From: Octopus vulgaris
Taxonomy: Eukaryota
Assembly (NCBI GenBank): GCA_951406725.2
Contig: OX597820.1
Coordinates: 99,200,001-99,264,000, forward strand
DNA length: 64,000 nt
Direction of reading: 5' to 3'
The notes beneath the pieces were generated by a model. That model searched no databases. It was not told where the DNA came from and saw only the letters and a list, made by a program, of their open reading frames with translations. This document shows, piece by piece, positions 1 to 64,000 of this stretch. How positions within the stretch are numbered: position 1 is the stretch's first letter; each line of letters starts with the position of its first letter. Made by a program: the position numbers and the translations under genes.

Positions 1-2879
1 CTTCTATTCTGTGTTACTACTTTCTCTCTCTCAACACACACACACACATATATATATATATATGGGTGTTTTTCAGACTTATGGATTGTTACACGAATAT
101 ATATATATTTATGTGTGTATGCATTCCTAATTCTCTGTTCCACACACTTCTCTATGGTTTTCACTTTTGTTTGATGCCCTTTCATGTCTTCCTCATGTTA
201 GCTTCTCTGTTACCTATTTAGTTTTTCTTTTACTTTCTTTTCTGTACCATTGCACATACACACACGTACTCGAGAGGCGGGTATTCCTTCTGCTACACAT
301 GAAATCTTCTACGCTGTCGTTTCGACCCTCTTCGAAATAGTTGTCAATCAAAACCTTTCAAACCACCCTCTGATATCATAAAAAAAAGGGACACATTGAA
401 CTGTATAGTCTCTCATATTCAAAAAGAAGAGATGGTCACAACTGGAATGTCTATGATCATAGAACTGCTCAGTTGGGACTGACCTAGAGCCAAATAACGA
501 TATTTACACATCATGCCTTATGTTGATAGGTGAATATAGCCTGATTGATTTCTTCCGCTATTCTTTACTCCCTTACATCATCACTCATACAAATTTATAA
601 TAATAATGGGTTCATTATATATATGTTGTTCAACCCCAGATCAGCTTTAATTTATCAGACATATGGTTAAAGGCATTATTACCCATGATCGTCCTTTTAT
701 TTATTCATTTTGTATAGCTTAGCATTTGTCCTGCGTATCTGCTTTTTAAGAGCAATAGGTTATGATTTGAGGATTGACTGATATTTCTAGCTGGTCGAGC
801 GACCGCACAGTAGCACGATCTATCTAGCTATTTAAATAGAAGTGTTAAGTTTATCTTCGTTTGTTGATGTACATGTGGCTAATATTTTATCGTATATATA
901 CATATATACACACGACACGCATATGTATTAATGAATTAAAGGGGATTAAATATTTATACTTTGTGTTGGGTTTGTAGTATATAAGATATTTGGGTTTTAA
1001 AGTTACGCAAACCTCTCAATTTACTTGTAGATGTGTAAATGAAAAAGCAGCCTTTCTTTTTGATGTTTGCACGTTATTTATAAGAATAGGTCATGCAATA
1101 ATGTACAACATTCAGGCCCATTTTATCTCAGCTTTCTTTAGCAGCCACATAACCTTCATTTATGCAAAGCTAATGAGGGAAACTCCTGTGTGAGAGCACT
1201 CGATTTTTGCATCGAAGAGCAAGTAAGACCATACTAAAATCACAATCTCGCTTAGAGGACACATTGGGATATCTGAATAACCAAGAAGAGTCCCTTAATG
1301 GTTGATGGAAAAACTAAAATAAAATATAAAATTGAAAAAAAAAAAAGACGGGATGGTCTCAATTGGAATGATTTTGATAGATTTTGTTCGATTAGAAATA
1401 GCAGTCGGATTTTTCACGCCCTACCGTTAACCCCCCCCCCCCTCAAAAAAACAAAAACGGAAGGATATCTAAATTACGAAGTGTTCTGGAAAAGGATGGC
1501 CACGAATGAAGTGTCTTTGACGAAAGAAAGGTCTGCTCTGTGTCTTAACATCAACTTTCATATACAAACAGCTTGCCTATCAAACTCTTTTTTTCCATTC
1601 CTCTTTCTGTTTTGCATATGCAGACTAATTTCCAGGCTTCCACCTTATTTAATCTATCGGGAATTAAGTCGTTTCTTATGTAGGACCTAACCATTTTTAA
1701 AGGATAAATGTAGAGAGGAGCGAGTAATGGATGATTGCGACCTTTCATGCCTTTTCTTGAGGTATTATTAAACAACGGTGACGTGAAATGGTTCCAAGTG
1801 GAAGTCGAAAATCATGTGTATTGATTGTTTGGAGCATGACAACTGTGTGACTTCCTCTCGAAATAGAAGAGATGTTTAGGAAGTTGAAACATTCATGCCT
1901 GTGTGTGTGTCAAGGACGAAAACAGTGTGTAATGAAATAGAATAGTTACTACCAGAGAATCGAAACCGAATCTCGAGAACTAAAACACGTAGCTTTTTTT
2001 AGTCACAAGGTGACGCACACACCGTACAAAATAAATGTTAAGACAGGGAATGGTTTAAATTGCGATTGTGTGTTGTTGATGCCATGTTTGAAGACGTTAC
2101 ATCTTCAAGTTGGAATTTTTTAAAAGAAAAATGTAATTTTCTTCGTATATCGAATACAATTTCTGTTTTGTTAGGAACTTAATAGGAGTGTATTAATAGC
2201 GTACATGAATTTTCTAAGCAGTATTATTGAACTAAGTAGTTGGTTCCAAAACTATTTCCGATAAACATTTATATAGTAATAAAACTTACGTTACACGCCA
2301 AAACATTAATTAACATGATATGATTTAGTTTCAATTTATTTTGCTCCAATTTGGAGACAAGCCTGTCTATTTATTTTTTGACATTTGTAAGGAAAGACAA
2401 AAATTGGAATAAAAACTATATGTAAGAGAATCGTTTGCTTTAAAACGAATGTATAAATATCCTTTTATCTTCTCAGATATTTCTTTCATTCCATGTATTT
2501 TGTTATTAGTCCGTCTGTGTTATTAGTGTTATATGTGGCATCTGTTGTATATATGAGGTTAAAAAACACCTTGTTTGCTACCCCAGCGGAAATAGAAGTG
2601 TGTGCATCGATGTTCTTGCGGTTTTAGGCATTATGACGAAGGCCATTCTAGAGCACCGCAGTATAATATACAAAGGAGTGCCATCTGCATTAAGAACTTC
2701 TAGTTATGCAGGCTACCTTATATATATGGAAGCTGCACTTTACCGCACACAATATATCTTCAGATCTATGTAAGTCTTACTGGAGGCGTGTTTAAAAACA
2801 ATAAACAAAGCTAACACCAGATTAAAAAGCGAAGTTTTTGTAATATATATATGTATATATATATATATATATTATATAT

Positions 2880-3670
2880 AGACATATAGATATGAGGAAA
2901 AGAGAAAAGGGTTTCATGTGAAAGTGGGAGGGAGTTTTCATCAGAAATATATTAGAGAAGGTGAGGAGGTGATTTTGAGTGGTAGTGAGAGGATAAATCA
3001 ACGTGGAGGCGAAGTGTAAGAAGCATTGTATGTAGGTTGTTGAGAGAAGGAAGGACGGTGAAAGTATGAAAACATTAAGTCTGACAAGAACCTTTATGAC
3101 GAAGTGCAAGAGAGAAGAGAAAAAAAATATATAGATGGAAGGAGGGAAAGAGTTATGGAACGGAGGAATACGCACGATAAAAGTGGATGAAGCGAGAGGA
3201 GAACTGGATTACGAAATGGAGGGAAAGGAAGAGAGGTTGAGAATGTAAAAATAGAGAGAAGTGGAATGTTGGAGGTAGCGAGGAGTGAAAGGAAGAGAGT
3301 AAGTAACACCGTGGTGTGGAGGGGGGGGAGAGAGAGGAAGAAAGACTAAGAGATTAAACTGGTGAGTAGTGGAAAGAGAGAGAGATAAAAATTAAAGTTT
3401 GTGAAATGAAGAAGAAGCGAGAGGGGAAAGAGCGGACTATTGAACATGTGTTTGCAGGAAGAAGAAAAAAGATAGACAGAAGTGATAAGTAGGAAGAACA
3501 CATGGGAGGAGCAGGTGAAGGAAATCGGCTGGGAGGAGTGGGTAGAGCTTGTGCATGCTCAAGTTCTGTCTTTCTATCGAAGCTGGAGGAAAAAGGATGA
3601 ATGAAGTGATAAAGAGGGGGAAAAAGGGTGGTGGTGGTGAGAGAGGGGGGAAGGGGAGGATGTAAATAGC
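2880..3670 (+). repeat. purine-rich low-complexity tract
   Basis: Strong A/G strand bias. The overlapping minus-strand F/L/S-rich ORFs are compositional artefacts. Confidence 0.7.
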
Positions 3671-4059
3671 TGAACGTATGGAAAGCAAACAATTGACACG
3701 ATAATACGATCCTAATTTCATTTTGGCGAAGCACGAATGTTTTTTTTTTTGCTTTAAAATCGATTCCTTATATATTTATTATTACTGTTATTTATTTTAT
3801 CGATTTCCGGTTTCTACCTTCATCTCATTTGCCTTAATAATAAAAAAAAAAAGAAAAAAAAAGGGGGAACCTAAGCAGATCGAAGTGAAATCCGGCGGCT
3901 CTTGTTTTAAACTGTTTCTGATTAATAATACCTTACATCAAAACTCTGTCAGTCTGTGTGTGATTCCGTAGAACCACTCTGGTAGTGATGGTTAGTAATA
4001 ATACTAAAAGCAGTGGTTGCTTTTTTTTTGTTTTTTGTTTATGGAGCAAAGACGGAAGA

Positions 4060-4722
4060 AATCAAGGGCGGCGACGACGATGATGATGGCAGTGGAGGTG
4101 GTGGTGGTGGTGGTGGGGTTGACTGTTCAATTTTTCAATAGGACTTCCTTCGTCCGTTGCATGTTGGGTAAAGACATTAAAAAACCGGGGAAGGCGGCAG
4201 GTAGGGGGTGTCGATAGTGTTGATAATTCGTGAGAGAGAGAGAGAAAGAGAGGTGGTGGTGGTGGGTGACGTGGGGGGGAAGAGAAAGAAACGATGGCTG
4301 CAATCTGGTGTGAGGAGTGAAAGAAGAAAATAAAACGGATAAATGCCTCTATTCAGAACGACCGGTGCTGCAAGAAGAATCGCGGCGGCGATGGTGGTGA
4401 TAGTAGTAGTAGTAGTAGTAGTAGTAAGAATTGTCATGCCGGGCTGAGGGGCGGCTGCTGGGTAGTCGAGCTACACTGCGGCGGCGGCGGCGGCTGATCC
4501 TGCTACTTTTTTGAAATGTTTTTGTATGCAATGTTTAGCAAGCACAAGCTTCGTTGTCAGTTGTGGTTTGGTGGTGGTTGAGTTTTTGTCATGTATGGAT
4601 GTATGTATGTATGTAGAAACTGGGTCTTGCTTGGTATACAGATGATTGAATAAAATGATAAAAAGAAGAAAAATTAAAGAAAAAAACTTCCTCTGAGATA
4701 TCTTAGCTAAGCTGACCGCCTG
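4060..4722 (+). promoter_or_regulatory. CpG-rich, (GCG)n/(GGT)n-containing candidate promoter or non-coding first exon ending at a splice donor
   Basis: CpG-retaining segment with GCGGCGGCG runs, ending CTG|GTAAGA at 4722/4723. No coding homology. Confidence 0.35.
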
Positions 4723-4978
4723 GTAAGAGAGGCAGGAGATATATAGTTACATGTGGTCTTTACTCTAAAACAGGTTTAGAAGTAATTGTTGATCGAAAAT
4801 GTTGCTTCTATATTGATCAGATAATACAACCATCTAAATCAAGGGTGGAATATCTGTCTTATTAGCACTAAGGATGAATTACGAAGTACATGATAAATCC
4901 TCAGAAATGCATTCGTGTTGAGAGAAATAACGAATCTTTAATTTTTCAAATTCAAATATTAAACCAACTTGAAATTAC

Positions 4979-4998
4979 GGATCTTTTAGAAAAGATCC
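4979..4998. mobile_element. 20-bp collapsed relic of the same MITE family
   Basis: GGATCTTTTAGAAAAGATCC flanked by a perfect 8-bp direct repeat GAAATTAC (4971-4978 and 4999-5006). Confidence 0.75.
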
Positions 4999-5571
4999 GA
5001 AATTACTGTTTCGCTTTTAAGGTATGAAGCGGGCTTTTGGGGTTTTTTTTTGTAATGTTAAGGTGTCTTAGATTTCGCCTGTGAACGGTTTTAAATTTGG
5101 ATGCAGGCCAGAGGGTTGCTCGTCTCTGATCTAAACACACTAAGTTCAATATGTGTTAGAAAAAGGAAGAAACGAAAACTGGGAATGTTTATATTTCTCT
5201 GTCGACAGGTCTAGAACAAACAGTTGATAGTTTTGATTGGCGATCGTATATCTCCCAATGCCATCGAGACGTGCATAAACGTCATAATATTCTTCTATGT
5301 TTGTGTAAATTGAATAAATGTGGATCTCTTATGCAAATACAAACCTCATTTATGTTGTACACACAGTGGGTGTTTAGTGTTTCGAATGCGTAAGAGTTTT
5401 GTGTGTGTGTATATATATATATTGCATATGTATATATATATATATATTGCATATGTATATATATATTGCATATGTATATATATTGCACACATATATATAT
5501 TGCATATATATATTGCACATATATATATATATAGTGTGTATATATATGTATATATATATATATATTGTATA

Positions 5572-6814
5572 TGTCAGGTCATCCCATAAGCTCTATCCAA
5601 TTTTACCTTTTTTAAAATTGAATGAAATTTAATAGTATTTTAGAATGTCCAATGGAATTTGAAATTATTTTTATGCATTTGTGTGCATTTGAACTAATTA
5701 AATGTTATTTGACAGAATAATAAAATTAAAATTTCTTTGATTAAAACCCTTTCTAACATGGAAGTATCCAAAGAGCATTTAAGGCACATAATGCTTTATG
5801 AATACAAAAAAGGAAACTCTGCAGTCGAAGTAACTCGAAACATACACTCAGTTTATGGGAAAGAATGCTTGAATGAAATAACTTGGAGGAGATGGTTTTC
5901 AAAATTCAGAAGTGGACATTTCAGCCTTGAAGATGAAGATCGAACAGGACGTCCAGTTGAAGAAAATCCTGCATTATCAGTTGAAGAATTGGCAATAAAG
6001 CTTAATTCAAACCATACAACTGTTCATCGTCATTTTCAACAACTTGGAAAAGTTCCTAAACTTGGAAAATGGGTGCCTCATGAATTGTCCAAAAGCAACC
6101 GCAAATCCCCAGTTGACATCTGCTCTTGTCTTCATTCTCGCAAACTCATTTCACCCTTAATGAATAGACTTGTGACCGGTGATGAAAAATGAATCTTCTA
6201 TCGAAATGTTAAATGTCGTAAACAGTGGCTTGATAAAAGGGGAAAAACTCAAACCACAACCGAAAAGGGAACTTCATGGGAAAAAGGTTCTTCTCTCTAT
6301 CTGGTGGAATTGCAAAGGAGTAATGCACTTGGAATTGTTACCACCTAATGCAACAATTATTGCTCAAGTGTACTGTCAGCAATTACAGCATTTGAAGCAA
6401 GTTTGAAGGAAAAAAAGACCTGCTTTAGTGAATCAAAAAGGAGTGATGTGCAACCCCACACTGTAAAGATCAGATCACAGAAGATTGAAGAGCTTGGTTG
6501 GGAAAAATTCTTCATCCACCTTATTCTCCCGACCTTGCTCCTTCAGACTACCATTTGTTTCGTAGTTTACAGAATCATTTGGGGGACATAACTTTCGCAA
6601 GCTAGGAGGAGGTCAAAAACTGACATTTCAGGGTTCTTCGCTTTGAAACCAAAAGAGTTTTACGTTGATGGAATTAAAAGTTTGTAAATAGATGGAAGGA
6701 AGTCATAGATAATCAGGGAAAGTACATTGATGATTAAATTTCAATTAAATATAACATTTGATTACTTGTTTTCTTTATTCAAAATTCAGGCAGAACTTAT
6801 GGGATGACCTGATG
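5572..6814 (+). mobile_element. full-length decayed mariner DNA transposon
   Basis: TIRs TGTCAGGTCATCCCATAAG.TCT (5572-) and AGAACTTATGGGATGACCTGATG (-6814), flanked by TA. Total length ~1.24 kb. Confidence 0.93.
5758..6738 (+). pseudogene. mariner transposase pseudogene (D,D34D family, SETMAR/Mos1-like)
   Basis: HTH region MEVSKEHLRHIMLYEYKKG...RRWFSKFRSG, then WVPHEL, VTGDEK* (W to stop at 6190-6192), LSIWWN and HPPYSPDLAPSDYHLF (~6515-6562). Several frameshifts and stops. Confidence 0.93.
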
Positions 6815-6825
6815 TATGTATGTAC

Positions 6826-6874
<49 letters not shown>

Positions 6875-7109
6875 TAGATAGATATATAGATAAAACTTAC
6901 TTGGAAGAGGATATGTGGCATTCAGTCATATAATAATAATAATATATATCAATCATCATCATCGTTTAACATCCGCTTTCCATGCTAGCATAGGTTGAAC
7001 GATTTGACTGAGGCCTGGCGAACCAGATAGCTGCACCAGACTCCAATCTGATCTGGCAGAGTTTCTACAGCTGGATGCCCTTCCTAACGCCAACTACTCC
7101 GATATATAT

Positions 7110-7445
7110 ATAAGAGGTAATGGTGTCATTTAGACCCAAAGGTGTCAGGTAATGCTGAATAAGTGCTATAGACAGACCATAGTTAAGTTCCAGGTTTGGT
7201 GATTTTTGCGAATGAGGGGTTCAACATTGGTCATATGTCAGTGCGTGTATATAAGAATATTTTGGGTAATGAGATAAAAAACCAAGGCTGTGTAGATATT
7301 AGAACATTTATAGATAAAAGGTCTTACAGCTGTTTCCAGGATATTCATTAATTATATCCCTTCATCGGAGACGGTGTGAGAGGATGGTTAAGTAATAGTT
7401 AATTTAGATATACATGATTCCTCATCTCTTAAATATAGAACAGTA
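7110..7445 (-). mobile_element. Penelope-like pLTR fragment
   Basis: Non-SINE block bounded by (AT)n on both sides and carrying a minimal hammerhead motif, a known hallmark of Penelope-like elements. Confidence 0.5.
7321..7372 (-). ncRNA. minimal type I hammerhead-like motif (U4C core variant)
   Basis: Minus strand: gtct-CCGATGA-a-gggatat(aattaatga)atatcct-g-GAAA-cagctg-TA-agac, with a palindromic CAGCTG helix III/loop. Confidence 0.6.
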
Positions 7446-7719
7446 TATATACATATATATATATACACACACACACATTATTATATATATATATATATAT
7501 ATACATACACATTATTATATATATATATCATCATTATTATATATATATACAGTATATATACATATATATATATATATACACACATACATTATTATATATA
7601 TATATATATACACATTATTATATATATATCATCATCATTATTATATATCATTATTATATATATATATATATAAAATATATATATATATATATATATTATA
7701 ATATACATATATATTATCT

Positions 7720-8077
7720 TATTCTTTTACTTGTTTCAGTCATTTTGACCGTTCATGCTGGAGCACTGCCGTTAGTCGGGCAAATTGACCCCACGACTTA
7801 TTCCGTGTAAGCCTAGCACTTATTCTATCGGTCTCTTTTGCCAAACCACTAAGTTATGGGTATGTAAACACACCAGCATCAGTTGTCAAGCAATGTTGCA
7901 GGGGTGGGGGATCACAAACACACACACACACATGCATATATTCGACTGGCTTCTTTCAGTCAACCAAATCCACCCACAAGGCTTTGGTCAGCCCAAGGCT
8001 ATAGTAGAAGACACTTGCCCAAGGTTCCACACAGTGGGACTGAACCCGGAACCATGTGGTTGGTAAGCAAGCTACTT
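7720..8077 (-). mobile_element. tRNA-derived CORE-type SINE (family A), interrupted; the head resumes at 10374-10410
   Basis: Same sequence as the other family A copies, split by the TSD-bounded insertion. Confidence 0.85.
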
Positions 8078-10373
8078 TTATTCACATAGTTTGCCACAAG
8101 GGCAGTACTCAGAGTAGCTGCGGGCTGGACAAAGACATTAATGTGATGAGGATGATAATGACGAAAAGGAATAAAAATGGGAGGGGCACCGGCGCCCGCC
8201 GACTGATAACCCCTCGCAAACACTGTTCAATTTAAAATTCAATAATAAAAATTAAAACAAAAATTCATTTTTCATTAATCTTCCTTGTCTGGGCCCCCAA
8301 TTAAGTTTCCTGCCGCCTGCAGGAAAGCCTGCATTGGCAGGCCTGGACACAGGGACACAAAATCCTCATTATTGCAGGCCCTCCTGACCTCAATCAATTC
8401 TTTCTGGGTAACAACCTCCGCAGCCACCTGCGAGGCCAACATGGACCGTCTATACAGACCGAGTCATATCATCTCGGTCTAGAAGACTGTCCAAGTACAT
8501 CTCAACAGGCCCTCCCCTGAGGTAGAAAATGAAAAGTTCCACCTCTTTCTCATGAGGAGGGGCCTCAACCTGCTCTGTCAGTGGCACCATCTCCACTGAC
8601 TGAGCCTCTCGCTTCGGTGGCACATTTCCCACCAGAGGAGCTTCGGGTTTGGTCGGCGGCTCAGTGCCATCTGCTGACTGTCTCCCATTTCTCTTTTTCT
8701 CCTTTTTCTTTTTGCGGTTGTGGGAGTCGAGGCCTCCGTCGGCACACCTGGGAGGTTCTCCTCCTCTCCCACAACCTGCACTTCTCCTGGTGAGCAACCA
8801 CCGTTGCTCACCTTTCTCTTCCTTTTCTCCTTGCAATGGGAGAGTGGAGGGCACCTCCACCTTTCCCTGCTCCAGGACCTTACCATGGCCCCAGGGGCAG
8901 TCCTTCTTAATGTGGCCTGACTTCAGGCACGAGTGACACTTGTGGCGGGGGGCAACCCTCAAGTATCACTGGATACCTTGAGCCAGCCATTTTCAAAAAG
9001 TCAGGGAAAGTCATTTCACCCATGGCCTCTGGGGTCCATAGGATCAAAGTCGCCTTTGCACCCTCCCAGTTGACTGCAGGCTTTATCTCTACATTTAAGA
9101 GCCGAGGCCTGCTATCCCTCAGGCCCTGCCGGATAGCATCTGCAATCTACCTTGCTTCAGTGCCTGGGGGCAGACCACTTACCCAGGCCCTTATCACCTT
9201 CTTTCCACAATATGTGGGAAGAAACAAAATCTCCTCCCCTTCTAGTGGCTGGCCTGCCACAGTGCAAGCCTCCTCAGGGGTATCAGAAAGCAGCCACACC
9301 GTGGCGTATTTGACACCTCTGGTTACATAATAATTTTTGGCTGGCAAACATTTTGCCAGCTCTTTATCAATAATACCCTTGTCGAAGAGTACGATGGCGT
9401 CATGCGACCTAGAATAGGTCCGTAGTACCACTGTCCTTCTCTCGATGTCTCCAAGCCACTGCTTGGGTGGGACAATCTCCCACTCCCAAGCAGTGGTCTT
9501 ATTTTTTATCATTTTATCTGCCATGTCAATAACACAGTTCAAAAAAAGAAAAAAAGTCACTCAACCAAAAACAACAAAAAAATCTTTGAACACAATAAAA
9601 TAAAAACATAGTTCAACTAAAATTGGACGCCTGGCCCTCGTGCCGGTGGCACATAAAAAGCACCATCCGTTTGTGGCCGTTTGCCAGCTCTGTCTGGCAC
9701 CTGTGCGGGTGGCACGTAAAAAGCACCCACTACACTCTCGGAGTGGTTGGCGTTAGGAAGGGCATCCAGCCGTAGAAACACTGCCAGATTTGACTGGGCC
9801 TGATGAAGCCTTCTGGCTTCACAGACCCCAGTAGAACCGTCCAACCCATGCTAGCATGGAAAACGGACGCTAAACGATGATGAAAATACTAGTCCAGCTA
9901 AATTGTTCAGCAAAAGGAAAGATAAGACAGTAGTTCAGAAAACTAAATAAATATTATACAATTCTCCACGGCAGGAAATACAATTTTCGGGCTACACGGT
10001 ACTACCAGCCCACTTACAGCCTTCAAATCTCTTGGTAATCCTCCTGGTAAAGCACTTCCAACAGTTCCGGGTTCAAAACCACGCATAGCTTGCAGGCACC
10101 AATTTTTCAAAATAATTGCTGTGTAAAATTCACTTTGAATTTCTTTACTTGCTTGTTAGCAAGCACAACCACAACACTGCCAAGAGTAAGCAAAAATGCC
10201 CCCAGAGCTGGGCAGAATATATTGTAATAAAAATAAGACACACAATAATTCTACCCAGCTCAGAAAAAACAAAATCACTTACCCTGATGGTGACCCTTTG
10301 TTCAAAGAGGGAGCTATACAGCTACACATCTTACCTTGTTCAATTGAAGCAACCAAATACCAACAAATACTTA
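8078..10373 (-). mobile_element. non-autonomous ORF1-only (gag-like) non-LTR retroelement inserted into a SINE
   Basis: 15-bp TSD GTAAGCAAGCTACTT at 8063-8077 and 10374-10388 splits a SINE that resumes exactly afterwards. The 3' end is a stem-loop followed by AATAAA. No RT or endonuclease is visible. Confidence 0.8.
8275..9524 (-). pseudogene. LINE ORF1-like zinc-knuckle protein (L1/Tx1-like), disrupted
   Basis: Starts MADKMIKNK...; in-frame stop at 9147 plus frameshifts; CCHC knuckle CHSCLKSGHIKKDC (~8897-8938); basic RKKKKEKKR tract; ends ...GGPDKED* at 8275. Confidence 0.75.
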
Positions 10374-10563
10374 GTAAGCAAGCTACTTACCACACAGCCA
10401 CTCTTGTGCCTATATTTATATATTATATATATTATTATACATATATTATAGATATATTTATATAATATAATTATATATATTTACATATATTTATATCATC
10501 ATCATCATCATCATATATATTTATTTATATAATGTAATTATAGATATATTTATCTAATATAAT

Positions 10564-10598
<35 letters not shown>

Positions 10599-10811
10599 GA
10601 TATATTTATATATATTATATATAATGTATATATTTATATATTATATGCATTATATATATATGTATATATATTTATATTGTATTTATGTATTATAAACATA
10701 TATATATATATATATATATATATGGATTATAAATATATGTATTATATATATATATTATATATGTGTATATATATATAATTATATACTGTACTTTATATAT
10801 ATATATATATT

Positions 10812-13800
10812 TGTTCTTTTTTTACTTTGTCGTTTCAGCTCAGAGCTATGGCCATGCACTGCCGTTTTGTTACAATTGTTACTGAGAGCCTCCTCTAACA
10901 TATGGCACTTGGTGAAGGATGGAGTTTGATGTAGTTACCCTCATTTGCTCCTCTTGCTGTGTGGTTAGTTCAGCTGGGACTCTCAACAAGTGATCCACTC
11001 TTGATTTGAAAACGCCTTTGTGTCGGTTCCTTAGGCTCTGTGGGAGAATATTAAAAGGCTGTGGACGCCCGAAACCCAGGCTGTTGCAGTAACTGGTCCT
11101 GAAGCGTAATGGCATTGCTGGGATCTTTGGCACTGTGGAGTGTCGACCCGTTCTGGCTTTTAGTGCCAAAATTAGGCACCGTTCCTTTCAGGATCTTCCA
11201 GATGTATATTACTGCATACCTCTCCTGCCTTCACTCCAGAGTGTAGAGTCTTAGCTGTTTCAGCCTTTCCTAGTAGCTGAGCAGTTGCAAAGAGACGATC
11301 TTCTTTGTGAATCTTCTCTGGATTGCTTCATGGTCCACTGTTAATTTCACACAGTTGGGTGACCATAGCTGGGAGCAGTAATCCAGATGGCTGAGGATGA
11401 ATGTCCTCCAGAGGACCATCATGGTTTCCTTATCTCTGGTTCTGAATGTTCTCAGGATCCAGCCCGCCAATTGTCTGCACTTTGTCGCCATCCTGGTAAT
11501 ATGCACTTGGAAAGAGGTATCATCACGCATGTTGATACCCAGGTCCTTCACTGATTTAGGCTCTGGGATTGTAATTCCCTGTGGACCAGTGTACCCTGTA
11601 AGTTTAATATTCAGTTTTGGATGCTTGTAGCACAGGGCTTGGAATTTTTGAGCATTAAACTGCATATTATCCTCAGCCCATCTGTAAATTGAATCCAACT
11701 CCTGCTGCAGATGTGCAACATCGCTGGGGTTCTGTTTTTTCTGTGAGACTTTTGTATTGTCTGTGTAGCTAGTAAGGGTGGCTATCCGGGCATTTGAGAG
11801 CATATCTGAGAGGGCCACTATGAACAGCATTGGTCCCAAGACAGCGCCCTGTGGAACACTACTCACTATTTTTGTTTTCATTGAGGTGGCTCCATTGGCC
11901 ACTACTACCTGACTTTCTATCTTTCAGAAAGTCATGTAACCACTCTCCAAGTTTTCCAACTGTGCTGAGATCACGCAGGTTGTGGCATATCATACCATGA
12001 TCCACTTTCTTGAAAGCTTTTGCAAAATCAAGGTGTATTATGTCCACATTTGAGTTGTTGAGTAACTGCCTCAACACCCAGTCATAATGTTGTAAGGACT
12101 GGGTCGAAAGCCATGCTGGGTATCACTCAGCAAGTTATTTTCTTCAAGGAATGCGATTAGTTTCCCTCTGACTATCCATTCCATGACTCTGCTGATATGT
12201 GAAACCAGAAAGATTGGCCTATAGTTTTTGGCATCTGCTCTGCTTCCTCCTTTATGGATTAGGCATATTATTCCCTCCTTCAGCTTGCTTAGGAGACTGC
12301 CATTTACAAAAGAGCTCTGGAAGACAATCTGGAGGGGTTTTGCCAGGGCACGCTTACACGATTTGAGGAGGATTGCTGGGAAACCATCGGTTGAGTTTGT
12401 GTCCACTTCATCTATGGCTAGTAGTATATCTTCTTCGCTAATATCAATGTATTCCATTGTAACTGCCTCGCAAAGAAGTCCACTGGCTCGTTCACTTGTC
12501 TGTGTTCCAACATCAAGTAAAGACACTTGAACTGGTCATTCAGTACCTCACTGATCCTGGTTGGGCTATCTGAGTGGGAGCCATCCTTTTGGAAGAGGGG
12601 TCCTATCTTGCAGTGTACTGAGGCAGTTTCTTTTGCATAATGAAAGGCCTTTGGGTTTGACTTTTTATAACCCAGGCTTCTCTGTCTGCTCTCTCCCTCA
12701 CATAGGAATGTTGCAGGCTTTTTTAATCTCCATCAGTGTTGTTTTTAGGCGGGACCTTTTGCTATTTTTGGGATGTTGGTTGAGGTGATTTGCAATCTTC
12801 GTCCGTTGTCTCATGAGGATCTTCCTCTCTTGGAATCTTGTTCCTCTTTGTTTTGGCCTTGTGCTCTGGGACATATTTGTAGCATATGGTTTGCAGACAT
12901 GAAATATTCTAGTTTCATGCCAATGTCTGGTGTGGAGAGACATTTCAGCCAGTTTTGTGTGAAGATCGCTTTTTGGATCGATTTCCAGTCTGCTTTATGG
13001 AAGTTCAGATTGGAGAGATTTCAGGTGCTTCCTTTAGGCTGTATGTCTTTGGCTACTTTCGGCCCAGATATAGACAGCTGCATTATGTTGTGATCCGAGA
13101 CTAATGTTGGCGTCACTTTCACATCACAAACGATGTCCTTATTGTTCGTGAAGCAGAGATCTAAAATGTTATTCGCCCTAGTTGGTCTGAGTACAACTTG
13201 CTCCATGATGAGGTTGAGCAGGGACTCCACCTGTGCTTGTTTGCAATGAGTCATTCTTGAGAGCATGAGGCCTTCGGGCAATTTGACGTTGGGGAAGTTG
13301 AAATAACCCATAAGAAATATGCTCACATGGTATTCCAGTTTCGTGAGGCTTTCTTTAGTTCTTGTGAGGCAATCTTCAAACTTGCATATGTGGTTTGGAG
13401 CATCCGGTGAGCAATATGTATTGCATATATCTATATTGTGTTGTCTTATGTATACAATTAGAGTGTCACATACTGAATTTGAGTATGACAGTATGACCTG
13501 GAGTGTGAGGTAATCATGGATGTATACAGCAACTCCACTGTGGCTCCTTTCCATTCTGTCTGTTCGCAGTATGGCATATTTTGGTACATGTACTTCTGCA
13601 TCCTTCATATCAGGGCTGAAGTGAGTTTCCATGTGTGCTGTCCATAGGGCTTCATTGTATGCAGCAAGGTCTCCCAGGAAAAAAATTTTGCTTTTGTTAT
13701 GATGCAACAGGCCCCCAATATTTAGTAAAGATATTGGCGTAACAACTATGCAGGCATTAGGGGAGGCCATCACGTGTCAGTTGACTGTGGTGGGAAAGGT

Positions 13801-13870
13801 TCCTTGTTTGCACTTGGTCTAGCTACTGCACAATCTTTTGCACCATTCACAAAAAAGACTCTTGCTCAGC
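10812..13870 (-). mobile_element. decayed CR1-group LINE, ORF2 (APE + RT) with 3' tail, 5'-truncated
   Basis: APE motifs (LLNIGGL, ETHF, RTDR..HSGVAVY, MGYFNFP, PTRANNILDL, SDHN) at 13021-13773. RT motifs NYRPI, QHGFRP, LDFAKAF..VDH, SVPQGAVLGPMLF, YTDNTK, VKDLGI, LDYCSQLWSP and IQRRFTK at 11270-12526. Many stops. Confidence 0.92.
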
Positions 13871-13975
13871 TGTATTATATATATTATATGTATATATATA
13901 TATTTATAGATTATATATATGTGTTATATCTGATATATATTTATATATATTACACATACATATATTTATATTATA

Positions 13976-14858
13976 CATCATCATCATCATCATTTAACGT
14001 CCACTTTCCATGCTAGCATGGGTTGGACGATTTGACTGAGGACTGGCGAACCAGATGGCTGCGCCAGGCTCCAGTCTGATCTGGCAGAGTTTCTACAGCT
14101 GGATGCCCTCCGAGAGTGTAGTGGGTGCTTTTACGTGCCAGCGACACGAGGGCCAGTCTGGCGGAACTGGCAATGGCCACGCTCAAAATGCTATTTTTTA
14201 CGTGCCACCTGCACAGGAGTCAGTCTTGCAGCACTGGCAATGACTTCGCTTGAATGTTTTTTCACGTGCTGGTAAGGCAACGCTGATAACGATCACGCTC
14301 AAATGGTGCTTTTTACATGCCACTGGCACGGAAGCCAGACAGCCGCTCTGGCAGTGATCCCACTTGGATGGAGCTGTTAGCGCTCCACTGGCATGGGTGC
14401 CAGTCATCGAATTTGGTTCAATTTCGATTTCACTAGCTCCAACAGGTTTACGCCAGCAGAGTTTAGTGTCCAATGAAGGGAGGTTGGTATGGGTGCCAGT
14501 CGTCGAATTTGGTTCGATTTCACTTGCCTCAACAGGTCTTCGCAAGCAGAGTTTTGTGTCCAAAGAAGGAAAGGTATGAATAAGTGGGTTGGCTACATCC
14601 TTGGTAAAGGCCACGGGTTATGGTCTCATTTGTCCTGCCGGGTCTTCTCACGCACATCATATTTCCAAAGGTCTTGGTTACTAGTCATTGCCTCAGTGAG
14701 GCCTAATGTTCGAAGGTTGTGCTTCACCACCTCGTCCCAGGTTTTCGTGGGCCTACCTCTTCCACAGGTTCCCCCAACCGCTAGGGTGTGGCTCTATTTT
14801 CACACAGCTATCTTCATTCTTGCCACATGACCATACCTGCGCAATTGTCACTCTTGCG
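13976..14858 (-). mobile_element. RTE-clade LINE 3' end (ORF C-terminus plus long 3' UTR with (GAT)n tail)
   Basis: The minus strand of 14625-14858 encodes LRRYGHVARM...GRGRPTKTWDEVVKHNLRTLGLTEAMTSNQDLWK, a typical RTE C-terminus. It is contiguous with the UTR ending ...GGACGTTAAATGATGATGATG. Confidence 0.85.
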
Positions 14859-15080
14859 TATATATATGTATACATACCACGGGCTCCTTTCCATTTCCAT
14901 CTACAAAATCCACTCACAAGGTTGCTCAAGTTGTCACGCAGTGGGACTGAACCCAGAACCATGTGGTTGGTAAGCAAGCTACTTACCACATAGCCACTCC
15001 TGCACCTGTATATATATTTATTATATATATATATATATTGTATAATATGATATATATATATATATATATATATGTGCGAG

Positions 15081-15397
15081 TGGAGGCGCAATGGCCCAGT
15101 GGTTAGGGCAGTGGACTCGCAGTTTCGATTCCCAGACCAGGCATTGTGAGTGTTTAGTTAGCGAAAACTCTTAAAGCTCCACGAAGCTCCGGTAGGGGCT
15201 CGTGGCGAACCCTGCTCTACTCTTTCACCGCAACTTTCTCTCACTCTTTCTCCCTGGTTCAGTTGTACCTGTATTTTAAAGGGCCAGTCTTGTCACGTGT
15301 CTGTGGAGTGCCTAGCCACTTGCACGTTAATGTCTTGAGCAGGCTGTTCTGTTGATTGGATCAACTGGAACCCTCGTCGTATCTGACGTTGTGCCTT
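15081..15397 (+). mobile_element. family D SINE
   Basis: Matches 53389-53775 with internal deletions. Confidence 0.78.
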
Positions 15398-15420
15398 AGT
15401 ATATATATATATATATATAT

Positions 15421-15571
15421 TTTATTTTATAGAAGGAGCTTCTACAGGACTAGAACTGTTTCATTCAGATGAAATCTTCAGGAAGCTGGCTGTTTTTGAC
15501 AGCCAGCTTCCTGAAGATTTCATCTGAATGAAACAGTTCTAGTCCTGTAGAAGCTCCTTCTATAAAATAAA
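15421..15571. repeat. perfect 73-bp inverted repeat (Penelope-like pLTR end) containing hammerhead motifs
   Basis: 15421-15493 is the exact reverse complement of 15499-15571, with a TTTTG loop. Confidence 0.9.
15505..15555 (+). ncRNA. minimal type I hammerhead ribozyme (mirror copy on the minus strand at 15437-15487)
   Basis: agcttc-CTGAAGA-tttcatctgaat-GAAA-cag-ttctagtc-ctg-TA-gaagct. Helix I (agcttc/gaagct), the core and helix III all pair, with a GUA cleavage triplet. Confidence 0.7.
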
Positions 15572-15632
15572 TTACTTTACTCTGCTATGTATTGCGTACC
15601 TTATTTACTGTGGTTAACCCCGACTCAACCCG

Positions 15633-15694
<62 letters not shown>

Positions 15695-15884
15695 AAGATA
15701 TATTATATAGACTGCGACCATGCTGGAGCATCGCCTTTAGTCGAACAAGTCGACCCCAGGACTTATTCCAGTACGTATCCTATCGGTCACTTTTACTGAA
15801 CCGCTAAGTTACTGGGACGTAAACACACCTACATCGGTTGTCAAGCGATGGTGGGGAGACAAACAAATACACACACACACACAC

Positions 15885-15940
<56 letters not shown>

Positions 15941-16105
15941 CACACACACACACAAGGTAAAGTTTTTTATTTTTCATGTACTTCGAAATTTGCTATAAAA
16001 TTGTGGTTTTTGGCCGTGCTTGGCTGCTATTTCTAGCATGTAAAAAAATTACCTGTTAAAGGGTAATTTTCTGTTTTGAAATACGTATATATAATATATA
16101 TACAT

Positions 16106-16150
<45 letters not shown>

Positions 16151-19038
16151 TATATACGACGAGCTTCTTTCAGTTTCCGTGTCCCAAATCCACTCACAAG
16201 GCTTTGGTCGGCCCGAGGCTATATAGTAAAATACATACTCTATTCCTTTGGGGGCCATGCCTTTTATACATATGGGCCATACCTCTTATATACATTATGG
16301 CCTTTTAATACCATCTGCTGTTAAACGTCAACACTTGTTTATGTGTTTGGGCATGTACCGGTATCCCCCTGTCAAAACGAAGTTTATAAAAAGCACTTGC
16401 TTTTATACTTATATGGAAACATTCGATATTATTAGTCAACGAGGATCGTTTCATTTCTTCCATCCAGCAATTCGTTTGTTTGATATTCAAACTTAATACC
16501 AGCGAATTGCCCTTCTTCGCCTTGCTTTCCGTGTTAGAAAATTTCCATTACGCAGAAACAAAACCACCCTTACATACTGCGCCTTCTTTTCACTCATTAT
16601 TTCTTCCCGATTCTTTCACTTTTCTTTCTCTCAAGTTTTATCCTCCTCTTGTCTTGTCCCCCCACCACCACCACTACCTAATTCTGCCTGTTTCATTCTT
16701 TAAGAATACCTTCCTCTCTCTGTATAGTAATATCACTATTCTTGATCCCTAATATGTAAGGATATGCTGCAGTTTTTCAAGGTATTTTTTTACGGAAAAA
16801 AGACGCATTTTCCTAATATTTTCAATTATGTATCCTTATGCATTACGTCTTTGTTCTTTCTAAATGTTTTTTTTCTTTTTTCATTTAAAACAAAAAAAAC
16901 AAAATTGCAAATTTGTCGAATATAGCGGACTTTTCATTTAGTATAACTGACGACATTCGGATATGTAACATTGTACAAGTGATGATATATATATATTATT
17001 TATAGAACTTATTTTCGTTTATTCATTCATTCAAAACGTGTATCGAATTCTGGTAACAGACATGATGCATGCACATACGACCTCACACACGGATATATAT
17101 ATATATATTTATTTATTTATATATATATAACTAAAAATAAGGGTGTATGAGAGACACCACCATGCCGAAATAGCAGTCAAATCCCTGACTCTAAAAACCA
17201 CGTTAAATGTTCATATCGCACCATGAGATAAGACAGAGGGACAAAATAGACTAGCAAAAAATATTACTGAATATATATATATAAACGGTATATATATATA
17301 AATAAGGATAAGATCGTTGATCAAATCAAGTGGCAGCATGGGGAGAAAAACCTTATAGGTTATAATTATTATTAAAATTATGAATAAGGGTATCTAAGAG
17401 ATACCACCGTACTTGTAATAGCAGTCAAAACCTGACTCTGAAAACCACATCAAGAGTTCAATACAGCGCAAGGTGAAAAGACAAATTAGATAAATAAACT
17501 AGTAAAAATTGGAATTGTTCACTCGATCGTTGTGAATACGCGTGGTTTTTATTCCATGATTAAATTTTGACGGTTTATATAATATGATAGTGAAATGATC
17601 TTTTCTTTCATTGACACAAGTTTGCATACAGGAAGTGGGTTTTTAAAATTTTTTTATTATTACATCTCTCCTAAGAATTGGATCTTCAGGGTTAGCTTGT
17701 TCTGGCAATAAACGTCTGTCCAATTTCCTGCTAGACCCCTCTCTCGCAAACTGCAGTAAAAGCCTCCTTCCTCGTATAAAAACTAGAAACAGTCTTTTTC
17801 TTCTTTTTAATGCCAGGATATGATTACTTAACACGCGGAAGGTGTCAGTCATTTCAATTTTAAGCTAGCACAGGGCGTATATGGTGGGTTATTAAATCGA
17901 TCCAATACATGCGTGGACCTTATTTCTACCGATCCTGGATTGATGGATGTAAGGGAAAGACGATAGGCTCAATGATCCCTTCATATGAAACAACCAGATT
18001 CTATTGTTAAGATTTTGTCAGCAATCCTTCATACCGACTACTATCTGTTTCATTAAGTTGTCAACTTTACCTCCTTTAGTTAAGTGTTTAATGCTTGCTT
18101 ATGTCTTTTACGTTAGTCATTTTTTTGATGTAGTTTAAAAGAGGTATAGGGCATAGAAGTCACCTCTCTTTCATTTTCTTTTTCTCTAACGTAAATTGAT
18201 TTGAACCGCCAGCTAGTTAAGAGTGTGGCTGTGTGCTTCATCGAGCGTATCTTCATTTTGTTTTTATTTTCGCACTGTGGTTTAGCTATATATATATACT
18301 GTTGTGAAAGGCATGATGAACCACATATAGTCTCGTTTATATTTGCAAAACCTCTCCCGTGAATCGAAAGCCATGTGATATGTAAGAAATCAATAACATT
18401 AGCTGTGATCTCATGAGTTTGATCAACTCAGATTACTAAAAAACCAACATTTTCTGCTTCACACTCTGCACATAGTGAAGTTCGATGTACGACGAACACC
18501 AGTGTGTGTGTGTGTGTAAGTTAGCCATTCGATAAATAGAGAACGATAAAATAAATACTAGAGTTAATGCAATCAACGAAACTCCTCAATCCCTTGAATT
18601 AACCTATAAAAGCATGTGTGTGTGTACTCATAAATGTACATACATATTTAGGGCTAACTACAGATTGGTGCCTCTCTGATTTCGTATAACTTTCTCAGAA
18701 TACATATTTTTTATGAATTTTTGCAGATACATTTTTGAGATTGCAGATAACGATTATGTTGATAGTATTTAAAAAGAACAATAACAGTTTTTTTAAAGTA
18801 GTTTCCGACCATTGTCCTTACTTTCTTCTTTCTCATGATTCTCTTTTTTTAAATTCATCTTTCTTAAATAAGAAATAGGTTTTCGAGTGTGTAGATTATT
18901 TCAGTTTGATGTTGCCAACCTAAATCTAAGGTAGAAAAAAAAAAGTGAAAATGCTGAAGTTTTTAGAAATTTGTGCTAACGAAGTCCGGACGATCTGTAT
19001 GAAACTCCTCCATTCTACTGAGTTTTTTTTTTCTTTAT

Positions 19039-19210
19039 CAACATATGGTTTTCACCCAGGCAGCTCAGGTTCGGTTCCCAACATTGAAACCTCAATTTTT
19101 AATGGCAGTGCCCCTGTGTGCCCACAACATATGGTTTTCACCCAGGCGGCCCAGGTTCGGTTCCCAACATTGGAACCTCAGTTTTTAATGGCAGTGCCCC
19201 TCTGTGTGGG
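19039..19210 (+). pseudogene. tandem duplication (86-bp unit) of a tRNA-Glu(TTC) 3'-half fragment with T-run trailer
   Basis: TGGTTTTCACCCAGGCGGCCCAGGTTCGGTTCCC..CATTGGAA matches the anticodon arm, T arm and acceptor strand of metazoan tRNA-Glu(TTC), followed by TTTTT. The 5' half is absent. Confidence 0.7.
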
Positions 19211-19987
19211 CCACAGCCTCTGGCTAGAAACTGATTGCAGAATAATCATCGCAATCTACACCCACTCTTTGAAAGAAACGAATGCGAAAACATTAAGGAT
19301 ATAAACATTAATATTCCTCATGTTTGTTATTAAGTTTGGCATTAGATTCAACAATGGAATTCATCCCCGCTCCCTTTAAATAAAGAAACATTATCAAACC
19401 CGAGTCATATCCTTTCTAACATTTGTGTTTATTTTTCTCTAAAACCGGTGGCCCACGTCTGTTTTGTTGCTAAATGTAATCCAGATATTTTCATATCAAT
19501 ATATATATATTACATTCGTTTATTTTTCATACTACTCCCATCTAATTATTTCTATATTAGTTTTTCACATTCGTCGTTTTTGTCTCTACACCCATCCATC
19601 TATTTATTAGTTATTGCATTCGTCCTTCTTTCTCACTACAACCATCGATCTATCCACCTATATTCGTTTTTTTTTTTCCCCATTGCAGACATCTGTCCTT
19701 TATTGTATTCGTCATCTATCCACCTAATTTCTATCTATATAACACTTTTATCTGCATTCGTCCGTTCTTTTCGTTACTTCCATCTGTCTATTTCTACCGC
19801 TGTTATCTATCTATCCGTTGTCTGCTTCAACATTCGTCCATATCTGTGTTTGTTTTCTTCAACTGTCTGTCTATCCAGTATTTTCTGTGGTTGAATGAAA
19901 CAAGCTTAATCTAATCCATCTTTCTCTTCGAAATATCCGTCCGTACCTGGTCCTATTTGTCCCTTTCTCACCGCTTTTTCTTCAGTC

Positions 19988-20160
19988 TGTTATTACTCCA
20001 CTCAATACATTGCGATCCTTACCTCAACGTCTCTTTATACATATTATTACTCCACTCAATACGTTGCGATCCTTACCTCACCGTCTCGATCCTTACCTCA
20101 CCGTCTCTTTATTATATTACTCCACTCAATACAATGCGGTCCTTACCTCACCGTCTCTTT
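19988..20160 (+). repeat. ~55-70-bp minisatellite, 3 units
   Basis: TATTACTCCACTCAATAC..TGCG.TCCTTACCTCA.CGTCTC repeated three times. Confidence 0.8.
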
Positions 20161-21761
20161 GCCCCTTTATTCATTCATTCCCTTCTCTTTAGCGTCTGTT
20201 ATATGAAAACGCCCATTAGTATTTTCCATTGGCTTCTTTATTACACTTTCTCTACATCATTCCATTTAGCAACTCGGGCTCCATCTTCGTTATATATTTA
20301 TTTATTTTTACCCCGGGTCGTTCATGTTGTCCACTCAGAACTGGCGTGTAAGACCCAACTAATTTCAGAATGTCCACCCTTTTACTCATATATGCTTTAT
20401 TGGTCGTTATTTAATGTCCATGATTACAGTTTCTGTGTTCAAGTGCGAGTATAGGCTGCTTTATGTTCTGTAGTCCTTCCTCAACACGGGGTTTTCATTT
20501 CCCGGTTATCGCTGATATCACACACCTTGTTGTACATGACGGAAATGTCTTTGAGAAAGGCAGAAATGTCACGCATTTCCTTTTTCTTCTTCTCTCTTTT
20601 CAAAAATTAAATCTGGAAGCCTTTGCAAGCAAATTATACACTTTTTAAAAAAAAATTCTGCTCCTTCATTCAATCCACGCTTCGGAAAAAAACAATGAGA
20701 AATGCCAATTCACTTGTGTCGCTAATGTCGTCAAAGAAAAGCATAAACGTAACACAATCTCCATTCCCTTCCTCTTGCATAAAAATAGTGAAAACCTTGG
20801 TGTCACTCTAAGAAATCGTTTATTACGCTTTCAAAATACCATGCCAGTTAGTTCGTTGTTCAATTATCTGCTGCAAATAACTATAATTTAAATACTGCTG
20901 ACTGGTTTTGCTTGACAGTATAATAATAATAATGATATGTACGTTATGGTTGCAAAATCCGGTAAATTACAATATCGGTGGGTTTTTCCACAGGACGAGT
21001 AGCGGGCATGTTGCACTGACTGAGGTGGATATGATGAAATTTGACTGATGGCGCCAGAGCTAATGTTTAGTGATACTCGTAGTTTGATATCAGATAATAA
21101 GTTTCTACTAAGTTAAAAGTATGAATTAAAACATAAAAAAAACTATAGCGAGTGTTTTATTTTGGAGCATCATAAAGTAGTTTAGTAATAATAATTGTTG
21201 AAATATTAGCGAAGAGGGTTTAAGTCGGTTACATGGAGCCCACCCAATGCTCGACTGGTGCTTATTTTATCAACCCCGAAAGTAGACTTCGGCGGAATTT
21301 GAACTTAGAAATGAAAAACCGGAAGAAATTGCCACTAAGCATTTTAATGTGTGCACTGATTGCATGAGAGTTTGCAAACATGGATAGTTGTTGCAATTTG
21401 ATCCTTTCGAAACTGTGTCTTGGAAACTCTTCAGGAGTTCCTTGTGTAGATGTTGCCTTGTGTAAAAGAAAAAGCTTTTGTTGGTCAAAATATTTTTACC
21501 ACGATTTCTATTTTAATAAGGCTATATATGTGTGTGTGTGCTCTCCGATTTCTATATAAAAGAAATGATAGTGTGCAACATATTTTTGATGTAACATTTC
21601 TCGGAGCTACTGCTTACCGATGGAACGTAAGGAAAAGTTAAATTTTGAATGAAAAAAAACACCAGTACCGTGGTAACTAATAAATAAAATAGCGGACATG
21701 TATATATATATATATATATATATATAAACACATACATATATGCACACACACATATATACAT

Positions 21762-21838
<77 letters not shown>

Positions 21839-22497
21839 ACATACATACATACATACATGCGCGCACGCACACGCGAACAAATAGTGTCACGTGCATGGGC
21901 GCGCTCACGTTTTCGGTTGTCTGTCCGAAATGGGTTTTGAAGAAAGACCTGTGTTTTTCGATAGTCTTGTACTTTAATGTTACATTCTCTTTCTCACTTT
22001 TTCGTCTACAAAATACAAACCCAGCGGATAGAAAAAAGGAGATAAAAGAGAAAGGGCACACATATATATACACGTAAAGAAGGGATGTTATATATTGGCG
22101 AACAGGAGGTTGATACATATATAAAGAGAAAGTGGCGAATGTGTATGTGTTGGGGGGGACATTAAATTTAATATAAGATAAGTGGCCACTATTAATTACT
22201 GTTTAGAAAGTAATTTGGTAGGTAAGCAATAACACACTGACAGTTTGTTATTACTAGTTTCAAGGAAGAACATTATACGAAGTGTACAGTGACCGCCTGA
22301 TCGTAACACTTTGCCCGCCCTCTTGATATATCTCATTTTTTTTTTCTCTCTCTCTTATTTCAAAAAAGACACAACCTCTTTCCATTGGCTTATGTCGTTT
22401 ACATAGTCAAACACTTTGTTATCATCGCCATCGTTATTATTTTTTTTGTTGGAAAATCATTTAAAAAGCAGATTGCTTTACACTTTCTGTTTTACGG

Positions 22498-22892
22498 TTT
22501 ACTCTTTTACTTGTTTCAGTCATTTGTCTGCGGCCATGCTGGAGCACCGCCTTTAGTCGAACAAATCGACCCCGGGACTTATTTATTCTTTGTGAGGCCA
22601 GTACTTATTCTATCGGTCTCTTTTGCCGAACCGCTAAGTGACGGTGACGTAAACACACCAGCATCGGTTGTCAAGCAAATGCTAGGGGGACAAACACAGA
22701 CACACAAACATACACACACACACATATATATATACGACGGGCTTCTTTCAGTTTCCGTCTACTAAATCCACTCACAAGGCTTTGGTCGGCCCGAGGCTAT
22801 AGTAGCAGACACTTGCCCAAGATGCCACGCAGTGGGACTGAACCCGGAACCATGTGGTTGGTAAGCAAGCTACTTACCACACAGCCACTCCT
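22498..22892 (-). mobile_element. family A tRNA/CORE SINE, full length
   Basis: Head AGGAGTGGCTGTGTGGTAAG...GGTTCAGTCCC (A/B-box-like), CORE-like CTTGGGCAAGTGTC, tail ...GACTGAAACAAGTAAAAGAG. Confidence 0.88.
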
Positions 22893-23189
22893 TAAGCGTC
22901 TCCTTTTTTTTTGTTATCCCTCAGGAATTAAATCTCTGTATGTATTAGGTATTATTTATTAGGCACTCTTTCGGTATGTCGTTTATTAATTTTGGTAAGA
23001 ACAGACAGAGGATAGCATTATCTGTTGTTTTATATTCTTCTAACAGTCCGTCAGGTGTATATAAGTGTAGGATGTGCATTTTATTATTCTATATATTTTC
23101 CTTTTGTAATTTTAAAAAAGCAAGCCTTCGAATAACTGACCTGTAATAGATTCGATCTCTTGTGATTTTGTAGTTATTTCTCCTTGCCT

Positions 23190-23445
23190 CACCTTCCATC
23201 TGTGCGCTTTTAAATATATCCCACAATGTTTGGAAACTGAAGTTTTCAAGGACCAAAATATATTTTAGCTGTGGAGGAGGAGTTGTTAAAAGAAAAGACT
23301 AAAACTAAAGCCACTTTATGAAAACATTGTACTAGATTATTCACCACAATCATCGTATCTATCGACATATGTACTCATACGTCCTCTGTTCTGGTGGGAA
23401 TGTCACCGACAGAAAATAGTTTATTGTTTGGGAACAGCTTGAGGT
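23190..23445. promoter_or_regulatory. candidate (possibly bidirectional) promoter with divergent splice donors
   Basis: Plus-strand donor GAG|GTGGGT at 23443/4 and minus-strand donor AAG|GTGAGG at 23193/2. It lies near the transition from CpG-retaining to CpG-depleted sequence. Confidence 0.25.
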
Positions 23446-23596
23446 GGGTGGATACACTTGCGCGAATGAATGGGCAGTGGTTGTACTTTTTGCTTTGTAG
23501 TGAGTGTAATGGATTTCTTATACATTCGCACACTTTTGGATGTCAGTGCTGTTGTATTTGTTTGTGTATACTAATATCTGACACGTGTCCTGTTAG

Positions 23597-24377
23597 CAGG
23601 GCCATCTTAGCAGCGTTGTAACCCCCCCTCTCCAACCGGCAAATCCATGTCCTGGGCCCTTTAGTGTTTATCTATTGATCGTTACCTATTTCTTTACTGC
23701 CCACAAGGGGCTAAACATAGAGGGGATAAACAAGGACGGACAAACGGATTAAGTCGATTACATCGACCCCAGTACGTAACTGGTACTTAATTTATCGACC
23801 CCGAAAGGATGAAGGGCAAAGTCGACCTCGGCGGAATTTGAACTCAGAACATAATGGCAGACGAAATACGGCTACGCATTTCGCCCGGTGTGCTAACGTT
23901 TCTGCCAGCTCGCCGCCTTTTATCTATTGATCGTTACCAGCGCCGCCTTACTGGCACTTGTGTCAGTGGCACGCGGAAAAAAAAAAATTCGAGCGAGGTC
24001 GTTACCAGTGCCGCTGGAGTGGCTCCTGTGCAGGTGGCACGTAAAAAATACCATTTGAGTGTGGCCGTTGCCAGTACCGCCTGACTGGCCCTCGTGCCGG
24101 TGGTACGTAAAAAGCACCCACTACACTCTCGGAGTGGTTGGCGTTAGGAAGGGCATCCAGCTGTAGAAACTCTGCCAGATCAGATTGGATCCTGGTGCAG
24201 CCATCTGGTTCGCCAGTCCTCAGTCAAACCGTCCAACCCATGCTAGCATGGATAGCGGACGTTAAACGAGGATGATGATGATAGCAAGGCAAATTGTACA
24301 TAGATTCGACTTGGACCCCTAGACCCATGGGATCCCTGGGCTGCAGCCCAGTGTGCTTATGTCTTAAGATGGCACTG
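23597..24377. mobile_element. old hAT-like MITE carrying a nested SINE and an RTE fragment
   Basis: Termini CAGGGCCATCTTA / TAAGATGGCACTG; the TSD is degenerate. Confidence 0.5.
23687..23918 (-). mobile_element. family C SINE (tRNA-like head, conserved GCCTTTCATCCTTTCGGGGTCGATAAA central domain)
   Basis: 20-bp TSD TTTATCTATTGATCGTTACC (23667-23686 and 23919-23938). The central domain resembles Meta/Nin-type SINE cores (from memory). Confidence 0.85.
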
Positions 24378-24804
24378 AGTGTAAGATTCCTCTCCGTGTA
24401 CTATACAATGTGTTTTCTCTCTCTCTCTATTTCATGGTTACAGTATTAAACGTCAACACACACACACACACGCACGAGTACATTGAGGAACTCTACCCCT
24501 CTACAGTCCACTAACCGGTTAGAAATAACAGCTATATTACTCTATCATTCTCTGCCAATTTGAAAAAAAGAATTGGAAATATCATAAAATTACAACAGAT
24601 TTTTTTTTTAAAAACCTTCAGACTGGAACATTTTTGGTTGCATATTTGCTGCATTGGTGCTGATCTGGGGTTGGGAAGCTAAGCTACAATAACACTATGC
24701 ATAAATATGTTTATTGAAAATTTCTGTACCTGCATTCATGCAGAATGGTGTTTTAGAAAATCATACCTGTACAGATTCAGTGTTTTGGCTTTCTCTTTCT
24801 TTTT

Positions 24805-25571
24805 CTCTCTTTTACTTGTTCCAGTCATTTGACTGTGGCCATGCTGGAGCACTGCCTTTAGTCGAACAAATCGACCCCAGGACTTATTCTTTGTAAGCCT
24901 AGTAATTATTTTGTCGGTCTCTTTTTGCCAAACCGCTAAGTTACAGGGACGTAAACACACCAGCATCGGTTGTCAAGCGATGTTTGAAGGACTAACAGAT
25001 AGGCACAGGAGTGGCTGTGTGGTAAGTAGCTTGCTTACCAACCACATGGTTCAGGGTTCAATCCCACTACGTGGCACTTTGGGCAAGTGTCTTCTACTAT
25101 AGCCTCGGGCCGACCAAAGCCTTGTGAGTGGATTTGGTAGACAGAAACTGAAAGAAGCCCATCGTATATATATATATGTGCGTGTGTTTGTGTGTCTGTG
25201 TTTGTCCCCCCAACATCGCTTGACAACCGATGCTGGTGTGTTTGCATCCCCGTAACTTAGCAGTTCGGCAAAGAGAACGTTAGAATAAGTAGTGGGCTTA
25301 CAAAAAATAAGTTGTGGGGTTGATCTTCTCGACTAAAGGCGGTGCTCCAGCATGGCTGCAGTCAAATGACTGAAACAAGTAAAAGAGTAAAGAGAGATAC
25401 AAACATATACAATGGGCTTCTTTCAGTTTCCGTCTACTTAATCCACTTACAAGGCTTTGGTCAGCCTAAGGCTATAGTAGAAGACACTTGCCCAAGGTGC
25501 CACGCAGTGGGACTGAACCCGGAACCATGTGGTTGGTAAGCAAGCTACTTACCACATAGCCACTCCTGCGT
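24805..25571. mobile_element. family A SINE (+, 25001-25395) nested inverted inside a family A SINE (-)
   Basis: Minus-copy tail half at 24805-24985, plus-strand full copy, then minus-copy head half at 25400-25571. Confidence 0.8.
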
Positions 25572-25692
25572 ACAAAGGTATGAATAAAACTGGCATTCCA
25601 TCGGTTACGACTAGTGTTCCAGTTGATCCGATCAACACAACAGCTCGCTTGTGAAATTGACATGCAAGTGGCTGAGTATTCCACAGGCATGC

Positions 25693-26056
25693 TGTGCCGG
25701 TGGCACGTAAAGAGCACCATCCGTTGGTGGCCGTTTGCCAGCCTCGTCTGGCACGTAAAAAGCACCATCTGATCGTGGCCATTTGCCAGCCTCGCCTGGC
25801 GTCCGTGTCGGTGGCACGTAAAAAGCACCATCCAATCGTGGTCGTTTGCCAGCCTCGTCTGGCACCTGTGTCGGTGGCACGTAAAAAGCACTCACTACAC
25901 TCATGGAGTGGCTGGCGTTAGGAAGGGCATCCAGCTGTAGAAACGCTGCCAGATCAGACTGGGCCTGGTGCAGCCTTCTAGCTTCCCAGACCCCAGTTGA
26001 ACCATCCAACCCATGCCAGCATGGAAAGCGGACACTAAACGATGATGATGATGATG
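25693..26056 (+). mobile_element. 5'-truncated RTE 3'-UTR copy with 3-4 internal repeats
   Basis: Ends ...CGGACACTAAACGATGATGATG. Other copies at 6953-7102(-), 9622-9883(+), 23939-24281(+), 26580-26898(+), 29447-29827(+), 34824-35026(+), 37726-38112(-) and 51348-51790(-). Confidence 0.8.
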
Positions 26057-26896
26057 AACATCTTTAACATAATTCTCATGAATATTCAGCATGACATTGA
26101 ATGTGACATGGCTGGCTTCTTTGAATTACAGGTACAACTTATTTCTGCCAGCTGAGTGGATTGGAGCATAATGAAATAGTGTTTGCTTCAAGGACACAAT
26201 GGCCCTGCCAGGAATCGAGCTCATGACCTTACGAGTGTGAGCCGAATACCCTAACCACTAAGCCATACACCTTCACTAGCCCCCTTTAGCACTCGGATTA
26301 CTCATTCAAATACAATGCTTATTTATTGACATTGTTTTGAATTATTATGCATTATTTTGTAGATCTTGTAGGCTTTAATGGTGTGATTGTTTGATTTTAG
26401 AAGGACATTGTAGGGGAGGTGTAAGAGGCCAGGTCTGGCTGATTTAAATGCTAAAGAGCTAGATGTAGGTATGCAAGATGGTTAGACACACGCGCGCACA
26501 AAAAGAGGTGAGAGAAGGAGGCAGTGAGTAAAAAAAAAGCTTTGTGTACATACCCACGCATATATATATATATATGTTCATGTGCCAGTGGCATGTGAAC
26601 AAAACATTCGAGTGAGGTCGTTGTCAGTGCCACTGGACTGACTCCTGTGCAGGTGGCATGTAAAAAACACCATTTGAGTGTGGCCGTTGGCAGTACCACC
26701 AGACTGGCCCTCGTGCTGGTGGCACGTAAAAGCACCCACTACACTTTTGGAGTGGTTGACGTTAGGAAGGGCATCCAGCTGTAGAAACTCTGCCAAATAA
26801 AGACTGGAGCCTGGTGCAGCCATCTGGTTCGCCAGTCCTCATTCAAATCGTCCAACCCATGCTAGCATGGAAAGCTGGCGTTAAATGACGATGATG

Positions 26897-26928
<32 letters not shown>

Positions 26929-27312
26929 TGTTTCCTGTTTGTCCGACCTTAAGTATCCATTTATTTATCAATGGATTTATTATAACATAGTGCAAGTAGG
27001 CACCTGTAACATAATCTTCAGACATAATCAGCCTGACAGTGTATAATGATGTGGCTGGTCTTTTGAATAACGGATACACATGCCAGCTGAACGATTTAGT
27101 CTGGAAGAAGAGAACTGTGCCCATGGCTTCTGCAGATTTTCAGAAACTGATGAAATTGACATGTTTGATGTCCTTGAACAACTTCAAATGAAAGGCCACA
27201 GGAAAAATATGAGCAGAAGGGAAATTCCAGAATTGCCAAACTGGGTGAGTGGGTGGGTTGCTGAGCAAATCTGTTTGTGCATGGATTGCAGAGCAGGGGA
27301 CCCAATATGGAT

Positions 27313-27719
27313 ACTCTCTTTACTCTTTTACTTGTTTCATTCATTTGACTGTGGCCAAGCTGGAGCACCGCCTTTAATCGAGCAACTCGACCCTGGGACT
27401 TATTCTTTTGTAAGCCCAGTACTTATTTTATCGGTCTCTTTTGCCGAACCACTAAGTAACGGGGACATAAACACACCAGCATCGGTTGTCAAGCAATGCT
27501 AGGGGGACAAACACAGACACACGCACACACACACACATATATATATACATATATACGACGGGCTTCTTTCAGTTTCCGTCTACGAAATCCACTCACAAGG
27601 CTTTAGTCGGCCCGAGGCTATAGTAGAAGACACTTGCCCAAGGTGCCACGCAGTGGGACTGAACCCGGAACCATGTGGTTGGTAAACAAGCTACTTACCA
27701 CACAGCCCCTCCTGCGCCT
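27313..27719 (-). mobile_element. family A SINE
   Basis: Full-length match to the other copies. Confidence 0.88.
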
Positions 27720-28235
27720 GGATGATGAAAAAGCAGAGACAAGTGAGTCAGGTGGCTCTTAGATGAATGTGGCACAAGTTGAGTGAGTTCCAAAGGGCAA
27801 AAGCTATTAATGTAGCAACAGAGAGAAAAGAGTGAGGACATAGTATATATATGCTCCAGATGCTAGGGTGTGTTAGTGAGTGACTTCATATCAGTTTGTC
27901 AGCTGGCCTTTTGTAAAGCGGTAACAATATAATCTGTGTAGCTCCTTTATTGATGAAACAACGTTGTAAAACTGCTGATGTTGGTATAAAATAAATACCA
28001 TATGTGGGTAGAGAAATAGATTTTACTGATTAGATAAAAGTATCTAAATTGTAATAAAAACAGAATAATGATGAAGTCGGTGACAGCCTTGTGATGTAGT
28101 CGCTTATTAATTGTATGAGAAGATTAACAACTCTGGCATTTAAACCAATTGTATCTGGCCCATATATCCTACCTATTTATGTTCAGACTGGTCAGATTTG
28201 GCCCCTCACATCAATCCTACAATATCATTCACAAA

Positions 28236-28447
28236 AGGCGGTGGGCTGGCAGAAACATTAGCACGCCGGAGGAAATGCTTAGCGGTATTTTGTCTGTACT
28301 TACGTTTCAAGTTCAAATTCCGCCGAGGTCAACTTTGCCTTTCATCCTTTCGGGGTTGATAAATTAAGTACCAGTTGCATACTGGGGTCGATCTAATCGA
28401 CTGGCCCCCTCCCCCAAAATTTCAGGCCTTGTGTCTAGAGTAGAAAA
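28236..28447 (+). mobile_element. family C SINE (alternative tail)
   Basis: TSD ACAATATCATTC on both sides. Confidence 0.8.
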
Positions 28448-28477
28448 CAATATCATTCTAAAATTTAGCAATTATTT

Positions 28478-28847
28478 CGTTCTTTTACTTGTTTCAGTCA
28501 TTTGACTGCTGCCATACTGGAGCACCACCTTAAAGGGTGTTAGTCAAAGAAATCTTTGTAAGCCTAGTACTTATTCTAACCCTTTTGCTGAACCGCTAAG
28601 TTATGGAGACATTACCACACTTGCATTGGTTGTCAAGTGTTAATGGGGGTACAGACAGACACATACACACAAATATATATATATATATTTATACGATGGG
28701 CTTCTTCCAGTTTCTGTCTATCAAGTCCACTCACAAGGCTTTCATCAGTCCAAGGCTATAGTAGAAGACACTTGCCCAAGGTGCCATGCAGTGGGACTGA
28801 ACCCAGGACCATGTGGTTGGAAAGCAAGCTTCTTACCACACAGCCAT
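28478..28847 (-). mobile_element. family A SINE (diverged)
   Basis: Matches the family; nested within a piggyBac-like MITE. Confidence 0.75.
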
Positions 28848-28931
28848 AGTTATAAGATAATGCATGATTAATTCAAAACTGAATAAGTAAGCAATTCATT
28901 GATAGAATAAGCTGAATGTTAAAGGGTTTGA

Positions 28932-29252
28932 GAGCCCCTTCGGTCATGACTGACTGGGATTGCACCTAGAAAGTTACCCTCCCAGGCACAAGTCTGGGCA
29001 AGGTTGTTTATGGAAGACCAGCAGTCGCCCATGCATACTGGCCTCCCCTCTCCACACCACCAGTGTTATCCAAGGGAAAGGCAAAGGGGCCAATACAGCT
29101 TGGCACCAGTGACGTCGAAACTCATTTCTACAGCTGACTGAACTGGAGCAACGTGAAATAAAGTGTCTTGCTCAAGAACACAACACGCAGTCCGGTCCTG
29201 GATTCGAACTCACAACCTCACGATCGTAAGCTCAATGCTCTCACCACTGGCC
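28932..29252 (-). mobile_element. tRNA-headed SINE with a distinct 3' body
   Basis: The minus-strand head has CAGTGG...GAGTTCGAATCC A/B boxes and a TTCTTGAGCAAGACAC core. Confidence 0.6.
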
Positions 29253-30397
29253 CAAATATTCATCCTGTTTTATGTTCAAACTGGTTAGATCCAACCTCAT
29301 GCATCTACCCTGCAATGTCATTCAAAAAAATAAACGAGCATATTATCTTGAAGCTATGAGATAATGCAGGATTAATTCAAAGAAAGGTGAATAAATAAGC
29401 ATTACATTTGACAGTGATCTGAATGCTAAGGAGTTTAATGAAGATACCAGTGCCAGTGGCACATAAAAGAACCATCCGAACGTGGCCGTTGCCAGCGCCG
29501 CCCTGACTGGCTTCCGTGCCGGTGGCACGTAAAAAGCACCATCCAATCGTGGCCGTTTGCCAGCCTCGCGTGGCCTCCATGCCGGTGGCATGTAAAAAGC
29601 ACCATCCGATTGTGGCCGTTTGCCAGCCTCGCCTGGCTCCTGTACCGGTGGCACGTAAAAACCACCCACTACACTCACGGAGTGGTTGGCGTTAGGAAGG
29701 GCATCCAGCCGTAGAAACATTGCCAGGTAAGACTGGATCCTGGTGCAGCCTTCTGGCTTCCCAGACCCCGGTCAAACCGTCCAACCCATGCCAGCATGGA
29801 AAGCGGAGGCTAAACCATGATGATGATCAGATATCAAAGCAGAGAGCAATCAGTAGAGAAAGCAAAGAAGGAGGGTTGCAAGCTTGGAGGTGTCAGTTAT
29901 AATGTCAAATGGAAGAGAGAAGGTTTTTCAAGGTTGTGTATAGTATCAGTTTGAGATGAAAAACAGTTAACAGGCTCATTAGTGGCAGTGTTATGCACAT
30001 GGACTATTTTGCTGTTGTGCATGTGGATGGTGTTGCTGCTGCACATGCAGATGGTACTGTTGTTATGCACATGGGCAATGCTGCTGCTGTACACACAGAC
30101 ATCCTGGGTCACAACCAGAAGGTCACAAACTTTCTCTCTCTCTCTCTTACAACTTCAGTCTGTGGCCTGTCAATGTTCTGTCTCCTCCCCCCTCTATCAC
30201 CTCATGCTACCACTACAGTGGCCTATGCTCCTTGGAATTGGCTGTTCTTCTTCCACCCCACCCCACCTGACTCATTTATCTCTTACTGTTGCTCTCTTAG
30301 GCAACCACTTTTTCTCAGTCTTTCCTCTCTAGAATGTCAGCCCTCATTTTTCTTGCAGTGAACTTGAAGTTATTCAAAAGAAGGTCTTGTGCAATGA

Positions 30398-30564
30398 TAG
30401 GCGCAGGAGTGGCTGTGTGGTAAGTGGCTTGCTTACCAACCACATGGTTCCAGGCTCATTCCCACTGTGTGGCACTTTGGGCAAGTGTCTTCTACTATAG
30501 CCTCAGGCTGACCAAAGCCTTGTGAATGGATTTGGTTGACGGAAACTGAAAGAAGTCCGTCATA

Positions 30565-30614
<50 letters not shown>

Positions 30615-30846
30615 GTATGTGTGTGTATATGTTTGTCTGTCTGTGTTTGTCCCCTTCAACATCGCTTAACAACCGATGGTGGTGTGTTTACGTCCCCGTA
30701 ACTTAGTGGTTCGGCAAAAGAGACCGATAGAATAAGTACTAGGCTTCCAAAGAATAAGTCCATGGGTCGATTTGCTTGACTGAAGGCGGTGCTCCAGCAT
30801 GACCACACTCAAATGACTGAAACAAGTAAAAGAGAGTAAAAGAGAA
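30398..30846 (+). mobile_element. family A SINE
   Basis: Full length, with a short AATGAT direct repeat at the flanks. Confidence 0.88.
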
Positions 30847-31701
30847 TGATCCCCCCCATCTGATCAACCCATATTGTAAAAAAAAAAGCAAAAAAGAAAT
30901 GACAAGTGGTATAAATTGTTGTACCACATATTGTATTAAGCTTCTATAACAAATGTGTTTAGATATCAACTCCTCAGTTCTGTTTGATATATTGAATTAT
31001 TAATTTATACTATGGTATGTACTGCCTTGGGTTTAAATTCACATCATGTATTAGTGGTGATATATAGCATTGGCATGGCTATGTAATAAGAAGTTAGCTT
31101 CCCAACCACATGGTTCTGGGTTCAGTCCTACTGCATGTCACTTTGAGTAAGTAGTTTTCTACTGGGGTAGGCAGTAACTGAAAGAATCTCGTATAAGCAT
31201 GTGTGTGTGTTGTTACTATCTCCTTATCTTGTCATCTTGTAGTAATTATTGTATACAAGTGTCAATGTTATAAGCAGTGAAAGGTATCCAGTTATAGAAA
31301 ATTTACCTCTATAAATTCTGTCCAACCCACGTGAGCATGGAAAAGTGAACATTAAAACGATGATGATGATATTGTTTGTGAAGGCATGTGGTCTTAGTAG
31401 TTGGGATGTTTAGCTCAAGATCATGTAACTTGTAAGTCAGAAAAGGAATGGGGGGGGGGAGAAAAAAGCTCCCACTACCAAATGGGAAGTATATGAAACG
31501 GAACAGTGGAGGTGGGTGTGTTTTCCTTTTCCTTTTTCCCTGTTCCTTTTCTGTATTGCAAAATTATCTTGTGTCAATTGAGTGGCATTTATAAATTGAT
31601 ACCATGCCTTTTGAGTCAGTTTTATAACGATATATCATGCCTAGGGAGTTAAATTTATAAGGCCATATGAACTGAGTTATTTTTGTAAAAGTCATCATCA
31701 T

Positions 31702-32048
31702 GGCATAGCTCTGTGGTAAGAAGCTTGCTTCCCAACCCCATGGTTCCAGGTTCAGTCCCACTGCATGGCACCTTGGGCAAGTGTCTTCTATAGCCTCAGG
31801 CTGACCAAAAACCTTCTGAGTGGAGTTGGTAGTTGGAAACTGAAAGAAGCCCGTCGTGTATGTGTGTCTGTGTTTGCCCCACCATCACTGCATGACAACT
31901 GGCGTTGGTGTGTTTGCGTCTTCATAATTTAGCTTTTCGGCAAAAGAGACTGATAGAATAAGTACTGGGGTCAATTTGTTTGACTGAAACCCTTCAAGGC
32001 GGGTGCTCCAGCATGGCTGCAGTCAAATGATTGAAAGAAGTAAAAGAA
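31702..32048 (+). mobile_element. family A SINE (older subfamily)
   Basis: Head and tail match the family. Confidence 0.8.
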
Positions 32049-32173
32049 TGTATTGAGACACGTATATAAATATTTACTATGTGCATTGAATCATATTTGT
32101 AAGGATAGAGGTTGTCTTTCAAGTCTCAAGAAGTCAGTTCTGCAATTTCTTGCTGAACAGCCTGCACAAATGC

Positions 32174-32588
32174 TTTACTCTTTACTCTTTTACTTGTTTC
32201 AGTCATTTGACTGCAGCCATGCTGGAGCACTGCCTTTAGTCGAGCAAATCGAACCCATGACTTATTCCTTGTAAGCCTACTACTTATTCTATCTGTCTCT
32301 TTTGCCGAACCGCTAAGTTACGGGGACGTAAACGCACCAGCACCAGCGCCAGTTGTCAAGTGATGTTGGGGAGACAAACACAGACACACAAACACGCACA
32401 CTTATATATATATACATATACATATATACGATGGGCTTCTTTCAGTTTCTATCTACCAAATCCACTCACAAGGCTTTGGTTGACTCGAGGCTATAGTAGA
32501 AGATACTTGCCCAAGGTGCCACGTAGTGGAACTGAACCCGGAACCATGTGGTTGGTAAGCAAGCTACTTACCACACAGCCACTCCTGT
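32174..32588 (-). mobile_element. family A SINE
   Basis: Full-length match. Confidence 0.88.
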
Positions 32589-33130
32589 TTATAATTGTCA
32601 AATGTTTATACTGTACATTAGCACACTCCCTTCATCAAATTGACATTACCTGTACAGGTAGGTGCATGGCGTGCCACACTTTGAAGTGATCACAGAACAC
32701 CTTGAGATGAAGCGTTTTTGCTCAAGAACACAATGCACTGCCTGCTCCAGGAATTGAACCCATGTTCTTGCAGTTGTGAGTGCAAACGCATGAACCATTT
32801 GGCCATCCACCTTCATAATTTGTGAAGATAACGTGTGTGTTGCTGAGTCATGTTTATAAACAAATCATGTGTTTTGAGTCATGTGTATAAAGATATCACA
32901 TGCTTTGAGTCATGTTTACATTACAATATATAGACATCCTGCATTGTTTATATTTGTGTGTGTATTGAATCTAGTTTTCTGTTAAACCCTTTTGTTGTCG
33001 TATCTCTAATGAATATACTGCCTTTGTTTCAATTAGTTTTGAAATATAATGAAGAATTTAGTGAAATGGGTTAGTCATTATTAATCTGGTATTTGAAACT
33101 TAATTTAGCATGAAGTTTTGTTGGAAGATT

Positions 33131-33300
33131 TGGGAAGCCAGAAGGCTGCACCAGGCTCCAGTCTGATCTGGCAGCTGTAGAAACACTGCCAGATCAGACT
33201 GGAGCCTGGTGCAGCCTTCTGGCTTCCCAGATCCCCGGTCGAACCGTCCAACCCATGCGAGCATGGAGAATGGATGTTGAACGATGATGATGATGATGAT
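33131..33300 (+). mobile_element. RTE 3' fragment with an inverted 5' segment forming a 44-bp perfect hairpin
   Basis: 33131-33174 is the reverse complement of 33186-33229. Confidence 0.85.
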
Positions 33301-33499
33301 TTTTTTTTATCTTTTAGCTATTTCAGTTATATTAGAATATAGTACAATTGGGTACTACCTTGAAGGGTTTTATTCAAATATACTTTTTATTTTATTTTAT
33401 TTTTATTTACAAACCTGGTACTTATTCTATGAGCCTCTTTGCCAAACTGGACGTAAACAAACCAGCACTGGTTGTCAAGCAGTGTTGGAGAGGGGGCGT

Positions 33500-33539
<40 letters not shown>

Positions 33540-35319
33540 ACACATGTATAATAATTATATACAAGGAGCTTCCTTCACTTTCTATCTACCTAATCCGCTC
33601 ACAAGGCTTTGGTTGACCCTGGGCTTGTCCAAGGTGCCATGCTGTGGAACTGAACCCAGAATCATGTGGTTGGGAAAGAAATTTCTTAACTACACAGACA
33701 CACTTATCCTTTTGTTATCATGTCTCTGTTGAATAACACTGCCTTTGTTTCAATTCATTTTGAATATAATGAGGAATTTAGTAAAATAACTTAGTCATTA
33801 TCAATCTGGTAATTAAAACTTAAATTAGCATGAAATTTTGATGAAAGATTTTTATTTAGATCGCTTTACAAACAGAAAGTTTGCATGATTAGAGCTAAAC
33901 AAGGGTGGGTTGATATCAAAGGATTAAAATGATAGGCAGGGGAAAATAGAGGCCCCCTTCATTGGTAGGTTAGGTTTCTATTGGATGGCTGCCCCTTTTA
34001 TCTTTGACCATTTCATCTTTGTTGTATGTTAGCAGTTTGTTACCCTTGGCATTTAGTTTTGAGGAATCAGCCTTCATCAAGCTTGTAATCAAAGATGGTT
34101 CAGTTTTGGCCATCATGATTTTTTATTTACTGTTTTTTTCAAACACTGTAATCTTTCCAATGCATCCTTTAATTTTTAAAGATAGAAGGGAGTGGTTTGA
34201 AGGAGTTTGGCACAAGAGGGAGAGAATATAGTGACTTGAATCAACTCATGCTACGGTTAATTATTTTACTGACATAGCAAGGAAGGGAAAATAGGAAAAG
34301 CAGCTGTTACTGAGATTTGAAACCTAGAATGTAAAGAGACTTCAACTAAATTTGATATGATTATGGACAGTCAGCTGAGTGGCCAGCTGCTTGTTTTTGG
34401 TCTGTGATTGTGCCAGTAGTTGGAGATTTAACATGAAGATGGCATAGTCCACCTTGTTTCGAGCAGTGACAGAAGCACTGTTTGTGTCAGTGACCATGGT
34501 GTTTAATATTAATTTCAAATTTTCTGCACAGGGCCAGCAATTTCAGAGGAGAGGGTAAATTGATTACATTTGACCCCTCATGAATGAAATGCTGCTATGC
34601 ATTTTGCTCAAGGTATTAACGATTCTGTTAGCTGCTACTTACCAAAACTTTTAGTACTGAATTGGCACAGTCCACCTTGTTTTAAGCAGTGACAGCAGCA
34701 CTATATGTGTCAGTGGCCGAGACATTTAACATTAAAATGGCACAGTTCACTTTGCTGTTCCAAGTAGTGACTGTTTATCTAGCAAGTGAATTTATTTTTC
34801 TTAAGTTGCAATATGGATTAATCGCCTGACTGGCCCTCGTGCCAGTGGCATATAAAAGCACCCACTACACTCTTGGAGTGGTTGGCGTTAGGAAGGGCAT
34901 ACAGCTGTAGAAACTCTGCCAGATCAAGATTGGAGCCTGGTGCAGCTATCTGGTTTACCAGTCCTCATTCAAATCGTCCAACCCATGCCAGCATGGAAAG
35001 CGGACGTTAAACGATGATGATGATGATTTTCTCAGAAGGAATTTAAGTTACCACACAAGGCCTTGGTAGACAGATGATAAGGCCTCCCTGTGCCTGTGGG
35101 GATTAATAGTAAAAGTACAACATTGACTTTTTGGTACCTTTGGTTCCAAAGCCATTCCAGACTGCTGATGTTTCCAAACCAGAGATAGTCACACTCTAAA
35201 TTCAACATGGTGGCAGCCTATTGACTGAAACATGTAAAAGGTAAAAATATTAAATAATTAAATGGAATGCCGGTACCTATACATTAGTATTAATGATACA
35301 AGTTTATTAATACTGTACC

Positions 35320-35614
35320 ATCCAACCAAAATGCAAATATATGGGAAACTACCACCTGTGTCATCTCTTGTGAAAGGCATGAGAGTCCAGTTTGCTGGAC
35401 ATTGTTGTAGAGCTGAAAACAAGGCAATTTCTACTCTTCTCCTCCGGAAGCCATCTACTTGCAATACCAGAGGGCGCACACTCCCCTACCCTGATGTAAT
35501 CTCCAGGGATACAGGCATCCAACAACAGGATCTCCGTAATGCTATGATGGACCGTGAAGTCTGGCGTAGCATGGTAAATTCCATTGTCTCGACCACGGTC
35601 GAACAATGATGATG
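35320..35614 (+). mobile_element. 5'-truncated RTE/RTEX-type LINE 3' fragment (a second family)
   Basis: ...RVQFAGHCCRAE...LLLRKP...RGRTLPYPDVISRDTG...MMDREVWRS..* followed by TGATGATG. 11-bp TSD AATACTGTACC at 35309-35319 and 35615-35625. Confidence 0.85.
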
Positions 35615-35984
35615 AATACTGTACCGTGCAAAGTACTAGTCTGTGCACGGTACCACTAAACTAGCTTTGCAGCTGTGAAAATTTGTAAGTTACTGTGCAT
35701 AAATTGGAGTGGATTACAAGAGATTCCAAACCATCAGTGCCTGGAAAGTCGGTTCTTGTATCTGTATCAAAATAAAAAATGGTAATAGATGGCTGAGGGT
35801 GTCATGAAAAGTCTTCTTTAGTGGTTCCTTTGTTGGTTTGAGGAATAAATAATTTCATAGATCACAGTTTTAGGGACCAGCTCTCAGAAATTTGTTGTCT
35901 TTTATTAATCTGGCTTTTACCCCTTCATTCATTCAGGTTTGCTTTATAATCATTTGTTTTATGTATGCACTTTCTTATTCATGC

Positions 35985-36051
<67 letters not shown>

Positions 36052-36728
36052 TCCCCATCTTTCTGTATTTCATCCCTCCTCTCTCATTTAATTCTCTGCT
36101 TTTTTTCCTTAAGTGTGTCTTACCTTTATTCCATTATTGTCCCCATTTTATTCCATTCTGTCTTTATTCATTTATTCAGTCTTCATTCCATTCTTTCATT
36201 CCATTCTGTATTCTACCCATTCATCCGCTTAGTCTTTATTCCATCCATTCATTCCACTCTTTATTCATTCATTCATTCATTCACTCAATCCTTTATTCCA
36301 TTCATCCACTCAGTCTTCATTCCTTTCACAATGTCTTTCAGTCATTCATATCTATATAAGCCAAACTGGAGAAATATTCCAGTCTGTGAGTTCAACATAA
36401 GTACTAACAAATGTTTTGTATGTTATTTCTCCCACACAGAACTACATTTCATAGCTTCTAAGGCATAAAACAGAGCAGGTTATTTTGGGTAATATTCAAA
36501 TAATTCTTTACTATTTCTCTTCTTGTGGTTTCACAAGCTACACTAACATACTATTGAGTATTGTTACAGAGTAGGGTATTGGGAGGGGACAATATGTGGT
36601 TGCTCGACCTGCTAGAAATACCTGCTAAATCTCCCATAAATCACCATATTATTTAAAAAGAGAAAGGATACATGTGTGAATGTGTGTGTGTCCATCGAGG
36701 ATGTAGTCTTGAATACAATGTACCTTAA

Positions 36729-36949
36729 CTCTTTCATTACTGTATTTATTTTGAGATGTTCAGTGTTTCTTTCAGTTACTTCAAATATAACAAAGAATTT
36801 AGTAAAATAACTTAGTTATCATTCAGCTAGTGTTAGGAACATAAATTGTGACTAAGGTTTGGTGGAAGATTTTTAATTCAAAACTTATGAAAATAAGACA
36901 TTTGTACTCAGAGCCAGAGCCGGTTTCAGCCAGGTTGGTAATGAAAGGG
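36729..36949. mobile_element. piggyBac-like MITE (second family)
   Basis: TTAA|CTCTTTCATTAC ... GTAATGAAAGGG|TTAA. Related copies at ~32985-33130 and ~33705-33927. Confidence 0.75.
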
Positions 36950-38159
36950 TTAAAATACTGGATGCTTAATCGCTACATAAACACCTGATTTCATATGTAT
37001 TCAATGAGGTTTCTCAGTGGAATTGAGCAGCAACAACAACAACAGCAACTACTGCAACATACTATAATAGTCAAACAGAAAATGCAAAGTCAGTTGAAAA
37101 CTGTATACTACACTAGAAAGGGAGGTTGATAGATAATGAGACAAATATTATACAGGAGATCCATAACTAAGCACAATTGCAGAAATATTGAGACAGGCAG
37201 CAGAGACAGCGAGGGACAGATTATTCAGGCAATCTCCATCTTCTCTCTGTTACCTGGACAAAAAATAATCTTACTCTCTTGTTGCTTACTTACCACCCAC
37301 TTACCACCATCACCATCACTATCATCATCACCGTCATCCACCCCTGGACATTATTGTCTCGAGTTCTGAGACTCATAGGACTTGTCACTTACTTGGTTTC
37401 CATGGTGTTTAAGTGACCGAGATCACAACATTACTCCTGAGGTGTTAACTATAGTTGCAGCAGCAGCGGTGGTGTGTGTGTGTGCGCACGCGCGCGCCTT
37501 ACTAAAGTGAGTCACTGCTATTTCAATATCATTTGCAGACTATAAGCACTCTATATTGTGTCTTCTATCAACTCTAACCCAGAATTCATGGAGATGTGAC
37601 AAACTGGTCTTGTTCTTGAAACACTAGCATCAACCAGCAAGGATACCTCTTTGTTAGCCTGCTAGAAGTGCTGCTAAATCTGCCTCAAACCACACCCTTC
37701 TATGAATGGAAGAGAAAGGAAGAATCATCATCATCGTTCAACGTCCGTTTTCCATGCTAGCGTGGGTTGGACGGTTCGATCGGGGATCTGGGAAGCCAGA
37801 ATGCTGCACCAGGCTCCGGTCTGATCTGGCAGTGTTTCTACAGCTGGATGCCCTTCCTAACGCCAACCACTCCGTGAGTGTAGTGGGTGCATTTTACGTG
37901 CCACCGACACAGGTGCCAGGTGAGGCTGGCAATGGCCACAAACAGATTGGTGCATTTTACGTGCCACCGGCACGGAAGCCAGTCAAGGTGGTGCTGGCAT
38001 CGGCAACGTTCAGATGGTGCTTTTTACGTGCCACCAGCACAGGGATCACAACTGCAGTTTCCATTGATTTTGATGTTGGTGTACTCGACTCAATGGATCT
38101 CCTCATGCACAGGGTCAAAATGGTGTTTCTTCACTTGCCACCTGCACAGAATACATGAA

Positions 38160-41100
38160 ATAAAGTGGTCCATGTTTTTGTGCTCAATTCTGGTTCTGAT
38201 TCTTGTGTGTTTAGTGGGACCAGTTGCTGAACTCCCACAAACTGCAGTGGGCAACCCTCCTTAATTTCATGTAGTATTCTTTCCAGCATGTATCACATAT
38301 TTTGCCTTGGATGCAACCTTGTTGAACATGGTTTTGTTTATTACATCCTCACCTATTTCATAGAATGGATTCACAGCAACCCTCAGTAGTCTTTTCATTA
38401 ACTTTCCGGCCAGTGATAATTTACAACCATCTGAAGCACTCCGATAGTTGAACAGAATTTTGTTCAACTAGTTGCTGCAATTCCCTGTCTTCAGATTAGA
38501 ATGCTCCAGTGCAGCTTTCACAGATTGTATGGCCCTTTCAACAGCACTGTTAGATGCCGGACTGTAAGCAGGTGCCTCAATTTTTCTGAAACTCATTGAT
38601 AACAACATTCTTTAATGCAACAAATTCAGGCCTGTTGTCTGATACTAAAGCTGCGGGCACACTAAAATGAGTGAAGACCTTAAGTAGCTTGCTTTTTACT
38701 GTTTAACCCTTTAGTGTTTAAACCGGCCATATCCGGCCCAAATATTCTACATGTTTTATATTCAGACTGGCGATATCTAGCCTCTCACACCTAACCTACA
38801 CTGACAGTCTAAAAATAAACAATCACATCATTGAAACCCCAAAGCTATAAGATAATGCACGATTAATTCAAAACAATTTGTGTGAAAAATTATTACATTT
38901 AACAGAGTCATCTGAACACTAAAGGGTTAAGTCAAGCGATCAGGACACAAGAATGCCTCAATCCAGTGTTGAATGCCCATATGTGTGCCATGTATTTTAG
39001 CTAATATCATGGCTCTATAAGATGCTGGAATAAATGGACGATTTTTTATGATATATTAAGCCATTTTCACACTTTAGAAAATCTTTCTCTTTAACAAATG
39101 CACATTCCAGATTCATGACCAGTCTCCAATTTTACTATAAAATTCTTTCTTTTATTTTGTTATATAATACATTTGCATTTAGTTGTTTGTGGATGCCTTC
39201 CGTCATTACGGGATTGATGTCCTGTCACGTAGTGTTGCATCTGTCCAAATGCAAAGCAAAGAAAATTATATCACCATCATTAGTCTCATTATACCTCAAT
39301 CAAGAGAGGGCATCGATGTGTGAAATACTTTTACCCAGAACATGCCTAATGACAAAATCGTACTGTGATAGAATCAATCTCCGCCTGGCTATTTTTTGCA
39401 AAGCATGTCGAGATAGATCTAAATCCTTCGCAAACAGGGTTTTTAAAGGCTGGTGATCTGTTTCCAAATAAAACTGTTTTCCCAGAAGGAAATGCCACAG
39501 TCTATCTATGCTCCATACCACTGCATAAGCCCCTCTCTCTATGTTTGTCTAGTTTCATTGTGCCTGGCTAAAGGTGTGGTTTATGAATTCTACTGGGTGT
39601 CCTTCCTGGGATAACACCCCAACTACTTCAATCAAGGATGCATCTACAGTGAGTGCTCATTTTCTCCATTGAGTATGGTTGCAAAATTGGAGCCTCCAAA
39701 AGACGTGTGCTAAGCATACAGAAGGCCTTATCTTGCTCTTTACCCCACTTAAATTCTTTAGATCTAGCTGATGAGAGTGGTTCTACTTTTTCAGCATACG
39801 CCTGAACAAATCATCTGTAGTAATTCATCAGACCCAATATTTTGTCAATATTTTTCTTTGACTCTGGTATTTGTATGTCCTTTAGTTTTGCTGCCAATTC
39901 CTGAAATGGAGAAATGCCCTCTTCTGAAATGTTCCTTCTCAGGAAAGTCAAATTTTTTCTTCTGGAGAATGACTTTTCTTTGTTAATAGAAAACTGCACC
40001 TTGGTTAACCTTGGAACTACCACATTTTTTCTGCTCATCAATTTTGCTTCACTACTAGCATAGATAGGCATATCATCTAGGTATACCCTCACTCCTTTGA
40101 TCCCTTTTAGTAGAGCTTCCATGCAGTTCTGAAATATGCCACTCAAATTCTTAAGGTCCATTTGAAGTCTGTTAACCAGGTAGAGACCGTTGGTCGTATT
40201 AATAGTGCAAATATGCCTTCCTCTGCTTATGACGTTTGCCAATATGCATGCTTTAAATTGAGAGTGAAGAAAAATTTTGTACCTGACATACCAGAGAAGA
40301 TAGTGTCGATTGATGGTATGGGAAAAAAATAAGTGTCAATATGAGCATTTAAATGAGCCTTGTAATCAACACACATGTGAAGAGATCCATCTTTTTTACT
40401 CAGCCATATCACAGGTGAGGCACATGTGACTCCAGAGTAATCCGACAGTGTGATGATACCCATCATTTTGAACCTCTTTAGCTCATCTTTCACTTCTTTT
40501 TCCAAATGTACTGGAACACATCTCGCTGAACTCATCACGCAATATCTTGCACCGGAGCAGTTAACTCAAGCCACAAAACTTTTAACCTCTGGGAACACCT
40601 CCTTGTTTAAAATGAAACAAAACGAACTGTCTTTAATAATACCTTTTCCAGTCAGCCCAAAAGAGTATAGGCTGTCTACCACAATAAATTTATGTGACTC
40701 ATTGGTGTTGTTGAGTTTAAATGTCACTTGGCTTGATCCAACAACCTGAACCAATCTATTGTGGCATGATTTGATTGGGATACATAACTGAAGCAAATAG
40801 TAATGGAACTATCGAACAAGCTGCCCCAGTATCCACTTTCATATCTATGTTTGTTATTTATAAAGCACTTGCAAAAACCTGTGCTATCTGCACTCTCGTT
40901 GTTCATGTTCAGCAACAAACTGTCAACAGATCCAGTCTCACTTGGAGATACATTTATCTTGTTCACACAGTGATCATTTTTGATTGGCAAAATTTTGCAA
41001 AATGCTCTAATTTGCTGCACTTTTCCCATTTTTCCCATTCGCATCCAAACATTATATATGATCATTCCAGATACTTTTTCAACCACCAGAGTCTGGGGAC

Positions 41101-41330
41101 TTACAAAAAGGGAAGCTTTATACTTTTACTTCAGAACGTGTGAGGCAAAGCTAATGAAAATTTGAAAACAAACATGGACGTTTAGGACAAACTTAAGAAA
41201 AAGCTTTGAACATGAAATAGTTGACAACAGCAGCTGGCTCATAGAAAGCTTTTAGTAGATTTAAGTTGTACTGGCCGTTCTCTAGTTTGATGATGAGGCC
41301 TCCCACCCTCCACGTCTCAGAGACCCTACA
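38160..41330 (-). mobile_element. decayed Ty3/gypsy LTR retrotransposon internal region (gag-PR-RT-RH-IN)
   Basis: Degenerate knuckle WEKCSKLEHFAKFC (~40985-41030), protease KVDTGAACS (~40810-40845), RT (ASPVIW..KKDGSLHMCVDYK, VYLDD), RNase H (TVDAS, FYLETDHQPL) and integrase (LVSDNRPEF, PAYSPASNSAVERAIQSVK). No LTRs recognised. Confidence 0.9.
38707..38926. mobile_element. piggyBac-like MITE inserted in the gypsy integrase region
   Basis: TTAA|CCCTTTAGTGTT ... AACACTAAAGGG|TTAA. Related decayed copies at ~26280-26460, ~28130-28927 and ~29250-29440. Confidence 0.8.
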
Positions 41331-41668
41331 AAGAGTAATGTTATCTGCCTTTTCTCATGACTAAGTACCAAAGTAAATAAATAATGTGATTATGACAATT
41401 TATCTATTATGTTAATAGTGACTGAAATATTTTGAAGTGCTGGGCTAAATATTTTGCTGTGTGTGTGTGTGGTTATCTCCCTTTACTTTTATATTCTGAA
41501 CTTTAATTCTGCTGATGTTAATTTTTACACTTTTTCACCTTTGGAGAAAGCCCAGTTTACAAGAAACACTATCACAACCACTACCAATCCTAGTTTAAAT
41601 AACAAGTTTGATTCCTCTCCATCACCTTTCCAACATTTTTTTTCATGGTTTTCTGTCAAACTTTACAA

Positions 41669-41877
41669 ATTATTAATTTAAATCAAAGTTTGAAAAAAAG
41701 GAAAATTTTTCAAAATTTGATTGAAATTAACACAAATGGAGTAACGATTTCCTTCTGTCCCATCTCTTATAAATAAATTTGTAGTACAAACTATCATTAT
41801 TTCCATTTTCATTTTTGCAAATTAATGTTGTTGTTAGTCCATTCTGTTGGGTGGTTGGTGTTAGGAAGGGCATCCAG
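41669..41877 (+). repeat. ~210-bp direct repeat, copy 1 (copy 2 at 43411-43612)
   Basis: Near-identical blocks AATTA.TAATTTAAATCAAAGTTTG...GGAAGGGCATCCAG on either side of SAP30L coding exon 1. Confidence 0.9.
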
Positions 41878-42269
41878 CTGTAAAAATCCTGCCAAAACAG
41901 CCACAAAAGTCTGGTGCAGGCTTCTGCCTGGCTGGCTCCTATCAAACCATCCCACCCATGCCAGCATGAAAGGTGGACATTAAACGATCGTAAGGAGTGT
42001 TATGGTGAGCTGACTGAATTGTTAGTAGGCTGAACAAAATGAATAGCACCATTTCTTCTAGCTTTGCATACTGAGTTCAAATGCCAGCAAGATCAACTTC
42101 AGGTCAATAAAATAAGTACCAGCTGAGCCCTGGGATCGACTTTTCTCTCCCCTCAAAAATTGCTGGCTTTGTGCCAGATTTAAAAGAATTATTGTTGTTG
42201 CTTAGGCCCAGATCAAACTTGGTTCAGCAAGTGATATTGTCAGTTAGTTTTTTTTTTTTTTTTTTTGAT

Positions 42270-42665
42270 AGGCGCAGGAGTGGGTGTGTGGTAAGTAGTT
42301 TGTTTACCAACCACATGGTTCCGGGTTCAGTCCCACTGCATGGCACCTTGGGCAAGTGTCTTCTACTATAGCCTTGGGCCGACCAAAGCCTTTGAGTGGA
42401 TTTGGTAGACGGAAATTGAAAGAAGCCCGTCCTATATGTGTATATATATATATGCGTGTGTGTGTTTGTCCCCCTAGCATTGCTTGACAACCGATGCTGG
42501 TGTGTTTATTGTCCCCCGTTACTTAGCGGTTTGGCAAAAGAGACCGATAGAATAAGTACTGGGCTTACAAAAGAACAAGTCCCGGGGTTGAGTTGCTCGA
42601 TTAAAGGCGGTGCTCCAGCATGGCTGCAGTCAAGTGACTGAAACAAGTAAAAGAGTAAAGAGAGA
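42270..42665 (+). mobile_element. family A SINE just upstream of the SAP30L ATG exon
   Basis: Full-length match. Confidence 0.88.
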
Positions 42666-42843
42666 GAGTATACTAGATTTTGCTTCCTAGCCAATATAGT
42701 TGTAGTTAAGTTATTGATAATTTTGGGAAAGGTATCAGTTTCAGAAATTCCTCATTTGAACCTAAATTTCTTTTGGTTATTTGTATGTTTTATTAATTTA
42801 ATTTTTTTTCTTTTTTTTTCTTGTTTCTTCCGTAGTAGTCAAA

Positions 42844-43023
42844 ATGAATAGTTCTGTGAACGGTTTCAGTACGGAAGACGACAGCCGGAGTGGGCATGAT
42901 CAGATCTGCAGCCTTATAGATGATGGTGAGCGCTGCAGGCGTCCAGCAGGTAATGCAAGTTATAGCAAACGGATACAGAAGACAGTGCAACAGAAAAAAT
43001 TAAAACTGACGAGGGATGATTGT
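42844..43023 (+). CDS. SAP30L: SAP30/SAP30L orthologue, coding exon 1 (N-terminus and first half of the C3H zinc finger)
   Basis: [60 protein letters not shown] matches the SAP30L N-terminus (NGFSTEEDSR...CCLIEDGERCxRPAGNASFSKRVQK...KKLKL). A polypyrimidine tract and TAGTAG acceptor lie at 42801-42838, with a GTAAGT donor at 43024 (phase 0). Confidence 0.97.
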
Positions 43024-45144
43024 GTAAGTTGTTTCATTTCTACTGGTAGTGGCCAGGGAGGGGTGATGGTCAAGGGTTGATTGTTCTGGGCATTGACAAG
43101 GATCAAGAGAACAGCCTAGTGGACTTTAGGCCAGCATGGCTCTATGGTTAAGAAGTCTGCCTTGCAATCATATGATTTCGGGTTTAGTCCCTTGTGCAGC
43201 ACGTCGGGTAAATGTTATTCTAGTGTAGATCCAAGCTGACCAAAGCTTTAAGAAACTAGAAAAAAAAAAAAAGGCCTGTTTTATGTGCTTGTGTGTGTTT
43301 ATGGAGTGTATTGATATTTTAATTTTAATTTTTTTTTACCTTGTGGCAGTAGCACTAATAGGGTCTTGCAATTTACAAAACTGGAGAGAAATAGGAGGGA
43401 AAGTTTGATGAATTACTAATTTAAATCAAAGTTTGAAAAATGGAAATTTTTCAAAATTTGATTGAAATTAATACAAATGGATAAACGATTTCCTTCTCTC
43501 CCATCTCCTATAAATAAATTTGTAGTACAAACTATCATTATTTCCATTTTCATAAATTAATGTTATTGTTAGTCCATTCTGTTGGGTGGTTGGTGTTAGG
43601 AAGGGCATCCAGGTGATGAGAGAGAGGTAAAATATGATTTAAGAGTGATGTCAAAATTCATTTTCATAAAAAAAAAAAAAAATGAAACAAATTACTTGTA
43701 TATTTTGAAGTAGTGTTTTTTCAGTAGAGATGAAGCTATGTCATTTTTAATAGCTCTTGATATGAAAAATTTCACACCAAGACTTTAGCAATACAATACA
43801 GTGAGGGACAGTATGATGTGCTAATTTTTCTTCCTCTAAATAAATATTGTATCATATGCCTCCTTCCCTCTTAGTTATTTTATCTCTTTGTTCCAGTTAG
43901 TAATAATACCCATGTTTAAGAGTGACACTTCATCGGTTACGACAACTAGGATTCCAGTTGATCTGATCAACAGAACAGCCTCCTCATGAAATTTACATGC
44001 ATGTGACTGAGCATTCCACAGACACGTGTACCCTTAATGTAGTTCCCAGGGAAATTCAATGTGACACAGTGTGACGAGGCTGGCCCTTTGAAATAAGGTA
44101 CTACTCATTTTTGCCAGCTGAGTGGACTGGAGCAACGTGAAATAAAGTGTCTTGCGATCATGAGCCAAATAGTCAGACCACTAAGCCATGTGTCCTCACC
44201 CATGTTTAAGAACCATTGCATTAAAAGACAAACATGATATAGTTCATGTTTGCAAGAACACTTTGGTTTGGTGGTTGAATTTGGCATGAATGACAATAAA
44301 TCTCTTATTTCTTTTTTATAGTTTTGTTCAGTCTTGGGCAAACTGGCTCACTGGACTTTCTGAGTGGCATATCAACAAAAAATTCCTGTGAATTTTTTTA
44401 GTAGTACAGCCCACCTGATAATGAGTTGAGTCATATAACCTGCTTCCTGCAAAAGGTTGCCTCTGCCTTGTTTAGTTAAAAGAGTGCAGCGTTAATGACC
44501 TTTGACAACTGATAAATCCCTTAACCTCTTGGGGGTCATGGGGCACTGCAGCCATGCAGCGTATCTCGGGTGAGAAAGCCTGGTGGAGCCCATCCCTCTC
44601 CAGGCTAAACTCACTTTTATAGCTGAGTGGACTGGAGCAATGTGAAGTGAATTTTTACACTCAAGAACACAATGCATCCCTGGTCTAGGAATTGAAGCCA
44701 CAATCTTACAATCGTGAGACCAACACCCTAACCACTAAGCCACGTGCCTCCACAGTGACCTCTGCATTGTCTCAAAGATTTGGATGAATTGGTGCATCAT
44801 CATTCAACTTATCCATTTCAATGCTGGCATGACAAGTGGCAGCAAAACTACTATGCATTAGATTATTGCTAGCCACTACTTCATTCCCTCTAAAAAAATT
44901 CAGTTGGAAATTAGTGGCTGTAGGTAGTCCCCACTACCAGCAAATAGAGCAACCCCTCCATGCATCACACATGGATCTGAGTCCTTCACATATAGCAGCA
45001 GATTCCTTCTGGAGAACTACTTGTATCTTCCAACAAACAGTGCCACTGTACAAGACATGGTTCTATAGGTAGTACCACATCAAGGTATTAAAATATCCTC
45101 CATCTGAAGACCTGGGCTGAGTACTTATAACAAAGTACATACTA

Positions 45145-45367
45145 CAAGTGGGGTGCTGAATAGTTCTTGGCTTTGGGTGAAAGAAAATCCAAAACGATCA
45201 GTTCATTATAATGTTATTCACTGTATTTCCCCCGCTCAGATTCACATATGTATTGCAGTGGTCCTTCAGTTTTTCTAACGCCTGTAAAAGAACTTGGAAG
45301 GTTGGGCCTCCAATCAGGCATTTTGCAATGCCCTTAAAGCCAGGAACTCTTCAGCCCCCAACTCATG
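45145..45367. mobile_element. mariner-type MITE
   Basis: TA-flanked imperfect TIRs GGGGTGCTGAATAGTTCTTGGCTTT / AAAGCCAGGAACTCTTCAGCCCCC. Confidence 0.65.
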
Positions 45368-45776
45368 TATATATGTGCGCATGTGTGTGTGAAGGCACAT
45401 GGTTGAGTGGTTAGGGCATTCGATTGTGAGTTCAATTCCTGGTGACGTGTTGTGTCCTTGAGCAAGACGCTTTATTTCACGTTGCTCCAGTCCACTCAGC
45501 TGGCAAAAATGGGTATTTCAAAAGGGCCAGTCTTGTCGCATTGTGTATCACACTGAAGTTCTCAGTGAACTACATTAAGGGTATACATGTCCATGGAGTG
45601 CTCAGCCACTTGCATGTTAATTTCACGAGCAAGCTGTTCCATTGATCAGATCAGCTGGAACCCTTGTCATCATAACCGATGGAGTGCCAGATATATACAC
45701 ACATATACACATACAGTCACACAAACACATAATAGCTAGATAGATAGATGTACATGTGTGAACTATATTTCACAGC

Positions 45777-45838
<62 letters not shown>

Positions 45839-45889
45839 TTGTCCCACCCAGGTTAGCTTGGAAGGCGGACGTTAAACGATAATGATAAG

Positions 45890-45934
<45 letters not shown>

Positions 45935-45939
<5 letters not shown>

Positions 45940-46148
45940 TTACTACCCACAGAGGGGACAAACAAGGACAGACAAACGGATTAAGTCGATTACATCGACC
46001 TCAGTGCGTAACTGGTACTTAATTTATCGACCCCGAAAGGATGAAAGGCAAGGTCAACCTCAGTGGAATTTGAACTCAGAACGTAACGGCAGACGAAATA
46101 CGGCTACGCCTTTCGCCGGTGTGCTAACGTTTCTGCCAGCTCGCCGCC

Positions 46149-46150
<2 letters not shown>
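45935..46150 (-). mobile_element. family C SINE
   Basis: Matches 23687-23918; inserted in (AT)n. Confidence 0.8.
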
Positions 46151-46200
<50 letters not shown>

Positions 46201-46201
<1 letters not shown>

Positions 46202-46418
46202 GAGCTGGTATTGAAAAGTTACTGGCTTAGGTAAAAGTTAATTAACTGAGGACCAGTTAATTATGATTTTTTATTCAACATATTGCCCTCTCAGATTCAC
46301 ACATTGCAGTAGCCCTTCAGTTTTTCTAATCCCTGTAAAAGCAAATCAAAAGTTTGGGCTTCCAGTCAGACATTTCTTGATACCTTTAAAGCCAGAAACT
46401 TTTTCCAAGCACCTCTCG
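46201..46418. mobile_element. mariner-type MITE, second copy
   Basis: Similar along its length to 45145-45367. Confidence 0.6.
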
Positions 46419-46567
46419 CACTAAAAGTATCAAAGCGTGACGAATTTATTGAATCCAGATGATTAAACAAGTTTACTAACACTTGCTACTGTTTCTTCTA
46501 TTATTGAAAATCTGAAAATACACCCATTGCTTGTCTTAAGAATTTCGTTTTTTGCCATGCTTCACAG

Positions 46568-46690
46568 GTTTCTCATATCTACATTTGCGACTATCATAAA
46601 AATGTCATTCACAATGTTCGCTCAAAGCGGAAGAGGAAAGATAGCGAAGACGATCGTGGATCACTAGAGGGCGACGAAGAGATACCAGAG
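46568..46690 (+). CDS. SAP30L: SAP30/SAP30L coding exon 2 (zinc-finger C/H ligands, polybasic NLS, acidic linker)
   Basis: TTCACAG|...|GTAAAT; 123 nt encode VSHIYICDYHKNVIHNVRSKRKRKDSEDDRGSLEGDEEIPE, matching SAP30L HLYICDFHKN...RNKRKRK...IPE. Phase 0. Confidence 0.97.
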
Positions 46691-46753
46691 GTAAATCTAA
46701 TTAAGTTACTCTTTATTTATTGTTGATATTTCTTCTGACTATTTCAAATACTC

Positions 46754-47161
46754 GGTTCGAACGGCAGTTTTTTCTAGCGGTGTCATATGAAATTGTCACC
46801 CATAATTATGACCCTAGTATCAATCCATTGCATTTCAATCTATATTAGGGTTAAGGGTGAGGGAAAGGGTATCTTTTTTCTTCACAAATGTAAATAAACC
46901 CAATCTGTTTTTTAAACGAGGGACATATTCATACGGCACAGAATGTTTTTTTTTTTACCTCAATGGACGTCAGTGATTGGTTGAAATTGCAGAAATTGAA
47001 GAAAAAAAAAAACAACGAATATTTTAGAAACTATAGAATTTTCTCAATAAAGCCAAGAGAAAAAGATGTTTTATAAACGCATTCTACTAGTATACGAAGT
47101 TTAAAATTTTTTAGTTACCTAGAAATTATGTTAAAAACTGCCGTTCAAACCGAAAAGATCC
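46754..47161. mobile_element. second copy of the same MITE (left TIR internally deleted)
   Basis: Highly similar to 50415-50835. TSD AAAT(A/G)CTC at 46746-46753 and 47162-47169. Confidence 0.85.
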
Positions 47162-48223
47162 AAATGCTCTCCTTTTTATCGTAAGTCTGTTCGAGGACGA
47201 TTGATCCGGGACTAAGCACGAATAGTATGCCAAGATTGTGGTGGCGCTGCTGTTGTCTCCGCCGCCGCCGCTGCCGCCATTCCGTTAGTTGCAATTACTT
47301 CGTTGTAGTTTGTTCCAAAACTTTGTACTGAAACAGAAAGAGTTATCCACCTTCCTTAGATATTTCTCTCTCTTTGTTAAACGTGTCTGAATTAGAGTGA
47401 CGGCCCTTTAGTTGGATCCTTTCTGATGCTTTTTTTTATTTGAATATGAAAATCAGAGTGACTTCCCTCTTGTCAGCAAGACAAAGTAGCGACATCAGAT
47501 AGCGTCATATTTGAAAGAGAAATTTTTAGAAACAAACAAACGTTTTTTTTCCTCGACTTTAATTTTTTTTTATTTTAATTTTTTACACATTATTTATTAT
47601 TTTAATATGCATATCAAAATATAAATTAATTTATTTATTTTGTAATATATATTATATTTTTTCTTTTTAATTTTTAATATAAAGTATGTAAAAATAAAAA
47701 AGAAGGCTTGATTGTCTCGGTGCCTTACCTAAACTGTAGCTGCAAAAAGATCCCTTTTGATTCTGTGGCTCTGCATCTGAATAGACTGGAACAACATGAA
47801 ATATAGTGGTGTAAGACACAACGTGCTTGCCTTATTCTAAGAATCAAAACTCCAGACGTTTTTGATTGTGTCAGCTCCACATTCCTTTACTGCAAGGTGT
47901 GGAGTGTATAATAAACATTAATAAATTATACACAGGCATAAGTAAGAAGTTTGATTCTCAACCACGTAGTTTCAGATTTAGCCCCAGGGCAACCCAAAAG
48001 CCAAAAAACCTTGTGGGTGGATGTGGTAGATGAAAACTGAACACATGCAGACATACGTGTCTGTATTTTTGTTTCACTGCACCCCCCACCCCCGCTTATT
48101 GTTAGCCGATGTTTCTTTGTTTATGTCCGTAAGTACCGCACTTAGAAAATATATAAATATTCATGTTGATGTGTTTGACTAAAACACAAGGCAAGTAAGT
48201 ATCCCACAGTGCAATGAATATCT

Positions 48224-49613
48224 CTTTACTCTCTTTTACTCTTTTACTGGTTTCAGTCATTTGACTGTGTCCATGCTGGAACACCACCTTTTAGTCGAGC
48301 AAATCGACCCCAGGACTTATTCTATCGGTCTCTTTTGCCGAACCGCTAAGTTACAGGGACATAAACACACCAGCATCGGTTGTCAAGCAATGCTAGGGGG
48401 ACAAACACAGACACACAAACACGCACACACATATATACGACGGGCTTCTTTCAGTTTGTCTACCAAATCCACTCACAAGGCTTTGGTCAGCCCGAGGCTC
48501 TTACCCAAGGTGCCACGCAGTGGGAATGAACCCAGAACCATGTGGTTGGTAAGCAAGCTACTTACCACACATCCACTCCTACGCCTATATTATTCTTTTG
48601 TTCTTTTCGTTTTTACACATTAACTTGTTTCAGTCATTTGACTGTAGCCATGCTGGAGCAACACTACGAAGGAGTTTAGTCAAATAAATCGACCTGAGGA
48701 CATATTTTTAAGTCTAGTACTTACTTATTCTATCATTCTCGTTTGCCAAACTGCCAAGTTACTGGTATATAAAAAAAAACCAACACCGGTTGTCATGTGG
48801 TGGTGGGAGGACAAATACATACGTGCGCACACACACACACGACAGCCTTTTTTCAGTTTCCATCTACCAAATCCTCTCACAAGACACTTGCCTAACATGC
48901 CACACATTGGGACTGAACCCAGAACCATGTGGCTAGGAAGCAAGCATCTTACCACACAGTTACACCTGCACTTATTAATTATATTTATTATATATTATTA
49001 ATAAAATGGGAATTGAAGTGTCATGTCGGCATCAGATTACAAGACCTTGTGTTCTTTGTTCCAGTTCAAATCCTTCTGTGGCTAAAATTGCTTTTCATCC
49101 TGCTGGAGTCTGTAAAATAAGTTTGACTAAACAAACTCTTTTTTTTTTTTTTTGTTACTATATTTCTTTTGCAAAATACACAAACTTTTTATTTCTCTTT
49201 TACTTGTTTCAGTCATTTCACCGTGGCCATGCTGGAGCACCACCTTTAAACAAGCAACTCGACCCCGGGACTTATTCTTTTGTAAGCCCAGTACTTATTC
49301 TATCGGTCTCTTTTGCCGAACTGCTAAGTAACGGGGACATAAACACACCAGCATCGGTTGTCAAGCAATGCTAGGGGGACAAACACAGACACACAAACAC
49401 ACACACGCACATATATATATATATATATATACATATACACACATACATACGACGGGCTTCTTTCAGTTTCCGTCTACCAAATCCACTCACAAGGCTTTGG
49501 TCGGCCCGAGGGTATAGTAGAAGACACTTGCCCATGGTGCCACGCAGTGGGACTGAACCCGGAACCATGTGGTTGGTAAACAAGCTACTTACCACACAGC
49601 CACTCCTGCGCCT
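48224..49613 (-). mobile_element. cluster of three family A SINEs (48224-48587, 48622-48970, 49192-49613)
   Basis: Each matches the family sequence seen elsewhere in the window. Confidence 0.85.
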
Positions 49614-50414
49614 TTCATTTAATTTTTTTAAATAATGTGGAATTTAGAAAAGGTGTTTGGAACATAGATGAATATGAAATATTGATGGAAGATTTTGTTA
49701 AGACCAATTCAAAATGGGAAGCTTGTGTCACAGAACCAAATGTAATCTGAGGTAGTTGATGTTAAGAGTAAAATGCATAGGAGACATAATAATATGGATA
49801 TAATTAGTTTGTTATTCCCTTTTGACCAGATCTCTTTTTTGCTTTACAGTTGGGCAAAAATACCAGCCAAAAGGAATTCTCTCTCTCACATTCACTCACA
49901 CACGAGTTCATTATCACTATTTTTATGCCTGATTTTTTTTTTTTCCATATTGGGCTTTGGTTAGATGAAATATATTGAGACAGGTGGCAAATTTCTGTGG
50001 ATAGATGCCCTTCTTGTTGCCACTACCTACTTTTTTTTTTTCGTGTAAGATATTCTGCTGATCTTCATGCATCGAGACCTTAAAAACTATCAAATTATAT
50101 GATGTAATAGTTATAGGCATTGTAAACATTTGTCACCGTTTTTCCTCAAACATTGACAATGTATAAAGTCACACAGAAAGTTACACACACACACACGATT
50201 TTGCAGCTTCACTCACAAGACCTAAGCAGTGCACACTTCCAAAATGTCATCTAGTAGGATTGAATCTAAAACTACATTGTTGGGTAGTGAAATTTGCAGT
50301 CATTCATCCATCCATACATACACACACACACCTCATCATTCATTCATTTATATCTTGATTGATAAAATTTATATTCTGATTTTTTTTTTTTTTTTTTTTT
50401 TTTGCTACATTTAG

Positions 50415-50835
50415 GGATCTTTTCGGTTTGAACGGCAGTTTTTTCTAGCGGTGTCACATGAAATTGTCACCCATAATTATGACCCTAGTATCGATCTATT
50501 GCATTTCAATCTGTTTTAGGGTTAGGATTAGTTAGGGTGGGGGGAAGGGTATCTTTTTTTCTTCACAAATGTAAATAAACCCAATCTGTTTCTTAAATGA
50601 GGGACATATTCATACAACAAAGAATGTTTTTTTTTACCTCAATAGACGTCAGTGATTGGTTGAAATTGCAGAAATTGAAGAAAAAACAACAAATATCTTA
50701 CAAACTATAGAATTTTCTCAATAAAGCCAGGAGAAAAAGATGTTTTATAAACACATTCTACCAGTATACGAACTTTAAAATTTTTTAGTCACCTAAAAAT
50801 TATGTTTAAAACTGCCGTTCAAACCGAAAAGGTCC
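50415..50835. mobile_element. MITE with GGATC... TIRs and 8-bp TSD (Merlin-like)
   Basis: TIRs GGATCTTTTCGGTTTGAACGGCAGTTTT / AAAACTGCCGTTCAAACCGAAAAGGTCC. TSD ACATTTAG at 50407-50414 and 50836-50843. Confidence 0.88.
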
Positions 50836-50996
50836 ACATTTAGCTATTTTTCACATACAGGTCTCCATATGTATGACATATTTGATACAAAACATTCTAT
50901 ATCTGTATATACATACATTGATGTCTACATTTATTAATTTCACTTTACTCCTCTGTTCTTTGTTATCCATTTTCCCACTTTCATTTTCCTTTTCAG

Positions 50997-51095
50997 ATTG
51001 ACTTTTTCCAAATGCCTGTAAACACACTCCGTCGATACAGACGACATTATAAGTTACCTACACGGCCTGGAACTAATAAGGCCCAGTTAGCTGAG
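50997..51095 (+). CDS. SAP30L: SAP30/SAP30L coding exon 3 (Sin3-interaction domain)
   Basis: TTTTCCTTTTCAG|...|GTAGAT; 99 nt encode IDFFQMPVNTLRRYRRHYKLPTRPGTNKAQLAE, compared with SAP30L [33 protein letters not shown]. Confidence 0.97.
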
Positions 51096-51874
51096 GTAGA
51101 TATGTTATTTTTCATCTTTATGAATGCAGTTAGCTGTCTGTTTTATTAATGTCTATTTAAATACATTAAAAAGTTTGACTTAAATGCTACTCAATTTTGT
51201 AATAAGTTCTTCTATCTTCAACAACTAATCAGACTCAGATGTGTTAGTAAAGCGAGCTTGATATGAAGATATGTTATTCATATATGCATGTTCCATATTT
51301 ATGAATGCAACTAGCTGTCTGGTTTATTAATATCTGTTTAAATATATCATCATCATCGTTTATCGTCCCTTTTCCATGCTAGCATGGGTTGGACGGTTTG
51401 ACCGGGGTCTGGGACGCCAGGAGGCTGCACCAGGTTCCAGTCTGATCTGGCAGTGTTTCTATGGCTTGATGCCCTTCCTAACGCCAACCACTCCGTGTGT
51501 GTAGTGGGTGCTTTTTATGTGCCACCGGCACAGGTGCCAGGGGAGGTTGGCAATGGCCACAATCGGTTGGTGCTTTTTACGTGCCACCGACACAAGCCAG
51601 TCAAGGCAGCGCTAGCATCGGCCACGTTCGGATGGTGCTTTTTACGTGCCACCAGCACAGGTATCGCAACTACAATTTCCATTTGATTTTTATTTTGATG
51701 TTGATGTACTTGACTCAATAGGCCTCCTCAAGCGCAGAAGGTCGCCCTACAATCCAAGGTAAGCACAGCAGGCCGTCCTGCAATCCAAAGTACTTTGGAT
51801 ATGCAAATGTATATATGTACGTATGTACATATACGTGTGTATACATGCATATACATATTATTTATATTATTATA

Positions 51875-51931
<57 letters not shown>

Positions 51932-52172
51932 CATTAAATACTCAAAAGTTACTTAATTTTGTAATAAATCCTTGTACCTTCAGCACCTAATCAAACTTAA
52001 GTGTGATTGTACAGAACGTTTGATATGAACTAGCTGATGAAGCATAAGGAAACACTGAAGCTATAGTATCTGCTGAGAATCCTGAACTGTGAGCAGTTAT
52101 GCTCTCCCTTTGTCAAGCATATTCTCCCGGACCCCCACAGTTTGTCCTCTTGATGGAGCTTTAGTCCTAAAT

Positions 52173-52503
52173 CAGGCCTGGCCAATTCGAATTACATTGC
52201 GGGCCACTTTAATCACAGAAAGTTTTTTGAGGGTCGCTTGTATACTGGCAGAATTGAAAGCATTTTGCTTTCTCATGCAATTATCATAACAATGAATGAA
52301 TGGTCGTTGATTCAACATGAAATATTATCCTTGCAAGAACAGTAGTATTTTTCTTTTTTACTTCTCATTACAATCTTTAATTTTTGATAAAATTTTTTAA
52401 ATGTTTCCTTAAATAAATCCATTTCAAGAAAGTATCAAGCGGGCCGCAAGATAAAAGTCTGCAGGCTGCATGCAGCCTGAGGGCCTCTGGTTGGCCAGCC
52501 CTG
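52173..52503. mobile_element. hAT (Charlie-like) MITE
   Basis: TIRs CAGGCCTGGCCAA / TTGGCCAGCCCTG, perfect 8-bp TSD TCCTAAAT, and GCGGGCC subterminal motifs. Confidence 0.85.
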
Positions 52504-52944
52504 TCCTAAATCAAGACTGTGTGTGGTGTAAACCCTAATACTTTATGATTTGTCCCGGCAATTTGTAACAAACAAAAGAAATTATTATTAGTATTATTTT
52601 TGCTGCTACTATTTATTATTTAGTATCTTTGCTTGAACCCAAACACTTTGTTAATTTCCATGAAATTTTTTTATTTATTTACTTTTTATGTGCTGTGTTC
52701 AGCTCTGTGTATTTGTAGTCCATCTGAACATGCACACATGCTTTGTATGTACGTTTGTATACATTTATGTATGTGTGTTTGTGTGTGTGTGTGAGAGAGA
52801 GTGAGGGGGTGTTGTCATGTATATGTACATGCATAAATTGCATATGCATACAATTATTTTGTATGTGTGTGTGGGAGAGAGAGAGAGAGAGTGTGGTGTC
52901 TAAGTGGTACTCACTCTCTTTCTCTCTTTCTTTCTCTCTTTCTT

Positions 52945-52991
<47 letters not shown>

Positions 52992-53388
52992 AGCACAGAC
53001 AAAAAAGATGTATACATATTTATGTGTGTAAGCTTGTTTACCAACCACAAGGTTCTGGCTTCAGTCCCACTGTGTGGCACCTTGGGCAAGTGTCTCCTAC
53101 TATAGCCTCGGGCCGACCAAAGCCTTGTGAGTGGATTTGGTAGACGGAAACTGAAAGAAGCCCGTCGTATATATGTAGCTAGCAGAAAACTGCCTGGAGG
53201 GGGCAGTCTTTCTGCTAGTATATGTGGACTTCTTTCAGTTTCTGTCTACCAAATCTACTCATGGTTTTGGTTGGCATCATAATAATAGAAGACACTTGCC
53301 CAGTGTGCCATATTGTGGAACTGGACCTGAAACCACATGGCTGTGAGGCAAACACCTTAGCCACATAGCCATCACCTTCACCTGTTTG

Positions 53389-53775
53389 AGGAGGCGCAAT
53401 GGCCCAGTGGTTAGGGCAGCGGACTCGCAGTCGTAGGATCGCAGTTTCGATTCCCAGACCGGGCGTTGTGAGTGTTTATTGAGCGAAAACACCCAAAGCT
53501 CCACGAGGCTCCGGCAGGGATGGTGGTAATCCCTGCTGTACTCTTTCACCACAACTTTCTCTCACTCTTGCTTCCTGTTTCTGTTGTACCTGTATTTGAA
53601 AGGGCCGGCCTTGTCACTCTCTGTGTCATGCTGAATATCCCCGAGAACTACGTTAAGGGTACACGTGTCTGTGGAGTGCTCAGCCACTTACACGTTAATT
53701 TCACGAGCAGGCTGTTCCGTTGATCGGATCAACCGGAACCCTCCTCGTTGTAACCGACGGAGTGCTTCCAACAAC
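53389..53775 (+). mobile_element. family D tRNA(Arg)-like SINE
   Basis: Head GGCGCAATGGCCCAGTGGTTAGGGCAGCGGACTCG...TTCGATTCCC and TSD ACCTTCACCTGT. Other related copies at 15081-15397 (+), 45390-45690 (+) and 43925-44200 (-). Confidence 0.82.
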
Positions 53776-53973
53776 CTTCACCTGTAGTTTCTTGATTATC
53801 TTTCAGTGGCAGAGCCTTATTCCCGATAGTCTACAAAGTTTTCCATATCTTTCTTTTCGTGCTCTCTTCTCCATAAAGCAGATTTCTTTTGTTCTTTGTG
53901 TCTGTCTTATAGTAATTTCTTCTGGTGTCTTTAAATGCCTTACTTTACTTTTCTCTTATTTCTTTCTTTCCAG

Positions 53974-54099
53974 AGTGTGGCTCGGCACTTTAAAACAATT
54001 CCCGTGGCAGAGAAAGAAACTTTGACATTCTTCATTTACATGACAAAGAATTTCAAAAGCAGATTTGACCAGAAACACATCGAAACAGCTCCAAGCTAG
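53974..54099 (+). CDS. SAP30L: SAP30/SAP30L terminal coding exon 4
   Basis: TTTCTTTCCAG| encodes SVARHFKTIPVAEKETLTFFIYMTKNFKSRFDQKHIETAPS*, compared with SAP30L TVSRHFRNIPVNEKETLAYFIYMVKSNKSRLDQK. The spliced CDS is 60+41+33+41 = 175 aa. Confidence 0.97.
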   Translation, partial: SVARHFKTIPVAEKETLTFFIYMTKNFKSRFDQKHIETAPS

Positions 54100-54125
54100 G
54101 GGACTATAGAACACATCTGTGTCAT

Positions 54126-54127
<2 letters not shown>

Positions 54128-54168
<41 letters not shown>

Positions 54169-54200
54169 CATTATTATTATTATTATCATTATTACTACTA
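54128..54200 (+). repeat. (ATT)n microsatellite in the SAP30L 3' UTR
   Basis: Read directly from the sequence. Confidence 0.9.
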
Positions 54201-54963
54201 ATACAACTATAAGTGCTACTACAAGTACTATTATTATTTTTATTATTTTAATTTTCGTTGTTATTTTTTCTTATGAAGGATGGAAGTTTGAGAATGAGAT
54301 AAAACCAATCCAAGACCAGTGCTTTTGATGGGTGTTGTTGGTGGTGGTGGTCGTGGTGTTGGGGCAGTGGTTGTTATGATGGTGAGAGAAATGATAATAT
54401 TGATTATAATGATGATAATAATAATAATAATGGGAGGATGGACATGAAGAATCTGTTCTTCTTGCTTTTCTTCTAAACACACAGCCATGCCACACGCCCT
54501 TCCCTACTCCACCCATCCCTCTTCCTACATTTTTAAAAAAAATATAAAACACAAAAATAAGACAACAACAAAAGTTTGAATGACTAAAAAAAAAAACTAA
54601 GAAAAGGAAAAAAAACATACATTGTAAAAGAAGACTTATGGAGTTTGGTTAATGGAACAATAACAACAATTACAATTGTACACACACAAAGACAAAAATA
54701 CCTTTAAAAAATCGGAAAAAGTGAAAACAGTAAAGAAAATAAATGTCACCATTTGGAAAAGACTATGTATACAAAGACACTTTGTGCCTGCTTTTCAGTT
54801 ACTGAAGACAATTTATGCATACATTTGCTGGACATGATATATATATAATGAAACAAATATCAAAAGAAAATCTCTTCCCTCATCTTACCTTTCCCTGACT
54901 CCTGGTGACATAGCTCACATACACATAAATACTGATGACGAATGAAAAAAAACAAAAACAAAA

Positions 54964-54969
54964 AATAAA
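54964..54969 (+). terminator. candidate polyadenylation signal of SAP30L (alternative at 54738-54743)
   Basis: AATAAA about 870 nt after the stop codon, followed by GT-rich sequence (GGGTGTGAGTGTTCAGTGTG). Confidence 0.4.
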
Positions 54970-57900
54970 CATTAAGTAACAGAGATGGGTGTGAGTGTTC
55001 AGTGTGAGAAAATTCATGTAAATGTCACATTCTAATGAAATTTAAGATTTCTTTTTCATCTTGAGCTTTTATTATTGATTATTGATTATCATTGGGAGTG
55101 ATGGATGGCAGAAGTAGTAGAGTGTCAGGCAAAATGCTTTGTGGTATTTTAGTTAGATTTGTTTGTGTTCTGTGTTCAAATTCCATCATGGTCAACTTTG
55201 CCTTTCATCTTTCCAGGGTCGAAAAATAAAGTACCAGTCGAGGACTGGGGTTGGTATGATTGACTGTTCCCTCCCCTTAGAAATTATTATTATTATTATT
55301 ATTATGATGATGATAAATATGCTGGTAGAATCATTACCATGCTGGACAAAATGCTTAGTAGCATTTCTTCTGCCCCTATGTTCTGAGTTCAAATGTTTCT
55401 GAGGTTGACTTTGCCTTTCATCCTTTAGAGGTTGATAAAATAAGTACCAGTTGAGCACTGGGCTCGATGCGATTGACTAGCCTCTTCTCCCCAGATTTCA
55501 AACCTATTGTAGAAGGAATTATTATTACAATGGATATTATTGCTATTATTGGTGGTTATAGGGGTTAGATTACATAGGGCAGAGCTAAGTTCTCAGCAAA
55601 GCGAGTCTTTGGCTTGGTTTCAATTCATAGTTCTTATTGTGTGTAGTGGATGGTGGGAAAATAATTAATAGAAATAGGACCACTGTGTGAATGTTTGTTT
55701 CTTGATCATGATATTTATGTTTATTCTACATTTCATTTCACTAAAATTCTTTATGAAAGGTATGAATGCTACTACTTCCACATACAATATTACATTGTCC
55801 CGTGTGACAAACCAATCATTCTTGCAGTTACTGTGGAAGCTGTTAGACTTATAGCAACTTGGGGCTCTATTAATAATAAAGTACCAGTGATATACTGGGG
55901 TAGATTTAATAGGATTGATTGATACTGATGTTGCCCAGGCTCCTGCAAGCAATGAGATTATGATCAAGAATCATGAATGACTTTTTTTAGTGCTGCATAC
56001 ACTTTATGGACAGACGAAAGTGTTTACGCCAATGACCACAATGTTACTGTGAGAAGTAGCTAGCTCGGGTATTAGCTGGCAGAATCATTAGCATGCTGGG
56101 TGAAATACTTAGCAGCATTTCATCCACCCTGAGTTCAAATTCCGCTTAATTTTTGACTTCAACTTTCATCCTTTCGAGGTTGATAAAATAAATACCAGTT
56201 GAACTCCGGGGGGGGGGGTCGATGTAACCGACTCACCTCCCTCCCCACAGACTTGCTGGCCTTGTGCCAAAATTTGAAACCATTATTTAGCTTTGAGAAA
56301 CATAATGATGGAAGAAGGCCATACACATCCTATAATCTATGAGATAAACAGCACATGTTTGTTATTTTGCCTGAGTCAAGTCAGGTAGAAGCTGTGTTGC
56401 TTTTCTTTCACTTACTTCATTAAGGCCTTTATGAAAAAAACCTACAAAGTCTACCTTCATTTCGTCTCTAAAATTCTAACTCTTTGCACCATCTAGTCAG
56501 TTGAAGCCTATACGATTGCTAGATGTATTGCTGTAGAAAGCCCCCCATTACATATTTTACTGTAGCCTTGGGTAACTGTTTTCAAGAAATGAGCTGCATG
56601 AGGCATGGCTCATCATCAGACAAGCCTCACTAAAAAATTCAAGGTAATTTTTTTGTTAAGAATGCCATGTGGAAAGTCCTGTGGGCTGCTTGTTACCCAT
56701 GACTATTTTGCAGTATCTCATTACATACCTCAATTCTTGATTTGGATCGGGAATTGCTTTTACTTTACCATTTAGGGTTGTTGCTGGTATTGCTTAGCCC
56801 CAGATCAGTCATGTTTGAACAGATCTGGGATTAATGATGTTCCAACTGACCTTTTTTTGTTTTTTTTTTTGTTGAAAGATTCTGTTCAACTTCGGCTCAA
56901 ACAAAATGATGGATGTGCCATATCTCTCTAATTAATAAGATCTGTGTGTGGCTTCCTTTCATATCTAGGACTAAATTATTGAATATGTCATTCCCTTCTG
57001 TTTTTTTTTAAAGACAAGTCTGTTATAATTTGCAAGAAATTTTAGCTGATATTTCTAGCAGATCAAGCAACCCTGTAGAAGCTCCCAGTTGATAACTGGT
57101 GGTAGATCATCTGTTCAATTCTGAAAGGCAAAATGATAATCTTCCAGCAAATAGTTTATTATAGATTTGATTCTCACTTAAAAGCCATTTCAATTGATTT
57201 ACAGCATAATGAAGTTGGGAAAATTATGAACATTGCTGCATCCAGTTATCTAAGTTTTTCTGGAATTATAAGGCTTTCTGGCCAGTCAGGTAAAAAAGAA
57301 AAGTATTGCAGGGTCAATTTTTTTAAGTGCACCAAGTTTCTTATAAAATTGACTTTAATGAAAATATATGTTTACTAGGTGAAAGGGAGGTGGGCAACCA
57401 ACTGTATTAAAAATAAAACTTGAGAAAGGGGGAAAAGAGTTTGTTCATAGAGACAGGTACCTCCAGGTAAGTAATCTAACTCTACTGAAACCAACAGTGT
57501 TGCGCAGTTCTGTCCTCTCTTTAGGTTATGAATTTTGATGGGATGAATTGTTATTATTACTGAGGATTGTGGATTGGCTGAATTGTTTGTGCATCAGAAA
57601 AAAATACTTTGTTGTATTTGGTCCAGCTCTTTATGCAAGGAGTTCAAATATCACTGAGATCAACTTTACTTTTTCGTCCTTCCAGGTTTGGTAAAACAAG
57701 TTACCAGTCTATCTCTGGGACTGATGGTATCAACAACCCTTATCTTCAAAATTGTTGGTCCTTGTTTCTAAATTAGAAACAATTATTATTCAGTCGGTAA
57801 GCTAGTAGAAAATTTGGCATACTAGACAAAAATGCTTAGCAGAATTTCATCCATCTGTACATTCTGAGTTAAAAAATTCAGCCAAAGTTAACTTTGCTTT

Positions 57901-58662
57901 TCATTCCTTTGGGTTAATGAAACAAGTACCAGTCAGATCCTGGGGTTGATATCCTACTTATCCAAAATTTCAGACCATGTGCCTATAACAGAAAGGATTT
58001 TTGTTTTTGTTATTTTTTTTCAGAGTTCATATAATAAGTCCCAGTTGAACATCAGAATCTATATAATTGACTTACCCCTCTTGCTGGTTTTGTACCAAAA
58101 TTAGAATTATTATTAATATTGTAAGTACTGAGGTTGATGGTATCAACTCTACCCTAAGATTATCGGCCTTATAAATTATTGATAATAATAACAATAATAA
58201 TACTGTTGTTATAAGTACTGAGGATGGTGATGAGTTGGTTCATTCAGGGGGGTGTTAGATTAAATACTGAACTATATTATATACACTGGTTCTTTGTAGT
58301 TTCTGACTGTAACTTGGAAGTATCTATAACTCATTTCAGAACAAATATCTCAAGGAATTTCATTCATAAAGTATTGGTTTTTAAGTTTGTTTCACCAATG
58401 TTTATATCTTTTGCCAATAATAGGATTACTTTAATTGCTTATTTCAGCATATAATTATATATTGGAATCACTTAGCTGAAAGACAAGAGGCTACTGATAA
58501 TTTAATCATTAATTATTTCTGTCTATTTTAATAACTTAGTATTCAGATTTTTTACTACTTTAAATGCTGTAAATGTAATTGCAGTATACTATTTAAAATT
58601 TTAAATTTACATCATTTAGAAGCAAAAAAAAATTCTCATTTCATTCACACACAGAACAGAAG

Positions 58663-58870
58663 ACTGGTAAAATTTGGTATTATTTATTCCTTATTACATG
58701 TATTTAATTACTTACTAGGAGTTACAGAGGTATACATGCAGAAAAGCATATAAGACATCTATTAGTAATAGGAGATGTCTCACTTGTCTTTCTACAGGTG
58801 TACCTCTGTAACTCATATTAGGTAATGAAACATATGTAATGGGAAATAGATAATATCAAAGTTTTTCAGT
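58663..58870. repeat. long imperfect inverted repeat (~95-nt arms)
   Basis: GAGTTACAGAGGTATAC/GTGTACCTCTGTAACTC, AGACATCT/AGATGTCT and TTTGGTATTATTTATT/AATAGATAATATCAAA arranged symmetrically. Confidence 0.8.
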
Positions 58871-59029
58871 GTGCTTCATTTTGATAGGTAATTACTCTGC
58901 AAAAGGTATTTTCCAGTAATTCCCAGTATTTTCAACTCTCATATAAAATATAACAACATCTACAAATATAATTTGAAATACTAAAATATTCAGATTTGCT
59001 TCATGAGGACACAGCTTGGACTATAACCC

Positions 59030-59065
<36 letters not shown>

Positions 59066-59514
59066 CATTGGACCTTTACACACACGCACGCATGCACGCA
59101 CACATATGAGGGCACATAGCTTAGTGGTTAGGGTGTTGCCCTCATAATCTAGCAATTGTGATTTCAATTCCTAGACCGAGTGGTGCGTTCTTGAGCAAAA
59201 CACTTCATCTCATGTCACTCTGCAATCAGTTCAACACCTGATGTGTGGTACACTGTGCACCTGTTCAGGTAGCATCAATTTTTGATGGAGAGAGTGAGCT
59301 AATGTTTGATACAAACACTTGATCCCTATGAACAACCCATTTGTGCAGGTCATTCAGCAAAAGCTAAACGCTCATACGTCATCTACGGGAGAGTCCTTCA
59401 TATATATGAAGGCACAAGCATGGTTGTAGGTTGAGTTATACTGTGTTGCACCTTGAGCAATTGTCTTTTACTGCATCTCTGGGCTGACCAAATCCTTATA
59501 AGTGGATTTGGTTA

Positions 59515-59990
59515 GCAGAGCTGGCAGAAACGTTAGCACGCTGGGCGAAGTGCGTAGCGGTATTTCGTCTGTCGTTACATTCTGAGTTCAAATTCCGCCA
59601 AGGTCAACTTTGCCTTTCATCCTTTCGGGGTCGATAAATTAAGTACCTATTTCTTTATTACCCACAGGGGGCTAAACACAGAGGGGGCAAACAAGGACAG
59701 ACATAGGTATTAAGTCGATTACATAGACCCCAGTGCGTAACTGGTACTTAATTTATCGACCCCGAAAGGATGAAAGGCAAAGTCGACCTTGGTGGAATTT
59801 GAACTCACAACGTAACGCAGACGAAATACCGCTAAGCATTTCGCCCGGTGTGCTAACGTTTCTGCCAGCTCGCCGTCTTTAATAAATTAAGTACCAGTTA
59901 CGCACTGGGGTCGATATAATTGACTTAATCCGTTTGTCTGTCCTTGTTTGTCCCCTCTGTGTGTAGCCCCTTGCAGGCAGTAAAGAAATA
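59515..59990. mobile_element. family C SINE (-, 59648-59881) nested inverted within a family C SINE (+)
   Basis: 14-bp TSD ATAAATTAAGTACC at 59634-59647 and 59882-59895. Confidence 0.88.
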
Positions 59991-61135
59991 AGAAACTGAA
60001 AGAAGTTTATCGTATGTGTGTTACTGTCTCCTTGCCTGTGACATTGCATGATAGTTGTAAAGGAGTGTCAGTGTCATGCAAGTGGTGTCTTGTTTCCAAT
60101 TTTCTGTGAAATATTGTATGGTCATGGGGAAATATTACCTAACTTGAAAACTGGCAAGGGTTGGTGACAGGAATGGCATCTGGCCATAGAAAATCTCAAC
60201 AAATTCTGACCCATGCAGGCATGTAAAAGTGGACGTTAAAACAATAATGATAATATATATATATCCAAATGATGGCTTAAGTGGCTGAAATTTCAAAGTC
60301 ATTTTCAACACTATTCTTGTCAGTGACTAAGTTATCAAGTAATTAATATCTTATTATCAGTATACTTTTGTCCTTAAGCATCATGATCACACTGTAATTT
60401 CATCTCAGGCTTTCAGTTCAGTTCCTGCTTAGCTTTGCCTATCATGTTACTAGGGGTTGCTGAAATAATGACTATGGTTAAAATAACCAACAGTAATTCT
60501 CTCTACAAAGATTAACCTTGGACATTATTGTTTTTTATGCCTACTTTTCTGTGCTGGGATTGGTTGAACAGAATTTTTGCTGACTGTTATATGGCTGGAT
60601 ACCCTTCTAGACGCCAATCTAAAAATCTGTATAAACACAGATTACACTGTGTAACACGATTTTTGTCCTTGGGGGTAGCAGCTGTTATTCCTTATTTGTG
60701 TATTCCTAGAAAGTATGAAAAATGGCTGTTTCCTTCAAACTTTACTTTTGTTATATTTATTCAAACCCCCAAAGAATCCCTCTCAACACATGGTTATGAT
60801 ATTCCCCCATTACTCCTGCTCATGATCAGAGATGCACATATTGTCAGCCACTTAGGGACATGCTCAAGTGGTTAAGGCGAAGCAACTGACAAGCAAATCT
60901 CTGGTACTGAGCAGATTATTTGCTGTAACAATATATCTGCTTCAGCAACTTAGCACTGAATCTGTCTGAAATGTAATGGAAAATAGATCGGTTTCAAATC
61001 ATTTATGTCCAGGTCACAAAAGCAAAGTTTGAAGGGAATTGTAGCCATTTCCTTTGATTTCTAGATAGAAGCAAAAAGGAAATAACATTTACTGACCAAA
61101 GTAAAAAATAGATTTAAATTTTGTCACACAGTGTT

Positions 61136-61932
61136 ATCATCATCATCATCATTTAGCGTCCGTTTTCCATGCTAGCATGGGTTGGATGGTTTAACTGGGG
61201 TCTGTGAAGCCGGAAGGCTTCATCAGGCCCAGTCAGATTTGGCAGTGTTTCTACGGCTGGATGCCCTTCCTAACTCCGCGAGTGTAGTGGGTGTTTTTTA
61301 CGTGCCACCTGCACAGGTGCCAGACAGAGCTGGCGAACGGCCACGAACGGATGGTGTTTTTACGTGTCACCGGCACGGGGCCAGGCAATGCTGGCAACGG
61401 ACACGAACGGATGGTGCTTTTACGTGCCACCGACACGGGGCCAGACAGAGCTGGCAAACGGCCACGAACGGACGGTGCTTTTACGTGTCACCTGCACGGG
61501 GGCCAGCCGAGGCTGGCTACGAACAAGAACGGATGGTGCTTTTACGTGCCACCGACACGGGGCAGACAGAGCTGGCAAACGGCCACGAACGGACGGTGCT
61601 TTTACGTGTCACCTGCACGGGGGCCAGCCGAGGCTGGCAACGAACACGAACGGATGGTGCTTTTACGTGCCACGGACACGGGGCCAGACAGAGCTGGCAA
61701 ACGGCCACGAACGGACGGTGCTTTTACGTGTCACCGGCACGGGGGCCAGCCGAGGCTGGCAATGGACACGAACGGACGGTGCTTTTATGTGCCACCGACA
61801 CGGGGCCAGACGGAGCTGGCAAACGGCCACGAACAGACGGTGCTTTTACGTGTCACCGGCACGGGGCCAGGTGAGGCTGGCAACGAACACGAACGGATGG
61901 TGCTTTTACGTGCCACCGACACGGGGGCCAGA
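61136..61932 (-). repeat. RTE 3'-UTR fragment with an expanded ~60-bp tandem array (~10 units, alternating A/B)
   Basis: (CAT)n tail on the plus strand, then repeated GGTGCTTTTACGTG..ACC..CACGGGG units alternating CAGACAGAGCTGGCAAACGGCC and CAGCCGAGGCTGGC. Confidence 0.88.
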
Positions 61933-62459
61933 CTAGGGTTATGAATTGATAGAATTGCTGCTAGAGCCATGGACAGAACACCTTTTAATATTTCAGCTCT
62001 TTATGTTGAGAGTTCAAATTCTGCTGAGGTCAGATTTGTATTTCGTTTTTATAAGTTTGGTAATATAAAGCACAAGTCAAGTACTGGGAGTTGATGTAAT
62101 CAGCTAAAACCCTTCCTTCAAAATTACTGTCCTCGTGCCTGAATTAAAAACAGTTATTATTTATAAGGTGAAGGTGATGAACTGACTGAATTATTAAGGC
62201 ATCAGAGAATAAATACCTTGCAGTATTTGTCCCAGCTCTTTCTGTTCTGAGTTCAAAGCTTGCCAGGGTCAACTTTGCCTTTCATTCTTTCAATGTGGTC
62301 AATGATACTGACTACACCCCACCTCCAACTCAAAATTATGGGCATTGTGCCAAAATCTGAGACCATTATTAATAGGGTATTGAAGGCAGCAACCTGGCAT
62401 TTTGTCTGTCCTTATGCTCTGATTTCAAATTATTTCTTGGGATCAACTTTGCCTTTCTT

Positions 62460-62831
62460 TTACTCTCTCTCTTTTACTTGTTTCAGTCATTTGACTGCGG
62501 CCATACTGGAGCACCGCCTTTAGTTGAGCAAATCGACCCCGGGAATTATTCTTTGTAAGCCCAGTACTTATTCTATCGGTCTCTTTTGCCAAACCGCTAA
62601 GTGACGGGGATGTAAACACACCAGCATCGGTTGTCAAGCAATGCCAGGAGGACAAACACACACATATATACATATATACGATAGGCTTCTTTCAGTTTCC
62701 GTCTACCAAATCTACTCAAGGTATTGGTCAGCCCGAGGCTATAGCAGAAGACACTTGCCCAAGATGCCACGCAGTGGGACTGAACCCAGAACCATGTGGT
62801 TGGTAAGCAAGCTACTTACCACACAGCGCCT
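62460..62831 (-). mobile_element. family A SINE
   Basis: Full-length match. Confidence 0.85.
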
Positions 62832-63054
62832 ATATTTTGGGGTTAATAAAATAAATACCAGTTCAGTATTGGAGTTGATTTAATAGACTTAGCCCCACCT
62901 AACAAATTTCTTTGTAGCAAAATTTGAAACTTATTAATTGGCCATTGAAATGGCAGAATCATGAGAATGCTGATCAAAATGCCTTGTGATATTTAGTTAC
63001 AGCTCTTAACATTCTGAGCTAATATCCTGCTGAAGTCAACTTTGCAAAGGATAA

Positions 63055-64000
63055 GCACCCACTTCTGTTTAGTGGTTGACCAAGTCATTTATACACATTC
63101 ACTTGTGTTGGTGGGTAGGGTCCTTCACTGCTATCACTTGGATTTATACCATAGTGATATGCTTGTTTCAATTATGCTTTCTGAACGTAAATGGCAAACT
63201 TCCCTTGCAATGAAGTTTGGATCATCACTGCTGAATTGCCTTGATTTGGTAGCAATTGGCTTACATCATGGAGACAAGTTTGGAAAAGAGTGGATCTTCT
63301 GTTTTTGCTACCATTACAAAAATTATCAGCACCATCTACAGTTAATTCTGACTATTTCACTCACAGATGTTTACACAGCAATTCTTGACTAATTATCAGA
63401 TCAGAACACATGTATCTCAAAACACCAAACTGTATAGCAATGTATGTATGGTTATTAAGGTCAAAGGTTAGGTTCACAACAATACTAGCTTTTTTTGGAG
63501 CTAATATTTGATGTTTTCTGAGCCATAGAGATGTCCCTACTGAATGGGAGAACCTCTAAATTTAGCTTCCACACTGCTTCCTTGCTATCAGTGCTTTAGG
63601 AACCCAAGATAGTACTTGACATTTTTCTATACACAATCACGTTTCATCTTGCATTGATTCATGGTCAGTGTGTTTGAATTGACTGAAATTGAGGAGGCTT
63701 TAGATTCACACAAACAAGCATTATTTCCTTTGAAATAGTCATTGCTAGTAAGTCTTGCATGCTAGACAGATATCTTGTAAATTGTAAGAGATACCACACA
63801 TACACAAAAAAAAATTGTCTTATCTTGTGAATGGCAGCCATAGTTGGCTTCCCAAGGTACACTATTGCAGCTGTATAGGCACTGGGATTGCATACACAGT
63901 ATTGTACTAAGCTACATCTACTGCAAGTCCAGTGTTTCATATCCTCTGTGGTGTGCATGGTTAGTGAGACTATGTTGGTAATGAACACATCATGCAGTGC
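63055..64000 (-). mobile_element. heavily decayed Ty3/gypsy remnant (gag-PR-start of RT), running off the window end
   Basis: Minus strand 63149-63265 reads CKPIATKSRQFSSDDPNFIAREVCHLRSESIIETSISLW, a typical start of a gypsy RT domain. Confidence 0.65.

Follow-up and report, generated by a model that had tools for sequence, protein, structure and literature searches.

Non-autonomous LINEs that encode ORF1 alone have been reported for the L1, Jockey and CR1 clades, with HAL1, HeT-A and Ag-Sponge as the examples described in the accessible portions of two accounts (PMC5786205, PMC5753468). Within the Tx1 clade, LINEs that target other transposons include Tx1 in Tx1D, the crocodilian Tx1-Mar with its SINEU passengers, and Tx1-8_Crp, Tx1-4_AMi and Tx1-9_AMi; the Tx1 targets named in the available part of that survey are DNA transposons, LTR elements, snRNA and 5S genes, satellites and microsatellites rather than the head of a SINE, and the passengers it covers are non-coding (PMC4494074). 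For SART1Bm and R1Bm, a short RNA in or after the 3' UTR has been proposed to pair with the target, the contact being made with the bottom (primer) strand where priming begins, in the text accessible for that work (PMC7265360). A 2026 study of Octopus vulgaris repeats reports 13 recently active L1-Tx1 families, and a term search of the available portion of its text returned no occurrence of 'target', 'nested', 'HAL1' or 'non-autonomous' (PMC13282606).

The locus examined here lies in a 64-kb stretch of O. vulgaris DNA (the window), where a 2,296-nt insert at 8078-10373 (minus strand, nested repeat included) splits a minus-strand SINE. It is very probably a decayed copy of an old, selected, ORF1-only family that is fixed at one base of the SINE head and was likely copied by an L1/Tx1-like two-ORF LINE using the same site. 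A previous reading made from the sequence alone had called the insert HAL1-like. In the strict sense, HAL1 is a mammalian L1 derivative with an L1-type ORF1 and a poly(A) end, and the octopus family is not a HAL1 by that measure, since no L1 ORF1p occurs among the 41 PDB matches to its ORF1 profile, a CCHC knuckle is present and there is no poly(A). What stands of the earlier description is membership of the ORF1-only class, with HAL1 as an analogue from a different lineage. The family shares with HAL1, HeT-A and Ag-Sponge, as covered by the accessible text, the presence of ORF1 only, the non-autonomous state, a retained LINE 3' end and multiple origins, and it differs from them in the combination of an invertebrate host, a predicted tandem RRM plus CCHC protein, the lack of poly(A) and a single SINE target (PMC5786205, PMC5753468). 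Its LINE is like the Tx1 elements in being APE-type, in using a site inside a mobile element and in having passengers directed to the same target, whereas the target is here a SINE head and the passengers encode ORF1 (PMC4494074, available part). ORF1-only LINEs and transposon-targeting Tx1 elements are thus each known, and we have not found their combination described; the literature consulted holds no SINE-head-specific ORF1-only family in cephalopods, and repeat libraries, supplements or subscription papers may list one. With this family, the few ORF1-only LINEs on record gain a site-specific invertebrate member, and the usual LINE-SINE relation is reversed in that the SINE serves as the landing pad.

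The sequence-only reading had pictured a SINE cut by a 15-mer duplicated 2.3 kb apart, a leader of ~600 nt with a hairpin, one disrupted ORF of ~415 codons with a CX2CX4HX4C knuckle, and a tail of ~200 nt with a stem-loop and AATAAA, all of which we recovered. On the minus strand, the SINE head (10374-10410) ends in the 5' copy of the 15-bp target duplication, a near-palindromic site at 10374-10388, and the SINE resumes at 8077 with the 3' copy (8063-8077), followed by the SINE body (7788-8062), which extends at least to 7788 and matches one of the window's intact SINE copies at 81% identity. The same SINE head is uninterrupted in 14 copies across the 64 kb. The host SINE bears some resemblance to A and B boxes and a CORE segment and may be a tRNA-derived/CORE SINE. 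ARAGORN found 0 genes in the window, and the 4 weak Rfam matches include no tRNA family. The part of PMC4758252 that was available gives no identification of this SINE.

The 5' leader (9525-10373, minus strand) measures about 590 nt without the nested repeat and is common, over most of its length, to at least 13 other loci. It contains a strong hairpin at 10200-10265 (minus strand; -30.4 kcal/mol, z -6.1) that is found in 5 sister copies. The nested, unrelated repeat of ~260 nt (about 9627-9882, plus strand), which has many copies in the window, is a later insertion, since two sister copies (L135 and L137) are without it. The broken ORF1 (8275-9524, minus strand) runs for about 415 codons from an ATG at 9524 to a stop at 8275-8277 and comprises a predicted tandem RRM, a CCHC knuckle, a basic/acidic linker and a conserved C-terminal part; codon 126 is an in-frame stop, and comparison with a natural intact copy reveals frame-breaking indels near 8954, 8824, 8696, 8472 and 8432. 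The CX2CX4HX4C zinc knuckle lies at about 8897-8938 (minus strand) and matches Pfam zf-CCHC with an E-value of 0.004, below the curated cut-off. The 3' tail of 197 nt (8078-8274, minus strand) includes a motif (8113-8121, minus strand) that is the complement of the landing site's first bases and a short terminal hairpin in common with the LINE tail (8092-8104, minus strand), after which AATAAA forms the extreme end of the element and poly(A) is absent. The 3' fold is weaker (z -1.95) than the leader hairpin.

The earlier reading had expected a multi-copy family whose members carry different TSDs. The first half of this prediction holds, in that the ORF1-to-tail arrangement recurs in many copies of the same structure. 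The second half fails, as nearly all copies share one TSD, a consequence of the family's specificity for one position in the SINE head, which the earlier reading had missed. Copies with visible ends occupy the same base of the SINE head. A tail-only pattern gave 52 matches in the genome, and among the first 30 of these the SINE body follows directly in 24/30, where chance would give about 0.3% per locus, and the duplication is present within 3 mismatches in 22/30; the former count exceeds the figure of more than 20% of flanks used to define target preference in the accessible text of Kojima (PMC4494074). Two of the remaining loci (L109 and L113) inserted off target and have TSDs of their own that start with AGTA, one (L107) continues in later SINE-like sequence as judged by eye, and three (L108, L111 and L112) are tail-only copies without the SINE body next to them and without an explanation. 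Exact empty sites number 36,073 in the genome.

At 2/30 junction loci the C-terminus of an ORF2 lay upstream, and these led to full-length LINEs of 5.4-6.1 kb at the same site, encoding APE, RT and zf-RVT domains; an autonomous LINE with a shared tail had been proposed as the thing to look for. Two ORFs, an N-terminal APE, an RT and a C-terminal zinc motif are the structural marks of the Tx1 clade; the best solved relative is human L1 ORF2p (E 1e-66, versus 1e-20 for R2), and among the 120 homologues listed no name includes Tx1. Searches for LINE copies used one query that included the target sequence and another without it, and 7 young copies proved 97.8-99.0% identical, with both ORFs open in one. 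Because they occupy the same site and their tails resemble that of the window element over the last ~35-45 nt, these LINEs, which we regard as L1/Tx1-like, are the likely partner of the ORF1-only family. The ORF1 of the window lineage is only 24-35% identical to that of the LINEs found, and no direct parent of the lineage appears among the LINEs sampled in the genome; the mobiliser active for the window lineage at the time may now be extinct. The young LINE copies (L202-L213 and L220) favour a minor SINE variant, with TAAC at 8/12 3' junctions versus 10/62 empty sites among the fetched loci, and their 5' end starts with target-like bases.

As we envisage the cycle, the element's own ORF1 protein would coat its RNA, and the partner ORF2, acting in trans, would recognise the shared terminal hairpin, nick the near-palindromic SINE site on its bottom strand and prime cDNA at the nick. 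The duplication would rebuild the site, allowing later elements to stack head to tail. In the least certain step, a tail motif of 7-10 nt would pair with the top strand of the DNA or with a read-through RNA copy and thereby bias the choice of SINE variant, top-strand pairing possibly resting on a strand swap with the read-through RNA.

That last step draws on the tails themselves. In 129 distinct tails, 87 contain an exact match of at least 7 nt to the complement of the target, with about 1.7 expected from shuffles, and the motif lies about 50 nt from the end in the passengers and 85 nt in the LINEs. The motif changes with the target. A junction pattern for a second SINE variant gave 212 matches, and at the first 30 of these, AGAAG-type SINEs, AGCTTC is present in 18/30 tails and AGCTAC in 1, whereas at 30 loci in AGTAG-type SINEs AGCTTC is present in 0 and AGCTAC in 21/30. 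Neither tail architecture is without the base switch. When target type is mapped onto an ORF1 tree of 58 rows, 6 changes are needed and strong branches force at least 3 of these, a count that tail swapping between lineages could inflate; among the rows with both labels, which as related copies are not independent, 34 are concordant and 0 discordant. A tail motif that switches with the SINE variant suggests pairing between RNA and target. Because the motif reads like the primer strand, such pairing is possible only with the top strand or with read-through RNA; in SART1Bm and R1Bm, as far as the available text describes them, the RNA is proposed to contact the bottom strand where priming begins, whereas the octopus motif is internal (PMC7265360).

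Against this stands the reading that the partner endonuclease alone sets the target, with the motif either forming an RNA hairpin with read-through target or marking the LINE subfamily used, and we hold the chances of this to be evenly balanced. It gains from elements (L158, L194, L238 and L247) that use the site without the motif, which show that pairing is not required, from off-target TSDs that share only the first 4-5 bases, from one tail (L021) that in computed structures folds with read-through target into a hairpin, and from the statement, in the accessible part of Kojima 2015 (PMC4494074), that target choice is mainly set by the endonuclease. It accounts less well for the fact that, across two tail architectures and several ORF1 lineages, a single complementary base changes along with the target, and the window tail is not folded onto read-through target in the computed structure. 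The dispute touches only the last step of our preferred explanation, that of an ORF1-only family fixed in the SINE head and likely copied by the two-ORF LINE. True RNA-guided target choice is, on this evidence, a tentative proposal that we think somewhat improbable, and we are similarly doubtful of a full three-level parasite system in octopus, in which an APE-type LINE and its long-lived ORF1-only passengers would both be guided by a short motif in their RNA tail and a one-base change would retarget an element to another SINE subfamily. The natural compensatory change between tail and target offers a ready test of RNA-target pairing in site choice by an APE-type retrotransposon, with relevance to targeted gene insertion tools.

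The ORF1-only nature of the family was assessed by searching the 2.8 Gb genome with an ORF1-plus-tail query, for which 40 of 2,283 candidates were scored and at least 45 matches obtained; exact tail-plus-target junctions number 141, with 0 in the control. The 120 loci fetched, some of them duplicates, include an ORF1 match in 92/120 and ORF2 fragments in 8/120, the latter being upstream neighbours, LINE tails or unrelated old LINE pieces, and no ORF2 lies inside any ORF1-to-tail span of the 92 ORF1-bearing loci. The sister copies therefore lack the ORF2 between ORF1 and tail that, on the earlier reading, would have made the insert a one-off deletion. The distance from the end of ORF1 to the 3' TSD has a median of 248 nt and a range of 109-812 (n=43 rows, some duplicates). 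Independent, TSD-bounded copies with ORF1 only, and an ORF1 and 3' end related to those of an autonomous LINE, are what characterises an ORF1-present non-autonomous LINE. No sampled copy is more than 88.9% identical to the one in the window, and among the sampled copies the closest pairs reach about 94%, save one neighbouring pair at 97.6%; the window lineage looks old, in a sample drawn by likeness to the window copy. One apparent LINE with a window-type ORF1 (L136) proved to be an interrupted copy with a piece of an old and unrelated LINE (33% identical) after it. Four ORF1-only copies (L013, L017, L021 and L028) start with the 5' terminal sequences of LINE subfamilies, which suggests exchange of 5' ends.

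In one copy (L006) the ORF1 frame is still open, over 425 codons. For the first 215 residues of this copy, an alignment-based model of moderate confidence (pLDDT 68) predicts two RRM domains ahead of the CCHC knuckle, and the top Foldseek matches of the model are tandem-RRM proteins (best Z 7.7, none at or above 8). A single-sequence fold of ORF1 was unusable (pLDDT 36.9), and a Pfam search gave no family for the intact ORF1. The sole protein match to the intact copy is from Octopus sinensis, and the relatives found with the ORF1 profile carry names from Octopus and Argonauta. Across 59 copies, with variants counted against the majority codon, CpG sites included, and called shared when present in at least 4 copies, codons 5-205 have a pN/pS of 0.31 for shared versus 1.29 for private variants (Fisher p 3e-18, a value that overstates independence given kinship among the copies); the C-terminal part gives 0.54 versus 1.05, and the linker (0.86 versus 0.94) no contrast. 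Since shared pN/pS falls well below private, ORF1 evolved under purifying selection in the copies that kept replicating, the outcome of a selection check that had been proposed for this ORF. Purifying selection maintained through deep diversification makes it testable why a passenger keeps its own ORF1. Contigs from four sequencing runs, three of which (B, C and D) are labelled as other organisms, cover the ORF1 stretch in short pieces, none spanning it, and provide no evidence on expression.

A tree of 89 ORF1 pieces, obtained by a quick, unfinished search, places the window ORF1 in a long-stemmed clade of 46 rows, of which 27 are ORF1-only, 19 are not classed and 0 are labelled as LINEs. A second ORF1-only lineage (L207 and L220) nests among the LINE ORF1s, apart from the window clade, indicating that ORF1-only elements arose at least twice. 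Its ~1.5-kb element (L207:7177-8412, minus strand, also in L220) has an open frame of 412 codons in L207; it sits at the same site and is without the tail motif. The possibility that no replicating ORF1-only lineage exists, and that the copies are repeated one-off LINE deletions or host-gene retrocopies, can draw on internally deleted LINE copies that do occur (L082, L102 and L182). We consider it very unlikely given a clade devoid of LINEs, shared variants under purifying selection and a nearly constant ORF1-to-tail spacing, and the homology between this ORF1 and that of the genome's two-ORF LINEs also answers the suspicion of a host-gene retrocopy that the earlier reading had raised. The deleted LINEs that keep ORF1 along with pieces of ORF2 (L082, L102, L182, L066 and L101) are possible intermediates to new passengers.

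Copies truncated at the 5' end to 33-112 nt retain the SINE head and the duplication (L046, L050 and L129), many different 5' ends meet the same base, and head-to-tail stacks occur at the site (L167, L168, L169 and L207), from which we conclude that the copies derive from independent TPRT insertions and not from movement of a composite. When the two duplicates are compared in 44 junction pairs, mismatches number 2-7 at positions 1-7 and climb to 8-15 at positions 8-14; some are subfamily-specific, and a few of the 44 rows represent off-register or unrelated junctions. The element 5' ends would accordingly seem to carry target-like bases, and part of the apparent 15-bp duplication may be microhomology brought by the 5' end, because several subfamilies share a 5' variant missing from their 3' copy. 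That shared variant, together with the identical flanks of every copy, is what could favour a SINE-plus-insert unit amplified after a single insertion, a reading we hold to be very improbable, since intact SINE heads adjoin 5'-truncated copies of widely varying length, members of one subfamily are flanked by different SINE variants, LINE and ORF1-only lineages that are unrelated share one insertion base, and there are tandem stacks as well as off-target copies. In two very short truncated copies (L129 and L225), too few to test, the junction with the target falls exactly on the tail motif, which would be expected were copying to stall or anneal at that point.

Distant LINEs that are not at the SINE site (L214-L218) are L1/Tx1-like relatives, some with an open ORF2, which are arranged in tandem and have targets of their own, a TC microsatellite among them. 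The window also has another short repeat that is abundant, at 59935-60000 (plus strand) and in three minus-strand copies; about 25 nt of its 3' end are shared with the LINE tail (L208), and it resembles the tails of L214-L218, a likeness that suggests mobilisation of this repeat by these LINEs.
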